Shown here: piece after piece, positions 1-64,000 of the stretch
How the letters are laid out: every line of letters starts with the position of its first letter
How positions within the stretch are numbered: position 1 is the stretch's first letter
NCBI GenBank assembly: GCA_964617355.1
Contig: CAZTXP010000146.1
Span: 6,371 to 70,370, forward strand
Direction: 5' to 3'
DNA from: an uncultured Enterobacteriaceae bacterium
Lineage (GTDB): Bacteria; Pseudomonadota; Gammaproteobacteria; Burkholderiales; SG8-39
DNA length: 64,000 nt
Program-made: the position numbers and the translations under genes
The notes under the pieces: model-generated
The model's input: only the letters and a program-made list of their open reading frames with translations
Told to the model about the DNA's origin: nothing
Databases searched by the model: none

Positions 1-250
1 CGGTCACCGCGTTCAGCATGCTGGCGGCGACCCGGTTGGCGAACTTCACGAGGCCGTCCCGGCCGACGATGAGCAGCGCGTCGCCGAGCTGGTCGAACAG
101 GTTCCTGATCGCAGGGCTCACGAAATCGACTTTTCGTCCGTTGTACGGATTGGGTATCGGCCTCGCGTCGCGAGGCCTTTAGCACTTTTGCTTTGTTTTG
201 CCGGATTTGCGCCGTTAAGAAGGCATGGCCCCGCGGAGGAAATCGCAAAA

Positions 251-904
251 ATGAACAATCTGACAGTGGAAACCGGTGCGAACGAGTCCTTGATGGATCC
301 CGAGGGCGAATTCCTCACCACCCGCGAGGCGGCCGAGCGGCTTGGCGTCGCCCTGCGCACGGCCCAGCTCTGGGTCGAGTCCGGGGCCTTGCCGGCCTGG
401 AAGACGGTCGGAGGCCACCGCCGCATTCCCGCCGCCGCGGTGGACGCGATGCGCGCTTCGCGCGTCGTCTCGCGACCGCGGCACGACGCGCCGCCGGAGC
501 CTTTCCGCCTGCTGGCGGTCGAGGACGACGCGATGATCCTGAAGCTCTTCCACCTGATGGTGTCGTCGTGGGAACTGCCGCTCGAACTCAAGCTCGCCCA
601 CGACGGCTTCGAGGCCCTGCCGCTGGTGGCCTCGTGGCGGCCGCACCTGCTGGTCACCGACCTCTTCATGCCGGGCATGGACGGTTTCCGCATGATCCGC
701 TCGCTGCGCGACAATCCGGACAACGCGGCGCTGGAGATCGTCGTCGTCAGCGGGCTGACAGCCGGCGAGATCGAGGAAAAGGGGGGGCTGCCCAAGGGCG
801 TGCTCCTGCTGCCCAAGCCGGTACCCTTCGAGAAGCTGGAAGCGCTGGTGCGCACCCGGCTCGCGGAGCGGGCCGGGCACGAGCCGATGCGCAAGTCCGC
901 CTGA
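251..904 (+). CDS. Response regulator: N-terminal excisionase/MerR-like HTH fused to CheY-like receiver domain
   Basis: ATG at 251 inside ORF 188..904. HTH signature TTREAAERLGV..LWVESG..HRRIP, then receiver domain with phospho-acceptor Asp in LLVTDLFMPGMDG. Confidence 0.75.
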   Translation: MNNLTVETGANESLMDPEGEFLTTREAAERLGVALRTAQLWVESGALPAWKTVGGHRRIPAAAVDAMRASRVVSRPRHDAPPEPFRLLAVEDDAMILKLFHLMVSSWELPLELKLAHDGFEALPLVASWRPHLLVTDLFMPGMDGFRMIRSLRDNPDNAALEIVVVSGLTAGEIEEKGGLPKGVLLLPKPVPFEKLEALVRTRLAERAGHEPMRKSA

Positions 905-1001
905 CCCCGGCAGGGGGGGCCGGCCCCGGGTGCCCGCGCAGGCGCGGCGGCCCGGAGGCTGGCAAAATCGCGCCTTCACGGCAGGGAGGCCGATGGGAAT
1001 G

Positions 1002-1346
1002 AAGGTCCGCATCTACGGGATCCCCAACTGCGACACCATGAAGAAGGCGTTCGCCTGGCTGGAGGCGAACGGCGTGGAGTACGACTTCCACGACTACAAG
1101 AAGGACGGGGTGCCCTCGGAGCGCCTCAAGTCATGGGCGTCGAAGGCGGGCTGGGAAAAGCTGTGCAATTCGCGCGGCCCGACGTGGCGCAAGATCCCCG
1201 ACGCCGAGAAGGTCGGGCTGGACGAGCAGAAGGCCCTGCGCCTGCTCGCCAAGTACCCGAGCGCGATCAAGCGCCCGGTGGCCGAGGCCGGCGTGCGCCT
1301 GCAGGTCGGCTTCGAGCCCGACGCCTTCGCGCGCCTGCTGAAGTAG
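1002..1346 (+). CDS. ArsC/Spx-family thiol reductase-like protein (YffB-like)
   Basis: MKVRIYGIPNCDTMKKAF..KRPV motif within ORF 930..1346, with an internal ATG after an RBS-like GGGAGG. Confidence 0.75.
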   Translation, partial: KVRIYGIPNCDTMKKAFAWLEANGVEYDFHDYKKDGVPSERLKSWASKAGWEKLCNSRGPTWRKIPDAEKVGLDEQKALRLLAKYPSAIKRPVAEAGVRLQVGFEPDAFARLLK

Positions 1347-1349
1347 CGC

Positions 1350-2741
1350 TCAGCCCCCGGCCGGTGGCGGCGGAGGCGCTTCGCCGCGCAATCGCGCGCG
1401 CACCAGCCTGATGTGCTGGCGCAGGTCGTACAGCTCGCTGGTGTAGGCGAGCGGCATCGGGATGCGCTCGACCTTGGCGTCGAGCCTGTCCACCCGCTGC
1501 AGCAGGTCCTCGCGGTCGGCGCCGTCGCGGCCGATGGCGTCCTCGATCTCGCGGATGTCGCGATACCAGCGGAACACCCGCGAGCGCACGCGGAAGGCGT
1601 AGAGCGGCGGCACCACGCGCGACAGCGGGATCAGCGCGGCGAGGATCGACACCAGCGCCACCCACATCCGGTCGACCAGGTTCGCGGCCCAGAACGGCAG
1701 GTAGCGCTGCAGCACCGGCGGCCCGGTGCGGTAGAAGCGCTCGGCTTCCGGCGACAGCGGGAACTCGCTCTGCCGGCTCGACGGGAACTGGCCGGCGCGC
1801 GCGATCCAGCCGGCGCTGCCGTGGACGCGCGCGGCGGCCTGCACGAGGAGTTGCTGCAGCGCCGGGTGGGTGTCCTCGCGCACCACGAGCGAGGTGGTTG
1901 CCGCGAGCAGCGGGATGTCGTGCGGCGGCACGTCTCGGCCGACGTCGGCGACGCCGCGCGGCAGGGTCACCGGGCTGAGGTACGCGCGACGCCGCGCATA
2001 GGCCTCGGCCTGCGGGAACTCGAACACGCGGATGCCGGGCGTCTGCAGCAGCATCTGCACCAGCGGCGACTCGGGCGCGGAGACGAGCACGATCGCGTCC
2101 TGCTGCCCTTCGAGCAGCGCGGCCACCGCGGGCGTGGGCTCGAGGCGGCTCCTGATCACCTCCTCGCGATCGACGAGGTTGTCGGCGAGGAGCCGCGTGA
2201 AGAGCCCCGGCGAGCCGCTGCCGCGCGCGCCGACGTTGACCTTCATGCCGCGGAACTGCGCGAGTTGCGCGAGCACCGGCTCCTTGCGCGCGGCCTTGGC
2301 CGCCTCCTCTCGGTAGAAGATCCACACCGGCTCGTAGAACAGGCTCCCCAGCGACACCAGCGGCAGCTCGGCAGCCTCCTGCTCCGGCGTCCTCGCCTGC
2401 GTGGACTCGCTCGAGCCGCCCTGCACGAACGCGGCGTCGACGTTCTCCTTGGCGTTGTGCAGCAGGCGCAGGTTCTCGCGCGCGCCGGGCGTGGCGCGCA
2501 GCTCGACCTCGATGCCGTGCTTCTTCAGCTCGGCCTTGTAGCGCGCGCCGAAGGCTGCGTAGGCGCTCTGGTCCGGGCCGGTGGCCAGCACCAGCCGCTT
2601 GGGCGGCGTGGGCCGCAGCGCGAAGTACGCGATCGCGAGCAGCACCAGCGCGAGCGCCACGAAGGGCCCGAGCGTGATGGCGAGGTCGCGCGCCGAGACG
2701 AGCGTGTTGCGAACGAGGTGGCGGACGCGGGGTGGGGCCAT
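1350..2741 (-). CDS. TAXI-family TRAP-type solute-binding domain protein, membrane anchored (N- and C-terminal TM helices), orphan
   Basis: Start ATG at 2739..2741 (MAPPRVRHL) within the longer ORF 1350..3245. TAXI-like periplasmic binding fold, with hydrophobic helices at both ends and a charged C-terminal tail. No permease neighbour. Confidence 0.65.
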   Translation of the reverse strand: MAPPRVRHLVRNTLVSARDLAITLGPFVALALVLLAIAYFALRPTPPKRLVLATGPDQSAYAAFGARYKAELKKHGIEVELRATPGARENLRLLHNAKENVDAAFVQGGSSESTQARTPEQEAAELPLVSLGSLFYEPVWIFYREEAAKAARKEPVLAQLAQFRGMKVNVGARGSGSPGLFTRLLADNLVDREEVIRSRLEPTPAVAALLEGQQDAIVLVSAPESPLVQMLLQTPGIRVFEFPQAEAYARRRAYLSPVTLPRGVADVGRDVPPHDIPLLAATTSLVVREDTHPALQQLLVQAAARVHGSAGWIARAGQFPSSRQSEFPLSPEAERFYRTGPPVLQRYLPFWAANLVDRMWVALVSILAALIPLSRVVPPLYAFRVRSRVFRWYRDIREIEDAIGRDGADREDLLQRVDRLDAKVERIPMPLAYTSELYDLRQHIRLVRARLRGEAPPPPPAGG

Positions 2742-2783
2742 GCGGCGGGGGAGCGGCGATTGCGACGGGAGGATAATGCCCGA

Positions 2784-3191
2784 ATGCCGAGCCGCTGGAC
2801 CATCCCCGAGGACGAGTACGAACTCACCGCCGTGCGCGCCTCGGGCGCGGGCGGCCACCACGTCAACAAGGTCTCGAGCGCGGTGCACCTGCGCTTCGGC
2901 ATCGCCGGGTCGTCGCTGCCCGACGGCGTCAAGGCGCGGCTCGCGGCGCTGAAGGACCATCGCCTGACGGCGGATGGCTGCGTGGTGATCAAGGCCCAGG
3001 AACACCGCAGCCAGGACCTCAACCGCGCCGCCGCGGTGGCGCGCCTGCACGAGCTGGTGCGCTCGGTCTGGTCGGCGCCCCGCAAGCGCGTGCCGACCCG
3101 GCCCTCGCGGGCGGCGAAGGCGAAGCGGGTAGACACGAAGATACGGCGCGGGCGCGTCAAGGCGCTGCGGGGGCGAGTGGCGGGGGATTGA
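2784..3191 (+). CDS. arfB: Alternative ribosome-rescue factor ArfB (YaeJ)-like peptidyl-tRNA hydrolase; catalytic motif reads GGH not GGQ
   Basis: 135 aa, collinear with E. coli YaeJ as recalled: ..TAVRASGAGGHHVNKVSSAVHLRF.. plus a basic C-terminal tail RRGRVKALRGRV. ATG at 2784. Confidence 0.8.
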   Translation: MPSRWTIPEDEYELTAVRASGAGGHHVNKVSSAVHLRFGIAGSSLPDGVKARLAALKDHRLTADGCVVIKAQEHRSQDLNRAAAVARLHELVRSVWSAPRKRVPTRPSRAAKAKRVDTKIRRGRVKALRGRVAGD

Positions 3192-3290
3192 CGCCGATCG
3201 TCGTCCGAGCAAAGTGCCGGACAGCCGGCAAAGACTTCGGCGCACGGAAGGAATACCCTAGTCGCCTGAAGGCCCGTCAGGGGGGGGCAC

Positions 3291-4619
3291 ATGCAGATCG
3301 TCGCGCGCTGGATCGGTTCCGGGTTCCTGTGCTTCGCCGCGTTGGCGCAGGCCGCGCCGGCAGACGACGTCCGCGCGCTGCTCGAGCAGGGGCGCTCCGC
3401 CGAGGCGTATGCCCTGGGCCAGAAGCACCCGGAAGAGCTCGGCAAGGCGGAGTTCGACTTCTACTACGGCATCGCCTCCACCGACAGCGGCCACGCGGGC
3501 GAGGGCGTGCTGGCGCTGGAGCGCTACGTGGTGCAGTTCCCCGACAACATCCGCGCGCGGCTCGAGCTCGCGCGCGCCTACTTCGTGCTCGGCGAGATGG
3601 TGCGGGCGCGCGAGGAGTTCGACAACGTCTCGCGCCGCAAGCCGCCGGCCGAGGTGCAGGCGACGATCGACCGTTTCATGGATTCGATCCGCGCCCAGGA
3701 GTCGCGCTACACGCCGACCGCGACCGCGTGGCTCGAGGCGGGCGGAGGCTACGACAGCAACGTCAACAGCGGCGTCGGCAACGGCATCATCGCGGTGCCG
3801 GCGCTGGGCGGCCTGCAGCTGCAGCTGGCGGCGGCGGGCGTGAAGAGCGGCAGCAGCTTCGGCTGGCTCGCCGGCGGCGCGCAGGGCTCGCTGCCGGTGG
3901 CGCCCGGCGTGGCGCTGCTGGGCGGCGTGCAGTTCGACGCCAAGTTCCAGTCGAATGCCTTCGATCGCCAGTTCGACCAGACCAACCTCGGCGCGTACGG
4001 CGGCGTGTCGGTGATCAAGGACCGCGACCTGTGGCGCGCGACCGCGTCGTACTCGACGCTGTCGGTCGACTACAACCGCTTCCGCAACGTCGGCGCGCTC
4101 GGCGGCGAGTGGCACCGGCAGGTGGACGAACTCAATACCGCGTCGGTGTTCGCGCAGTACGCGCGCATGGACTACCCGTCCAGCCCGGTGCGCGACTCCG
4201 ACTTCTTCGCCGTCGGCGCAGGCTGGCGGCGCGCGTTCACGCACCGGCTGCAGCCGGTGGTGCAGCTGCAGGGCCTCGTCGGCCGCGAGTAGAACGACGC
4301 CTCGCCCGGCCCGGTGCGCGACGACCTGAGCCGCAACCTCTACACGCTGCGGGCCGGCGTGAGCCTGACGCCGGCACCCGCCTGGGGCCTGTCGGCGGGC
4401 CTGAACTACACGCGCAGCGACTTCCGCGCCAACGACCCGCTGTTCGTGCAGACCCGGAAGGACGACTACTACGGCGTCGACGCCACGGTGTCGTACCGCT
4501 GGACCAAGGCGCTGCAGGTGCGCGGCGAGTTCACCTACTCCGACAACCGCTCCAACCTCGCGCTGTACAAGTACGACCGCGGCATGGTCGCGGTCAAAGT
4601 GCGCTACGACTTCCAGTGA
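3291..4619 (+). pseudogene. Outer-membrane TPR + beta-barrel protein (YaiO/Slam-like) interrupted by in-frame TAG at 4290..4292
   Basis: ORF 3291..4292 (signal peptide, TPR-like N-terminus, barrel strands) and ORF 4314..4619 (C-terminal barrel ending YDFQ) share one reading frame. A single amber codon separates them. Confidence 0.55.
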
Positions 4620-4626
4620 GGCCGCG

Positions 4627-6276
4627 ATGATCCGAACCGCGCTGCGCATCCTCGTCCTCGGCCTCGCCGCGCTGCCGGCGCTGGCGCAATCCCCGCAGCC
4701 CGCCGGCCGCGTGCTGCTCTCGGTGGGCGAGGTGGTCGCCGAGCGCGGCGGCCAGCGCGTGCCGCTGGCGCTGAACGCCCCGGTGTTCCAGGGCGACACG
4801 ATCCGGCTCGGCCCGTCGAGCAACGCCCAGGTACGCTTGAGCGACCAGTCGGTGGTCGCGCTGCGCGAGCGCACCGCGTTCCGCATCGACGAGTACAAGT
4901 TCGAGGGTGGCGAGGAAGGGCGCGGCATCTTCACGCTGCTCGCCGGCGGCATGCGCACCGTCACCGGCCTGATCGGCCGCGCGGTAGGGCAGCGCGGTAA
5001 CTACGCGGTGAACACCCCGACCTCCACCATCGGCATCCGGGGCACGCACTACACGCTGGTCCATTGCGACAACGACTGCAATGCGCCGAGCGCGAGCGCG
5101 CTGCTGGCGCAGGCGGGTGGCGGCACCGCGACCGACGCGCCGCTGCAGCTCGCGCAGGCGGGCGGCCCGGCGGTGGCGAACGGCACCTACGGCGGCGTCA
5201 CCGACGGCCGCATCAGCGCGGCGCCGAACCTGGCGCCGCAACTGGGCCGCGAGTTCGGGCACGACGAGTACTTCTTCGTCGCCAATGCGAATTCGGCGCC
5301 GCAGAGCCTGATCGCGCCGCCGAGCTTCCTGCACGACCGGCTCTCGGGCCAGTCGCGCACGCAGGGGCAGAAGGGCACCGAGTCCTCCGAGACGCTGGCG
5401 CAGGGCGGCATCAACGCCGAGAGCCGTCCCAATACCGTACCGGAGGGCCCGAAGCCGAGCACCTTCGTGGTGACCGAGCAGAAGACGCCGACGGGGACCA
5501 CGGCCGTGGTCTCTACCGTGCCGACGCACGGCGGCCTCGTCGCGTTCCGCGGGGCCGACGGCAGCATGTCCGGCGGCGGCGCATTCATCACGCCATCGAT
5601 GGTGTCGGTCAATACCTCCGGCAGCAACAAGTACGTGGCCTCGATCAACATCCCGGTCGGCACGCTGACCACGGAGAACCCGATCGCGGCGCCGGGGGCG
5701 GTGGGCACGCTGACGGGCAGCGTGACCGACCTGTTCATCGGTTCCTCGGTCGATATCCTGATGGGCCGCTGGACCTCGGGCAGCTTCACCGACGATACCG
5801 GGACCTCCTCGCTGCAGGGCGGGCTGCACTTCATCTACGGCCCCCTGACCCCGCCGGACACGATCGCGGCGAAGACCGGCACCTTCAACTTCTTCACCGT
5901 GGCCTCGACTACGCCGACGCATAGCACGCTGGGGACGGGGTCGGGCGGATTCGCCACCAGCCTGTCGATCAACTTCACCAACCGGACGGTTTCGATCCCT
6001 TCGGCGTCGCTCTCGTTCGGCTCGCAGTTCTGGTCGCTGCCGTCCATGAATGCGCCGATCCGGATCGTCTCGGGCGTGGGTGCTTCGTTCGATACGGGGA
6101 ACGTATCGGGCGGCAGCTGCAGCGGAGGCGGCTGCGCCGGCAACGTCACTTCGCAGGCGAGCGGCATATTCCTGGGCACCGCCGCGAGCCAGCACCTTGG
6201 CGTGGTCTTCGGCTCGACCAACAACGTCTTCCAGACGCTGCAGGGCGCGAAGGTCTACCAGTGCTCTGGCTGCTGA
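4627..6276 (+). CDS. Secreted FecR-domain protein with long Ser/Thr/Gly-rich C-terminal region
   Basis: Signal peptide MIRTALRILVLGLAALPALAQ. FecR-like block ..RERTAFRIDEYKFEG..IRGTHYTL... About 350 aa of low-complexity S/T/G-rich sequence ending CSGC. Confidence 0.75.
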   Translation: MIRTALRILVLGLAALPALAQSPQPAGRVLLSVGEVVAERGGQRVPLALNAPVFQGDTIRLGPSSNAQVRLSDQSVVALRERTAFRIDEYKFEGGEEGRGIFTLLAGGMRTVTGLIGRAVGQRGNYAVNTPTSTIGIRGTHYTLVHCDNDCNAPSASALLAQAGGGTATDAPLQLAQAGGPAVANGTYGGVTDGRISAAPNLAPQLGREFGHDEYFFVANANSAPQSLIAPPSFLHDRLSGQSRTQGQKGTESSETLAQGGINAESRPNTVPEGPKPSTFVVTEQKTPTGTTAVVSTVPTHGGLVAFRGADGSMSGGGAFITPSMVSVNTSGSNKYVASINIPVGTLTTENPIAAPGAVGTLTGSVTDLFIGSSVDILMGRWTSGSFTDDTGTSSLQGGLHFIYGPLTPPDTIAAKTGTFNFFTVASTTPTHSTLGTGSGGFATSLSINFTNRTVSIPSASLSFGSQFWSLPSMNAPIRIVSGVGASFDTGNVSGGSCSGGGCAGNVTSQASGIFLGTAASQHLGVVFGSTNNVFQTLQGAKVYQCSGC

Positions 6277-6280
6277 CCTG

Positions 6281-7036
6281 CTAGGTCAACGTCTGCCCGC
6301 CGTCGACGGTCAGGGTCTGGCCGGTCATCCAGCTCGCGGCGTCGCTCGCGAGGAACAGCGCCACCGAGGCGATCTCCTCGGGGCGCCCGAAGCGGCCTGA
6401 GGGAATGCGCGCGAGCGTGCCCTCGTAGAGCTTCGGCTCCTCGCGCTTTCTCACGTCCCAGACGCCGCCCTCGAAGTAGATCGAGCCCGGCGCGATGCAG
6501 TTGACGCGGATGCCCTTCTTCGCCAGTGCCGCCGCCTGCGTCTGCGTGTACTGCACGAGCGCGGCCTTCACTGCGCCGTAGGGCGGCGTGCGCACCGACG
6601 GCCGCAGGCCCGCGATCGACGAGATGTGCACGATCGCGCCCTTCGAGTGCTCGAGGAAGGGCATCGCCGCGTGCGAGGCGCGCACCGGGGCCATCAGGTC
6701 GACCGCGACGCTCGAGGCCCAGTCGGCATCCGTGTCGCGATGGCCGAAGGCCGAGGCGTTGTTGACCAGCGCGTCGATGCCGCCGAGCGCCGCCGCGGCC
6801 TCCTGCACGTAGTGCGTGACCGCCGCGCCGTCACCGAGGTCGCAGCGCGCCGCGTGCACCTTGCCGCCCAGCGCTTCGAGCGCTGCGCGGGCCTCGGCGA
6901 GCGAGGCTTCGCCGCGGGCGCAGATCGACACCGAGGCGCCGGCGCTGGCGAAGGCCTTCGCGATCGCGAGGCCGATGCCGCGGCTGCCGCCGCAGACGAT
7001 GGCGCGGCGGCCCTTGAAGTCGAACGTGGCGTGCAT
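6281..7036 (-). CDS. SDR-family short-chain dehydrogenase/reductase
   Basis: GGSRGIGLAIA Rossmann motif and a YxxxK-type SDR active site. 251 aa. Confidence 0.85.
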   Translation of the reverse strand: MHATFDFKGRRAIVCGGSRGIGLAIAKAFASAGASVSICARGEASLAEARAALEALGGKVHAARCDLGDGAAVTHYVQEAAAALGGIDALVNNASAFGHRDTDADWASSVAVDLMAPVRASHAAMPFLEHSKGAIVHISSIAGLRPSVRTPPYGAVKAALVQYTQTQAAALAKKGIRVNCIAPGSIYFEGGVWDVRKREEPKLYEGTLARIPSGRFGRPEEIASVALFLASDAASWMTGQTLTVDGGQTLT

Positions 7037-7073
7037 GGAACCTCCGTGGCGAAAGCCCGGAGTGTATGTCGCC

Positions 7074-7787
7074 TCAGGCCGGGGCGCGCGAAACGGCGAG
7101 CCAGCGCGCGAGCGCCTCGGGGTCGTCGCGCAGCGCGGCCGAGTCCGCCTCGTGCACCACCGCGCCGCGCTCGAGGATCGCCGCGCGGTCGGTCATGCCG
7201 AGCACCTTGCGCGCGTTCTGCTCGACGATGATCGCCGACAGGCCCTCGTCGCGCACGATGCGCCGGATCGCGGCGAGCAGCTCCTCGACGATGATCGGCG
7301 CGAGCCCCTCGAGCGGCTCGTCGAGCAGGATCACGCGCGGGTTCAGCACCAGTGCGCGGCCGACCGCGAGCATCTGCTGCTCGCCGCCGGAGAGGCGGTT
7401 GCCGAGGTTCGCGCGCCGCTCCTCGAGCCGCGGGAAGAGCTGGTACACGCGCGCCGGCGTCCACGGGCCGGGGCGCGCCACCGCGACGAGGTTCTCCTGC
7501 ACGGTGAGGCTGCGGAAGATGTTGCGCTCCTGCGGCACCCAGCCGATGCCGGCCTGCGCGCGATGTTCCGGCGCGAGGCGCGTGAGGTCGCGGCCCGCGA
7601 GGCGGATGCTGCCGCCGAGGTGGCGCGTGACGCCGACGATGGTATTGAGCAACGTCGTCTTGCCCATGCCGTTCCTGCCGAGCAGCGCCAGCGAGCGGCC
7701 TTCCTCGAGGACGAGCGAGACCTCGCGCAGCACCTGCGCCTCGCCGTAGCCGGCCGACACGCGATCGAGGGCGAGGATCTCAGGCAT
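7074..7787 (-). CDS. livF: Branched-chain amino acid ABC transporter ATP-binding protein (LivF-like)
   Basis: Walker A GRNGMGKTT, LSGGEQQ signature, Walker B ILLDEP. Confidence 0.85.
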   Translation of the reverse strand: MPEILALDRVSAGYGEAQVLREVSLVLEEGRSLALLGRNGMGKTTLLNTIVGVTRHLGGSIRLAGRDLTRLAPEHRAQAGIGWVPQERNIFRSLTVQENLVAVARPGPWTPARVYQLFPRLEERRANLGNRLSGGEQQMLAVGRALVLNPRVILLDEPLEGLAPIIVEELLAAIRRIVRDEGLSAIIVEQNARKVLGMTDRAAILERGAVVHEADSAALRDDPEALARWLAVSRAPA

Positions 7788-8535
7788 TCACCGGCTCCTC
7801 GCCGAGGTACACCGCCTTCACGCGCTCGTCGTGCGCGATCTCGGCCGGCGCCCCTTCCGCGAAGATCGTGCCGTTCACCAGCACCGTGATGCGCTCCGCG
7901 AAGCTGAACACGAGGTCCATGTCGTGCTCGATGAAGAGCACCGTGACCGAGCGCGGCAGCGCCGCGACCGCGCCGAGGATCTCGTGGCGCTCGTCCTCCG
8001 GCACGCCCGCGGCCGGCTCGTCGAGCAGCAGCACGCGCGGCTGGCAGACCGCGGCGAGCGCGATCTCGAGCAGCCGCTGCCGGCCGTAGGGCAGGCGCTC
8101 GGTCGGCTCGTGCATGACGTCGACGAGGTGGAAGCGCTCCAGCGCCTCGACGATCGAGTCGTCGACGTTCGAGCGGCTGCCGGCGACGCGCCACCAGTCG
8201 TGCCCGCGCCCCATGCGCTCGGACACCGCGAGGCCGATGGTCTCCAGCGGCGTCAGCGCGCCGAACAGCTGGTTGATCTGGAAGGTGCGCGCGAGGCCCT
8301 TGCGCACGCGACGGTGCGGCGCGAGGTTCGTGATGTCCTCGCCGTCGAGCAGCACCGCGCCGGCATCGGGTACCAGCACGCCGGTGAGCAGGTTGATCAG
8401 CGTGGTCTTGCCGGCGCCGTTCGGCCCGATCAGCGCGTGGCGCGCCCCGCGCGCGATGGCGAGCGAGACGCCGCTGGTGGCCGCGATGCCGCCGAAGCGC
8501 TTCTCCAGCCCGCGGGTCTCGAGCGCGAGGCTCAT
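7780..8535 (-). CDS. livG: Branched-chain amino acid ABC transporter ATP-binding protein (LivG-like)
   Basis: Walker A GPNGAGKTT, Walker B LLLDEPAAG. Overlaps livF by 8 nt. Confidence 0.85.
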   Translation of the reverse strand: MSLALETRGLEKRFGGIAATSGVSLAIARGARHALIGPNGAGKTTLINLLTGVLVPDAGAVLLDGEDITNLAPHRRVRKGLARTFQINQLFGALTPLETIGLAVSERMGRGHDWWRVAGSRSNVDDSIVEALERFHLVDVMHEPTERLPYGRQRLLEIALAAVCQPRVLLLDEPAAGVPEDERHEILGAVAALPRSVTVLFIEHDMDLVFSFAERITVLVNGTIFAEGAPAEIAHDERVKAVYLGEEPVNA

Positions 8536-9542
8536 GCCGACTTCCGGCGGAACGGATTCGCGGCCGCCGCCCAGCGCCCCATGCGCTCGCGGCCGACCAG
8601 CACGATCGCCACCAGCAGCAGGCCGATCCAGAACTGCCAGTACTGCGGCGTCAGAGCGGCGAGCCAGTCCTGCATCAGCTTGAAGCCGATCGCGCCCAGG
8701 ATCCCGCCATAGAGATAGCCCGTGCCGCCGATGATCAGCACCAGCAGCAGGTCGGCCGAGCGATCGAAGGACAGCACGTCCAGCGAACAGAAGGCCGTGG
8801 TCTGCGTGAGGAGCGCACCCGCCACGCCGGCGAATCCCGCCGAGATCGCGTAGATCGCCACCAGCCGCGTCGACACCGGGATGCCGATCGCGCCGGCGCG
8901 CAGCGGGTTGGCCTTGATCGCGAGCAGCGACAGGCCGAAGGGCGAGTACGCGAGCCGTCGCGCGACGAGGAAGAACACGAAGAGCACCGCGAGCGCGTAG
9001 ATGTAGGCCGTGCGCCCGGCGATGTCGAACGCGAACTTGCCGAGCACCGGGGCGATGGTCACGCCCTGCAGGCCGTCGGCGCCGCCGGTGAGCCAGTCGA
9101 GGCGATTCGCGAGTTCGCGCAGCACCATCGCCACGCCGAGGGTCACCATCAGTCGCGTGAGGTCCGAGCCGCGCAGCACGAGGAAGCTGGTGGCGAGGCC
9201 GAGCCCGGCCGCGAGCAGGCCCGAGGCGAGCAGCGCGAGCACCGGCTCGGAGACGAGGTTGTGCTTCGCGAGCAGTCCCGCGGCGTAGGCGCCGAAGCCG
9301 AAGAAGGCCGCGTGTCCAAGCGACACGATGCCGGCATAGCCGAGGATCAGGTCCAGCGACAGCGCGAACAGGGCGAGGATCGCGATCTCGGCGAGGATCA
9401 GGTGCTTGCCCGGCAGCAGGAACACCGAGGCCGCGGCGAGCGCCCAGAACGCGAACTCGAGCGGCCGCCAGCGCGCGCGCTGCGCGAGGTGGTCGGCGAT
9501 GGCCTTGGACAGCACGCCCGCGTGCTCCACCCCGGTGCTCAT
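8532..9542 (-). CDS. livM: Branched-chain amino acid ABC transporter permease (LivM-like)
   Basis: ATG at 9540..9542 overlaps the livH stop (ATGA). Polytopic membrane protein. The longer ORF 8532..10430 is an out-of-frame upstream extension. Confidence 0.8.
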   Translation of the reverse strand: MSTGVEHAGVLSKAIADHLAQRARWRPLEFAFWALAAASVFLLPGKHLILAEIAILALFALSLDLILGYAGIVSLGHAAFFGFGAYAAGLLAKHNLVSEPVLALLASGLLAAGLGLATSFLVLRGSDLTRLMVTLGVAMVLRELANRLDWLTGGADGLQGVTIAPVLGKFAFDIAGRTAYIYALAVLFVFFLVARRLAYSPFGLSLLAIKANPLRAGAIGIPVSTRLVAIYAISAGFAGVAGALLTQTTAFCSLDVLSFDRSADLLLVLIIGGTGYLYGGILGAIGFKLMQDWLAALTPQYWQFWIGLLLVAIVLVGRERMGRWAAAANPFRRKSA

Positions 9543-10399
9543 CGCCCCGCTACCCGGGTGAACAAGCCCTGCGGCCGCGCGATCAGCACCACGATCATGA
9601 TGGTGTAGATCACGAACGCGCCGACCTGCGGCGCGTAGTACTTGCCCGCGACGTCGCCGATGCCGAGCAGCAGCGACGCGAGGAACGGCCCGGTGATGCT
9701 CGAGGTGCCGCCCACCGCGACCACGATCAGGAAATAGATCATGAACTTGAGCGGGAAGTGCGGGTCGAGGCCGAGGATCTCGGCGCCGAGCGCGCCGCCC
9801 AGTCCCGCAAGCCCGGAGCCGACCGCGAAGGTCAGCGCGAAGATCGTGTTCACGGGGATGCCCAGGCCGCGCGCGGTGCGCGGGTCGTCCACCGCGGCGC
9901 GCAGGCGGCTGCCGAAGCGCGTCCGGGTGAGCGCGTACTGGAGCGCGAAGGCGAGCACGCCGCAGACGCAGATGATCAGCAGGCGATAGCGGCCGATGCC
10001 CACGCCGCCGACCTCGAAGCGGCCCTCGAGCATCGCCGGCAGCTTCACGAACACCTGCTGCGAGCCCATCACGTAGTCGGTGCCGGCCACCGCCATGAAG
10101 GCGAGGCCGATGGTGAACAGCACCTGGTCGAGGTGGCTCTTGGCGTACACGTGCCGGTAGAGCGTGCGCTCGAGCACCGCGCCGACGAGCGCCGGCACGA
10201 GGAAGGCGAAGGGCAGCGCGGCGAAGAAGGGCAGCCCGGCCTTGTTGACCAGCACCACCGCGCAATAGCCACCCGCCATCGCGAAGGCGCCGTGCGCGAG
10301 GTTGACGAGGTTCATCAGCCCGAGCGTCACCGACAGCCCGCACGCGAGCACGAACAGCAGCATGCCGTAGGCGATGCCGTCGAAGAGGATCGTCAGCAC
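9539..10399 (-). CDS. livH: Branched-chain amino acid ABC transporter permease (LivH-like)
   Basis: 286 aa polytopic permease with the typical LivH N-terminus MLTILFDGIAYGMLL. Confidence 0.85.
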   Translation of the reverse strand: MLTILFDGIAYGMLLFVLACGLSVTLGLMNLVNLAHGAFAMAGGYCAVVLVNKAGLPFFAALPFAFLVPALVGAVLERTLYRHVYAKSHLDQVLFTIGLAFMAVAGTDYVMGSQQVFVKLPAMLEGRFEVGGVGIGRYRLLIICVCGVLAFALQYALTRTRFGSRLRAAVDDPRTARGLGIPVNTIFALTFAVGSGLAGLGGALGAEILGLDPHFPLKFMIYFLIVVAVGGTSSITGPFLASLLLGIGDVAGKYYAPQVGAFVIYTIMIVVLIARPQGLFTRVAGR

Positions 10400-10451
10400 G
10401 GGGGCGTTGCCTGGAGGGCGCCCGGCGCACGGCGCGCGCCGGGACCGGGGA

Positions 10452-11624
10452 TCACTTCTTCCTGGCCGCTTCCTTCGCGGGATCCTTCACCGCCTCGAAG
10501 GTCGCGAACTCGACGTTGTAGAGCTCGCCGCTGACCTTCTCGACCTTGCGGATGTAGATGTTCTGCACGATGTCGCGCGTCTCGGGGTCGATCGAGATCG
10601 GGCCGCGCGGGCTTTCCCACTTCATGCCCTTCATCGCCGCGATCAGCGCATCGCCGTCGGTGTTGCCGTTGGTCTTCTTCAGCGCCTCGAAGATCAGGTG
10701 CATGCCGTCGTAGCCGCCGACCGACATGAAGTTGGGGCGCAGGTTGCTGTGCATCTTCCTGAACGCGGCGACGTAGTCCTTGTTCTTCTGCGACGGGTGC
10801 GCAGCGGAATACAGGTGCGCGGTCACCGCGCCGAGCACCGCGTCGCCCATGCCATTCAGCAGGTCGTCGTCGGTGACGTCGCCCGGGCCGATCAGCTTGA
10901 TGCCCGCCTTGTCCAGGCCGCGCTCGGCGTACTGCTTGGCGAAGGTGCCGCCTTGCCCGGAGGGCACGAAGACGAAGATCGCCTCGGGCGAGGCGTCGCG
11001 CGCGCGCTGCAGGAAGGGCGCGAAGTCGGGGTTGGCGAGCGGCACCTTGAGTTCGGCCACCAGCTGGCCGCCGGCCTTGGTGTACGCCTCCTTGAAGGAG
11101 TTGAGCGCGTCGGCGCCCGGCGCGAAATCCGAGACCAGCGCGGCGACCTTCTTGATGCCGTTCTTCGCCGCCCAGTCGGCGATCACCACCGACGACTGCG
11201 GCAGCGTGAAGCTGGTGCGCACGATGTACGGCGAGCGCTCGGTGATGATCGACGTGCCGGCGGCCATCACCACCTGCGGCACCTTCGCCTGCGTGGCGAG
11301 CGGCGCGGCGGCAAGCGCGGCCGGCGTCACGCCGAAGCCGGCGATGAAGTGCACCTTGTCGTTGACGATCAGTTCCTGCGCGATGCGCTTGGTGTTGTCG
11401 GGGACCGCGCCGTCGTCCTTGACGATGACCTCGATCTTCTTGCCGGCCACCGTGGTGCCGTTCTGCGCGAGGTACAGCTTCACCGCGGCGTCGATCTGCT
11501 TGCCGGTGGAGGCCTGCGGGCCGGTCATCGGCAGGATCAGGCCCACCTTGACCTGCGCCACGGCGGCGCCCGAGATGCACAGGCCGGCGGCGAGCGCGGC
11601 CAGCAGGGATTTGCGTGCGTACAT
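10452..11624 (-). CDS. Branched-chain amino acid ABC transporter periplasmic substrate-binding protein (LivK/J family)
   Basis: ATG at 11622..11624 after GGAGGAGG. Signal peptide MYARKSLLAALAAGLCISGAAVA. Type I periplasmic binding fold. Confidence 0.85.
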   Translation of the reverse strand: MYARKSLLAALAAGLCISGAAVAQVKVGLILPMTGPQASTGKQIDAAVKLYLAQNGTTVAGKKIEVIVKDDGAVPDNTKRIAQELIVNDKVHFIAGFGVTPAALAAAPLATQAKVPQVVMAAGTSIITERSPYIVRTSFTLPQSSVVIADWAAKNGIKKVAALVSDFAPGADALNSFKEAYTKAGGQLVAELKVPLANPDFAPFLQRARDASPEAIFVFVPSGQGGTFAKQYAERGLDKAGIKLIGPGDVTDDDLLNGMGDAVLGAVTAHLYSAAHPSQKNKDYVAAFRKMHSNLRPNFMSVGGYDGMHLIFEALKKTNGNTDGDALIAAMKGMKWESPRGPISIDPETRDIVQNIYIRKVEKVSGELYNVEFATFEAVKDPAKEAARKK

Positions 11625-11812
11625 GCGGTCCTCCTCCAGGATTCCGGCACCCTCCCCGGGGCCGGCCCGGAAGGATGCCGCTTGCGACCCAAAAAGGGAA
11701 GCGGCCGTCATGCTCCGGCAAGGGTCGCAAGGCGGGCGCAAGGGCCGGGTCAGGGGCAGGCAAGGGCCGCCTGCGAGCATCGGGCTTCCCACACGCCACG
11801 AAAGGGCGCGCC

Positions 11813-11980
11813 ATGCACCGCTTCGCCACCGGATTCCTGCTCGCTTCGCTCAGTTCCGCCTGCTTCGCCGACAACGGCGTCAAGAAGGACATCCAGCGCC
11901 TCGGGCGCGCCAGCACGCTCATCTTCGGCGTGCTGTTCCTCGTCGCCGAGGTGGCGAGCTTCCTCGGCCTCGGCGCCTAG
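11813..11980 (+). CDS. Small hypothetical membrane/secreted protein (55 aa)
   Basis: MHRFATGFLLASLSSACFA.. with hydrophobic ends. No recognisable family. Confidence 0.3.
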   Translation: MHRFATGFLLASLSSACFADNGVKKDIQRLGRASTLIFGVLFLVAEVASFLGLGA

Positions 11981-11986
11981 CGCCGC

Positions 11987-13696
11987 CTAGGGTCGCGAGT
12001 CGCGGCAGGCCCAGCTCGCCGCGGCCTTCGGGTCGCCCGGCGGCTGTTGGCGATAGCCGTTGAAGTGCGGGTAGCCGGGGTAGCGGCACAGCGGGCGCGA
12101 GGCGAGCGTTGCGAACGGCGGCGTCGGCGCGTTCAGCACCTGCACGAGCGTGTCGGCGGGCGCCTCGGCGCGCTCGACCCAGCCTTCTAGCACCGACAGC
12201 AGGTCGACCGAGGTCGGCACGTACTCGCGCGTGGTGAGGCTCCGCCCGTGCCCGGTGTGCGTCGACGCGCTCGACGCGTAGAGGCGCAGGAAGCCCTCGA
12301 CGCGCGCCTCGCCCATCTTCTCGACCACCGACTCCCAGTAGCGCACGCCCGCCATCGGGCTCTGCGCGTAGTCGCCCATGTTCTCGCGCAGCAGGATCTT
12401 GCCGCCGCGCGCCTCGAAGGCCGAGAGATCAGGGTCGGTGGAATCCATCAGCGACGAAACCGCTTCGACGCGCGCGCGGAAGCGCACGGGGTCGTAGTTG
12501 CGCGGATCGAACTTCGCGTCGCGCGCGATGAAGTAGCGCAGCACGTTGTTGCCGTAGGTCCAGTGGATCGAGTGGCCCTTGGTCGGCGGGAACGCGGGCG
12601 GGTTCGCGCCGGTGACCCACGCGCCCAGGCCGCCCGAGACGTCCTCCACTCCCCACAACCAGCGCGGATACTCGGTCACGCCGTTCGCGTGCGGGAACGG
12701 ATACTTCAGCGGTTCGTGCATCGAGGCCACGGCGCGCAGCTGCAGGTCGGACAGGCACGCCGGGCCGGTGTCGCGCCCGCCTTCGCAGCGCAGCTTCGCC
12801 GGGTCGAAGATCGCCGCGCACGCGTGGTAATTGTTCACCACGCCGTCGGCGAGGCCGTCGAGGCCGTCGCACGCGGTGGTCACTGCCCGGCCGAGCAGCG
12901 CGACCTTCTCCGGCGGCAGCCAGCCGCCTTCGAGTTGCGCGCGCTGGCTCGGCTGGTAGGCGTGCATCAGGCCGACCCAGTTCACCACCGGCACCACGCT
13001 CACCACGCCGTCGAAGTCCCGCGGGTAGCGTTGCGCCATGGTGAGTCCCTCGCGCCCGCCTTCCGAACCACCGAAGAAATACACGCGCGCTGGCGCACGG
13101 CCGTAGAAGCGCGCCGCGACCGCCACGGCGACGTCGCGTACCTTCTTGTACGACGCGTGCGCGAAGTTCACCAGCGCCTCGTCGTTCAGCGCCCAGGCGC
13201 CGATCTCGGTCGGCGCGTAGTCGGTAGTGCGATGGCCCGAATCGGTGCCGTAGGTGAGGTAGCCGCGCTCCAGCGGCGTCGGCGATCCCGCGGGCGCGTC
13301 GCGCAGCGGTGCGAGGCCGGAGATCACCACGCCGTTCAGCCCGCCGCCGCCGTACTGCAGCGCCTTGCCGTTCCACGCCAGGGGCAGGTTGATCTGGAAG
13401 CGGATCGGCGGCGCGGCCGGGTCGGTCGGCGGCAGTTCGCCGAGCAGGCGGCAGTTCGCGGGGGTGGCGGACTCGAGGTTGCCGCCGGCCTTCACGGCGA
13501 GCGGCGAGGCGAGGATGCGCTCGGCCGACGTGATCGTCGCGCCGCGGCTCGGCAGCCCGATCTCCGGGGCGGGGACCGTCGCGCCCTTCAGCGTCGCGCA
13601 CGCGGCGCTGAGTTCCTCCGGAGACGGCACGGAGGCGCAGCCCGCGAGCGCCATCGCCGCGATCGCCATCATCCGCATCGCGGCAGGACGGCGCAT
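11987..13696 (-). CDS. Tannase/feruloyl-esterase family alpha/beta hydrolase lipoprotein
   Basis: Lipobox MAIAAMALAGC, GGSEGG serine motif, and the Cys-rich tannase-family lid region. ATG at 13694..13696. Confidence 0.8.
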   Translation of the reverse strand: MRRPAAMRMMAIAAMALAGCASVPSPEELSAACATLKGATVPAPEIGLPSRGATITSAERILASPLAVKAGGNLESATPANCRLLGELPPTDPAAPPIRFQINLPLAWNGKALQYGGGGLNGVVISGLAPLRDAPAGSPTPLERGYLTYGTDSGHRTTDYAPTEIGAWALNDEALVNFAHASYKKVRDVAVAVAARFYGRAPARVYFFGGSEGGREGLTMAQRYPRDFDGVVSVVPVVNWVGLMHAYQPSQRAQLEGGWLPPEKVALLGRAVTTACDGLDGLADGVVNNYHACAAIFDPAKLRCEGGRDTGPACLSDLQLRAVASMHEPLKYPFPHANGVTEYPRWLWGVEDVSGGLGAWVTGANPPAFPPTKGHSIHWTYGNNVLRYFIARDAKFDPRNYDPVRFRARVEAVSSLMDSTDPDLSAFEARGGKILLRENMGDYAQSPMAGVRYWESVVEKMGEARVEGFLRLYASSASTHTGHGRSLTTREYVPTSVDLLSVLEGWVERAEAPADTLVQVLNAPTPPFATLASRPLCRYPGYPHFNGYRQQPPGDPKAAASWACRDSRP

Positions 13697-14070
13697 CACG
13701 GTTGCGGCTTCGCGGCCGGCTTCTCCGGCTCCGCCGAGGGCAGCTTGCAGTTCGTGAACGTCGCGGGCGGGTCCTGCAGCTTCGCCTGGTTGCCGTCGAG
13801 CTCCAGCACGACGTTGCCGATGCCGTAGCGCTGGCTGCCTTCCGCGCCGATGCGCGCCAGGCGTACCTCGCGATCGGGCGCGATCAGCCACACCGTGGTG
13901 GCGTCGACGCGGCGCACCCAGAAGCGGCGATTGCCGTCGCAGCGGTACTCGGTGGCGCCGCCCATGTCGCGGCGCACTTCGCCCGGGCCGCTCGAGGAGA
14001 ACGGGTTCAGGTTCATGCTGCAGCCGGCGGCGAGCGCGGCGACGACGGCGAGCGAGATGCGTGGGGTCAT
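13696..14070 (-). CDS. Small lipoprotein, MliC-like (membrane-bound lysozyme inhibitor fold) candidate
   Basis: Lipobox LAAGCS with two conserved Cys (YRCDG..TNCKLP). Stop overlaps the next start (ATGA). Confidence 0.55.
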   Translation of the reverse strand: MTPRISLAVVAALAAGCSMNLNPFSSSGPGEVRRDMGGATEYRCDGNRRFWVRRVDATTVWLIAPDREVRLARIGAEGSQRYGIGNVVLELDGNQAKLQDPPATFTNCKLPSAEPEKPAAKPQP

Positions 14071-14303
14071 GCGGGGCTTTCCGATGCGGGGATGCGCGAG
14101 TGTACGCCGGCGCGGCCGGCGTCGTGCACGCGCGACGCCCGAAACCGCAAGCGGATCAGCGGCTTTCGGGATCCGTGGCATTCGTCGTCGCCGCGACGCG
14201 ACGGATCGCGCGCGCAGGCCGGCACGGTTCTCCTCTGCGCGGCGCCCTGGCACGGCGATTGCACGGAGGGAGGCAACGCCTTCAATCGAAGAAGAGGTCG
14301 ACC

Positions 14304-14537
14304 ATGGAACCGAAGCAACGCATCCTGTCCGTGCTCGTGCTGGCCGTCGCGCTTGCGGGTTGCGCCGCGCGGCCGACCAAGCAGGAAGTCGGTGCCGTCA
14401 CCGGCGCAGTCGTGGGCGGCGTGGTGGGCACCGCCGTGACCGGCAGCACGCTCGGCACCGCGGCCGGCGCGGGCGCCGGCGCGTATCTCGGCGGGCAGAT
14501 CGGCCGCGATCTCGACCGCGGCCGTCGCTGGTATTAG
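14304..14537 (+). CDS. Glycine-zipper (YMGG-like) small lipoprotein
   Basis: Lipobox LAGCA followed by GxxxG repeats (GAVTGAVVGGVVGTAVTG). Confidence 0.6.
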   Translation: MEPKQRILSVLVLAVALAGCAARPTKQEVGAVTGAVVGGVVGTAVTGSTLGTAAGAGAGAYLGGQIGRDLDRGRRWY

Positions 14538-14539
14538 CG

Positions 14540-15499
14540 CTACTCGACCTTCGCGCCCGAGGCCTTCACCACCTTGCCCCACTTCTCGATCTCGCGCTCG
14601 ATCAGCTTGCCGAACTCGGCGGGGCTCATCGGGCGCGGGATCGCACCCTGCGCGTCGAAGCGCGAACGCACGTCGGGCAGGGCGAGGACCTTGTTGGTCT
14701 CGGCATTGACGCGCTGGATCACGTCGGCAGGCGTGCCCGTGGGCATCATGATGCCGAACCACGCCGAGGCCTCGTAGCCGGGCACGCCGGCCTCGGCCAC
14801 CGTCGGCGCGTCGGGCAGAGAAGCCTGCCGCGTGGCGGTCGTCACCGCGAGCGCGCGCAGCTTGCCGCTCTTGATGTGCGGCATGGCCGCGGGCAGGTTG
14901 TCGAACATCACCGACACCTGCCCGCCGATGAGATCCGTCAGCGCCGCCGCGCTGCCCTTGTACGGCACGTGGATGATGTCCACGCTGGTCAGCATCTTGA
15001 AGAGTTCCGCCGACAGGTGGATGGTGGTGCCGGCCCCCGAGGACGCGAAGTTCACCTTGCCCGGGTTGGCCTTGGCGTAGTCGATGAATTCCTTCACCGT
15101 CTTCGCCGGCACCGACGGGTTCACCACCATCACGTTCGGCACCTCCGCGACCATCGCCACCGGCACGAGGTCCTTGACGAGGTTGTAGCCGAGCTTGGTG
15201 TACAGCGTGGCGCTGATCGACTGCGCGGCGGTCACTTGCAGCCACGTGTAGCCGTCGCCGGGCGATTTCGCCACTGCCTCGGTGCCGACGTTGCCCGCGG
15301 CGCCGGCGCGGTTCTCGACCACCACCGGCTGGCCGAGGATGCCGGCGAGCTTGTCGGCCACCGCGCGCGCGGTGATGTCGGTCGCGCCCGCCGGCGGGAA
15401 CGGCACGACGTAGCGGATCGGCTTGACGGGATACTGCGCGTGCGCGGCGCCGGCGAGGGCCAGCGTCGCCATCGTCGCGGCGAACAGGGTGCGGATCAT
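14540..15499 (-). CDS. Bug/TctC-family tripartite tricarboxylate transporter substrate-binding protein (orphan)
   Basis: ATG at 15497..15499 after GGAGGAGG. Signal peptide, then the conserved QYPVKPIRYVVPFPPAGATD Bug-family N-terminus. Confidence 0.85.
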   Translation of the reverse strand: MIRTLFAATMATLALAGAAHAQYPVKPIRYVVPFPPAGATDITARAVADKLAGILGQPVVVENRAGAAGNVGTEAVAKSPGDGYTWLQVTAAQSISATLYTKLGYNLVKDLVPVAMVAEVPNVMVVNPSVPAKTVKEFIDYAKANPGKVNFASSGAGTTIHLSAELFKMLTSVDIIHVPYKGSAAALTDLIGGQVSVMFDNLPAAMPHIKSGKLRALAVTTATRQASLPDAPTVAEAGVPGYEASAWFGIMMPTGTPADVIQRVNAETNKVLALPDVRSRFDAQGAIPRPMSPAEFGKLIEREIEKWGKVVKASGAKVE

Positions 15500-15586
15500 G
15501 GTTCCTCCTCCAAGGATTCGCGCAACTCTAGCAAACGCTGGAGGGAACGCCGCACCGCTGGTCGAACCGCTATCATCGCCGCACCG

Positions 15587-16630
15587 ATGAAGACCCTGCG
15601 CGCGTCCCTGTTGCTGACCCTTGCCCTCGCCGCCTGCGGCGAGGAGTCGAAACCGCCCGCGAAGCCCGCCGCCGAGTCGAAGGGCGCCGCGCCAGCGGCC
15701 GCGCCGGTCGACACGCGCACGCCGGTCGAGAAGGCGGCGGAGTCCGGCGACGCCAAGGCGCAGGTGGCGCTCGGCGACGCCTACGCCACCGGCACCGGCT
15801 ACGACAAGAGCGCCGAGAAGGCGATCGCATGGTACGAGAAGGCGGCCGCGCAGGGCGAGCCCGACGCGATGCGCGCGCTGTCGCGCCTCTACGCGAGCGG
15901 CGACCTGCTCGAGAAGGATCCGGTGAAGGCCTTCGAGTGGCTGCGCCGCGCCGCCGACAAGGGCGGCGGCCCCGACGACGAATTGATGGTCGGCGTGATG
16001 CTGAGGAACGGCATGGGCGTCGAGAAGGACGGCGAGAAGGCCGCCGAGTGGTTCCGGAAGGCCGCGGCGCACGGCAACATCGAGGCGCAGTACTACCTCG
16101 GCGTGATGCACGGGCAGGGCGATGGCCTGCCGAAGGATGTCGCGCTCGCGGTCGAGTGGCACCAGAAGGCCGCGATGCAGGGCCATCGCTCCTCGCAGTT
16201 CAGCCTCAGCTGGTACTACGGCGAGGGCGAGGGCGTGGCGAAGGACGAGGTGCTCGCCTACGTGTGGGCGAACCTGGCCGCGGCCACCGGCAGCGAGGCG
16301 GCCGTGAAGCGACGCGACGCGCTGGAGGTGACGCTCTCTCCCGAGCAGAGGAACGAGGCGCAGCGCCTGTCGTCGAACTGGAAGAAGGGCACGCTGCCGC
16401 GGCGCCTGTCCGCCGAGGCGGCGGCGAAGCTGCCCGCGGTCGAGGAGCCTGCGCCGAAGGCGTCCGCGAAGGCGGGCGACAAGGGCGCAGACAAGGGCCG
16501 CGCCGCGCGAGAGGACAAGGCCGTATCGAAGGCGCCCGGCGGGCCGAGCCTGCCCACGGTGAAGTTGAAGCCGCCCCCGGAAGACGCGCCTTCGCCGAAC
16601 GACCTCGCCGGCCCCAAGGGCACGAAGTAG
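15587..16630 (+). CDS. Sel1-repeat (TPR-like) lipoprotein
   Basis: Lipobox LALAACG and five or more Sel1-like repeats (AxxWYxKAAxQG). Lys/Pro-rich C-terminal tail. Confidence 0.8.
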   Translation: MKTLRASLLLTLALAACGEESKPPAKPAAESKGAAPAAAPVDTRTPVEKAAESGDAKAQVALGDAYATGTGYDKSAEKAIAWYEKAAAQGEPDAMRALSRLYASGDLLEKDPVKAFEWLRRAADKGGGPDDELMVGVMLRNGMGVEKDGEKAAEWFRKAAAHGNIEAQYYLGVMHGQGDGLPKDVALAVEWHQKAAMQGHRSSQFSLSWYYGEGEGVAKDEVLAYVWANLAAATGSEAAVKRRDALEVTLSPEQRNEAQRLSSNWKKGTLPRRLSAEAAAKLPAVEEPAPKASAKAGDKGADKGRAAREDKAVSKAPGGPSLPTVKLKPPPEDAPSPNDLAGPKGTK

Positions 16631-16635
16631 CGCCG

Positions 16636-17133
16636 CTACGGCGCGCGGCCGAGGCTTTCGTCGAGCAGTTGCAGCGCGCGCCGCGCGAAGGCGAACATGT
16701 TCGCCTCGCGATCGGGCGATCCGGTCTCGAGGGTGATCGCGATTTCCACGGGCCCGGCCACCGCGAAGCACGCGTGGCCCGCGGCGTCGCCGTAGCGATT
16801 GCCGGTCGGGCCGCTCGCGCCCGTCTCGGCGAGCGCCCACGCGATGCCGAGGCGTTCGCGCGCGCGTCGCGCCAGCAACTGCGCATACGCCTCGCTCGCC
16901 GATCGCATCCCGGCCATCTCTTCCTTCGCGATCGCGGCGATCACCGCGCGCGACCGCGGCGTGTAGATCACGCCGCCGCCGATGTAGTAGCCGGAAGCGC
17001 CCGGCACCGCGACCAGCGCGGCATTGATCAATCCGCCCGCCGAGGACTCGGACACGGCGATGGTCTCCTTGCGGGCGACGAGCTTCGCGCCACAGGCGGC
17101 GGCGAGTTGCACCAGTTCGTGGAAGTCGTTCAT
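16636..17133 (-). CDS. pncC: CinA C-terminal domain protein / NMN amidohydrolase PncC-like
   Basis: 166 aa. TIAVSESSAGG matches the PncC TxAxAESCTGG core. ATG at 17131..17133. Confidence 0.7.
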   Translation of the reverse strand: MNDFHELVQLAAACGAKLVARKETIAVSESSAGGLINAALVAVPGASGYYIGGGVIYTPRSRAVIAAIAKEEMAGMRSASEAYAQLLARRARERLGIAWALAETGASGPTGNRYGDAAGHACFAVAGPVEIAITLETGSPDREANMFAFARRALQLLDESLGRAP

Positions 17134-17134
17134 C

Positions 17135-17968
17135 TCAGAGCATCTCCAGCGGGCGCGCCTTCCTCGGCGGCGGGAAGGCAGCGTCCAGTTCGGCGAGTTG
17201 CGCCGCATCGAGGCGGATCTCGCGGGCGCGCAGGTTCTCGGCCATGCGAGCGGGGCTGCCGCTCTTCGGGATCGCGATCACGTCGTCCTTCGCCAGCAGC
17301 CAGGCGAGGGACGCCTGCGCGGGCGTCATGCCGTGGCGCGCGCAGAACGCGCGCAGGCCCGCCTGCGAGAAGAGCCGCGCCTGCTCCAGCGGCGAGTAGG
17401 CCATCACAGGGACCTTTCGTTCGCGCAGCCACGGCAGCAGGTCGAACTCGATGCCGCGGCGCGAGAGGTTGTAGAGCAGCTGGTTGGTCGCGGTCGCGGC
17501 GCCGCCGGCGAGCGGCCACCACTCCTGCATGTCGGCGAGGTCGAGGTTGCTGACGCCGTAGTGGCGGATCTTGCCGGCGGCCTGCAGCGCGACCAGCGCC
17601 TCGAGCGTGTCCTCGAAGGCCTCTCCGCCGCGCCAGTGCAGCAGGTAGAGGTCGATGCGATCCGTCTTCAGGCGTCGCAGGCTGCGCTCGCACGCCGCCG
17701 CGGTGCCGCGCCGGCTCGCGTTCTCGGGCAGCACCTTGGTGACGAGGAACACCTCGTCGCGCCGCCCCGCGATCGCCTCGGCGACCAGTTCCTCCGAGCG
17801 GCCGCTGCCGTACATCTCGGCGGTATCGACGAGCGTCGCGCCCGCGTCGAGCCCGGCTCGCAGCGCGGCGAGTTCCTCGGCGCGCGCAGACGCGCGATCG
17901 CCCATGTTCCAGGTGCCGAGGCCGAACGCGGGCACGCGCTCGCCCGAAGGCAGGGTGACGGTCTTCAT
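17135..17968 (-). CDS. Aldo/keto reductase
   Basis: 277 aa. AKR signatures GLGTWNMG.., ..DTAEMYG.., ..IGVSN... ATG at 17966..17968. Confidence 0.85.
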   Translation of the reverse strand: MKTVTLPSGERVPAFGLGTWNMGDRASARAEELAALRAGLDAGATLVDTAEMYGSGRSEELVAEAIAGRRDEVFLVTKVLPENASRRGTAAACERSLRRLKTDRIDLYLLHWRGGEAFEDTLEALVALQAAGKIRHYGVSNLDLADMQEWWPLAGGAATATNQLLYNLSRRGIEFDLLPWLRERKVPVMAYSPLEQARLFSQAGLRAFCARHGMTPAQASLAWLLAKDDVIAIPKSGSPARMAENLRAREIRLDAAQLAELDAAFPPPRKARPLEML

Positions 17969-17997
17969 GTCGCAGCCGATCCCGTGGGGAAGGGCGG

Positions 17998-19398
17998 CTA
18001 TTGTCGCGCAGGCGGGGTGGGATCGGCGGCGCCGTCGAGCGTGAAGCGCACGAGGAAGCTGCGCGACTCGGTGGACGCCACGTCGAGGTCGCCGCCGTGG
18101 CGCTCGGCGATGCGGCGGGCGATGGCGAGCCAGAGCGCCTCGGCTTCCTTGCGCGCACGGCGCTCGGGGGTGTGCGACACCGAGCGCTGGCGGCGGTCTT
18201 CGGCGTCGGACTGCCGATGCAGGTAGTAGAACATCCGGCCGTCCTGGGAGCCACGGCCCAGGCGCAGCACCGGCTCGGGCTCGGGATCGTCGGCGCGCAT
18301 CGCGGCCGAGAGCAGGTGCTCGAGGAGTGCCTGCAGCAGCAGCGGGTCGCCGTGCGCCTCGAGCCGGGATTCGATCTCCAGTCGCGCGCGTTGCTGCAGC
18401 GAAGGGGACCACGCGCGCGCGGCGGCCTCGCGCGCCAGCGCGCCGAGGTCGAGGTTCTCGCGCCGCAGCGCGTGGCGCCCGACTTCGCCGAGTTCGCGCA
18501 GCGCGGTGCACAGCGCATCGAGGCGCGCGAGCGCGGCGGCGACCTCGGGGTCGGCGGCGGTCGCGGTGAGGTCGTGCAGGCGGCGCACCGCGGCCTCGAA
18601 GTCGTCCGAGAGCGTGCGCTGGATCGCGTCCGATACGCGGCGCAACTCGTCGGCTTCGCGTGCCCGCGCCGTGGCGCGGGCGGAAAGTTCCGCGTTGGTG
18701 CCCGCGAGGCGGCTGGCGGCTTGCTCTCTGGCCGCGTGCGCCTCGCGCAGTGCGTCGGCCGTCGCGCGATTGGCCTGCGCGTCCGCGGCGAGGCGGCCGG
18801 CCTCGGCGAGCACGCGTCGCTGGTAGGCGAGGCCCCCCACCAGCGTGCCGGTGCACGCGGCGATCGCGCCGACGAGGTAGTTGAAGTTGCCGCCGGTGGC
18901 GAGGAAGGCGTGCATGCCGCCGATGCGGCCGGTTTCTTCCGCGGCGTAGAGCCCGCCGAGCGCGGCGAGCGTGAGCAGGTACACGATGATGGCGAAGGCG
19001 CTGCCGAAGAACAGCATCGCGTACAGCAGGCAAGGCAGGTAGAGCAGCACCATCGCCGAATGCATGCCGTAGCCGCTGTGCAGGCAGTAGAAGGTGGTGC
19101 ACAGCCAGATCGTGCCCAGCAACATCGCGCCGGCGGTGTCCCACATGCCGCGGCGGGCGAGCACGATGCACGCGAGCGAGATGCCGAGGATCACCAGCAA
19201 GGTGGCGATGCGCACCCAGTTGATCGCGCCGCGCGTCAGCCAGTCGGCGAGGGTCACCGCCGGCAGCGCCGCGACGCACACGCCGGCGGCGACGCGATAG
19301 ATCAGCGTGTCGCCGGCGAACATGGCGAGGCGCGGCGGCCTGGCGCCGGGCGCGAGCGCGCCCTCCAGCTTCGTCGCGAGCGAGCCGTTATCGTTCAT
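17998..19398 (-). CDS. Membrane sensor histidine kinase (orphan, no adjacent response regulator)
   Basis: Multiple N-terminal TM helices, a coiled-coil, and a C-terminal HATPase_c G2 box (LAIARRIAERHGGDL). ATG at 19396..19398. The long upstream ORF extension was rejected. Confidence 0.7.
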   Translation of the reverse strand: MNDNGSLATKLEGALAPGARPPRLAMFAGDTLIYRVAAGVCVAALPAVTLADWLTRGAINWVRIATLLVILGISLACIVLARRGMWDTAGAMLLGTIWLCTTFYCLHSGYGMHSAMVLLYLPCLLYAMLFFGSAFAIIVYLLTLAALGGLYAAEETGRIGGMHAFLATGGNFNYLVGAIAACTGTLVGGLAYQRRVLAEAGRLAADAQANRATADALREAHAAREQAASRLAGTNAELSARATARAREADELRRVSDAIQRTLSDDFEAAVRRLHDLTATAADPEVAAALARLDALCTALRELGEVGRHALRRENLDLGALAREAAARAWSPSLQQRARLEIESRLEAHGDPLLLQALLEHLLSAAMRADDPEPEPVLRLGRGSQDGRMFYYLHRQSDAEDRRQRSVSHTPERRARKEAEALWLAIARRIAERHGGDLDVASTESRSFLVRFTLDGAADPTPPARQ

Positions 19399-19491
19399 GG
19401 CGCGTGTATCGGGCAAGGCACGTGCAAAGGCTAACGCGACGAGGGCTTCGATCGGGGTGCATGCAGGCGTGAATCTTGACGTTATATCCGG

Positions 19492-19980
19492 TTGTCCGGT
19501 CGCGTGCACGGCTATGCTTCGCACCTCGTGACCCCGCACCTCGACGATCGACTCGCCGGCTACCTGCTCGTGGGCGCGCAGTTCGCGCTGCTCGCGTGGC
19601 TGGTGTGGCCGCTGACGCCGCAGGCGTGGTCGCCGCTCGCCCTTGCGTTCGCGGGCGGCGCGGTCGCGGTCGGCTTCTGGACCCTGGCCTGGAACCGCCC
19701 CGGCAACTTCAACATCCACCCGGAGCCGCGGGCGCGAGGGCGTCTGGTCACCGGCGGGCCGTACGCGCACATGCGCCACCCGATGTACACCGCGGTGCTG
19801 CTGTTCGCGATGGCCGAGGCGGTGGCCTACGTCGACGAATGGAAACTCCTCGCCACGGCGCTGCTCACGCTGGTGCTGCTCGGCAAGGCGAAGCTGGAGG
19901 AGAAGCACCTGCGCCGCCGCTACCCGGAGTACGCGGCCTACGCAGCGCGCGTGCGGCGCTTCATCCCGGGCGTGTTCTGA
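19492..19980 (+). CDS. Isoprenylcysteine carboxyl methyltransferase (ICMT)/phospholipid methyltransferase family membrane protein
   Basis: ..GPYAHMRHPMYTAVLL..EEKHL.. ICMT-type motif. Start uncertain (TTG 19492 or GTG 19504). Confidence 0.65.
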   Translation: MSGRVHGYASHLVTPHLDDRLAGYLLVGAQFALLAWLVWPLTPQAWSPLALAFAGGAVAVGFWTLAWNRPGNFNIHPEPRARGRLVTGGPYAHMRHPMYTAVLLFAMAEAVAYVDEWKLLATALLTLVLLGKAKLEEKHLRRRYPEYAAYAARVRRFIPGVF

Positions 19981-21190
19981 CCTGGCGGCGCTCGTACCAG
20001 CGCGCCATCACCTCGATCGCGATCCACGAGCCGAGCGCGCAGGCGAACAGCACCCAGTGCGCGGCGCGCCAGCCGCCGGCGTCGACCACCATCGCGAAGA
20101 GCATCGGCGCGGTGGCGTTCATCACGATCACCGGCGTGGCGAGGATGCCGAGCACGAGGCCGTAGCCTTCCTTGCCGAAGAGCGACAGCGGCACCGCGCC
20201 GCGCACGATGGTGATCACGCCCTGCGAGGCGCCCATGACCAGCGTGAAGGCGAGGATCGCGGCGAAGCTGCCGCCCGCCGACAGCAGCACCACGAACGAC
20301 AGCGGCAGCGCGCCGATCGCGATGCGCGCCACGGTCATCGCGTGCAGCCGCCGCCCGAACACGATCTCGACCACGCGGCCGCCGAACTGCGCGAAGCCCT
20401 TCATCGACGCGATCCACACCGCTGCCGCGGCGGCGATCCCGGCGGATTCGAGCAGCGGCACCAGCTGCACCGACACCACGCCGAACACGAAGCCGTTCAG
20501 CCCCATGACGAGGCCGAACAGCACCATCGCGATGGTGCGCGTGCGGCCGGCGAGCGGCGGCGCCTCGGGTGCAGCCGCGGCGGCGGCTTCGGCACGGTCC
20601 TGCATCGCGCGAGACTCCTTCCTCGCGAGGCCCAGCCAGTTGAGCGGCAGGCAGACCACGAGGTTGATCGCGGCGAAGGCCTGCAGCGTCGTGCGCCAGC
20701 CGTGCGCCTCGTTGAGGTAATGGCCGATGACCCAGAAGATCGTCGATGCGAAGGCGCCGAAGAGGGTCAGGTACGAGATCGCCTGCCGCCCGCGCGAGGG
20801 CAGCACCTGCACGAGGCCCGCGAACGACGCGTCGTAGAGGCAAAAGCGCATCGCCACGCCGAGGAACGCCCAGGCGATGAGGTACGTCGCCTCGCTCGAG
20901 GCGAGCGACACCAGCAGCATGGCGAGCGACAGCAGCACCGTGCCGGCGGACATCAGCCGCTGCGCGCCATGGCGGTCGATCGCCTTGCCGGCCCACGCCG
21001 ACACCGCACCCATCGCCAGCAGCGCGGCGGTGAAACCAGAGTAGACGAAGCCGCGGCTCCAGCCGGTCTCGGCGGCGATCGGCACCGCCAGCACGCCGAG
21101 GCAGTAGTACGCCGTGCCCCACGCGGTGATCTGCGTCAGGCCCAGCGCGCAGACGGCGAAGAGGAAGGGGTCGCGGTGTTGACGGGACAT
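19961..21190 (-). CDS. MFS transporter
   Basis: 12-TM pattern with paired MFS-like motifs. ATG at 21188..21190. Confidence 0.8.
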   Translation of the reverse strand: MSRQHRDPFLFAVCALGLTQITAWGTAYYCLGVLAVPIAAETGWSRGFVYSGFTAALLAMGAVSAWAGKAIDRHGAQRLMSAGTVLLSLAMLLVSLASSEATYLIAWAFLGVAMRFCLYDASFAGLVQVLPSRGRQAISYLTLFGAFASTIFWVIGHYLNEAHGWRTTLQAFAAINLVVCLPLNWLGLARKESRAMQDRAEAAAAAAPEAPPLAGRTRTIAMVLFGLVMGLNGFVFGVVSVQLVPLLESAGIAAAAAVWIASMKGFAQFGGRVVEIVFGRRLHAMTVARIAIGALPLSFVVLLSAGGSFAAILAFTLVMGASQGVITIVRGAVPLSLFGKEGYGLVLGILATPVIVMNATAPMLFAMVVDAGGWRAAHWVLFACALGSWIAIEVMARWYERRQVRTRPG

Positions 21191-21259
21191 CGTCGGCCGA
21201 TGGTAGCGTACGGGTCCGTCGCGCCGGCATACTGTTTCGGCGCATCTTCCCGTATCGCC

Positions 21260-22147
21260 ATGCACAAGTTCGTCCGCACTCCGCTCCTCGACATCGCCTA
21301 CCTGGAATCCGGCCGCGCCGACGGCGTGCCGGTGGTGCTGCTGCACGGCTGGCCCTCGGACGTGCACGACTGGGACGGTGTCGCGCCGCCGCTCGCCGCC
21401 GCGGGCTATCGCGTGCTCGTGCCGTGGCTGCGCGGCTTCGGGCCGACGCGCTTCCTCGACCCTTCGACGATGCGTTCGGGACAGCAGGCGGCGATCGGCG
21501 CGGACTTGCGCGATTTCCTCGACGCGCTCGGCATCGAGTCGGCGTTGCTCGCCGGCTACGACTGGGGCGGGCGCGCGGCGTGCGTCGTCGCGGCGCTGTG
21601 GCCCGGGCGCGTGCGCGGGCTGGTGACGATCAACGGCTACGCGATCCAGGACATCGCGCGCTCCACGAAGCCCGCCGATGTCGAGCAGGAGCAGCGCTAC
21701 TGGTACCAGTGGTATATGCAGACCGAGCGCGGCGCGAAGGGCGTGGAGGCCAACCGCGGCCCGTTCGCGAGGAAGCTATGGCGGATGTGGTCGCCGAACT
21801 GGGCCTTCGACGATGCCGAGTTCGCCGCGACCGCGTCGAGTTTCGACAACCCGGACTACGTCGCCGTGACGCTGCACTCGTACCGCCATCGCTACGGCAA
21901 CGTGCCCGGCGACCCGCGCTACGCCGACCTCGAGCGACAACTCGCCGCGCTGCCGAAGATCACGGTGCCGACGGTGGTGCTGCACGGCGAGGCCGACGAC
22001 GTCGGGCCGCCCGCGCAGTCGGCCAACGCAGCGCAGCGCTTCACGGACCTGCGTTATCGCAAGGTGGTGCCCGTCGCCGGGCATTTCCTGTCGCGCGAGA
22101 CGCCGGCCGAGGTGGTCGAGGCCGTGAAGGCGCTCGCGCGGGGCTAG
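21260..22147 (+). CDS. Alpha/beta hydrolase (epoxide-hydrolase/haloalkane-dehalogenase-like fold)
   Basis: HGWPSD oxyanion region and GYDWGG nucleophile elbow. ATG at 21260. Confidence 0.8.
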   Translation: MHKFVRTPLLDIAYLESGRADGVPVVLLHGWPSDVHDWDGVAPPLAAAGYRVLVPWLRGFGPTRFLDPSTMRSGQQAAIGADLRDFLDALGIESALLAGYDWGGRAACVVAALWPGRVRGLVTINGYAIQDIARSTKPADVEQEQRYWYQWYMQTERGAKGVEANRGPFARKLWRMWSPNWAFDDAEFAATASSFDNPDYVAVTLHSYRHRYGNVPGDPRYADLERQLAALPKITVPTVVLHGEADDVGPPAQSANAAQRFTDLRYRKVVPVAGHFLSRETPAEVVEAVKALARG

Positions 22148-22998
22148 CGCGGCGCCTTGAAGATCGCCTTGAAGTCCTTCGTCGGCATCACGTCGGTGTT
22201 CCACGCGAAGCTGCCGGTGCGAAGGTCCTGCGCGGCGCGGAACATCGCGCCGAGCGCGACGCGCGAGAACGCGCCGCCGATGCTGATGCGCCGCACGCCT
22301 AGGGTCTCGAGGTCTTGCGCGGTGGTCGAGGGCGGCAGCGAGCTCATCACCACGTTCACCGGCTTCGACACTGCCGCAACGACCGTCTTCACCTCGTCGA
22401 GCGTCTTCAAGCCGGGCGCGTAGAGCACGTCCGCGCCGGCCTTCTCGAAGGCCTGCAGGCGCTTCAGCGTGTCGTCCATGTCGCGGATGCCGTGCAGGAA
22501 GTTCTCGGCGCGCGCGGTGAGCATGAACGGGAAGGGCAGCGCGCGCGCCGCCTCGACCGCGGCCTGCACGCGCTCGACCGCGAGCGCGAAGTCGTAGATC
22601 GGCTTCGCGGCGTCGCCGGTCGAGTCCTCGATCGAGCCGCCGACGAGGCCGGCGTCGGCGCCGTCGGTGATCATGGTCGCCGCCTGCTTCGGGCTGTGCG
22701 CATAGCAGTTCTCGAGGTCCGCCGACACGGGGAGGCTCGTCGCGTCGCAGATCGCGCGGCAGTTCTCGAGCACGTCGTAGCGCGACACGAGGCCTTCGCC
22801 GTCGGAGACGCCGAGCATGTTGGCGAGGCCGAGGCTGGTGGTGGCGAGCGCGTCGAAGCCCAGCGACGCGAGCAGCTTCGCGCTGCCGGCGTCCCAGGGG
22901 TTGGGCATCACCAGCACGCGCGGGCCGGCGTGCAGGTCGCGGAAGCGCTCGGCGCGCTGGAGCTGGGCGGTGGGGTCCATGCGGCGAGCATAGCGCAT
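22144..22998 (-). CDS. Isocitrate lyase/PEP mutase superfamily protein (2-methylisocitrate lyase/carboxyPEP mutase-like)
   Basis: ..PNPWDAGSAKL.., ..GGSIEDS... Start ATG at 22998 (MRYARRMDP..); an alternative ATG lies at 22980. Confidence 0.75.
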   Translation of the reverse strand: MRYARRMDPTAQLQRAERFRDLHAGPRVLVMPNPWDAGSAKLLASLGFDALATTSLGLANMLGVSDGEGLVSRYDVLENCRAICDATSLPVSADLENCYAHSPKQAATMITDGADAGLVGGSIEDSTGDAAKPIYDFALAVERVQAAVEAARALPFPFMLTARAENFLHGIRDMDDTLKRLQAFEKAGADVLYAPGLKTLDEVKTVVAAVSKPVNVVMSSLPPSTTAQDLETLGVRRISIGGAFSRVALGAMFRAAQDLRTGSFAWNTDVMPTKDFKAIFKAPR

Positions 22999-23077
22999 GG
23001 GGCGCCCGCGCCTTGATTCCGCCTTCGCGGCGGCGCAGTATCGGGGCTTCCACCGTCGCGCGACCCAGGGAGGGCCC

Positions 23078-23914
23078 ATGCGATCGATCCTCTGGCTGCT
23101 GCTGTGCCTGCCGCTCCTCGCCGGGGCGCAATCCTCGTCCTCGGGGCAGGACGAGCTGAAGAAGCTCGCCTGGCAGGTCGGGCCGGTCGACGCCCGCATC
23201 GCCGACAAGGCGACGATCAAGGTGCCCGAGGGCCACGTGTTCCTCGACGCACCGAACACCAAGCGCTTCCTGCAGCTCGCCGGTAACCCGCCGCGCGACG
23301 GGCACTACCTGTTCGCGCCGCGCAACCTGTCGTGGTTCGCGGTGTTCTCGTTCGACCCTGTGGGCTACATCAAGGACGACGAGAAGATCGACCCGGACGA
23401 CCTGCTGAAGAAGCTGAAGTCCTCTGACGAGCCGGCGAACGAGGAGAGGAAGCGCCTCGGCATGCGTGCGCTCTACACCGACGGCTGGCAGGTGCCGCCG
23501 CACTACGACCCGCAGACCAAGCGCCTCGAGTGGGGCATGCGCCTGCGTAACGAAGCCGGCCAGTACACGATCAACTACACCAGCCGGCTCCTCGGTCGCT
23601 CGGGCGTGATGAGCGCGGTGCTGGTGGCCGACGTCGAGACGCTCGCCAAGGACACCGCGCAGTTCAAGGCCGGGCTCGCGGGCTTCGACTACGTCGCGGG
23701 CGAGAAGTACGCCGAGTTCAAGTCCGGCGACAAGGTCGCGGAGTACGGCCTCGCGGCGCTGGTGCTCGGAGGCGCGGCCGCGGCGGCGGCGAAGACGGGA
23801 CTCTTGAAGACCTTCGGCAAGTTCATCTGGATCGCGCTGCTCGCGGTGTTCGGCTTCATCCCGGCGCTGTGGCGCAAGATCACCGGCCGCGGCAAGGACG
23901 AGGCGCCGAAGTAG
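23078..23914 (+). CDS. Membrane-anchored protein of unknown function (DUF2167-like)
   Basis: ATG at 23078 after GGGAGGG. Signal peptide, then a C-terminal TM helix pair. Confidence 0.6.
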   Translation: MRSILWLLLCLPLLAGAQSSSSGQDELKKLAWQVGPVDARIADKATIKVPEGHVFLDAPNTKRFLQLAGNPPRDGHYLFAPRNLSWFAVFSFDPVGYIKDDEKIDPDDLLKKLKSSDEPANEERKRLGMRALYTDGWQVPPHYDPQTKRLEWGMRLRNEAGQYTINYTSRLLGRSGVMSAVLVADVETLAKDTAQFKAGLAGFDYVAGEKYAEFKSGDKVAEYGLAALVLGGAAAAAAKTGLLKTFGKFIWIALLAVFGFIPALWRKITGRGKDEAPK

Positions 23915-23923
23915 CGCCGCCGA

Positions 23924-24655
23924 TTGGTTCCATCCGCCGAATGGGCGGCCGTGCTCGTCGTCGCCGGCCTCTACCTCTCCGACTGCGTGCTCACGCTCCA
24001 TCGCGGGCAGGGCGTGCTGCGCTTCGCGGGCGGGCGCTGGTCGCTCGCCTTCGGGTCGCTGTCGTACACGATCCGCGACAAGGCGGTGCTGCTGCTCGCG
24101 CCCTTGCTGCCCTGGCAGGGCACGGTCATGACGCAGCGGCTCTTCGAGGCGAAACCGGCGATCGGGTTGCGTCCTTCGGTTGCGCTCCGCGCGCTCGCGC
24201 CGCTGCGCTGGGCCGTGGTGCTGCAGTCCGTGCTGGTGCTGGTCGTGCTGCCGTGGGCGCTGTTCCGCAACGCGGCGCTGCCGCTGCTCGCGGTGCTCGT
24301 CGTGGCGTACGCGAACGCGATCGTGATGCTCGTGCTCGTCGCGCGCGCGTATCGCCGGCTCGGCGTGCCGAGGAAGCCGCTGTGGAGCATCGCGGGCGGC
24401 GCGCTCCTCTGTCTGCCGCTCAGCGTGAACGTCATGCGGCACGCGCTGCTGCGGCTGCCGGTCTCCGGCGACGCGGCAAGGCTCGCCAGGCTCGCGCCTG
24501 CGTCGCGCCGACGCGAGGCGCGCGAGGCGCTGCGCGCGCAGGTGCACGACGCGCTGCAGCTGGTCGCGCCGGAGGACGAGGTGCATGCCTCGCTCACCGG
24601 CTTGCGCGACCGGCTCGACCGGATCCTCGGCGCGGAACCGGAGGCTCGCCCATGA
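23924..24655 (+). CDS. Hypothetical polytopic membrane protein
   Basis: TTG or GTG start. Several hydrophobic helices. Stop overlaps the next ATG (ATGA). Confidence 0.5.
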   Translation: MVPSAEWAAVLVVAGLYLSDCVLTLHRGQGVLRFAGGRWSLAFGSLSYTIRDKAVLLLAPLLPWQGTVMTQRLFEAKPAIGLRPSVALRALAPLRWAVVLQSVLVLVVLPWALFRNAALPLLAVLVVAYANAIVMLVLVARAYRRLGVPRKPLWSIAGGALLCLPLSVNVMRHALLRLPVSGDAARLARLAPASRRREAREALRAQVHDALQLVAPEDEVHASLTGLRDRLDRILGAEPEARP

Positions 24656-24987
24656 ATGGCATGGACCTGCTGGTGGTGGTCGTCTTCTTCATCATCGGCT
24701 ACCTCGTCTTCAGCGTCGCCTGGGACAAGTTCAAGGGCGCGAAGCCCGACGCGGCGCCGGCCGCGCCCGCCGCCGCGCCGACGGGAGACGCGCCGTGGCA
24801 CGAGGTGCTGAAGCTCGATCCCGGCGCGGGCGCCGCGGAGATCGACGCCGCCTACCTCGCGCTGCGCAAGCAGTACGAGGCTGACCGCCGCACCGACCTC
24901 GGCGAGGAGTTCCGCGCGCTCACCGAGCAGCGCTTCGCGGCGCTGGAGCGTGCGTACCGCGAAGCGCTCGCCACGCGGCGATCCTGA
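24652..24987 (+). CDS. Small membrane protein with J-domain-like C-terminal segment
   Basis: One TM helix (LLVVVVFFIIGYLVF), then HEVLKLDPGAGAAEIDAAYLALRKQYEAD, which resembles the DnaJ helix II-III core. Confidence 0.5.
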   Translation: MNGMDLLVVVVFFIIGYLVFSVAWDKFKGAKPDAAPAAPAAAPTGDAPWHEVLKLDPGAGAAEIDAAYLALRKQYEADRRTDLGEEFRALTEQRFAALERAYREALATRRS

Positions 24988-24994
24988 GGCACCG

Positions 24995-25735
24995 ATGTTC
25001 CTGCATCGCCTCGTGCGCTTGTGGATGATCGGCAGCCTCGGGCTGGCGATCGCGGGCTGGTGGATGAAGGACGTGCTGCCCGCACCCGAGCGCCTCGTGC
25101 CCGAGATCGCCAACGAGCCGGTGCAGAAGCGCACGCGCGAGAAGCCCTTCGACATCACGGTCGAGGGCGTGTCGTACCGCGTGCAGCCGCGCTACTCCTA
25201 CGACCTCAGCGCGCTGGTGGTGAGCCTGCACCACTCGGACTCGTGGTGGGACACCGCGCACAAGGAATGGGGCGACCACGTCAACGTGATGGACCTCTGC
25301 GTCGTCTGGGGCTCGAGCGCGACCAGCGGCGCGTATCGCTCGGTGAGCTTCAGCAACACGCAATGGGAGTGCCACTGGCAGTGGTTCGGCGAGGTGGCGT
25401 TCCGCAATGACGAGGCCTCGAACAACCACGTGGTGACCGAGAAGCCCGAGGTCGCGAAGGCGCTGAAGTCGATCCGCGTCGGCGACCAGGTGCGCATCCG
25501 CGGCTGGCTGGTCGACTACACGACCATGAAGGACGGCCGGCCGCAGGGCACGCGCGTCTCCAGCGACCGTCGTACCGACGACGGCCCCGGCGCCTGCGAG
25601 GTGATCTACGTCGACGAGGTCGAGGTGCTCGGCCGCGGCGGGCACCGCTGGCTGCTGGCGATGAAGATCGCGCTCGGCTCCCTGCTGGCGAGCCTGCTGG
25701 CGTGGCTGATGCTGCCGGCGCGCTTCGACGACTAG
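24995..25735 (+). CDS. Hypothetical protein (N-terminal TM, Trp/His-rich domain, C-terminal TM)
   Basis: ORF with hydrophobic ends. No recognised motif. Confidence 0.5.
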   Translation: MFLHRLVRLWMIGSLGLAIAGWWMKDVLPAPERLVPEIANEPVQKRTREKPFDITVEGVSYRVQPRYSYDLSALVVSLHHSDSWWDTAHKEWGDHVNVMDLCVVWGSSATSGAYRSVSFSNTQWECHWQWFGEVAFRNDEASNNHVVTEKPEVAKALKSIRVGDQVRIRGWLVDYTTMKDGRPQGTRVSSDRRTDDGPGACEVIYVDEVEVLGRGGHRWLLAMKIALGSLLASLLAWLMLPARFDD

Positions 25736-25743
25736 CCGCGCGC

Positions 25744-26739
25744 CTAGCAGATCCTCGGCAACTGCTCCCCCGCGAGCCAGTCGACGATGCGACGGCCGCC
25801 GAGCCGGGTCTCCATCTGCACGAAGCGGTGGTCGTCGGCGATCACCGTGCCGATGAGCGCGGCGTCCCGTCCCAGCGGGTGCGCGCGCATCGCGGCCAGC
25901 AGCCGTTCGGCGTCCGCCGGGTCGCAGATCGCCACCAGCTTGCCTTCGTTGGCCACGTTCAGCGGCTCGAGGCCGAGGAACTCGCAGGCGGCGTGCACCG
26001 CGGGGTGGACGGGGAGGTCGGCTTCGCGGATGTGGAAGCCGACGCCCGAGCTTTGCGCGAATTCGTTCAGCGTCGCCGCGAGGCCGCCGCGCGTCGGATC
26101 GCGCAGGCAGCGAATACCGGGAACGGATTCGACCATCGCCGCCACAAGCCCGTGCAATGCGGCAGAGTCGGAGCGCACCTCGGTCTCGAAGTCGAGCCCG
26201 GCGCGCGAGGACATCACCGCCACGCCGTGGTCGCCGAGCGTGCCCGAGACCAGCACCGCGTCGCCAGGCCGCGCGCGGTTCGCCGAGATCTCGATGCCTT
26301 CGGGCACCACGCCGATGCCGGTCGTGGTGATGAACACGCCGTCGGCATTGCCGCGCTCGACCACCTTGGTGTCGCCGGTGACCACCGGCACGCCGGCCGC
26401 ACGCGAGGCCGTGGCCATGGATTCGACGATGCGCTTGAGGTCCGCGAGCGGGAAGCCTTCCTCGAGGATGAAGCCCGCCGAGAGGTTGATCGGCCGCGCG
26501 CCGGCCATCGCCACGTCGTTGATCGTGCCGTGCACCGCGAGGCTGCCGATGTCGCCACCCGGGAAGAAGAGCGGCGTCACGACGTGGCAGTCCGTCGTGA
26601 CGACGAGGCGCCCGGGCGGCGCCGTGAACGTCGCCTGGTCGTTCTGCGCACGCAGCCAGTCGTTGTCGAACGCGGCGACGAAGAGCTCGTCGATCAGTTG
26701 CGCCATCGCGCGGCCGCCGGCGCCGTGGCCCATGTCCAC
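25744..26739 (-). CDS. hypE: Hydrogenase maturation factor HypE
   Basis: ..HGAGGRAMAQLIDELF.. and C-terminal ..PRIC typical of HypE. Start uncertain: GTG 26739, ATG 26733, or GTG 26778 (which overlaps the hypD stop). Confidence 0.85.
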   Translation of the reverse strand: MDMGHGAGGRAMAQLIDELFVAAFDNDWLRAQNDQATFTAPPGRLVVTTDCHVVTPLFFPGGDIGSLAVHGTINDVAMAGARPINLSAGFILEEGFPLADLKRIVESMATASRAAGVPVVTGDTKVVERGNADGVFITTTGIGVVPEGIEISANRARPGDAVLVSGTLGDHGVAVMSSRAGLDFETEVRSDSAALHGLVAAMVESVPGIRCLRDPTRGGLAATLNEFAQSSGVGFHIREADLPVHPAVHAACEFLGLEPLNVANEGKLVAICDPADAERLLAAMRAHPLGRDAALIGTVIADDHRFVQMETRLGGRRIVDWLAGEQLPRIC

Positions 26740-26774
26740 GCGCCCCTTCCAGTCGATCGGGCGGCCCCAGCGCG

Positions 26775-27899
26775 TCACGAGGCCACCGCCGCTTCCCGCC
26801 AGCGCCCGTAGGCGTGCCACGCCGCGCAGGCGCCTTCGCTCGACACCATGCACGATCCGACCGGATGGTCCGGCGTGCACGCGGTGCCGAAGAGGTGGCA
26901 GTCGCGCGGTTCCTTCGCGCCGCGCAGGATCGCCGCGCATTCGCAGGATTTCGGGTCCGGCACCGGGCGATAGACCAGCCCGTGGCGCGCCTCGGCATCG
27001 AAGCCGCGGAAGCGTTCGCGCAGCCGCAGGCCGCTCGACGGCAACTCGCCGAGGCCGCGCCACTCGAAGCTGTCGCGCGTCTCGAACACCTCGGCCATGG
27101 CCGCGATCGCGCGCGCGTTGCCGTCGCGATTCACCGCGCGCGTGTACTCGTTCTCGACCTCGTGGCGCCCCTCGTTCACCTGCCGCACCAGCATGCGCAC
27201 GGCCTGCATCACGTCCAGCGGCTCGAAGCCGGCGATCACGACGGGCTTGCCGTGCTCGCGCGCGAAGGGTTCGTAGGGCGCCGAGCCGATCACGCACGAC
27301 ACGTGCGCGGGGCCGACGAAGCCATCGATCGGCACGGGGTCGGCGCCGGGCGCGAGGATCGCCGCCATGGCCGCAGGCGTGAGCACGTGGTTGCAGAAGA
27401 CCGAGAAGTTCGCGATCCCGCTGCGTTCCGCTTCCAGCACCACTAGCGCGGTCGCCGGCGCAGTGGTCTCGAAGCCGATGGCCAGGAACACGACCTCCTT
27501 TGACGGATTCTCGCGCGCGATGCGCAGCGCGTCCGCCGCCGAGTAGACCATGCGCACGTCGGCGCCCTCGGCGCGCGCCTTCATCAGGCTCGACTGCCCC
27601 GAAGCCGGCACGCGCAGCGTGTCCGCGTACGTGCACAGCACGACGCGCTTCTTAAGCGCGAGCGCGATCGCGTTGTCGATGCGCCCCACCGGCAGCACGC
27701 AGACCGGGCAGCCCGGGCCATGGATCATCCTGACCGAGGGCGGCAGCAGGTCGGCGACGCCGTAGCGCGAGATGGCGTGCGTATGCCCGCCGCAGAACTC
27801 CATGAAGCGATAGCTTCGACCCGGCTGCACTTCGTGCGCGATTTGCGCAGCAATGCGCCGGGCGAGGTCGCCGTCGCGGAACTCGTCGACGTACTTCAC
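26775..27899 (-). CDS. hypD: Hydrogenase maturation factor HypD
   Basis: CGGHTH, GPGCPVC and FETTAP motifs. GTG start at 27897..27899 overlaps the hypC stop (GTGA). Confidence 0.85.
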   Translation of the reverse strand: MKYVDEFRDGDLARRIAAQIAHEVQPGRSYRFMEFCGGHTHAISRYGVADLLPPSVRMIHGPGCPVCVLPVGRIDNAIALALKKRVVLCTYADTLRVPASGQSSLMKARAEGADVRMVYSAADALRIARENPSKEVVFLAIGFETTAPATALVVLEAERSGIANFSVFCNHVLTPAAMAAILAPGADPVPIDGFVGPAHVSCVIGSAPYEPFAREHGKPVVIAGFEPLDVMQAVRMLVRQVNEGRHEVENEYTRAVNRDGNARAIAAMAEVFETRDSFEWRGLGELPSSGLRLRERFRGFDAEARHGLVYRPVPDPKSCECAAILRGAKEPRDCHLFGTACTPDHPVGSCMVSSEGACAAWHAYGRWREAAVAS

Positions 27900-28120
27900 G
27901 GCGCGGCGCCCTCCATGGCGTCGAACAGGGCCAGCGTCCTTGCGGCTTCGTCGGCATCCAGCACGCTGAGCGCGAAGCCGGCGTGCACGATCACGTAGTC
28001 GCCGACCCTGGCTTCGGGGACCAGCGCGAGCGAGATGCGCTTCCTCGCGCCGCCGAGGTCCACGGTGGCCTCGTCGCCGTCGTGGCGTTCGGAGACGAGC
28101 GCGGGAATCGCGAGGCACAT
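27896..28120 (-). CDS. hypC: Hydrogenase maturation factor HypC
   Basis: 74 aa starting MCLAIP (essential Cys2). Confidence 0.85.
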   Translation of the reverse strand: MCLAIPALVSERHDGDEATVDLGGARKRISLALVPEARVGDYVIVHAGFALSVLDADEAARTLALFDAMEGAAP

Positions 28121-28123
28121 GGC

Positions 28124-29230
28124 TCAGCCCTCCAGCCGCGCGATCGCGACCGCGGCCTGCCCGAGCGCGAGGCCCGCGTCGCCCGCGGAGACGAGGCGCG
28201 CCTCGAGCACCTGGAGGCCTTCGCGCGCCAGTTGCCGCCGGAGCTGCATGGACAGCACGCGATTGGCGAAGCAGCCGCCGCCGAGCGCGACGCAGGCGAG
28301 GTCGGTCTCGCTCGCTGCGCGCAGGGCCCATTCGGCGAGCGCGGCGGCGAGCGTGGCGTGGAACACCGCGGCACCCTTCGCGGGGTCGACGCAGTCCGCC
28401 AGCCAGTCGAGCAGCGGCAGGAGGTCCAGCGTGCCGCCGGCGTGCAGGGCCCAGCCGCCGTCGAGCGGGGCCGCAAGGCCGTGCTGGCTGGCGAGCGCCT
28501 CGAGGCGCATCGGCGCCTCGCCTTCGCGTTCGTTGGTCTCGCAGGCGCCGAGCAGCGCCGCCGCGGCATCGAACCAGCGGCCGGCGCTCGAGGTGGGCGG
28601 GCAGCGCAGGCGGCTCGCGAGCATTTGCACCACCGGCTTCGCGGCGCGGCGCGGGAAGCGGCGCCGTACTTCGTCGGCACGGCCGAGTTCGTGCAGCGCC
28701 GCCGCAGCCATGCGCCAGGGCTCGCGCGCGGCGCGGTCGCCGCCGGGCATCGGCAGCGTTCGAATGTGACCGAGGCGAACGAAGTCGCCCCGCTCGACGC
28801 GCAGCAGTTCGCCACCCCAGGCGCCGCCATCGGTGCCGAGGCCGACGCCGTCCAGCGCGAGGCCGAGCACGGGTTCGTCGAGGCCGTGTTCCGCGACTAC
28901 CGAGGCGATGTGCGCGTGATGGTGTTGCACGCCGATCGCCGGCACGCCGAATTCCGCGGCGAGCTGCTGCGCGAAGCGAGTGCTCTGGAAATCCGGATGC
29001 AGGTCGTGGGCCACCACCGCCGGCTCGATGCCGAGCGTGCCGAGCAGTTGCCGCGCGGTTTCCTCCAGCGCCAGCACGGCGGAGGGCTCGCCGAGGTCGC
29101 CGACCGAAGCCGAGAGATAGGCTTCGTCGCTGCGCGTCGCGCAGACGGCGGCCTTCAGCCACGCGCCCAGCGCGAGCACGGGCGGGCCGGGCTTCGCGAG
29201 CTGGATCGACGCGGGCGAGCGTGCGTTCAT
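28124..29230 (-). CDS. hypF: Short-form carbamoyltransferase HypF (HypF1-like: Kae1/YgjD-like C-terminal domain only)
   Basis: 368 aa. Matches only the C-terminal carbamoyltransferase domain of HypF. No acylphosphatase, Zn-finger or YrdC domains. ATG overlaps the hypB stop (ATGA). Confidence 0.75.
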
Positions 29231-30048
29231 GTGGCACTCGCAAGCGAGTGCGCAGCGCTCGCGAGGGAGCGGGCGGGCAGGCGCTCGGCGATCCAGCCGA
29301 GCCACGCGTCCATGCCTTGCCCGGTCTTCGCGGAGACCTCGAGCGCGCGGATCGCCGGGTTCGCGAGCCGGGCATGGCCCAGCGCGCGCGCGACGTCGAA
29401 GTCCACGTAGGGCAGCAGGTCGCATTTGTTGAAGAGGACCAGCGACGAGCCGCGGAAGATGTCCGGGTACTTGAGCGGCTTGTCGTCGCCCTCGGTGACC
29501 GACAGCACCACCACGCGCTCCGCTTCGCCGAGGTCGAAGGCCGCGGGGCAGACGAGGTTGCCGACGTTCTCGATCATCAGCACGCCGCCTTCGGGGGCCG
29601 GCACTTGATGGAATGCGCGGTCGATCATCGAGGCGTCGAGGTGGCAACCCTTGCCGGTGTTCACCTGCACCGCGGGTGCGCCGGTGGCACGGATGCGATC
29701 GGCGTCCAGGCTCGTCTGCTGGTCGCCCTCGATCACCGCCACCGGGCAGCGGCCGCGCAGCGCCTCGATGGTCTTGACGAGCAGGGTGGTCTTGCCGGAG
29801 CCGGGGCTGGAGACCAGGTTCACCGCAAGTACGCGATGCGCGGCGAAGTGGCGGCGGTTGGCGATGGCGATCGCGTCGTTCTTCGCCAGCAGGTCTTCCT
29901 CGACGGCGACGCGGCGCAGGTCGGCCGCAGCGTGCCCATGATCGTGCGAGTGTTCGTGCGAATGTTCGTGAGAGTGTCCGTGCGCATGCTCGTGGGGATG
30001 CCCGTAGACATGCGCTTCTTCGTGTCCGCAGCCGCAAGTGGTGCACAT
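29227..30048 (-). CDS. hypB: Hydrogenase nickel incorporation GTPase HypB with His-rich N-terminus
   Basis: MCTTCGCG, a His-rich stretch ([21 protein letters not shown]), and a G-domain with GSGKTT. RBS GGAG. Confidence 0.85.
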
Positions 30049-30059
30049 GGCGGGTCTCC

Positions 30060-30302
30060 TCAGGCGATCTCGATGTCGCGCACGCGCATGGCGTGGCCGG
30101 GGATGCGTTCGATGTCGAGCCGCGCGCCGCTCGCGCAGCCCTCGCGCGCGACGACCTCGAAGGCGAAGGCGAGCGCCTCGGGTTCGACGCAGGCCGCGTC
30201 GCCCAGGTCGAGGCGCACCGAGGCGACGCGCGTCGCGCCGTGCTTGCGGGCCGCGGCCTCCACGATCGCGAGCATGTCCTGCGCGAGGCTCAGTTCGTGC
30301 AT
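30060..30302 (-). CDS. hypA: HypA-like hydrogenase nickel-insertion protein, truncated (80 aa, no CxxC zinc-finger)
   Basis: [26 protein letters not shown].. aligns with the HypA N-terminus. The C-terminus ..RVRDIEIA aligns with the HypA end. The two CxxC motifs are absent. Confidence 0.7.
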
Positions 30303-30793
30303 GGCGGGGCCTCCGCGACGCGGTCCCAGTACGCAGGATCGGGGTGCGAAAGCAGGTCGCGGGCGAGTCGCGTCGCGGCGGCGAGCCGCGCTTCGGCTTG
30401 CGCGTCCATCGCCGCGCCGAGTTCGAAGCGCTCGCCGCGGATCGCCAGCAGCCACGCCTCCGGCGCCGTGGCGCCGGCGATGTCCTCGCGCACCGACAGC
30501 AGGGCTTGCGGGCTGAGCGCGTGCGTGGTGAAGCTGCGGTCGCGGGCGGGCGCGACGCGCGTGAGGGCGTAGGGCGCAGGTGCGCGCGTGCTCGCGTCCA
30601 CGAACAGCACTTGCGCCGCGCCATCGAGGTCGAGCGCGTGCTCCGGTTGCAGCTGGAAATCCCAAAGGAACCCATGCTCGCGCCAGTCCGGGTGGCTCGC
30701 CGCCTCGGCCTCTAGCGATGCGAGCAGCATCGGCCCGAGCGCGTCGTCGCCGCGGCCGGGATTGCCCCATCCGAGGACCAGGACGCGACTCAT
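30290..30793 (-). CDS. hoxW: Hydrogenase maturation endopeptidase (HoxW/HyaD family)
   Basis: [20 protein letters not shown] and ..HALS.. metal-binding residues. Lies directly downstream of the large subunit. Confidence 0.75.
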
Positions 30794-32289
30794 GCGGGGC
30801 GCACCGTGCCGTCGGCGTCGCGCGCCAGGGCCGACACGCGTTCACCTGACGCGTCGATCAGCTCGATCTCGAGCGGCATGCGTCCGAGCGCGTGCGTGGC
30901 GCAGGAGAGGCAGGGGTCGTAGGCGCGGATCGCGACCTCGACGTGGTTCAGCAGCGGCTCGGTGACCTCGTGGCCGTCGAGGTGCTGCAGGGCGACCACG
31001 CGCACCGCCTCGTTCATCGCCTGGTTGTTGTGCGTGGTCGAGACGATGAGATTGCAGCGCACGACCTGGTCGTTCTCGTCGATGCGGTAGTGGTGGATCA
31101 GCGTGCCGCGCGGCGCCTCGATCACGCCGACGCCGCGGAACTGGCGTTCACCCGGCACCACGAGTTCGCCCGAGAGGAGATCCGGGTCCGCAAGCAGCGC
31201 CTCGATGCCCTCGGCCGCGTGCAGCATCTCGATCATGCGCGCCCAGTGGTAGGCCAGCGAGGCGTGGCGTGCCGAGCCGCCGTCGTGGGTGACGAGTTCC
31301 TGGCGCGCGGCTTCGGCCAGTGGCGTCGGGATGAAGTCGCAATTGAACACCCGCGCCAGCGGGCCGACGCGATACCAGCCGTCCTCGGCGCCGAGCGCGC
31401 GGATGAACGGGAACTTCATGTAGGACCACGGTTTCACCACCTCGTGCAGCACCTCGCCGTAGGCGGCGGGGTCGTGCTGGTCGAAAAGGATCGCGCCCGA
31501 GGCGTCGCGCGCCCGGAGCTTGCCGTCGTAGAGTTCCATGCCGCCATCGGCGCGCACCAGGGACAGCACCGGCGAGCGCAGTGCGGCGAAGTCGCGTGCG
31601 GATTCCTTGCCGTCGACGTAGAGGCGCTTCGCGATCTCGACGGCTTCGCGGCTCCATGCGAGGGTCTGCGCGAGGTCCTTGAGCAACTCGTCGCGCTCGG
31701 CGGCCGAGAGGCGCTTGTTCACGCCGCCCGGCACCGCCAGGGACCCGTGCACGCGCTTGCCGGCGGTGATGCGGATCACCTCCTGCCCGTACTTCCGGAG
31801 CAGCACGCCCTTCTTCGCGACTTCGGGGAAGGCCGCGGCCACCGCGAGCACGTGGCGCTTCTCCACCGGCGCATCGAAGCCGAAGAGCAGGTCCGGCGAC
31901 GACAGGTGGAAGAAATGCAGCGCGTGCGACTGCAGCACCTGCCCGAAATGCAAGAGGCGCCGCATCTTGTCGGCGGTGGGCGTGAGCTTCGTTGCGCCGG
32001 CGAGCATGTCCACGGCCTTCGCGCCGGCGAGGTGGTGGCTCACCGGGCAGATGCCGCAGAGGCGCTGCACCATCACCGGCACCTCCCAGTAGGGCCGGCC
32101 CTGCACGAACTTCTCGAAGCCGCGGAACTCGACGATGTGGAAGCGCGCCTGCTGTACGCGGTTGGATTCGTCGAGCAGCAGCGTCACCTTGCCGTGGCCT
32201 TCGACGCGCGTGACCGGCTCGATCACCACGCGGCGCAGGTTTTCCGGATTCGGTGTCGATTCGAGGCGGGAGGCGGGAGTGGGGCTCAT
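30790..32289 (-). CDS. hoxH: [NiFe] hydrogenase large subunit, NAD-reducing (group 3d) HoxH-like
   Basis: N-terminal RVEGHG and RLCGICPVSH. C-terminal DPCLSCATH followed by a cleavable extension. Confidence 0.9.
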   Translation of the reverse strand: MSPTPASRLESTPNPENLRRVVIEPVTRVEGHGKVTLLLDESNRVQQARFHIVEFRGFEKFVQGRPYWEVPVMVQRLCGICPVSHHLAGAKAVDMLAGATKLTPTADKMRRLLHFGQVLQSHALHFFHLSSPDLLFGFDAPVEKRHVLAVAAAFPEVAKKGVLLRKYGQEVIRITAGKRVHGSLAVPGGVNKRLSAAERDELLKDLAQTLAWSREAVEIAKRLYVDGKESARDFAALRSPVLSLVRADGGMELYDGKLRARDASGAILFDQHDPAAYGEVLHEVVKPWSYMKFPFIRALGAEDGWYRVGPLARVFNCDFIPTPLAEAARQELVTHDGGSARHASLAYHWARMIEMLHAAEGIEALLADPDLLSGELVVPGERQFRGVGVIEAPRGTLIHHYRIDENDQVVRCNLIVSTTHNNQAMNEAVRVVALQHLDGHEVTEPLLNHVEVAIRAYDPCLSCATHALGRMPLEIELIDASGERVSALARDADGTVRPA

Positions 32290-32296
32290 GGGTGGC

Positions 32297-32836
32297 TCAG
32301 TCGTAGCGCACGGCCGCGGGATCGAGCGTCGGGGTGCGGCCGGCGATCAGGTCGGTGAAGAACTTCGAGAAGGTGTCGGCCGACGGCGGGCAGCCGGGCA
32401 GGAAGTAGTCGACGCGCACCACCTCCTGGATCGGGTGCACTTTGTCGAAGGGTAGCGGCAGTTCGCGGTCGTTCGGGATCACGTGGCCCTCGGTGCCGGG
32501 CTCGTACTGGTAGACCTCGCGGAAGCATTCCCAGAGGCTGACGTTGTTCCGCATCGCGGGCACGCCGCCGGTGATCGCGCAGGCGCCGACCGCGACCAGG
32601 ATGCGGCAGTTCTGGCGGAAGGCCTTCAGCACGTGAACGTTTTCGGCATTGCACAGGCCGCCTTCCACCAGCCCGACGTCGCAGGGCCCGACCTTCTTGA
32701 TGTCGTTGATCGGCGAGCGGTCGAACTCCACGTGCTGCGCGAGTTCGAGGATGCGCTCGTCGATGTCGAGCAGCGACATGTGGCAGCCGAAGCAGCCGGC
32801 CAGCGAACAGGTGGCGACGCGCAGTTTCTCAGCCAC
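32297..32836 (-). CDS. hoxY: [NiFe] hydrogenase small subunit HoxY-like
   Basis: GTG start after AAGGAG (MAEKLRVATCSLAGCFGCHMS). Group-3 small-subunit Cys pattern. Confidence 0.8.
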   Translation of the reverse strand: MAEKLRVATCSLAGCFGCHMSLLDIDERILELAQHVEFDRSPINDIKKVGPCDVGLVEGGLCNAENVHVLKAFRQNCRILVAVGACAITGGVPAMRNNVSLWECFREVYQYEPGTEGHVIPNDRELPLPFDKVHPIQEVVRVDYFLPGCPPSADTFSKFFTDLIAGRTPTLDPAAVRYD

Positions 32837-33572
32837 GGCGCGGCTCCTTGTCGAGTGAATAGTCCTTCGCCTGTCGCGCCTCGGTGATCGCGACTTCGCG
32901 GATCGGATGCTTGTCGAAGGTGCGCTCGCCGATCGGCACCTGGTAGGCGCGGCGCTTGGGCAGCAGCGCGCCGACGGGGCACACGCGCACCGCGGCATCG
33001 GTCACCTCGACCTTCGAGTCGCGCAACAGGCCCGTGGGGGAATCCACCACCAGTCGCGAGCGGATGCCGCGCCCGGCGATGGCGAAGGCGCGCTTGCCGT
33101 CGACGTCGCGGCTGGCGCGCACGCAGAGGTCGCAGAGGATGCAGCGGTTGCGGTCGAGCAGCACGTCCGGATGCGAGGCGTCGAGGTCGCGCGCCGGGAA
33201 GAAGTGCTCGAACCGCGAGTGGTCCATGCCGACGTGATAGCCCACCGCCTGCAGCTCGCAGTCGCCGCTCTTCTCGCAGGCGGGGCAGGCGTGGTTGCCC
33301 TCCGCGAACAGCATTTCGACCAGCGCGCGGCGCATGTCGATGAGTTCCGGCGTCGCGCTCTCGACCTTCATGCCGGTGCGCGCGCGCGTGGTGCACGAGG
33401 CCGCGTTGCGGCCGTCGATCGCTACCGTGCAGACCTTGCAGCTGCCGTGCGGCTCGTACCCGGGCCGATGGCACAGGTGCGGGATGTACGCGCCGGCGTC
33501 GAGCGCCGCCTGCATCACCGTCTCGCCCTCGCGGAAGGGGATCTCGCGGCCGTCGAGCGTGAAGGTGCTCAT
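32829..33572 (-). CDS. hoxU: NAD-reducing hydrogenase diaphorase subunit HoxU (2Fe-2S + 4Fe-4S, NuoG-like)
   Basis: MSTFTLDGREI.., the CHRPGYEPHGSCKVC 2Fe-2S cluster, and a CILCDLCVRAS 4Fe-4S motif. Confidence 0.85.
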   Translation of the reverse strand: MSTFTLDGREIPFREGETVMQAALDAGAYIPHLCHRPGYEPHGSCKVCTVAIDGRNAASCTTRARTGMKVESATPELIDMRRALVEMLFAEGNHACPACEKSGDCELQAVGYHVGMDHSRFEHFFPARDLDASHPDVLLDRNRCILCDLCVRASRDVDGKRAFAIAGRGIRSRLVVDSPTGLLRDSKVEVTDAAVRVCPVGALLPKRRAYQVPIGERTFDKHPIREVAITEARQAKDYSLDKEPRRG

Positions 33573-35356
33573 GGGGTTTCGCTTTCGATGTGCGCCCACT
33601 CGTCGTCGCGGCCGGTGATCAGGCGCGCGGTGCCGAGCGCGGCGTCGAGGTCGAAGGAGGGCTCGTAGTCGAGGTTCACCAGCCGCCGCTCGAAGGACTC
33701 GGGGAAGGCCTGCATCGCCTGCACCACCGGCCGCGCGGCGGTGTGGCCGAGGCCGCAGTGGCTCATCGCCTGCAGCACGCGCATCAGCATCTTCATGCGG
33801 TCCATGTCCCAGGCGCTGCCCTTGCCCTCGGCGAGCTTGTCCATGGTGTTGCGCAGGAGCGAGGTGCCGACGCGGCACGGCGTGCAGAAGCCGCAACTCT
33901 CGTGCGCGAAGAAGTGCGTGAAGTTGCGCGCCACGTCGAACATGTCGCGGTTGCGCGAGAACACCATCAGCGCGCCTGCCGTGGGCACGTCCTCGAACGA
34001 CAGCTTCCGGTCGAAGTCGCGCCAGGGAAGGCACGTGCCCGAGGGGCCGCCGACCTGCACCGCCTGCGGCTGCTGCGCGCCTGCGTCCGCGAGTACCTGC
34101 TTGAGGCTCGCGCCGAAGGGCACCTCGTAGATGCCGGGGCGCTTCACGTCACCCGAGAGGCTGAGAAGCTTCGTTCCGGTGGAACCCGGCGTGCCGAGCG
34201 TGGCGAACCACGCGCCGCCGCGCTCGAGGATCTTCGCCGCGCAGGCGTAGGTCTCGACGTTGTTCACCACCGAGGGCTGGCCCTGGAAGCCGAAGGTGTC
34301 GGGGTAGGGCGGCCGATTGCGCGGACGACCGGGCTTGCCTTCGAGCGACTCGATCAGCGCCGACTCCTCGCCGCAGATGTACGCGCCCGCGCCGAGCACG
34401 ATCTCGATGTCGAACGCGTAGCCGGGAGAACCGAGGATGTGCTCGCCCAGCAGGCCGGCCTTGCGGCGCCGCTCCAGCACTGCGTTCAGTCCCTCGTGCA
34501 GCGACAGGTACTCGCCGCGCAGGTACAGGAAGCCCTTCGTGGCGCCGAGCACGCGCGCGGCGATCGTCATGCCCTCGAAGACGAGGTCGGCGTGGCTTTT
34601 CAGCAGCACGCGATCCTTGAAGGTGCCGGGCTCGCCTTCGTCGGCGTTGCAGATGACGTAGTGCGCCTTGCCATTCGCCTTGCGGGCCGATCCCCACTTG
34701 GCTGCGGTCTTGAAGCCGGCGCCGCCGCGGCCGCGCAGGTTGGCCGCATCCAGTTCGGCGAGGATGCCGTCCGCCCCGACGGCGAGCGCGCGGCGCAGGG
34801 CCGCGCCCGGCTCGAAGGGCTCGCCGATCAGCGGCCCGGCCTTGCGGACGTTGTCGGGCACGTCGAACAGCGTGGCGGGCCAATGCTCGAGCGCGCGCTG
34901 CTCGCGGATCAGGTTGGCGATCAGGTCGAGCTTGTTGCGATCCAGCGCTGGCACGAGGCGCCCGTTGACCAGCGCACCGGGGGGCTGGTCGGCGAGTCCG
35001 ATGTCCGAGGTGCTGTCGACGAACACCAGGCCGTCCTCGCTCAGCTTGCCGGGTTCGACGAGCAGGCCGTCGCAGAAGCCGCGCATCAACTCGGCCTTGC
35101 CGGCCATGTGGTCGATGACGTTATCCGAGAACAGGATCTCGTAGCACCCGTGCGGCTTGTCGTGCAGCAGGTGGTAGAAGCTCGACGTGGCCTCGACCTC
35201 GGCGCGGGTGAGGCCCACAGCCGCGGCGATGCGCTCGAGCGACTCGGGCGGCACGCAGCCCAGTTCGGACTGCACGCTCCGAAGGATGGCCAGCAGGCGC
35301 CACGGCTCGTTCCCGTGGCGCGCGATGGCACGATCGACGGCGGGGTTCGGGTCCAT
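33569..35356 (-). CDS. hoxF: NAD-reducing hydrogenase diaphorase subunit HoxF (NuoE-NuoF fusion; NAD/FMN binding)
   Basis: 595 aa. Thioredoxin-like 2Fe-2S N-terminus, GxGxxG FMN/NADH sites, and an ESCGFCTPCR 4Fe-4S motif. Confidence 0.9.
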   Translation of the reverse strand: MDPNPAVDRAIARHGNEPWRLLAILRSVQSELGCVPPESLERIAAAVGLTRAEVEATSSFYHLLHDKPHGCYEILFSDNVIDHMAGKAELMRGFCDGLLVEPGKLSEDGLVFVDSTSDIGLADQPPGALVNGRLVPALDRNKLDLIANLIREQRALEHWPATLFDVPDNVRKAGPLIGEPFEPGAALRRALAVGADGILAELDAANLRGRGGAGFKTAAKWGSARKANGKAHYVICNADEGEPGTFKDRVLLKSHADLVFEGMTIAARVLGATKGFLYLRGEYLSLHEGLNAVLERRRKAGLLGEHILGSPGYAFDIEIVLGAGAYICGEESALIESLEGKPGRPRNRPPYPDTFGFQGQPSVVNNVETYACAAKILERGGAWFATLGTPGSTGTKLLSLSGDVKRPGIYEVPFGASLKQVLADAGAQQPQAVQVGGPSGTCLPWRDFDRKLSFEDVPTAGALMVFSRNRDMFDVARNFTHFFAHESCGFCTPCRVGTSLLRNTMDKLAEGKGSAWDMDRMKMLMRVLQAMSHCGLGHTAARPVVQAMQAFPESFERRLVNLDYEPSFDLDAALGTARLITGRDDEWAHIESETP

Positions 35357-35491
35357 GGCTTTTCGCCTTGCGTTGTGGCAAACCCAGTATGGAAGGGCGG
35401 GGTGGTTCGCACTTGAGGCAGGTCAAGCCTGCGGCGGCGTCCGGGCTTGGCTTATCCTCGCGTCTTTCGTTTTCGACCCTTGGAGCGACGA

Positions 35492-36442
35492 ATGACCCGC
35501 GTGCTGATCTGGGCGAAAGACCCTGCTCCCTACCGGGCGGCGCTGGAGCGCGCCGGACTCGGCGGCCGGCTGGTCATCGACACCGCGAAGGTGGGCGAGA
35601 AGCCGTCGCCCGAGGCGCTGGCGGGCGCCGAGGTGCTGATGGCCGTGAACGTGCCGGCCGGGGCGGTGGGAGAGATGCCGAAGCTGCGCTGGGTGCAGTC
35701 CGGGTCGGTGGGCGTGGACCACTGGCTCTCGCGCCCGGACCTGAAGCCCGCAGTGCAGCTCACCTGCGCGCGCGGCACGCACCGCGTGTCGATGCCCGAG
35801 AACATCCTCGGCGCGTTGTTCAGCGCCACCAAGCCCTTCCTCGCGGCGGCCGAGCAGCAGAAGGCATCGAAGTGGGTGAACCGCGTCTCCGAGACGCTGG
35901 CCGGCAAGACGCTCGGCATCCTCGGCCTCGGCGCGATCGGCCTCGAAGTCGCGAAGAAGGCGGTCGCGCTCGAGATGCGCGTCGTCGGCACCAAGAAGAC
36001 GCCCGGCGCGCTGCCGAACGTGGAGAAGGCCTACGCGCCCGCGCAGATCGACGAAGTGCTGGCGCAGTCGGACTTCGTCGTGCTGCTCCTGCCGCTCACG
36101 CCCGAGACCGAGAACCTGATGGACGCCGCACGCTTCGCGAAGATGAAGCCAACGGCGTGGTTCATCAACTTCGGTCGCGGCGCCTCGGTGGTCGATGCCG
36201 ACCTGATCGCCGCGGTGAAGGCGAAGCGCATCGCCGGCGCGATCCTCGACGTGTTCCGCAAGGAGCCGCTGCCCGCCGACGACCCGTTCTGGACCGCCGA
36301 GGGCATCCGCGTGCTGCCGCACATCGGCGGCTTCCAGAAGGAGCGCGACGACATCGTCGCCGCGCAGTTCGTCGACAACATGCGCCGATTCCTCGACGGG
36401 CAGCCGCTCGCCGAGGTGGTGGACCGGGCTCGCGGGTATTGA
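35492..36442 (+). CDS. D-isomer-specific 2-hydroxyacid dehydrogenase family protein
   Basis: GILGLGAIG NAD-binding motif and a catalytic His in ..LPHIGG... The stop overlaps the next start (TGATG). Confidence 0.8.
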   Translation: MTRVLIWAKDPAPYRAALERAGLGGRLVIDTAKVGEKPSPEALAGAEVLMAVNVPAGAVGEMPKLRWVQSGSVGVDHWLSRPDLKPAVQLTCARGTHRVSMPENILGALFSATKPFLAAAEQQKASKWVNRVSETLAGKTLGILGLGAIGLEVAKKAVALEMRVVGTKKTPGALPNVEKAYAPAQIDEVLAQSDFVVLLLPLTPETENLMDAARFAKMKPTAWFINFGRGASVVDADLIAAVKAKRIAGAILDVFRKEPLPADDPFWTAEGIRVLPHIGGFQKERDDIVAAQFVDNMRRFLDGQPLAEVVDRARGY

Positions 36443-39414
36443 TGCCGCGACGGTTTGTCGCCCTTGCGGCCGCGCTCCTTGCCGTACTGGCCGTCGCGCC
36501 GGCGGTCGCGCAGGAAGACGAGGACGCGAACAGCGAGGCTCGCGCCGCCGCGAAGCAGGTGCTCGCGCGGCCGATCCCCCCCGAAACCGAGGTCGGCGTG
36601 CGGATCCAGGCGCTCTTCCAGCGCGCGGAAGCCTTTCGCGCGCTCGGCGACCTGCAGGGACAGGTCGGCGAATTGCGCAAGGCGCACGTCGCGGCGGGTG
36701 GGGGTCACGCCAGGGTCGCTCACCTACTCGCGAGCGCGACCCATCTCGCGGGCGACTGGGACGAGGCGCGCCGCATTCGCGAGGATCAGCTCACGCGGGA
36801 CCTGACACCGGTGGATCGCTTCACCCACCTCGTCGGCCTGGCCGGGTACCACGTCGAGCTCGCGGAGCTGTCGAAGGCCGAGTCGCGCCTCGAAGAAGCG
36901 CGCAAGCTCATGCTGGAGCGTCCCCGGAGCGCGTGGCACGACGCGATGTACAACTGGGCTCGCTCGCGCATCCTGGTGCTACGCGGCAAGCTGGGCGAGG
37001 CCGAGAGTGCGGCGCGACAGGGTGTCGTGGCGATCCAGCGCTATGTAGAGGAACGCGGGCCGAAGCCCGATCCGCAGCTGCTCTACCTGCGCAACCTCAT
37101 CGAGGCGCACCACGCGATCACGCTGCGCCGGCTCGCGCGCTTCACCGACGCCGAATGGGTACTCCGCGACACGCTCGGGCGCTCGACGCGCGAGACGGGG
37201 GCGGAATCGGTGCAATCCGCGCGCATCCTGGTCGACCTCGCCGAGAACCTGCTCCGGCAGGGGCGCGTGCGCGACGCGCAGGGATACCTCGAGCGTGCCG
37301 CCGCGGCCATTTCGAAGTCGGGCTTGAGCTCCTCGGCCCACGTCGCGAACCGGCACCTACTGCTGCGCGGATGGGCCGGCGCGCTTGCGGGTCGCGACGC
37401 CGACGCGATCGCCGCTTTCGAGGAACGTGCCCGCGGCATGCCGAAGACGGGCTGGAGCGGCTCGATCGTCTGGGGGTACGCGCAGGTCCGCCAGGGCAAC
37501 GCCGCCTCCGCCCTGCCGATGCTCGAGGAGCACTGGCGTCGCGCGCGAGCGCAATCGACCACCAGCTACACCGTGCGCGAAAGGGCCGGCATGTACGCGG
37601 TCGCGTTGCATCGCGCAGGACGCAAGGCCGAGGCGGCAAAGGTGTTCTCGGAGAACATGCCGGCGCTGGTCGAGATCCGGCGGCGGCAGCGCTCCGTGGA
37701 TCGCGCCGACGTGATGCTCGATACCTATGCGCGCTGGATCGTCGACGGATACCTCGAGCACCTCGCGGAACGGGCGGAGGGCGGCGACGCCGCCGCTGTC
37801 GAGACGGCGTTCGCGATGGCCGAGGCGGTGCGCGGCTCCGCGGTGCAGCGCGCGCTCTCGCTCGCCGCGACGCGCGCCAGCTTGCCCGACGCGGAACTGG
37901 CGGAGCTTGCGCGCGAGGAACAGGACCTCGGCAATCGCCACGGCTCGCTGAGCCGGATCGTGGAGGAACTTCTGCGGCGGCCCGCCGCGCTGCGTCCGGC
38001 GAGCACGATCGCCGCGATACGTTCCGATATCGAAGGCATCGGGCGCGAGCGAGAAGCGCTGCGCGCCCGGATCGCGCGCCAGTTCCCGCGCTATGCCGAC
38101 CTCATCGAGCCGCGCGCGGTCACCATGGAAACCGTGCGCGGCCTGCTGCGCCCTGGCGAGGCGCTGCTCGCCACCTATACCAGCGAGACCGAGACCTACG
38201 CCTGGGTGATCCGCGCATCCGGGCCGCCCCGCTTCGCGCGCGTGCGCGTCGGGTCGGCGGCCCTCGCGCAGGCGGTCGGCAAGCTCCGCCGCGCGCTCGA
38301 CGTGGGGAGCGCTTCGCTCGCCGCGTTCCCCGAGTTCGACGTCGAGGGCGCGCGCTCCCTGTACGACGCGCTGCTCAAGCCGGTGGAGGCGGGGTGGTCG
38401 GGGGCGGCGTCGTTGATAGCGGTGCCGCACGGCGCGCTCGCGCAATTGCCCCTCGCGCTGCTCCCGTCGCGGCCCGGCGCAATGGCGGCCGGATCTTTGC
38501 GCTTCGAGGGCTATCGCCGCGTGCATTGGCTGCTGCGCGACGTGGCCGTCGTGCAGCTTCCGACAGTGGGCGCGCTGGCGGCCCTGCGTCCATCCGGCGC
38601 GGTCGCTACAGGCGCGCGTGCCTCGCGCCCGTTCGCGGGATTCGGCGACCCGAGCTTTTCGCGCGCCTCGCCAAGCGCCGCCGCGAGCCGCGGGCTGTCG
38701 GTCCGCAACCGCGACATCGTGGCCGGCGGCGACCCGGCAAAGCCGGTGTCGGCGGCGGATTTCGCGCGGCTGCCGCCGCTGCCAGATACCGCGCTCGAGA
38801 TCCGCGAGGTCGCCGCTGCGCTGAAGGCGGACCCCACGGACATCGCCCTCGGCGCCGACGCGTCGGAGACCAACGTGAAATCGCGGCCGCTCGTCGACTA
38901 CCGCGTGATCATGTTCGCGACCCACGGGCTGGTGCCAGGCGAACTAGACGGGCTGACGCAGCCCGCGCTCGCGCTGTCGAACCCGGAACTCACCGGCGAG
39001 AAGGACGCCGACGGCCTGCTGACGCTGGATGAAGTCCTCGGACTGAAGCTCGATGCGGAGTGGGTCGTGCTGTCGGCCTGCAATACTGCGGCCGCCGACG
39101 GCGCGGGCAGCGAGGCGGTGTCGGGACTCGGCAGGGCGTTCTTCTTCGCCGGCGCGCGCAGCCTGCTGGTGTCGAATTGGCCGGTCGAGACGGTGAGCGC
39201 GCGGCTCATTACCACCGACGTCTTCCAGCGCCAGGCCAGGGACACGGGGCTTTCCCGTGCCGAGGCGTTGCGCCGCGCGATGCTCGATCTCGCCGATCGC
39301 GGTACCGCTAAGGATGCCTCGGGCCGCGACGCCTTCGCCTACGCGCACCCGATGTTCTGGGCGCCATTCACGCTGGTCGGCGACGGAGGACCCGCGTCGC
39401 CTGCGGCGCGCTAG
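36442..39414 (+). CDS. Secreted CHAT-domain (caspase-like) protease with N-terminal TPR-like helical region
   Basis: Signal peptide MPRRFVALAAALLAVLAVAPAVA, about 600 aa of helical repeats, and a C-terminal CHAT core (..FATHG.. His ... LVLSACNTA Cys). Confidence 0.75.
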   Translation: MPRRFVALAAALLAVLAVAPAVAQEDEDANSEARAAAKQVLARPIPPETEVGVRIQALFQRAEAFRALGDLQGQVGELRKAHVAAGGGHARVAHLLASATHLAGDWDEARRIREDQLTRDLTPVDRFTHLVGLAGYHVELAELSKAESRLEEARKLMLERPRSAWHDAMYNWARSRILVLRGKLGEAESAARQGVVAIQRYVEERGPKPDPQLLYLRNLIEAHHAITLRRLARFTDAEWVLRDTLGRSTRETGAESVQSARILVDLAENLLRQGRVRDAQGYLERAAAAISKSGLSSSAHVANRHLLLRGWAGALAGRDADAIAAFEERARGMPKTGWSGSIVWGYAQVRQGNAASALPMLEEHWRRARAQSTTSYTVRERAGMYAVALHRAGRKAEAAKVFSENMPALVEIRRRQRSVDRADVMLDTYARWIVDGYLEHLAERAEGGDAAAVETAFAMAEAVRGSAVQRALSLAATRASLPDAELAELAREEQDLGNRHGSLSRIVEELLRRPAALRPASTIAAIRSDIEGIGREREALRARIARQFPRYADLIEPRAVTMETVRGLLRPGEALLATYTSETETYAWVIRASGPPRFARVRVGSAALAQAVGKLRRALDVGSASLAAFPEFDVEGARSLYDALLKPVEAGWSGAASLIAVPHGALAQLPLALLPSRPGAMAAGSLRFEGYRRVHWLLRDVAVVQLPTVGALAALRPSGAVATGARASRPFAGFGDPSFSRASPSAAASRGLSVRNRDIVAGGDPAKPVSAADFARLPPLPDTALEIREVAAALKADPTDIALGADASETNVKSRPLVDYRVIMFATHGLVPGELDGLTQPALALSNPELTGEKDADGLLTLDEVLGLKLDAEWVVLSACNTAAADGAGSEAVSGLGRAFFFAGARSLLVSNWPVETVSARLITTDVFQRQARDTGLSRAEALRRAMLDLADRGTAKDASGRDAFAYAHPMFWAPFTLVGDGGPASPAAR

Positions 39415-39427
39415 GCTCCGGCCCGTC

Positions 39428-40810
39428 TCAGCGCACCTGCCGCCCCTGCAGGAAGATGCCGAGGTCGCGGTCGGCGTCGGCGATGTGGTCGAGCAGCCAG
39501 TCCTTGATGGTCTGCAGCACGGCGATCTCGTTGCCGGGCAGCATGCGCTCGCGCACGTGCGCGATCTCCTCTAGGAGGTGGCCGTGCAGCACGTGGTGCT
39601 CGTCGCGCGCCGGGTAGGCGTAGCGCGCCATGAAGCGCTCCTCGGTGGCGAAGTGGAAGCGCGTGTAGAGCAGCAGCTCCTCGAAGAGGTGCGCGACGTG
39701 GTCCGCCGCCTCGCCGGAGCGGATGGCCTCGTTCAGGCGGTTGGCCATCGCCACCAGGTTGCGGTGCTGGCGGTCGACCTCGGCGACGCCGATCTCGTGC
39801 GCGGCGGTGAACACCAGCCAGGGCTCGCTCGCGCCCTCGCCGTCGCGCGTTTCCGAGAAGGTGCAGCAGTTGCGGCCGCGCGCCTTGCTCGCGTACATCG
39901 CGTCGTCGGCCACCGCGACGAGGCGGTCGATCTCCATGCCGTTGTCCGGGAAGACGCCGATGCCGATGCTCGCGCCCAGCGTCGCCGTGCTGCCGTTGCC
40001 GAGGTCGATCGGCTCGCCGATCGCGGCGAGGATCTTGCGCGCCACCGGCTCGACGTCGGCGGCGTCGTCGATCTCGGCGAGCAGCACCGCGAATTCGTCG
40101 CCACCGACGCGCGCCACGGTGTCCATTTCGCGCACCGCGCGCAGCAGGCGCGTCGCCACGGCCTTGAGCGCGCGATCGCCCGCCTTGTGGCCGTGGCGGT
40201 CGTTCACCGGCTTGAAGCCGTCCATGTCGAGGAACAGCAGCGCGACCTTGCGCTGGCTGCGGCGCGCGGTGGCGATCGCGGTGGCGAGGCGGTCGTAGAG
40301 CAGGGTGCGGTTGGGCAGGTCGGTGAGGCGGTCGCGGAAGGCGAGGCGGCCGTAGAGGTCGGTGGCCGCGTGCAGCTTCGCCACCTGCGTGCGCAGCCGG
40401 TCGATGAGGCCGTAGAGCGTCGCGAACAGCGCGAAGTTGCCCAGCGCGTGCAGCGCGACGAGCTCGGGCGCGCCGTGCACCGCGTCCAGCCGCAGCGTGT
40501 AGTGCGTGCCGAGCGCCGTGGCCGCGAGCACCAGCACCCAGCCGGGGCGTCCGCCGCGCAGCCACGCATGGGCGGCGACCGGGATCGCGTAGACGACGAT
40601 GAAGGGGATCGCCGGGTGCCGCGTCACCTCGAGCCAGCCGATCGCGGCCAGCGGCACGAGCGCGAGCAGCAGGGCGAATGCGTCGAGCGCGAACTGCGGG
40701 CCGGCCGCCAGCAACTCGCGCGGCGCGGGCTCGTCCAGCGGGGCCGGTATCGCGGGGCCGGGCGTAGGCGTGGGCTGGGCGTACATGTGTTCGTCCTCGG
40801 GCCGGGGCAC
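39428..40810 (-). CDS. Membrane diguanylate cyclase (GGDEF) with C-terminal hemerythrin-like domain
   Basis: N-terminal TM helices, GGDEF (RVGGDEFAV), and a C-terminal bacteriohemerythrin motif set (HF..EE.., HxxxH, DWLxxHI). Alternative start ATG 40786. Confidence 0.8.
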   Translation of the reverse strand: MPRPEDEHMYAQPTPTPGPAIPAPLDEPAPRELLAAGPQFALDAFALLLALVPLAAIGWLEVTRHPAIPFIVVYAIPVAAHAWLRGGRPGWVLVLAATALGTHYTLRLDAVHGAPELVALHALGNFALFATLYGLIDRLRTQVAKLHAATDLYGRLAFRDRLTDLPNRTLLYDRLATAIATARRSQRKVALLFLDMDGFKPVNDRHGHKAGDRALKAVATRLLRAVREMDTVARVGGDEFAVLLAEIDDAADVEPVARKILAAIGEPIDLGNGSTATLGASIGIGVFPDNGMEIDRLVAVADDAMYASKARGRNCCTFSETRDGEGASEPWLVFTAAHEIGVAEVDRQHRNLVAMANRLNEAIRSGEAADHVAHLFEELLLYTRFHFATEERFMARYAYPARDEHHVLHGHLLEEIAHVRERMLPGNEIAVLQTIKDWLLDHIADADRDLGIFLQGRQVR

Positions 40811-40935
40811 GACAGGGCGGCGATCCCGCCCGTACTTTCCCGGCTACCGGGGATTACGGCATTGCGCGAGTCGGATTAAGGCCGAACCTTCGAAAGACGC
40901 GGGCCGCGCTTGCCGCGCGTCAACGAATCGGACGC

Positions 40936-41982
40936 TCAGAGCAAGGCGATGTGGTGTTCCCGGCCGGGCCGCACCCGACCGACCTCGACCGCCGGCACGC
41001 CCCGGGCTCGCAGCGTGGCGAGCGCCGCGTCGAAGGCGGCGTCGGCGATGAAGCACAGCAGCCCGCCCGAGGTCTGCGGGTCGTAGAACAGGTCCACGAG
41101 GTCTTCCGGAACGCCGGGCCCGACGTTCACGCCCGGCGAGAAATGCGCGCGGTTCGACTTCATGCCGCCGCTGCGGTTCCTCGAGACGAGGTCGCGCACG
41201 CCGTCGAAGAGCGGCACGCGCGCGGCGTCGAATTCGATCGTCACGCCGCTCGCCTGCGCGACCTCGCTGCCGTGGCCGACGAGGCCGAAGCCGGTGACGT
41301 CGGTGCACGAATGCACCGCATCGTTCCCGATGAGCGCTTCCGCGGCCACCTTGTTCAGGGCGCGCATCGCCTCCACCGCCTGCGCCGCGAGCGCCTCGGG
41401 CGCGCGCCGGCCCTTGATCGCGGTGCCGATCACGCCGGTGCCGATGGGCTTGGTGAGCAGCAGGCGGTCGCCGGGCTTCGCGCCTGCGTTGCGCCAGATG
41501 CGCGCCGGGTCCACGGAGCCCGTGACCGAGTAGCCGAACTTCAGCTCGGGGTCCTGCACCGTGTGCCCGCCGAGCAGCGCGACGCCGGCCTCGCGCAGCT
41601 TGGAATGCCCGCCGCGGAAGATCGCGGCAATGGCGTCGACGCCGAGCACGCCCTTGGGGAATCCGGCGATCGCCAGCGCGGTGAGCGGCCGCCCGCCCAT
41701 CGCATAGACGTCGGACAGCGAATTCGCCGCCGCGATCTGCCCGTAGGTGAACGGGTCGTCGACGATCGGCGTGAAGAAGTCCACCGTCTGCACGAGCGCC
41801 GGCCCGCCCTCCCAGGCGTAGACGCCCGCGTCGTCCGCATCGCGGAAGTCGACGAGGACGCGCGGGTCGCTGTCGAGCGGGATGTCTCCCAGCACGTGGG
41901 AGAGCTCGCCTGCGGCGAGCTTGCTCGCTCAACCCGCGCAGGTGACGAGGTCGGTGAGGCGGGGGGTGTCGGGTGCGGTCAT
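40936..41982 (-). CDS. selD: Selenophosphate synthetase SelD, selenocysteine-containing (in-frame UGA at 41929..41931)
   Basis: ATG at 41980..41982. Reads MTAPDTPRLTDLVTCAG-U-ASKLAAGELSHVLGDIPL.., collinear with SelD GxG(C/U)GxK. Rest of the protein is as ORF 40936..41895. Confidence 0.8.
41896..41928 (-). promoter_or_regulatory. SECIS-like stem-loop immediately 3' of the selD UGA codon
   Basis: mRNA GCGAGCAAGCUCGCCGCAGGCGAGCUC forms GCGAGC/GCUCGC and GGCGAGCUC palindromic stems, starting 1 nt after the UGA. Confidence 0.5.
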
Positions 41983-42188
41983 GGCGTTTGGGCCGAACGG
42001 CCTGAAGGCGAGCGAGGCGGGGCAAGTACGGGTGCGCCCGAGCCCTGGTAGGTCGCGGGGGCTTCACGAACCATGCGCGTGAACGCGCAAAGGTCCTCGA
42101 GCCATTGCAGTTTGGCGAGATCCGGCACCGCGAGGTACGCGCGAATCTGCTCGTCGGTGACTTCGTACCGGTAGTCTTGCGCGTTCAT
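41979..42188 (-). CDS. Small ORF (69 aa) translationally coupled (ATGA) to upstream nucleotidyltransferase gene
   Basis: MNAQDYRYEVTDEQIRAYLAVPDLAKLQW.. The C-terminal half is low complexity; it may partly be the selD leader. Confidence 0.3.
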   Translation of the reverse strand: MNAQDYRYEVTDEQIRAYLAVPDLAKLQWLEDLCAFTRMVREAPATYQGSGAPVLAPPRSPSGRSAQTP

Positions 42189-42679
42189 CGCTTGCCCAGA
42201 TCCTGCACCCGGCGCAAGGCCTCGATGTCGGATGCATCCTTCTGCCGACCGGTGCCGGTCTTCAGCGCCACCAGGTCGTCGATGGCGGCGATGTTCAGCA
42301 TCACGCCGCCGACGTCCTTGGATATGCGGTTCCGGTGCATTTGCTCGAAGGATACGACAGGCCGGACGATCACGTCGACCGTCGGGGACGTCGGCGACGG
42401 CGCGCGCAGGGCGAACGCAATCATGTGCTTCTCGCGTGCCCACTGGTCGAGTTGCGAGGCGTCGCACAGCGACTCGATCGACACCGGCAGAGAAGGGCGT
42501 AGCTCCATGCGCCTCGCGGCGCCGAGGAAGCGCTTCAGGTTCGCGTCATCCATCGCGAGGACGAGATCCACGTCCATCGTCGCGCGCTCGACGCCGTGCA
42601 GGTTGACCGCAAGGCCGCCGACGAGGACATAGTCGACCCCTTCTTCATGGAGTGCGCGGAAAAGGTCGAGGTAGAACAT
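42185..42679 (-). CDS. Nucleotidyltransferase-fold protein (paralog of 55863..56390)
   Basis: MFYLDLFRALHEEGVDYVLVGGLAVNLHGVERATMDVDLVL matches the minimal NTase GG..(x)n..DxD pattern. Confidence 0.6.
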   Translation of the reverse strand: MFYLDLFRALHEEGVDYVLVGGLAVNLHGVERATMDVDLVLAMDDANLKRFLGAARRMELRPSLPVSIESLCDASQLDQWAREKHMIAFALRAPSPTSPTVDVIVRPVVSFEQMHRNRISKDVGGVMLNIAAIDDLVALKTGTGRQKDASDIEALRRVQDLGKR

Positions 42680-42709
42680 CGGATTCCGGCGATGTAGGCG
42701 GTATGCCGA

Positions 42710-43435
42710 TTATCCCAGCAAGTCCATGTCCACGCGGATGAAGTCGCCGCGATAGGTCAGCTCGCCGAGGTAGATCACGGTGCCGGCCGGGGAGCAGAAC
42801 ACGCGGCGCACTTCGGCCACGGGGGCCGATACCGCGATGTTGAGCACCGTGGCCGCATCCGCGCCGGCGGTGCCGATGGTGAGGATCTGCCGCGCCGAGC
42901 CGATGCGGACCTGCTTCAGGTCGGCCAGCACCGGGATGATCGGCTCCTTGCGAAAGCGCCTGGGCGCCAGGCGGAAGATGCGGTCGTCGAGGTAGGCCGA
43001 GATCACCGAATTCGATTGCCGGTCGCTGGCGTGGACGCGACGCAGGAAGCGGTACTTCGGCGCCGGCGTGCCGTCCCCGGGCTCCAGCCGCGGCGTGCCG
43101 AAGCCTTCCTCGAGCGGCAGCACGCGCGGCGCGAGCTTGCGGTAGAGCTCGGCGAGGCCGCGCAGCGAGGTCTCGACGCGCATCCGCGGGTGCACCTGGG
43201 GTTTCGCGCGCACGAAGGTGCCGCGGCCCTGTTCCGGCGCCACCAGTTTCTCGTCGCGCAGGATCTGCACCGCCTGGCGCACGGTGATCAGCCCGACGTC
43301 GAACTCCTTCGCGAGCGCGGGCAGGGTGGGGATCTGCGAGCCGACCGACCAGGCGCCCTTCACGATGCGCTCGCGCAGGGCGTCGGCCAGCTGGGCGTAG
43401 AGGGGGCTGGCGCTGTGCTTGAAGTAGCCGGGCAT
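42710..43435 (-). CDS. GntR-family transcriptional regulator (HTH + UTRA effector domain)
   Basis: SPLYAQLADALRERI..GSQIPTLPALAKEFDVGLITVRQAV GntR HTH. Confidence 0.8.
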   Translation of the reverse strand: MPGYFKHSASPLYAQLADALRERIVKGAWSVGSQIPTLPALAKEFDVGLITVRQAVQILRDEKLVAPEQGRGTFVRAKPQVHPRMRVETSLRGLAELYRKLAPRVLPLEEGFGTPRLEPGDGTPAPKYRFLRRVHASDRQSNSVISAYLDDRIFRLAPRRFRKEPIIPVLADLKQVRIGSARQILTIGTAGADAATVLNIAVSAPVAEVRRVFCSPAGTVIYLGELTYRGDFIRVDMDLLG

Positions 43436-43524
43436 GGAGGGGCCTCGGGCGAAGGATGCCGCAATCCCGGCCGGGTTGACTAATCTGATTAACTATAGAA
43501 CGATTGCCGGAGGAGGAGTCGACG

Positions 43525-44493
43525 ATGCGCGTGCTGGCGAGATGGGCGTCCTTTTGCGTGCTGCTGGCCTGCGGGGCCGGCGGCGCGCTGGCGCAGGAGT
43601 ATCCCGCACGGCCGGTGCGGCTGGTGGTGCCGTTCCCGCCCGGCGGCGTGGTGGACATCAGCGGCCGGCTGCTCGCCGACGAGCTCGCCCGCCACCTGGG
43701 CGGCAACGTGATCGTCGAGAACAAGCCCGGCGCGGGCGGCACGCTCGGCGCCGAGCAGGCGGCGCGCGCGCCGGCCGACGGCTACACGGTGCTGCTCGGC
43801 GGCGCCGCCACGCACGCCTTCGCGCCGTGGGTCTACAAGCAGTTGCGCTACGACCCGGTGAAGGACTTCATCGCGGTCACGCAATTCACCGAAGGCCCGC
43901 TCGCCCTCTGCGTGAACGCCGCGACCGGCGCGGCCACGCTCGAGGACTTCCTCAGGGCGTTCAAGTCGGGCAGCGAGAAGATGAACTACGCCTCCAACGG
44001 CGTCGGCACCTTCCCGCACCTGTCGGTCGAGCTGATGAACCAGGCGCTCGGCACCCGGCCGCAGCACGTGCCCTATCCGGGCGGCGCGCAGTCCGTGACC
44101 GCGCTCCTCGCCGGCGAAGTGCAGTTCACGCAGAACCACATCCCGGTGGTGCAGGGGCAGGTGAAGGCCGGGAAGCTTCGCGTGCTGGCGACCACCGGCA
44201 ACGCGCGCTCGCAAGCCTTCCCGGCGGCGCCGACACTCAAGGAATCGGGCATCGACGTCGTCGCCTCGGCGTGGTTCGGCCTGTTCGTGCCGGCGGGCAC
44301 GCCGGCCGCGATCGTCGAGCGCCTCTACCAGGCCACGGCGAAGGCGGCGGCCGCGCCGGCGCTGCGCGAGAAGATCGCCGCGCAGGGCGACGAGGTGATG
44401 GTCGAGGGGCCGGCGAAGTTCCAGGCCTTCCAGGCCGCGGAACTCGAGAAGTGGCGCCGCGTCATCGCGACCAGCGGCATGAAGCTGAACTGA
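43525..44493 (+). CDS. Bug/TctC-family periplasmic substrate-binding protein (orphan)
   Basis: ATG after GGAGGAGGAG. Signal peptide, then QEYPARPVRLVVPFPPGGVVD. Confidence 0.85.
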   Translation: MRVLARWASFCVLLACGAGGALAQEYPARPVRLVVPFPPGGVVDISGRLLADELARHLGGNVIVENKPGAGGTLGAEQAARAPADGYTVLLGGAATHAFAPWVYKQLRYDPVKDFIAVTQFTEGPLALCVNAATGAATLEDFLRAFKSGSEKMNYASNGVGTFPHLSVELMNQALGTRPQHVPYPGGAQSVTALLAGEVQFTQNHIPVVQGQVKAGKLRVLATTGNARSQAFPAAPTLKESGIDVVASAWFGLFVPAGTPAAIVERLYQATAKAAAAPALREKIAAQGDEVMVEGPAKFQAFQAAELEKWRRVIATSGMKLN

Positions 44494-44509
44494 ACCCGAG
44501 GCACGAGAC

Positions 44510-45976
44510 ATGGATCGCCCGAACATCATCCTCATCATGACCGACCAGCAGCGCGCCGACACCATCGGCGCGCTGGGCGCGCCGTGGATGCGCACGCCGC
44601 ACCTCGATCGCCTCGCCACCGAGGGCGCGGCCTTCACCGAATGTTTCGTCACCTCGCCGGTGTGCGTGGGCGCGCGCGCGAGCCTCTTCACCGGCAAGTA
44701 TCCGCACGGCTGCCAGGTGTTCAGCAACTTCCAGCCGTGGCAGCCGACGTGGGTGAGCCTTCTCGCCGACCGCGGGTACCACTGCGTGAACATCGGCAAG
44801 ATGCACATCAACCCCTACGACGCGCCCGGGGGCTTCCACCAGCGGCTGATCATGGAGAACAAGGACCGGCCGCTGTTCCTCGAAGAGCGCGATCGCGCGA
44901 TCTACGACGAGTGGGACAAGGCGCTGCACGCGCGGAAGCTGACCAAGCCCTCGCGCTACAACCGGCACGCCGCCGACCCCGAGGGCTACAAGCGCGCGCT
45001 CGGCGCGTTCGAGTGGCACCTCGACGCCGACATGCACCCCGACAACTTCATCGGCGACACCGCGTGCTGGTGGCTCGAGGACCGCAAGAACAAGGATCCG
45101 CTCTTCCTGCAGATCGGCTTCCCGGGGCCGCATCCACCGTACGACCCGACGGCCGATGCCCTGGCGGAATACGCCAATGTCGACATCCCCGTGCCCGCCG
45201 TCACCGAGGCCGAGCTGCGCGCGCAGCCGCCGGCGCAGCACGCGTTGCGCAACAACATGTTCGAGTTCAACTTCGACTCGATCGCGTGGCGTCCCGACGC
45301 CACGCCGGCCGACCTGCTGCGCGTGCGCCGGCACTACGCCGCGAACGTGAGCATGATCGACCACCAGGTCGGCCGCATCCTCGCCACGCTGGACGCGCGC
45401 GGCTACCTCGACAACGCGCTGGTGATCTTTACGTCGGATCACGCCGACGCGCTCGGCGACCACGGCCACATCCAGAAATGGACGATGTACGACACCGTGG
45501 TGCGCGTGCCGCTGCTCTTCTGGTCGAAGAACCTGCCGGTGGCGCGCCGCGTGCGCGACGACCTCGTGCAGCTGATGGACGTGGCGCCCACGGTGCTGGA
45601 AGCGGCCGGCGTCCCGGTGCCGGGCGACTTCGAGGCGCGCTCGCTGCTGGGTGCCGTGCTCGGCCGCGCCGACTACCAGCCGCGCGACGCGGTCTACTCG
45701 GAGCTCGCGAAGGACCACATCCAGACCGGCAGCGAGTTCATCCTGATGCGCCGCGACCGGCGCTGGAAGATCGTGCTCTACCTCGACGATCCTTCGGTGG
45801 GTGAGCTCTACGACCTGCAGTCCGACCCGGCCGAGGTGCGCAACCTGTGGAACGACACCGGACTGCGCGCGATGCGGGACGAACTCTCGGTGACCTGCCT
45901 GCGCTGGCTGGCGAACGGCTCGCTGTTCGCCAACCGGCGCGCGAGCCGCGCGCCGCAGAAGGCGATGAAGGTCTGA
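44510..45976 (+). CDS. Cytoplasmic sulfatase-family (type I) enzyme with atypical C-V-G-A-R active-site motif
   Basis: IILIMTDQQRAD, SPVCVGARASLFTG, GKMH. No signal peptide. Confidence 0.8.
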   Translation: MDRPNIILIMTDQQRADTIGALGAPWMRTPHLDRLATEGAAFTECFVTSPVCVGARASLFTGKYPHGCQVFSNFQPWQPTWVSLLADRGYHCVNIGKMHINPYDAPGGFHQRLIMENKDRPLFLEERDRAIYDEWDKALHARKLTKPSRYNRHAADPEGYKRALGAFEWHLDADMHPDNFIGDTACWWLEDRKNKDPLFLQIGFPGPHPPYDPTADALAEYANVDIPVPAVTEAELRAQPPAQHALRNNMFEFNFDSIAWRPDATPADLLRVRRHYAANVSMIDHQVGRILATLDARGYLDNALVIFTSDHADALGDHGHIQKWTMYDTVVRVPLLFWSKNLPVARRVRDDLVQLMDVAPTVLEAAGVPVPGDFEARSLLGAVLGRADYQPRDAVYSELAKDHIQTGSEFILMRRDRRWKIVLYLDDPSVGELYDLQSDPAEVRNLWNDTGLRAMRDELSVTCLRWLANGSLFANRRASRAPQKAMKV

Positions 45977-46001
45977 GGCCGGGCGGGGAGCCCCCCGCCC
46001 G

Positions 46002-46784
46002 CTAAGGCGTCGCCGCGGCCGGCTTGGGCAGCATCGGGTTCTTCGCCGCGAACGCCTCGACCGCCTGCGCGCGATCGTCCGCCCCCGGGTGCGTCGAGAG
46101 GAAGGGCGGCAGCGCGCCGCCGCCGCGCAGCGCGGCGATCAGGCGCAGCATCCCGCGAGGGTCGTAGCCCGCGGCGTGCATCCACTTGAGGCCGTATTCG
46201 TCGGCCTCGGCTTCCTGCGGCCGCGTGTAGGCCCCGTACATCGCGTTCGCCACCGCGAAGTTCGCGGCATTGCCGGCGAGGAATCCGCCCACGCCCGGCA
46301 CGAACTGCGCGATCAGCTGCCCGAGCGCCTGTCCGCTCGCCCGCGCGCCGGCCTGGGCCTCGGCGCGCCCGTGGCGATGCCCGCGCGCGAGGTGCGCGAT
46401 CTCGTGGCCGAGCAGCGCCGCCCACGCCGCCTCGTCGGTGCCGAGCGCCGCCAGCATGCCGAGGTTGACGACCACGATCGGCCGCGACGCGTTGTCGAGC
46501 GTCGCGAAGGCGTTCACCTCGGTGAGGTCCGAGATCAGCACGCCGCGCAGCGCGTAGCCCGCCTGCGCCTGGATGTTCGTCGACGCCGCCTGCAGCCGCT
46601 CGCAAGCGGCGCGATCGACGGTCGCGAGTTCCGATCCGCCCGCGTCGGTGAAGCGCAGCCGCCCGGAGGCGTGGCCGGAGCAGTTCTCGAGCGCCCAGAA
46701 GCGCGCCGACTCGAGCGGGTTGGTCGCGCAGCCGGCGAGGAGGGCGAGGCAGAAGGCGGCGGCGGTTCTCGCGGGCAGGGGCAC
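46002..46784 (-). CDS. M48-family zinc metallopeptidase lipoprotein
   Basis: Lipobox LLAGCA. HEIAHLARGH zinc motif. Confidence 0.8.
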   Translation of the reverse strand: MPLPARTAAAFCLALLAGCATNPLESARFWALENCSGHASGRLRFTDAGGSELATVDRAACERLQAASTNIQAQAGYALRGVLISDLTEVNAFATLDNASRPIVVVNLGMLAALGTDEAAWAALLGHEIAHLARGHRHGRAEAQAGARASGQALGQLIAQFVPGVGGFLAGNAANFAVANAMYGAYTRPQEAEADEYGLKWMHAAGYDPRGMLRLIAALRGGGALPPFLSTHPGADDRAQAVEAFAAKNPMLPKPAAATP

Positions 46785-46826
46785 GGCTCCGGAGCATAAG
46801 CGACTCCGGCGCCGTGCGCGGCCGGG

Positions 46827-47219
46827 CTAGGCCGCCATGCGCTTCAGGCCCACGAACTCCAGCTCCGCGAGCACCGCGACCGCGGCCGCCTGCGCGAGCA
46901 CGAACGCGGTGCCGAGCGCGGCGGGCGAGACCCAGTCGGTGAAAAGGAGCAGCACGCTGTCGGCGGCCCACAGCGCGTTCAGGCCGATCACGATCCACGC
47001 GCCGGCGCGCGGCAGCGTCTCGCGCGTCGCCACCCACAGCACCAGCGCGGTGAAGGGCACGAACACCGCGCCCGCGCCGAGCAGCAGCGACTTCGGCAGG
47101 CCAAGGATCGGCGCGAGCGCCTCGGCGCCGGCGAGCAGCGCGATCGCCGACAGGCCCGAGGTCGCGGCGTCGAGCAACAGCACGCGGCGCAGGAAGGCAT
47201 CGCGGGGGTTGGGGGTCAT
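46827..47219 (-). CDS. Hypothetical 4-TM membrane protein
   Basis: 130 aa, mostly hydrophobic helices. Confidence 0.5.
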   Translation of the reverse strand: MTPNPRDAFLRRVLLLDAATSGLSAIALLAGAEALAPILGLPKSLLLGAGAVFVPFTALVLWVATRETLPRAGAWIVIGLNALWAADSVLLLFTDWVSPAALGTAFVLAQAAAVAVLAELEFVGLKRMAA

Positions 47220-47330
47220 GGCATCGCTCCTTTCAGGTTGAGGTGCGGCCAGTCTCGGCGGCGTCGCGCGGCGCGTCGATTACGCGGCAGGTAATGGCGC
47301 GCGCTCCCCGCGGCGTAACATCCTTGCGCC

Positions 47331-48128
47331 ATGCACACCCACACCAGCACCGTTCGCACCGCGGGCGAGCACCTGCGCGACTGGCGCCAGCGCCGGCGCC
47401 TGTCGCAGCTCGACCTCGCGCACGCCGCCGAGATCTCGCCGCGGCACCTGTCGTTCCTCGAGACCGGCCGCTCGCAGCCCAGCCGCGAGATGGTGTTGCG
47501 CCTCGCCGAGCGGCTGGAGGTGCCGCCGCGCGAACGCAACGCGCTGCTCGTCGCCGCCGGTTTCGCGCCGATGTTCCGCGCCCGCGCGCTCGACGACCCG
47601 GCGCTCGAGGCCGCGAAGCGCGCGATCGAGCGAATCCTCGAAGCGCAGAAGCCGTACCCGGCCTTCGCCGTCGACCGGCACTGGAACATCGTCGCCACCA
47701 ACCACGCGCTGTCCGCCATGTACGAAGGCGTCGCGCCGGAACTTCTCGGCCCCGGCGCGAACGCGATGCGCCTCGCGCTGCACCCCAAGGGCGTGGCGCA
47801 GAAGATCGACAACCTCGCCGAGTGGCGCGCACACCTCGTCGCGAGGCTGGCGCAACAAGTGGCGAACTCCGCAGACCCGGTCCTCGCCGCGTTGCTGGAA
47901 GAAGTGTCGGGCTACCCGGCGCCCGAAGGCGATGCGCACGTGCACGACCCCGCCGCCGCGATCGCCGTGCCGCTGCGCATCCGTACGCCGATGGGCACGC
48001 TGTCGTTCATCAGCACCATCACCGTGTTCGGCACGCCAGTGGACGTGACGCTGTCGGAACTCGCGCTGGAGCAGTTCTTCCCGGCGGATGCGGAGACGGC
48101 GAGGGTGGTGGGGGCGATGGCGGGGTAG
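47331..48128 (+). CDS. XRE-family HTH regulator with MmyB-like C-terminal domain
   Basis: LRDWRQRRRLSQLDLAHAAEISPRHLSFLETGRSQPS HTH, then an MmyB-like ligand domain. Confidence 0.75.
   Translation: MHTHTSTVRTAGEHLRDWRQRRRLSQLDLAHAAEISPRHLSFLETGRSQPSREMVLRLAERLEVPPRERNALLVAAGFAPMFRARALDDPALEAAKRAIERILEAQKPYPAFAVDRHWNIVATNHALSAMYEGVAPELLGPGANAMRLALHPKGVAQKIDNLAEWRAHLVARLAQQVANSADPVLAALLEEVSGYPAPEGDAHVHDPAAAIAVPLRIRTPMGTLSFISTITVFGTPVDVTLSELALEQFFPADAETARVVGAMAG
47938..48128. repeat. Direct repeat copy 1 (3' end of MmyB-like gene), about 97% identical to 53060..53253
   Basis: Encodes ..AIAVPLRIRTPMGTLSFISTITVFGTPVDVTLSELALEQFFPADAETARVVGAMAG. The same peptide is encoded by copy 2. Confidence 0.85.
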
Positions 48129-48160
48129 CCTCAGGTGGCGACAGCGGATGCCGCAATGTG

Positions 48161-56428: not shown

Positions 56429-56551
56429 ATGCGCACCCCCGACCCCCGCTTCGAGAACCTGCCTGGTTTCCCCTGGTCACCGAAGTACTGGGAGTGGAAG
56501 GGCCTGCGCGGGCACTGCCTCGACGAAGGCGCGGGAGAGGCGTTCGCCTGA
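56429..56551 (+). pseudogene. Duplicated 5' fragment (about 40 codons) of the haloalkane dehalogenase gene at 61391
   Basis: MRTPDPRFENLPGFPWSPKYWEWKGLRGHCLDEGAGEAFA* versus MRTPDSRFANLPGFPWSPRYWEWKGLRGHYLDEGAGD.. About 90% nucleotide identity over about 110 bp. Confidence 0.65.
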
Positions 56552-56569
56552 CGGAAGCGGAGAAACGGT

Positions 56570-56864
56570 GATGACCAAGGCATTCGCCAGCATCAAGCGG
56601 GGGCTCCAGCAGGCGATCCGCCACCGCAAGGGCAAGCGGGTGGCGGGCCTGCGCCTGAACGTCGCACCGGAAGTCGACGTCAAGTCGATCCGCGAGCGCA
56701 CCGGGCTGACCCAGGTGCAGTTCGCCGCCACCTTCGCGATCAGCCTCGGTGCGCTGCGCCATTGGGAGCGGGGCGACCGCAAGCCGCGCGGCACGGCGCT
56801 GGTCCTGCTGAATGTCATCGCGAAGGAGCCGCAGGCGGTGCTGCGCGCCGTCGTGCGGGCCTGA
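56570..56864 (+). CDS. XRE-family HTH regulator/antitoxin-like protein (YiaG/HigA2-like)
   Basis: ..SIRERTGLTQVQFAATFAISLGALRHWERGDRKPRGTALVLL.. Confidence 0.65.
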
Positions 56865-56980
56865 GGCTGGTTAAAGGGCGGGAAGGGAAGCTATCCGACT
56901 CTGACCCGGAATTTCCGGAATTTCAGTTAGGTGTGGGTGGTCGCGATGCCTTCGACAACTGTAGTGTAGTCGAGCGCGGA

Positions 56981-58612
56981 TTACTTCTTTTCGAACAGTT
57001 CGTGGAGTTGCCCGAAATATGACTGGTCTGCTTCCGCGAGTTCACGCACCGCTCGTCGGGCAGATGAAAGTGATCTCTCGAGCGGTTCCAGCTTTCGCCA
57101 GGCAGACGACACCTGAAAGCCGGCGATGGTACCGATATCCGTTGGCGTCACCAACTTGGCGATCTCGTTCAATCTCGGCGCGGCAAGCGACACGCAGGAA
57201 CGCGCGATGTGGGTCGGGCCGAAGACCTGCAGCGACTTCGCGAGGATGTCAGACTGGCTCGCGGCGAACCGGACGCGCATCGCCTCGGCCGGCAGCACGG
57301 ACGGAGACGATTCGAGTTCCCGCTTCCGGCTAGCCTCTTCCAACCGGCGCTCAATCGACACCTTGACTCCACCTAGGGCGGGATCCAACGAAATGCGCAC
57401 GCACTCCAGCGCGCTCGTACTCATGACCTCTCTCAAGGCGTGCCGAAACGCGAGAAAACGCGTTCCGCTCGGTGATTCAAGAAATGTGACCAGCAATTCC
57501 AGTTCGACCGGCGTGAGTTCCTTGGCGAGCGACGTGGCATAGAACGTCGTCGCGTCCACGCCGTGGCTGATGCGTACGGGCTGCACGCGCTGAAGATGGG
57601 TGCGTGTCAAATCGATGGCGGCGCTGGCGTCATCCGGCAGGCGTAATCCGCGCGCGGCCAGGACCTCGGATGGAAACGCAAAGATGATCGCAAGATTGGA
57701 CCTTCCCTGGTCATCGGCGAACCCGCGCTGGGTTTCGTCGACGCCGAGCAATCTAGCGACTGCGCGGGCCATTTCGGCGGGTGTGCGCTTGTCCACGCCG
57801 AAAAGCCCGAACTCGCGTGCTAGCGCCCGGCCTTTGGCGATCGCAGCCCTGCGATCCTCTGCTCCGGCGCTGGCGTAAGGGGATGCAAGCCCTGGCGAGT
57901 CGAGAAAGCTTCGGGGAGACCCTTCAAGGTATTCGCTGGTCAGCGCATGGTATGCGAGTCCGATGGCGGGCCCGATCGGAGACCAGTCCTTTCCCACGTG
58001 CGGGTAGAGCCACATCAGCGAGCTGACCAGGCGGCTCTTCGATTCCTCCTTGGCAACGTGCTGATGCCAGAGTCGAGCGAGCCGGCGGGCCTCCTCGGGA
58101 TTCGGGGGAACATTGGGGATGCGCTGGAATTCCGCGACGTTCCGGTCGCCGACGAGGATGCCGAGTGCGAGCCGGCAGGCCCTGGGCGTTCCCGCTTCGC
58201 AAGCGTCGCCGGCCAGCGCCATCGCTCGCTTGACTGCTTCCGGATCAGCGGGCGTGGCGGACGCCGCCCTCGAAAGGAGATCCATTGCAAGGAGCAGCTT
58301 GCCCTGTGCATCGCCAAGCGATGCCGCATGTTCAAGGGCTTCCGTGCGCAGCGAGGCGCGCTTCGTCGCGTCGCCTGCGTGCCCGCCGGCATAGAGGGCG
58401 GCAAGGAGTTTCGCAGCGCGGGGATCGGTCTGCGCACTCTTCTGCAGGGTCGCTTCCGCGGTCGCCATGTCCCAGCGGTCATATGCGGATTGGCCCGCTT
58501 CGTAGTCGGCAACCGAGGCGGTCGCAGCGAGCGCCAGGGTCACGGCAACGGCGGCCGCCGAGCGCAAGTGAGAGAACCGGCACTTGCTCGAATCGGGGAG
58601 GGGGGAGTTCAT
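56981..58612 (-). CDS. Secreted hypothetical protein with Sel1/TPR-like N-terminal repeats
   Basis: ATG at 58610..58612 after GGGGAGGGGGGAG. Signal peptide MNSPLPDSSKCRFSHLRSAAAVAVTLALAATASVA. Confidence 0.6.
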   Translation of the reverse strand: MNSPLPDSSKCRFSHLRSAAAVAVTLALAATASVADYEAGQSAYDRWDMATAEATLQKSAQTDPRAAKLLAALYAGGHAGDATKRASLRTEALEHAASLGDAQGKLLLAMDLLSRAASATPADPEAVKRAMALAGDACEAGTPRACRLALGILVGDRNVAEFQRIPNVPPNPEEARRLARLWHQHVAKEESKSRLVSSLMWLYPHVGKDWSPIGPAIGLAYHALTSEYLEGSPRSFLDSPGLASPYASAGAEDRRAAIAKGRALAREFGLFGVDKRTPAEMARAVARLLGVDETQRGFADDQGRSNLAIIFAFPSEVLAARGLRLPDDASAAIDLTRTHLQRVQPVRISHGVDATTFYATSLAKELTPVELELLVTFLESPSGTRFLAFRHALREVMSTSALECVRISLDPALGGVKVSIERRLEEASRKRELESSPSVLPAEAMRVRFAASQSDILAKSLQVFGPTHIARSCVSLAAPRLNEIAKLVTPTDIGTIAGFQVSSAWRKLEPLERSLSSARRAVRELAEADQSYFGQLHELFEKK

Positions 58613-58647
58613 GCTGCGCAAAGCATTCACGCCGTGTGATGTGCCGA

Positions 58648-60549
58648 CTACTTCTTCGTGCTCTCGAGCGGCGTCGGCGATCGCTCGATGTACATCTCCG
58701 AAGTGACGCCTCCGGCCGTCTGGTCCCCGGGCTTCGGCGGGATGTAGCCGCTGACGCGCGAAACAATCGTCAGCTTCCGGTCGCAGAGCTCGAATGTCCA
58801 GCGCTCGATGGAGGTGAACCGGTTTGTCGCCGACGGGGCCTGCGCGCATTCGACCAGCGCTACGTCGACGGTGCTGCACGCCGCCTCCGTCTTCGCGTAT
58901 GCCTGCATGCGGTCCATCAGGGAGGCGACCTCCGGCATCACGTCGGGGCAGCGCTTGCCCGCGTAGGCCGGCGGTACGCCGGCCGGCGCCGGACGTGCAA
59001 CGGCGGGGCGCGGCGATTCCCCGGAGAAGAGGGGCGGCACCGTGTAGGCCACCGGGTCCGCGCGCGTCGCCGCGGGGGAGAACGTGGTGTTGACCAGGGT
59101 CGTGCGGCCATAGCCGAAATTCCGCGTGCCCTCGACCGCGTAGATCACGGGCCCGGCGGAATGGCTGACCTCGACGGATCCGCGGGTCACGTATACGCCA
59201 GGCACGAACGGCGTGCCGACAGGGCCGCTCTCGTGGGACAGCGACACCGGACCGTCGGCGATCACGATGAGGCCGCCGCCATGCGCGATCTCGACCGGGC
59301 CGCGCGCGATGATGATCGAGTTGCGCGCGACGCCGACCTTTACCGCCCCGTCGGCCACCAGGATCGTTTCGGAGAGCCGGACGGATTCAGCGAAGCCCGG
59401 CTCCACCTGCAACCGCGCGGAGCCGATGAACGCGTACTTTGCCTGCAGGTCGGGAGGCAACTGGAGCGCCTCGAACACGCGGCGCACGGCCTGCACGACC
59501 CGGGCCCTCGGAACTTGCGCGGCAGGCACGCCCGCCAGGGCGAGCGCGTCCTCGGCGGCGAATGCCGTCGGCCTCGCTGGCAACGGACGCGGTTGGCGAG
59601 CAGGCTGAGCGCCAGACTGCACGACGATCGAGTGGTCGTAGAGCGGCTCGCCGGCCGGCGTCGCCTTGCCCGTGCGCTTCGACTCCACCCGTACGTTCAT
59701 CTCCTTGCCGCACATCTGCAAGGCCCACAGCTCCCTCGACCCGGACTTGTCGGCCCCGGCGTCCTCCTGTTCGCAGCGCACGACGGCGGAGTCGACCTTC
59801 GTGCAGTTGCCCATGCGGCGTGCGTGCGGCAACAGCTGCGAGAGCACGTTCGTGTTGTCGGCGATCGCCGTCTTGCAGCGGACGCCGGAGTGCAGCACCG
59901 ACTCGCCCGAGTCCACCTGCATGCCGCCATCCTCCGGCGGCCGGATCGGCTCGCCCTGGAACAGCGGCGGCCGGGTGTACAGGTAGGCCAGGTAGCCGCC
60001 CTCGATCTTCACCGCGGAGTTGTATGCCGTGAACGGCTCGCTCGAAGTGACCTTCGCGCCGTCGACCGCATAGACGATCGGCGAGACGCCGCTGTCGATG
60101 GCGATTGCCCGGCGCGCGACATAGATCCCCGGGGTCGATTCCCGGGCGATCCGGACGTTGCCGCGAGAAACGACGACCGCGTTGCGCGCATCGCCGATCT
60201 CTACGTCGCCTTCGGCGACGACGAGCGTGCCATTCGCGCTGCCCAGCTTGACCGCCCCTGCCGCCAGCAGGATCAGCGGACCTGTCGTGGGCAGGTTGGC
60301 GCCATGCGTCGCGCGCCGGATCGGCGCGGTCCTCAGATTGACGACTGCCGCCCGGCGGTCATCCGCCACCTCGAGCCGCTCGAGCATGCCGTCGAGCGCA
60401 TCGTGGACGCTCGCCGGAGTCGCGCGCGCCTGCAGTCGCGCCGCGAAGGCGAGCACATTTTCGCCTCGGAACACCGATTGGGCGCCGCCCGTGAGCGGCA
60501 GCGCCATGAATCCCAAGGCCAGTCCCGTGACCGCGAGCACTCGCAACAT
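58648..60549 (-). CDS. Secreted hypothetical protein with two-fold internal repeat (beta-rich G/V/A modules + Cys-containing subdomains)
   Basis: Signal peptide MLRVLAVTGLALGFMALPLTGGAQS. The module ..GTLVVAEGDVEIGDARNAVVVSRGNVRIA.. is repeated as ..ETILVADGAVKVGVARNSIIIARGPVEIA.. Confidence 0.6.
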   Translation of the reverse strand: MLRVLAVTGLALGFMALPLTGGAQSVFRGENVLAFAARLQARATPASVHDALDGMLERLEVADDRRAAVVNLRTAPIRRATHGANLPTTGPLILLAAGAVKLGSANGTLVVAEGDVEIGDARNAVVVSRGNVRIARESTPGIYVARRAIAIDSGVSPIVYAVDGAKVTSSEPFTAYNSAVKIEGGYLAYLYTRPPLFQGEPIRPPEDGGMQVDSGESVLHSGVRCKTAIADNTNVLSQLLPHARRMGNCTKVDSAVVRCEQEDAGADKSGSRELWALQMCGKEMNVRVESKRTGKATPAGEPLYDHSIVVQSGAQPARQPRPLPARPTAFAAEDALALAGVPAAQVPRARVVQAVRRVFEALQLPPDLQAKYAFIGSARLQVEPGFAESVRLSETILVADGAVKVGVARNSIIIARGPVEIAHGGGLIVIADGPVSLSHESGPVGTPFVPGVYVTRGSVEVSHSAGPVIYAVEGTRNFGYGRTTLVNTTFSPAATRADPVAYTVPPLFSGESPRPAVARPAPAGVPPAYAGKRCPDVMPEVASLMDRMQAYAKTEAACSTVDVALVECAQAPSATNRFTSIERWTFELCDRKLTIVSRVSGYIPPKPGDQTAGGVTSEMYIERSPTPLESTKK

Positions 60550-60658
60550 GGCCGGTCGGGATCCCGGCGCGTGCGCTTGGATGTCCGAAGGGGTAGTCAA
60601 GGATCGCGATGTCGACTGGAAAAGGCGGAGCCTCATGGATTCGGCAGAACGGGGACGG

Positions 60659-61189
60659 TCAATTCTTCGGCGGTACGCACGACGGGTCTCCGGACGATGC
60701 ATCGATCCGCGCGCCTCGGTGGATTGCCGTGCCGCGAATGCAGGTGGGCCGGCATCCCATGTCGTACTCGGTGACCTGGGCGGGCTTTCCGCAGCTGGAC
60801 GCGTTCGTGCAGGTCCATTTCTCCCATTCGTGTCCGACGGCCCGTTCGAAGACCAGTTCGTCTACCGCCACGCGCGCCGCTGCAGGCGACATTTCCTTCG
60901 TGACCCATACCTCGAAGTAGTGCTCGGCGCTGTTCCCGTGGCACTCGCGCTTCCATGCCGCGTGGATCCAGAGCGGTCCCTTGCGGTCGCCATCCAGTTC
61001 GAACGTCACGGGCCGGACCCGGCCAGCCCCGCGCTGCCGAGCTTCTTCGTTGGCGCTTGCATGGTGGATGGACGACGAGCGCTGCCCCTCCGCGACATAC
61101 AGAGGCTTTGCCCGCAGGTGATCATCGTGCATAGCGCAACCCGCGCAGGCGGAAAGCGCGATCGCGACGGTCATATGCTGTAGGTTCAT
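60659..61189 (-). CDS. Hypothetical lipoprotein (176 aa, Cys/His/Trp-rich)
   Basis: Lipobox IALSAC. ATG at 61187..61189. Confidence 0.55.
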   Translation of the reverse strand: MNLQHMTVAIALSACAGCAMHDDHLRAKPLYVAEGQRSSSIHHASANEEARQRGAGRVRPVTFELDGDRKGPLWIHAAWKRECHGNSAEHYFEVWVTKEMSPAAARVAVDELVFERAVGHEWEKWTCTNASSCGKPAQVTEYDMGCRPTCIRGTAIHRGARIDASSGDPSCVPPKN

Positions 61190-61390
61190 CGCGGCGGACT
61201 CCGGGTGCGCGGGAAATCCGTCCCGGCGGGCGGCACGAAGTATGGTACTGCTCGGGGTCGGGTGTTCCAATCGCGATTCGGGCCGATGGGAATATGTACA
61301 CCGAAGGTCGCTAAGTGTCGGGTCTCCGAGACGGGAGTGCTTGTCTGCGAACGCATCGACACTGGGAGCGCGAATGACTATCGTCTCCCC

Positions 61391-62275
61391 ATGCGCACCC
61401 CCGACTCCCGCTTCGCCAACCTCCCCGGTTTCCCCTGGTCACCGAGGTACTGGGAGTGGAAGGGCCTGCGCGGGCACTACCTCGACGAGGGCGCGGGCGA
61501 CAGGACGCTGCTCTGCCTGCACGGCGAGCCGACGTGGAGCTACCTGTACCGCAGGATGATCCCGCCGTTCCTCGCGGCGGGCTGGCGGGTGGTGGCGCCG
61601 GATTTCCTCGGCTTCGGCCGCTCGGACAAGCCGGAGGACGAGGGCTTCTACACCTTCGACATGCACCGGGCGTTCCTGCTCGATTTCGTCGAGCGGATGG
61701 ATCTCGAGCACGTGGCGCTGGCCGTGCAGGACTGGGGCGGGCTGATCGGCCTGACGCTGCCGATGGAGGCCCCCGCGCGCTACGAGCGGCTGCTCATCAT
61801 GAACACCGCGCTCGGCACGGGCGAATCCCCGCTCACCCCGGGCTTCATCGCGTGGCGCGACTACGTGGCGAAGACGCCGAGCATGGACTGCGGAAAGCTC
61901 CTCGCGCGCGCCTGCCCGCATCTAAGCGAGGCCGAGGCGCTCGCCTACGAGGCGCCGTTCCCCGACGCGGCGTCGAAGGCCGGCGTGCGGCGCTTCCCGC
62001 AGCTCGTGCCCGACCGGCCCGACGCGCCGGGCGCGGCGGTCTCCCGCCGCGCGCGCGACTGGTGGCGCAGCGCGTGGCAGGGCGAGACCTTCATGGCGAT
62101 CGGCGCGAAGGACCCGGTGCTCGGCCCGCCGGTGATGCACGCGCTGCGCTCGATCATCCGCGGCTGCCCGGAACCGTGGATCCACCCCGAGGGCGGGCAT
62201 TTCCTGCAGGAGTGGGGTGGGGAGGTGGCGGGGGAGGTGCTAGGACGGTGGCGCAAGTGTCGAGCGGATTCCTAG
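61391..62275 (+). CDS. Haloalkane dehalogenase-like alpha/beta hydrolase
   Basis: HGEPTWSYLYR.., the nucleophile elbow VQDWGG, and a C-terminal catalytic His (GGHFLQE). Confidence 0.85.
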   Translation: MRTPDSRFANLPGFPWSPRYWEWKGLRGHYLDEGAGDRTLLCLHGEPTWSYLYRRMIPPFLAAGWRVVAPDFLGFGRSDKPEDEGFYTFDMHRAFLLDFVERMDLEHVALAVQDWGGLIGLTLPMEAPARYERLLIMNTALGTGESPLTPGFIAWRDYVAKTPSMDCGKLLARACPHLSEAEALAYEAPFPDAASKAGVRRFPQLVPDRPDAPGAAVSRRARDWWRSAWQGETFMAIGAKDPVLGPPVMHALRSIIRGCPEPWIHPEGGHFLQEWGGEVAGEVLGRWRKCRADS

Positions 62276-62359
62276 AGCGCTTTGACATCACACCGAAACG
62301 ATCCAAAACTGCGTTCTCGTTGGTGCAAGTGCAGACGCTGCTGCTATAGCATCCGACTT

Positions 62360-64000
62360 TCACTCTGGTTCTTCTAGATTTAGGCCGTGCTTTGTCAAAT
62401 CAATGCCTAGATCACGAAGAATTGAGTGTGCGCGACGACGCCCTTTCTTGCTATCACCCGCAGACGAAATCGCCACTTCGACCAGCTTACTTTCGAGATC
62501 GCTTGAGCGTGCGCGTTCCGACTCAAGCTCCTTCTCAATCTCCGCAGCTGCATCGACCCAATGTTCTACGCGGCGATCTAGAGAAAAGCCGGCGTCCTTT
62601 GCTGTTCTTACAAGATCAAGTACCGCGTCTGCATGAACATCCGGGTCATCCGTGCGCGCGGCCTGCCTAACGCTTGACAGCTTTTCCCGCAGGCTTTCAC
62701 GAAGATCCCATTCCAACTTGGGCAAGAACTCAGAAGATAGATCGACTCCGTTGGCCGTAAGCTCGGTGATTTCGTGATTCATTAAGTGCGCTGCTGCGGA
62801 TATTGCTGGATTAAACAGAAGAGAAACGACATCACTATCGTCAATGACTGCGCCGCACGTGAACTCGGCTAATTCCGGAAGCGTATGCGTAAAGACGTGA
62901 ACCTTCGCTAGCGGAGGCCAATGGGGTGAGTTCTCGGCAATTACGAATGCACGATCCTCGCTGACCAGGTAGCCAACTGGTACCGACTGTCCGCCGTCCT
63001 TCGCGGGGTGTGCAAAGTACATCGCCATGCGAATGTCATCGCGCACACGCTGTAGCTTTTGAGCTTCCTCACGAAACTCCGCTTTCATCCTCGATTGCTC
63101 TTTCCCTTCAACCAAGTAGGCGCTGAGTTCGTTAAGCTTTTCAGCGGAACTTTCGGGGATTTCGATTTCCGAGATGCGTACGAAATCTAGTTGTCGCGAA
63201 AGCAGGTGAAGGATGTAATCGAACGATGAGGTATCTCGATTGTAGCGAGCCCAATAGTTAGACCAATCTCCCTTGAATGCGCCATTCCTTTTCGCAAAAT
63301 AGAATCCGCGTACGATCGCGCTCCAGACATTGCCGTCCACCATCGCGGGCGACATTCGGAGAAGTGAATTCTCGAAGCGATGAAACGTTCTGTCGGCGCG
63401 AGATATGTGGTCGGCGACTTCTAGCAAGACCTTGTCCGTAACGGCGAATTTGACGCCCGCATCATTAATTGCCTTTGCCGAGATTCGCAATGCGCGAGCT
63501 TCGGGTAGGTCGTCAACGATGGTATTCAGGACGGCGTCGGTGTCTAGTGCAATCAGTGATCGCTGCATCACTGTTTGCTGCCACCGGCGACCCAGCGGAT
63601 CAAGATTTCGAATCGCTAACGCACTGTATGTTCGGACAAATGGCGCGAGCTGCTTCCAGTTCTCCGGAATCTCCACAAAACCAGCGACGGCAATTAGGGC
63701 GGTAGTGCCGACTTCGGCGGGAAGATCCTTGGCAAGAATTGGGCGAAGGTCCTGTACTGTGCTTGCTGCAGTTGCGGGGATATCTTTGTCCGGCTGAATT
63801 GGTCCATACGCCCTTAGTAATGAAAGGACCGCTCGGCGCAAATTTCGTTCCAGGTATCCAGAGAGGGCCCCGGAAATCTGGGCATGGGGATAAGTGGAGC
63901 TCTGCTCTAATGGGCGCATAGGCGTCCGAGGAGAGAGAGCGATGAGAAGGCCCCGCCGCAACCACACAGCGGCATTCAAGGCGAAGGTGGCGATCGCCGC
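62360..64000 (-). CDS. Large hypothetical protein in low-GC segment; reading frame open to window edge (5' partial or TTG/ATG start near 63919..63979)
   Basis: At least 539 aa. GC drops to about 50% from 62280. No family recognised. Confidence 0.5.
   Translation of the reverse strand, partial: AAIATFALNAAVWLRRGLLIALSPRTPMRPLEQSSTYPHAQISGALSGYLERNLRRAVLSLLRAYGPIQPDKDIPATAASTVQDLRPILAKDLPAEVGTTALIAVAGFVEIPENWKQLAPFVRTYSALAIRNLDPLGRRWQQTVMQRSLIALDTDAVLNTIVDDLPEARALRISAKAINDAGVKFAVTDKVLLEVADHISRADRTFHRFENSLLRMSPAMVDGNVWSAIVRGFYFAKRNGAFKGDWSNYWARYNRDTSSFDYILHLLSRQLDFVRISEIEIPESSAEKLNELSAYLVEGKEQSRMKAEFREEAQKLQRVRDDIRMAMYFAHPAKDGGQSVPVGYLVSEDRAFVIAENSPHWPPLAKVHVFTHTLPELAEFTCGAVIDDSDVVSLLFNPAISAAAHLMNHEITELTANGVDLSSEFLPKLEWDLRESLREKLSSVRQAARTDDPDVHADAVLDLVRTAKDAGFSLDRRVEHWVDAAAEIEKELESERARSSDLESKLVEVAISSAGDSKKGRRRAHSILRDLGIDLTKHGLNLEEPE

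Follow-up and report, generated by a model that had tools for sequence, protein, structure and literature searches.

A selD gene with an in-frame UGA at its catalytic codon, probably encoding a selenoprotein, and two tandem hairpins downstream of the UGA

The selD gene in the 64 kb stretch of DNA analysed here (the window) was called in the ORF track (40936-41895) from a GTG codon, and the question raised by this locus is whether the call represents the complete gene or the larger part of a longer one whose in-frame UGA is read as selenocysteine (Sec). Translation of the minus strand across 40936-41982 gives MTAPDTPRLTDLVTCAG, a TGA at codon 18 and then ASKLAAGELSHVLGDIPL and onwards, the frame running for 330 further codons past TGA 41931-41929 and closing with TGA 40938-40936. 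The sole ATG, GTG or TTG codon after the last in-frame stop and ahead of the internal TGA is the ATG at 41982, which lies 29 codons 5' of the ORF-track GTG, and a start 7-9 codons ahead of the RLT motif is also found in relatives. This translation matches the one in a preliminary description of the locus, which had proposed that selD is a selenoprotein gene with an in-frame UGA missed by the ORF track. The features discussed below are collected in Table 1.

With C put in place of the in-frame stop, the 348-aa protein scored 353.2 bits against TIGR00476, the NCBIfam selD equivalog (cut-off 125), and 305.3 bits against NF002098 (cut-off 299), and it aligned over residues 6-341 with Escherichia coli SelD (PDB 3u0o; E = 4e-65). 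The UGA column coincides with Cys17 of 3u0o and the Lys three codons on with Lys20 ('hgagCgcK' in 3u0o, 'tcagCasK' in the window), in agreement with the earlier placing of the UGA at the catalytic Cys/Sec position. To contain the loop with the catalytic Cys/Sec and Lys, the protein has to be initiated at ATG 41982 with read-through of the UGA, the product from GTG 41895 having neither the Sec/Cys17 nor the Lys20 equivalent. UGA is an ordinary stop elsewhere in this genome, as at the ends of selD itself (TGA 40938-40936) and of hypF (TGA 28126-28124), and it is not reassigned. We conclude that selD very probably encodes a full-length selenophosphate synthetase (selenide,water dikinase) in which residue 18 is Sec. 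The true N-terminus is almost certainly 29 codons longer than in the ORF-track model, at ATG 41982 and not GTG 41895, as had also been proposed, and the additional peptide is conserved.

Table 1. Positions of selD, its post-UGA hairpins and the other features of the window discussed in the text.
Feature	Position	Strand	Description	Basis
selD, full CDS	40936..41982	minus	348 codons including predicted Sec18, plus TGA stop 40938-40936	translation, TIGR00476, 3u0o alignment
Predicted true start codon, ATG	41980..41982	minus	shares ATGA with the end of the 69-aa ORF 5' of it, whose stop is TGA	
In-frame UGA, predicted to be read as Sec18	41929..41931	minus	equivalent of E. coli SelD Cys17	
GTG, start in the ORF track	41893..41895	minus	predicted Val30, inside the H2 loop	
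Hairpin H1	41903..41921	minus	AGCUCGCC-GCA-GGCGAGCU, 8 bp, 3-nt loop, encoded by K-L-A-A-G-E-L	
Hairpin H2	41886..41902	minus	CUCCCA-CGUGC-UGGGAG, 6 bp, 5-nt loop, invariant GU	
69-aa ORF directly upstream of selD	41979..42188	minus	stop overlaps selD ATG; no Pfam match	
DUF6036/AbiEii-like nucleotidyltransferase gene	42185-42679	minus	upstream of the 69-aa ORF, 4-nt overlap	
TPR-CHAT protein gene	~36.9-39.4 kb	plus	between the hydrogenase cluster and selD	
NAD-linked NiFe hydrogenase cluster	25000-35400	minus	HoxF-like Nuo51 and 2Fe-2S subunit, small and large subunits	
Hydrogenase large subunit	30790-32346	minus	RLCGICPVSH near the N-terminus, DPCLSCATH at the C-terminus	

Of the thousands of SelD homologues retrieved by a protein search, 120 were listed, and the figures given here rest on those. 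Their lengths are bimodal: 31 are of 342-353 aa, every one of them with Cys at the catalytic column, and 89 are of 285-324 aa, lengths that fit calls cut at the TGA. The shorter set includes the 319-aa database protein P0001, which is the truncated version of the window selD as called from GTG 41895. At the DNA level, 80 related loci were sampled from species-representative genomes and 80 from metagenomes, with the site readable in 150; the catalytic codon is TGA in 122 of these and TGC or TGT in the remaining 28. To judge from this sample, the occurrence of UGA at the catalytic codon is far beyond chance. The window selD belongs to a clade of Vicinamibacteria/Acidobacteriota MAGs together with a few Betaproteobacteria/Burkholderiaceae MAGs, its nearest relatives in genomes being Betaproteobacteria/Burkholderiales-like MAGs at 72-75% identity. 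On a neighbour-joining tree of SelD proteins the Sec/Cys status switches at least four times, in line with published Sec-to-Cys conversions in SelD (PMC1794560).

The peptide 5' of the TGA is conserved in relatives as RLT[ED][ML]V.CAG, and the conserved context around the Sec codon in the TGA loci is RLTEMVSCAG-U-ASKLAAGEL. Within this peptide the Ala codon at alignment columns 7-9 is free at its third position (GCC 39, GCG 23, GCT 20, GCA 5), so the upstream segment is translated in frame with the enzyme. For analysis of the nucleotide sequence around the UGA we used 90 distinct Sec-form sequences, with 16 Cys-form relatives of the same clade as a comparison. The Gly codon directly 5' of the UGA (columns 10-12, window 41932-41934 on the minus strand) is GGU in 88 of the 90 Sec forms, and the codon preceding the catalytic Cys in the 16 Cys forms is GGC in ten and GGA, GGG or GGU in two each. 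The retention of GGU before the UGA despite high-GC codon usage suggests selection on the base that precedes it.

Two hairpins lie downstream of the UGA within the coding sequence. The stem of H1 (AGCUCGCC with GGCGAGCU) begins 7 nt after the UGA and its loop lies 15 nt after it, while H2 directly abuts H1 and presents its loop 32 nt after the UGA. Folded alone, H1 has an energy of -13.2 kcal/mol (z = -3.7) and H2 of -7.7 kcal/mol (z = -2.8); for the 46-48 nt post-UGA segment the values are -21.7 to -23.1 kcal/mol. The minimum-free-energy fold in the window is H1 plus H2, and the same two helices were recovered by RNAalifold from 70 relatives. The hairpin of the preliminary description is real, corresponding to the stable and conserved H1, and its start is to be corrected from 1 nt to 7 nt after the UGA; H2 was absent from that description though it directly follows H1. 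A small competing stem right after the UGA (columns 16-20 with 25-29), the closest counterpart to the 1-nt placing of the preliminary description, was also considered and was rejected in favour of H1 because it shows no covariation and the changes at its variable positions are uncompensated. A search of 41840-41990 with Rfam at E up to 10 found no SECIS family and gave two noise matches (CRISPR-DR28 and mir-3389).

Across the 90 Sec forms, pairing amounts to 97.8% over the six core pairs of H1 and to 99.4% in H2. None of 500 column shuffles matched the observed values, and slid registers were about 30% paired. In H1, pair 29:35 changes in a compensatory manner (CG in 86 sequences, GC in four), the change being tied to a peptide change from LAAGEL to LGPAEL. 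Covarying pairs in H2 are 45:55, 43:57 and 42:58. At 45:55 the combinations are UA in 71 sequences, CG in 17 and UG in two, and this switch has occurred in at least eight independent changes on the neighbour-joining tree; with it, a silent GCU-to-GCC change in an Ala codon goes together with replacement of Ser by Gly, a combination for which there is no protein-level rationale. A further compensatory change has occurred in the lineage of the window itself, where pair 43:57 is UA in the window sequence and in L162 (90% identical to it) but GC in L163 (78% identical).

In the Sec forms, and only there, synonymous positions hardly vary in the stems while those in the loops are free to change, as predicted if selection acts at the level of structure. 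The Leu codon in the H1 stem (columns 25-27) is CTC in all 90 Sec forms and varies among the 16 Cys forms (CTT 7, CTC 5, CTG 4), while the Glu codon of the same stem (columns 37-39) is GAG in 89 Sec forms and GAA in one, with eight of each among the Cys forms. In the H1 loop, the Ala codon (columns 31-33) is GCC in 26, GCT in 23, GCA in 22 and GCG in 12 of the 90 Sec forms and mostly GCC (10 of 16) in the Cys forms; the Val codon in the H2 loop (columns 49-51) is GTC in 43, GTG in 42 and GTT in five Sec forms and mostly GTG (nine) in the Cys forms. The two hairpins fare differently in the Cys forms. H1 is still 86.5% paired in these 16 sequences; part of the pairing in this GC-rich coding region, above all that of H1, is due to the conserved peptide LAAGEL and to codon bias. 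Pairing of H2 is 59.4% in the same sequences, and all six H2 pairs are kept in 87 of 90 Sec forms versus none of the 16 Cys forms, with a mean folding energy for the H2 segment of -9.9 kcal/mol in the Sec forms versus -3.2 kcal/mol in the Cys forms of LAAGEL type. The earlier claim of a SECIS-like hairpin holds in that a structure does follow the UGA, but the element separating Sec from Cys forms is H2 and not the H1 hairpin that had been noted.

The bacterial SECIS (bSECIS) model used by bSECISearch is a single stem-loop (PMC13188914, Figure 2 legend). It allows 3-9 nt in the apical loop, 4-16 bp in the upper stem and 16-37 nt between UGA and loop, requires a G at loop position 1 or 2, usually within G[G/U], and sets the upper limit for the minimum free energy at -7.5 kcal/mol (PMC13188914). 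Loop and stem sizes are within range for both H2 (5 nt, 6 bp) and H1 (3 nt, 8 bp), and both pass the energy threshold, H2 at -7.7 kcal/mol just inside it and H1 at -13.2 kcal/mol. The spacing of 32 nt places H2 within the permitted range, and that of H1, at 15 nt, is one nucleotide short. The H2 loop, C-G-U-G-C, has G49 and U50 invariant in 90 sequences and so contains G[G/U]; in the H1 loop, G-C-A, the G is not part of a G[G/U], and this loop is CCC in the LGPAEL subgroup. As modelled here, H2 fits all the published bSECIS constraints. Because of this fit and of its loss in the Cys forms, and with H1 fitting less well, H2 is favoured as the loop bound by SelB, and on balance it probably has this role; we consider it doubtful that H1 does, and rather unlikely that the binding element is a composite of H1 and H2. 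The window would then depart from the bSECIS consensus in carrying a stronger second hairpin, H1, in the spacer between UGA and H2, where it would be an accessory or spacer helix, itself selected at the RNA level in the Sec forms.

A different fold of the same segment would make the SECIS a single long hairpin that starts from the UGA, with UGAGCGAGC paired to GCUCGCUCA, an AAAC bulge, and the H1 apical stem with its GCN loop on top, leaving no place for H2. This is the minimum-free-energy fold in most of the Acidobacteriota relatives, its lower stem is 96.8% paired across the 90 sequences, and its geometry, with an apical stem-loop about 10 nt after the UGA, resembles that of the E. coli fdhF SECIS. 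However, the fold favoured in the window is H1 plus H2 instead, and the lower stem shows a compensatory change in one sequence only. Moreover, A15:C45, in which A15 is the A of the UGA, is mismatched in the window and in 16 other Sec forms, because column 45 covaries with column 55 of H2, and the loop at the top of the long hairpin would be the CCC without G in the LGPAEL subgroup. The long hairpin is compatible with most relatives but lacks the support of covariation and is weak in the window; we consider it doubtful, and H1 plus H2 is the architecture that we prefer. The fdhF element itself is an experimentally defined SelB-binding hairpin located in the coding sequence directly 3' of the UGA, with a GU apical loop; the window hairpins have no detectable sequence similarity to it and lack its bulged U, and if H2 is the ligand its loop would lie further from the UGA.

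More distant, Terriglobia-like Sec-SelD genes with the peptide ASKLSPAAL (L135-L159 and L077) have neither H1 nor H2. Their post-UGA RNA folds as one long hairpin, whose apical loop is GGU or GGC and lies about 20 nt from the UGA. This group uses a different hairpin, so the SECIS architecture appears to be clade-specific. A joint reading of these observations is that the SECIS of the window clade is bipartite, made of two abutting hairpins with the GU loop recognised by SelB on H2, 32 nt from the UGA, that H1 and the GGU codon are separately selected accessories, and that the arrangement is shared by two phyla via horizontal transfer. We put this forward tentatively, as plausible but short of probable. 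If it is true, the accessories might, for example, serve for spacing or coaxial stacking, or influence ribosome pausing or the anti-termination context.

The same comparisons bear on accounts in which the UGA does not encode Sec at all. Were it a nonsense mutation from TGC or TGT, for which a single-base change suffices, selD would be an inactivated gene whose upstream 17 codons are not productively translated, and the failure to find Sec machinery within the 64 kb window would be in keeping with this. Yet 122 related loci, drawn from collections of genomes and of metagenomes, have the same TGA, purifying selection acts on the flanking peptide as on the remainder of SelD, and compensatory changes in the downstream hairpins occur only in the TGA forms, so that a pseudogene is extremely improbable and, in the light of the comparative data, would seem effectively refuted. 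We give just as little credence to the 319-aa ORF as the real product, that is, an N-terminally shorter SelD-like protein initiated at GTG 41895, even though this model is common to the NCBI, ENA, JGI and Logan gene calls. Such a protein would be without the glycine-rich N-terminal loop that includes the Sec/Cys17 and Lys20 equivalents, the 17 codons 5' of the TGA are conserved as protein, and GTG 41895 encodes a conserved Val within the protein and falls in the H2 loop.

The UGA might also be read through without Sec, either by a near-cognate tRNA (Trp or Cys) or by a Cys-charged tRNA-Sec, with the hairpins only stimulating read-through. There is a precedent in insects, which have SPS genes that contain UGA and lack a SECIS (PMC4561486), and the Sec machinery of the present genome is a predicted one. 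Against this, Cys is the only substitution at the UGA codon among the bacterial relatives, as expected for a Sec/Cys site, the H2 loop matches the SelB-type bSECIS consensus, and Sec-SelD is a common and experimentally established bacterial selenoprotein family (PMC13188914); we regard read-through of this kind as very unlikely, and Sec insertion as the preferred account.

Under Sec insertion, translation would initiate at ATG 41982 and proceed until UGA 41931-41929 enters the A site, where a SelB-GTP-Sec-tRNA(Sec) complex tethered to the mRNA by the H1 plus H2 segment would insert Sec in place of RF2 termination, and translation would run on to the normal TGA stop at 40938-40936. Since the UGA, the peptide 5' of it and the hairpins are all under strong purifying selection, we infer that SelA, SelB and tRNA-Sec are present in the genome. 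Within the 64 kb window no tRNA-Sec was found by ARAGORN or Rfam, Pfam scans of about 40 of its ORFs found no selA, selB or selU, and Rfam at gathering thresholds returned tRNAs only. The selD neighbours in 80 related genomes likewise do not include selA or selB, and none of selA, selB and selU is near selD in the Acidobacteriota/Vicinamibacterales loci. The sole tRNA-Sec detected by ARAGORN in the fetched loci (L073, 5813-5907, minus strand, anticodon tca) is in a Terracidiphilus MAG, immediately 5' of a selD of the Cys type. When the window was scanned for further in-frame TGAs with coding-like sequence on either side, the one site to emerge was the junction between the hypF stop and the hypC start. 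This TGA (28124-28126, minus strand) was rejected as a Sec codon, since it is the hypF stop with the HypC start (MCLAIPALV) one codon on in the same frame, an ordinary gene junction.

Sec-containing SelD has been known for decades, bacterial examples being the Haemophilus influenzae and Aquifex aeolicus enzymes. Structures of the latter include PDB 2yye, 2zod and 2zau, and the window SelD matches 2yye_A with E = 8.5e-57. The window protein shares with bacterial Sec-SelD the TIGR00476 family, an N-terminal loop with UGA as its catalytic codon and an invariant Lys after it, a structured RNA just downstream inside the coding sequence, and Cys-form homologues in sister lineages; nothing differs in kind, the window clade having two tandem post-UGA hairpins and not one. 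E. coli SelD (3u0o) has the motifs around DDAGVY, TVDFFTPIVDDP, NSLSDVYAMGG and TDVTGFGL in common with the window, but has Cys (TGC) in place of the UGA and does not need a SECIS. Sec is encoded at the catalytic position by 19% of prokaryotic SelD genes, SelD being 'often a selenoprotein itself', and selenoprotein genes are routinely mis-annotated owing to their UGA (PMC4561486). The window selD is a mis-annotated Sec-SelD of a well-known type, and presents no new mechanism, because SelD is already the second most widespread prokaryotic selenoprotein family (PMC13188914). Mildly new are the tandem hairpins, the tracking of Sec usage by H2 and not H1, the GGU before the UGA, and a clade that spans Acidobacteriota and a few Betaproteobacteria-like MAGs. 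For annotation, the true product would be 348 aa with Sec18 and the public calls would represent a catalytically dead 319-aa fragment; truncated calls probably also affect most of the closest homologues. The gene marks the organism as a probable Sec user, and the availability of 90 Sec versus 16 Cys forms from a single clade could inform SECIS modelling and the detection of selenoprotein genes.

On the minus strand at 41979-42679, the nucleotidyltransferase gene, the 69-aa ORF and selD each overlap the next by 4 nt, and the overlap of the 69-aa ORF with selD possibly reflects translational coupling. A second DUF2204/AbiEii-like gene lies at 55863-56414. Two close relatives (L162 and L163) are without the nucleotidyltransferase/69-aa pair and have GGAACCCCC before the selD ATG instead. 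Downstream of the window selD is a GGDEF-hemerythrin gene, and L162 has the order selD, hemerythrin, 2-hydroxyacid dehydrogenase in common with the window. The Pfam neighbours in the window comprise GGDEF-hemerythrin, DUF6036, GntR, TctC, sulfatase and Hox/Hyp hydrogenase genes and the TPR-CHAT protein; the G+C content of the window is about 70%. Together with the Betaproteobacteria/Burkholderiales-like MAGs as nearest selD relatives, the TctC-family gene and this G+C content suggest that the source is itself probably a MAG of that kind. No synteny of these selD neighbours with the 80 genome loci was detected by tblastn. Among 137 genes that flank selD in relatives, classified with NCBIfam, parA/parB and atpF predominate and Sec genes are absent, and in the Acidobacteriota/Vicinamibacterales loci (L004-L072) the Sec-type selD has a conserved housekeeping setting, between parA/parB upstream and atpF (ATP synthase subunit b) downstream.

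The hydrogenase encoded nearby had been described as a NiFe and not a NiFeSe enzyme, and the C-terminal DPCLSCATH of the large subunit confirms that it is of the Cys type. The cluster includes hyp maturation genes, HypB-like and HypD, with HypF/HypC assigned by inference. On the other side of selD, five tRNA-like genes lie 1-8 nt apart at 51873-52396 on the minus strand, all with an encoded CCA, and adjoin SPFH/Band7 and AAA-ATPase genes. They include tRNA-Arg(acg), tRNA-Lys(ctt), a tRNA-Phe(gaa) with mismatched stems and no Rfam score, one tRNA with a 6-nt anticodon loop and an anticodon of 'at' only, and a fifth gene (51873-51938) found by Rfam only. The array could be of mobile-element or phage type, or could consist of degenerate copies.

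Follow-up and report, generated by a model that had tools for sequence, protein, structure and literature searches.

Two copies of a dehalogenase 5′ end and the genes between them

In the window, by which we mean the whole 64,000-nucleotide stretch of DNA that was analysed, the 5′ end of a haloalkane dehalogenase gene (dhlA) occurs twice in the same orientation. The right copy begins an intact gene, the left copy is a fragment, and between them lie a plus-strand helix-turn-helix (HTH) gene and then, on the minus strand, ORFs for proteins of 543 aa, 633 aa and 176 aa, the last a lipoprotein. The earlier note had reported both this gene content and a duplicated dehalogenase 5′ end truncated by a stop, and both held up: blastn aligned the two copies without gaps at 104 of 114 nucleotides (91%, E 2.8e-42). 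The features are as follows.

56416–56421, plus strand: TACAAT −10 box, 7 nt before the ATG of the relic; putative ancestral leaderless-type dhlA promoter element
56425–56538, plus strand: left direct repeat (copy A), matching 61387–61500
56429–56551, plus strand: apparent dhlA relic, codons 1–37, followed by out-of-frame sequence and, after 40 codons, a stop (tblastn)
56539–56551, no strand: putative deletion junction where the dhlA relic meets the tail of a lost toxin, its position ambiguous within about 12 nt
56546–56571, plus strand: tail of a RelE/ParE-type toxin ORF, last 25–30 nt, with the antitoxin's GGAG ribosome-binding site (reading frame and contig L061)
56571–56864, plus strand: orphan antitoxin, XRE-type HTH, NadS/MqsA-like, 97 aa (HTH_3 match and related loci)
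56906–56928, plus strand: terminator-like hairpin, with the HTH and 543 aa genes converging on it (consensus match only)
56981–58612, minus strand: 543 aa predicted exported protein with an N-terminal signal sequence (signal peptide read from the sequence)
58648–60549, minus strand: 633 aa predicted exported protein, two homologous modules
60659–61189, minus strand: 176 aa cysteine-rich predicted lipoprotein, lipobox LSAC, Cys15 (ORF; lipobox read from the sequence)
61356–61384, plus strand: promoter-like site TCGACA-17-TATCGT, ending 6 nt before the dhlA ATG (9 of 12 consensus positions; putative function)
61387–61500, plus strand: right direct repeat (copy B), 5′ end of the intact dhlA, matching copy A
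61391–62275, plus strand: intact haloalkane dehalogenase gene, DhlA/DppA type, HLD-I, 294 aa (family model and PDB alignments)
62240–62275, plus strand: altered dhlA 3′ end, where homology to sister strains stops

The repeat begins 4 nt 5′ of the ATG of the intact gene and is imperfect along its whole length, with a longest exact run of 32 nt and no clear identical core with arms; if small indels are allowed, the similarity may extend to ~56549. A nucleotidyltransferase gene lies to the left of the stub, at 55863–56390.

The product of the intact gene is, by sequence, an HLD-I haloalkane dehalogenase with predicted activity. It scored 315 bits against the NCBIfam model NF002043, past the curated cutoff of 265, matched the PDB entries 2xt0 (E 3e-108) and DhlA 1edb (E 3e-95), and aligned over its full length with DhlA of Xanthobacter autotrophicus and DppA of Plesiocystis pacifica. 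In the 2xt0 alignment the nucleophile Asp-Trp, the second Trp, the Asp and the His all fall at the catalytic positions, with QDWGG, AWRDY, KDPVLG and GGHF where expected; we take the roles of the catalytic Asp-His-Asp and the two halide-binding Trp to be those established for DhlA. The protein differs from other HLD-I enzymes in length (294 versus 288 aa), and its last codons have been swapped for foreign, low-GC DNA (RWA* to RWRKCRADS*).

Pfam and NCBIfam scans of the four genes in the 4.85 kb between the copies (56539–61386) found no integrase, excisionase or transposase, and the same databases gave no integrase or transposase among the genes flanking the segment, which is therefore not a recognisable mobile element. 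The three secreted-protein genes have a GC3 of 0.71–0.86, lowest in the 543 aa gene (0.71), as against more than 0.9 in core genes. Among 5.8 billion proteins the 543 aa protein had no relative but itself; it had no NCBIfam match, no Sel1 or TPR match at E ≤ 0.01 and one weak match, to DUF2059 (E 0.003), and the earlier 'Sel1-like' label is not confirmed. The internal duplication proposed for the 633 aa protein was borne out (halves 27% identical, E 3e-30), each module comprising a helical head, a beta-solenoid and a Cys-containing alpha/beta subdomain. This protein had no Pfam or NCBIfam match, nor any to the bactofilin/DUF583 sequence family. Unlike the beta-solenoid proteins with which we compared it (bactofilin BacA, the Bacteroides 'putative adhesin' lipoproteins 3jx8, 3ljy and 3pet, and the Ca-dependent antifreeze protein 3p4g), it is exported and has two modules with a helical head and Cys-containing subdomain. 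It belongs to a sparse family of exported two-module beta-solenoid proteins, whose other members usually carry a C-terminal TPR-like domain that it lacks. A beta-solenoid family outside Pfam and NCBIfam is of note, as is the relative-less 543 aa protein. The lipoprotein, also with no Pfam or NCBIfam match, is encoded next to the 633 aa gene in every case (10 contigs). In contig L038 a homologue of the 633 aa gene occurs by itself among metabolic genes, so the trio does not move as a single island.

Some islands integrate at the 5′ end of a gene and rebuild it, those with dusA-specific integrases being an example. The segment resembles dusA-type islands in that its repeats correspond to the initial ~100 nt of the targeted gene, the displaced stub keeps the old promoter element, and the intact gene would be read from element-side upstream DNA. 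We nevertheless consider it very improbable that the segment is the remnant of a site-specific integrative island, with the 114 bp repeats as attL and attR, the dhlA 5′ end rebuilt and the integrase lost. Such a remnant would account for the direct repeats lying where a gene begins, for the promoter-like site newly placed before the rebuilt start, for the lower GC3 and for the presence of a toxin–antitoxin (TA) gene, but integrase, excisionase and transposase are all missing between the repeats and, unlike in dusA-type islands, no tyrosine recombinase lies inside or beside the segment, the repeats are imperfect over their full length, and no other lineage was seen to have the segment at dhlA. 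The lone homologue in L038 is a further argument against it, and the contig variants described below are not expected from att recombination.

An orphan antitoxin behind a dehalogenase stub

The HTH protein matched Pfam HTH_3 (27.4 bits, cutoff 23) and, under the cutoff, NCBIfam NadS (43.9 bits, cutoff 60). In 61 of 80 related metagenome loci a RelE/ParE toxin gene lies directly upstream of the HTH gene, as it does on a Croceicoccus plasmid, where the two overlap by ATGA. The window protein is 79–91% identical to antitoxins of toxin-bearing loci, and 40–91% identical to those of RelE/ParE plus XRE-HTH (NadS/MqsA-like, COG2944-type) modules as a whole. Like these modules the window keeps the end of the toxin ORF and the ribosome-binding site, but it has no cognate toxin gene upstream of the HTH gene beyond those last 25–30 nt. 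Because only this tail remains, we classify the HTH gene as an orphan antitoxin and not as a TA system. The tail's frame ends in ...LTEAEKR*, and related toxins end in ...LKAIVEKMR* with the ATGA overlap. Also missing from the window is the palindrome CTAAGCCANTGGNTTAG; contig L044 has it, as do 25 related loci, and wherever its position was checked it stops 1 nt short of the toxin start. The antitoxin gene is now fused behind the dehalogenase stub.

A search with DhlA (tblastn) at the left copy found residues 1–37 only and nothing beyond them in any frame, so the fragment does not belong to any longer paralogue, a possibility that the earlier note had raised. Upstream, copy A shares with 11 relatives (L001–L008, L039, L045 and L046) a −10 box, TCTACAAT or CCTACAAT, at the same distance from the ATG, the L039 variant being CCTAGAAT; the TCTACAAT box is absent upstream of copy B and of the L044 gene. 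Homology to L039 detected by blastn likewise reaches −22 for copy A and only −7 for copy B. Within the coding part the two copies differ at 9 of 108 sites, 4–5 of these 9 differences being non-synonymous, and copy B differs from species-level relatives at 7–10 sites. Copy A has five to six private changes and copy B three; those in copy A include A9E and Y30C, which alter residues shared by most or all relatives (none of the 12 sequences compared agrees with copy A at site 89, which underlies Y30C). Because the −10 box is kept and conserved residues have changed, copy A has the look of a decaying relic that still sits at dhlA's ancestral promoter, combining the ancestral upstream signals and relaxed constraint that characterise pseudogene relics.

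Strain contigs and the origin of the partial copy

The junction between copy A and the HTH gene is spanned in at least six other, independent metagenome assemblies (L049/L056, L053, L058, L060, L062 and L100). Contigs L035, L044 and L067 cross the junction between the lipoprotein gene and dhlA, and L063, L065 and L066 extend to it. Among contigs with the HTH gene, 9 of 10 show or fit the linear arrangement of the window. Contigs from Logan (k=31) break exactly within the shared 32-mer, and because these unitig-based contigs break only there, both copies must coexist in the samples. A chimera of two co-occurring strains would suit a metagenome-assembled contig with copies at 91% identity, a level expected of variants from different strains or species, but we give it almost no credence, since in more than 10 samples, assembled by MEGAHIT, Logan or JGI, both junctions recur at 99.7–100% identity. 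Independent assemblies that span both junctions effectively refute an assembly artefact.

Two contigs from related strains retain more than the window does. L044, 98.9% identical to the window over the lipoprotein–dhlA stretch, continues past dhlA into a VapB-like remnant and then the N-terminal 67 aa of a RelE/ParE toxin (53% identical, E 2e-21, to the annotated toxin of the Croceicoccus plasmid). L061, 98.5% identical to the window, has the 3′ end of dhlA plus 7 nt, then ~17 toxin codons that are absent from the window, and then the same HTH and 543 aa genes. Because L061 has the dhlA 3′ end and the extra toxin codons, it and the window are two different deletions of one fuller state; in the window, dhlA similarity ends at 56538–56549 and similarity to L061 starts at 56546–56551. 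These contigs provide less-deleted intermediates, possibly from a chromosomal position other than that of the stub. In particular, the dhlA end of L061 is identical over 45 nt to that of the L044 allele, which has the lipoprotein gene upstream, so that L061's dhlA may lie elsewhere than at the position of the stub.

On balance, we think that the left repeat is probably a stub, now decaying, of the 5′ end of a second dhlA that was once complete and stood at the ancestral promoter until a later deletion cut it short. Two dhlA copies would once have bracketed a TA pair and the three secreted-protein genes, in the order left dhlA, VapB-like remnant, RelE/ParE-toxin/HTH-antitoxin pair, secreted-protein genes and today's intact dhlA; the two-copy state could have arisen by tandem duplication or by single-crossover integration of a dhlA-bearing circle. 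A deletion of ~1.4 kb would then have taken dhlA from about codon 40 to its end, the VapB-like remnant, the probable TA operator and all of the toxin except its last 25–30 nt, joining the stub to the now orphan antitoxin. Having lost its own operator and promoter, the antitoxin may be read from the stub's −10 box through the 40-codon leaderless ORF, and the intact dhlA from the other promoter-like site, supplied by lipoprotein-side intergenic DNA. Both the order of events and the promoter use are our reconstruction. The earlier note had offered two readings, an insertion that partly duplicated its target or an older copy since disrupted. The −10 box, the substitutions, the lost toxin and the two contigs, L061 retaining the dhlA 3′ end and more of the toxin before the HTH gene and L044 the full 5′ part of the toxin after dhlA, favour the second; the duplicate most probably became partial through a later deletion and not through the insertion event. 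For two dhlA copies to have come to flank the segment, some insertion or duplication is still required.

Arrays of effector and immunity genes at Rhs, CDI and T6SS loci carry orphaned gene ends attributed to 'displacement' by homology-anchored recombination (Kirchberger et al. 2017, PMC5361080). As in those arrays, an intact gene and a diverged partial copy of its end bracket newer genes in the window, the protective partner (immunity there, antitoxin here) is kept and the toxic partner lost, and no dedicated recombinase is involved. Unlike in them, the duplicated gene encodes a metabolic enzyme, its 5′ end is the orphaned one, there is no polymorphic toxin system, and sister-strain intermediates point to duplication followed by deletion and not to a single step.

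A single step of this kind, for which the T6SS and Rhs orphan arrays offer a comparable model (PMC5361080), is an unlikely but serious alternative and corresponds to the main reading of the earlier note. Incoming DNA with the HTH gene, the three secreted-protein genes and dhlA would have paired with the resident dhlA, either as a linear fragment (homology-facilitated illegitimate recombination) or as a circle bearing a dhlA 5′ end (single crossover), and the non-homologous end would have joined inside the resident gene, pushing its 5′ end upstream as an orphan. No recombinase would be necessary, the start of the repeat 4 nt before the start codon and copy B's own promoter-like site would be accounted for, and the divergence of copies A and B equals that of orthologues from different lineages. 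One-step insertion does not predict the complete dhlA 3′ end directly before a longer toxin remnant and the HTH gene in L061, nor dhlA followed by the intact 5′ part of the toxin in L044; it needs two independent insertions with different end points to produce them. No precise empty site was found among near-identical strains; the contigs that lack the segment (L039–L043, L045 and L046, at 85–91% nucleotide identity) have entirely different flanks.

Besides the 45 nt that L061 shares with the L044 allele, three observations sit less easily with duplication and deletion. The divergence between the copies fits import of one of them from another lineage equally well; no contig has the nucleotidyltransferase gene followed by an intact dhlA, the six exact matches carrying the stub or breaking in the repeat; and a similar mirror-image repeat pair lies nearby.

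The order runs from the lipoprotein gene through dhlA to the toxin in L044 and from a dhlA end through the HTH gene to the 543 aa gene in L061, and the two dhlA ends are identical over 45 nt. Read literally, the two contigs together make the gene order cyclic, which would require a circle, a tandem repeat, or a contig that is collapsed or chimeric. Direct repeats around a segment are a substrate for excision and amplification. We find it doubtful all the same that an amplifiable or circular ~6 kb unit (dhlA, the TA pair and the three secreted genes), present as a tandem amplicon or excised circle, forms and re-inserts by RecA recombination between dhlA copies, with the window as a decayed integration product: the unit has no replication or recombination gene, the window's repeats, at 114 nt and 91% identity, are a poor substrate, and the linear arrangement prevails among the HTH-gene contigs.

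A variable chromosomal region and a neighbouring repeat pair

Most likely, then, the 4.85 kb segment is not self-mobile but belongs to a chromosomal region of an uncultured Burkholderiales-like bacterium that is variable and rich in TA genes, and the stub with its orphan antitoxin is most likely an ordinary outcome of gene shuffling there, which does not overturn current understanding. The dehalogenase gene serves as a constant anchor whose flanks vary among strains, and the locus shows a toxin purged and its antitoxin kept and, as we read the promoter elements, rewired to a foreign promoter. What appears as a 'repeat-bracketed insertion' in a metagenome-assembled genome can be the scar of duplication and deletion instead of a mobile element, and the states in between can be recovered from contigs at strain level.

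A mirror-image repeat pair (193 nt, 94%) occurs at an MmyB-like gene 3.2 kb to the left, with a spacing of 5125 nt as compared with 4962 nt for the dhlA pair, and the 5.1 kb unit linked to it carries a tRNA array. This mirrored architecture around a segment of similar size, which one-step insertion would accommodate, hints at a common insertion process for both segments. By analogy, the ~6 kb dhlA unit and the 5.1 kb MmyB-linked unit might be recombinase-free translocatable units, an idea that we hold to be improbable, as we do its corollary that they circularise or amplify through copies of the anchor gene and re-insert by homologous recombination in related genomes. If it were true, each insertion would leave behind a diverged stub of the anchor gene, and cargo could move in a general way using only host RecA and a housekeeping-like anchor gene.

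The repeated dhlA 5′ end

We found an ungapped direct repeat, identical at 104 of 114 positions (blastn E 2.8e-42) and with a longest exact run of 32 nt, between positions 56425–56538 and 61387–61500, in agreement with the earlier claim that the first ~40 codons of the haloalkane dehalogenase gene dhlA are duplicated at ~90% identity. No other match in the window was better than E 0.15 (blastn). The right-hand repeat (copy B) is the 5′ end of an intact dhlA (61391–62275), whose 294 aa product scored 315 bits on the NCBIfam haloalkane dehalogenase model NF002043 (cutoff 265) and aligned end to end with solved dehalogenases (DppA 2xt0, E 3e-108; DhlA 1edb, E 3e-95). In the alignment it retains every catalytic position (the nucleophile Asp-Trp, the second Trp, Asp and His). 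The left-hand repeat (copy A, or the stub) begins 4 nt upstream of an ATG at 56429, covers dhlA codons 1–37 and then runs out of frame, such that its ORF stops after 40 codons. Because a tblastn search with the full DhlA protein found no more dhlA sequence near the stub in any frame, the fragment is not part of a longer paralogue read in a different frame, as the earlier note had considered.

It is extremely improbable that this arrangement was generated during assembly. Exact-protein look-up gathered contigs that were 99.7–100% identical to the window; they came from over 10 samples, assembled with MEGAHIT (ENA) or taken from Logan and JGI. Both junctions recurred in these assemblies: that from the stub into the adjacent helix-turn-helix (HTH) gene was spanned in six (L049/L056, L053, L058, L060, L062 and L100), and that between the lipoprotein gene and dhlA was spanned by contigs L035, L044 and L067 and reached by L063, L065 and L066. 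The Logan contigs (k=31) start or end within the shared 32-mer, as expected if copies A and B coexist in one genome. The pairing of a stub with an intact dhlA is therefore not an assembly artefact.

We then compared the two copies with relatives that had long contigs, taken from the protein cluster, at 90% identity, to which the window's DhlA belongs. A −10 box of the TCTACAAT type lies 7 nt upstream of the dhlA ATG in 11 relatives (L001–L008, L039, L045 and L046), with the variants CCTACAAT in L045 and L046 and CCTAGAAT in L039. The distance from box to ATG fits a leaderless dhlA mRNA, and conservation of the box downstream of genes that are mutually unrelated suggests that members of this dehalogenase clade are transcribed without a leader. 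Copy A keeps the box as CCTACAAT (56414–56421), and copy B and the sister strain L044 have GACTATCGT in its place. Upstream of copy B, a consensus scan instead picked out a different promoter-like site, TCGACA-17-TATCGT, which ends 6 nt before the ATG; the intact gene would thus depend on a site within the 200 nt that it shares with the divergent lipoprotein gene. Homology to L039 upstream of the start extends for 22 nt in copy A and only 7 nt in copy B (blastn).

Copy A also carries private changes: A9E alters a residue common to most relatives, at the Y30C site copy A differs from all 12 compared sequences, and half of the coding differences between copies A and B are non-synonymous. With its ancestral-type −10 box and its changes at conserved residues, copy A looks like a relic at the ancestral dhlA promoter. 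Over 108 nt, copy A differs from copy B at 9 positions, from L046 at 10 and from L039 at 12; between copy B and L046 there are 7 differences, fewer than between copies A and B. These distances neither prove import of a copy nor exclude decay of a paralogue. Phylogenetic placement of the copies was rejected, as 108 nt is too short to tell paralogy from import. In L046 itself (904–2989), a full dhlA is followed by a minus-strand ORF of 121 aa, a perfect palindrome of 40 nt and another dhlA copy, 95% identical to the full gene and starting at codon ~84; given a coverage of 1.3x and a possible chimeric origin of the contig, we did not rely on this arrangement.

The HTH gene beside the stub

The segment between the repeats (56539–61386) contains four genes, encoding the HTH protein, the 543 aa and 633 aa ORFs and the 176 aa lipoprotein. 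The first had rightly been described as XRE-type:

56571–56864, plus strand: XRE-type HTH gene (Pfam HTH_3 above cutoff; weaker NadS and MqsA matches)

On a Croceicoccus plasmid, the gene for a related HTH protein (45% identical) has an ATGA overlap with the annotated RelE/ParE toxin gene just before it, and a homologue of that toxin lies directly upstream in 61 of 80 related metagenome loci (HTH protein 56–100% identical to the window's). Toxin loss with retention of the antitoxin appears to be common in this toxin–antitoxin (TA) family, given that as many as 19 of the 80 loci have no toxin, several of them being cut by contig ends. A palindrome, CTAAGCCANTGGNTTAG, is present in L044 and 25 of the related loci and, where checked, ends 1 nt before the toxin start (L044 1959–1975, L071 1080–1096, and L076); it is probably the operator of the family. 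Some toxin-less loci (L073, L075) retain it. In the window it had no match, even with up to two mismatches allowed.

What survives of the toxin is its tail. The reading frame overlapping the start of the HTH gene terminates with LTEAEKR and a stop codon, related toxins with LKAIVEKMR and a stop codon, and only the last 25–30 nt of the toxin ORF remain, including the GGAG site of the antitoxin. The dhlA stub directly abuts this tail, with the junction falling within 56539–56551. By these comparisons the HTH gene is an orphan antitoxin. Its upstream palindrome has been lost. The gene starts 19 nt past the stub's stop codon, so that the −10 box of the stub probably drives its transcription.

A second disabled-looking toxin lies in the same region: a minus-strand HigB ORF (55450–55623), truncated at its N terminus, has only 57 aa, matches positions 23–74 of the 74-position HigB_toxin profile, and adjoins an apparently intact HigA (55065–55439).

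Sister strains and the origin of the stub

Two sister-strain contigs appear to preserve less deleted states of this arrangement. L044, which is 98.9% identical to the window across the lipoprotein–dhlA stretch, continues from dhlA into a 63-codon VapB-like ORF, the palindrome and the first 67 codons of a toxin (53% identical to the annotated plasmid toxin, E 2e-21), where the contig ends. The VapB-like label rests on a match of 114 nt at 83% identity to an ORF of 77 aa that precedes the PIN (VapC-like) gene of L039. L061 (98.5% identical to the window) starts with the last 12 dhlA codons (GEVAGEVLGRWA, followed by a stop) plus 7 nt, 45 nt that are identical to L044, followed by 34 nt that are missing from the window and comprise more of the toxin tail (ending in LDLARNLNTATEKQR and a stop), beyond which come the HTH gene, as in the window, and then the 3′ end of the gene for the 543 aa protein. 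With a dhlA end and a longer toxin tail ahead of the same HTH gene in L061, that contig and the window can be read as two different deletions of one contiguous dhlA–toxin–HTH state, the window having lost ~1.4 kb (dhlA codon ~40 to toxin codon about −9) and L061 ~0.6 kb.

The stub is thus most likely the remainder of a once complete dhlA, and the "partial" character of the duplication would stem from a later deletion that took the toxin as well. We consider duplication followed by deletion to be the probable course, if only modestly so. Of the two readings offered in the earlier note, insertion with partial target duplication or a disrupted older copy, it is the older copy that gains support, from the relic at the ancestral promoter, the toxin tail, and L044 and L061. 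A one-step, homology-anchored insertion or displacement, as proposed for Rhs and T6SS orphan arrays (PMC5361080), is a possible but doubtful alternative.

Taken at face value, L044 (lipoprotein gene upstream of a dhlA, toxin after it) and L061 (dhlA end upstream of the HTH and 543 aa genes) imply a cyclic gene order. Such an order could come from a ~6.4 kb unit that was duplicated in tandem and then decayed reciprocally. It is also compatible with a dhlA-bearing circle that integrated by a single crossover, with a circle in the free state, or with a contig running across two collapsed copies of a gene. An amplifiable or circular unit seems unlikely to us, and a decayed site-specific island still more so, to the point of being very improbable, given that none of the four genes in 56539–61386 matched an integrase, transposase or replication protein in Pfam or NCBIfam.

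Gene order in relatives points to a TA-rich stretch that has been reshuffled between lineages. L039–L043 (85–89% nucleotide identity) carry, in this order, a sulfatase, a beta-lactamase-like gene, VapBC, dhlA, ParE/Phd and GlnS; the window also contains the sulfatase block and the pair ParE/Phd, but their order relative to dhlA differs. The window's flanking genes were beside dhlA in none of 33 loci in GTDB species genomes (best 81% amino acid identity). Using the nucleotidyltransferase gene to the left of the stub, we found no empty site, all contigs carrying the stub or breaking within the repeat, and no contig in which this gene adjoins an intact dhlA. An integron origin for the region was rejected, as gene orientations are mixed and the intergenic gaps of 7–40 nt are too short for attC sites. 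On its 3′ side, homology of dhlA with L044, L061 and L067 ends at 62239–62251, where low-GC DNA replaces the last codons of the window's gene (RWA-stop becoming RWRKCRADS-stop). This ~52% GC DNA (62240–63979) bears a 539 aa minus-strand ORF that had no Pfam or NCBIfam match, and exact look-up returned no record of either its product or the window's dhlA product. With four different 3′ flanks in four strains (the window, L044, L061 and L067), dhlA seems to behave as a conserved anchor between variable neighbours. We judge the feature to be a scar left by duplication and deletion where the chromosome of this uncultured, Burkholderiales-like bacterium is variable and TA-rich. As such it is another example of known processes, not a mobile element of a new type.

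The secreted proteins and a neighbouring repeat

The minus-strand trio does carry the export signals that had been noticed, with signal sequences in the 543 aa and 633 aa proteins and a lipobox (LSAC) in the 176 aa protein, which is rich in cysteines and had no family match in Pfam or NCBIfam. The GC3 values of the three genes (0.71, 0.86 and 0.76 for 543, 633 and 176 aa, compared with >0.9 for most core genes in the window) suggest that the genes are foreign in origin, the 543 aa gene most of all. The 543 aa protein matched only DUF2059, and weakly, and the former "Sel1-like" label found no support; our searches found no homologue but itself.

The 633 aa protein (58648–60549) consists of a signal sequence and two homologous modules of ~300 aa. 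A word-based search of 5.8 billion proteins yielded only three other clusters (43–63% identity), and the three closest relatives (P0002–P0004) are all ~940 aa with an extra C-terminal TPR-like domain. Because the window's protein stops where these relatives run on into the ~310 aa domain, and the unrelated 543 aa gene begins 35 nt downstream, the domain may have been replaced or lost by recombination; we found no homology between it and the 543 aa ORF. A profile search of 1.84 billion representatives added ~45 remote members, some of them single modules (200–350 aa), some a module joined to the TPR-like domain (~630 aa) and some two modules joined to it. In the AlphaFold model (38-sequence alignment, mean pLDDT 83.8), each module is predicted to have a short head of helices, a beta-solenoid of ~110 residues and a subdomain that combines helix and sheet and contains conserved cysteines. 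P0004 is the full-length homologue furthest from the window's protein (43% identical), and its gene sits by itself in a neighbourhood of fatty-acid and pyruvate dehydrogenase genes, so when co-occurrence elsewhere was checked the trio proved not to be a conserved unit. Our working guess, from export signals and fold, is that the secreted proteins are structural or binding proteins of the envelope or surface.

A mirror-image case lies nearby. An MmyB-like regulator gene (47331–48128) has its 3′-terminal 193 nt repeated 5125 nt downstream at 94% identity (47934–48126 and 53059–53251). The bracketed segment (48127–53058) encodes an unknown protein of 321 aa, an AAA ATPase, an SPFH/Band 7 protein and a tRNA array. 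In L053, a contig of a different sample, the MmyB copy on the right is at least 45 nt longer than in the window, so that this copy is either a truncated relic in the window or, in L053, comes from a strain without the insertion. The array, beside the SPFH and AAA genes (51873–52396, minus strand), consists of four to five abutting tRNA genes with 1–8 nt spacers; ARAGORN called Arg-ACG, Lys-CTT, Phe-GAA and one gene with an odd anticodon loop, and Rfam called four genes, one of them truncated.
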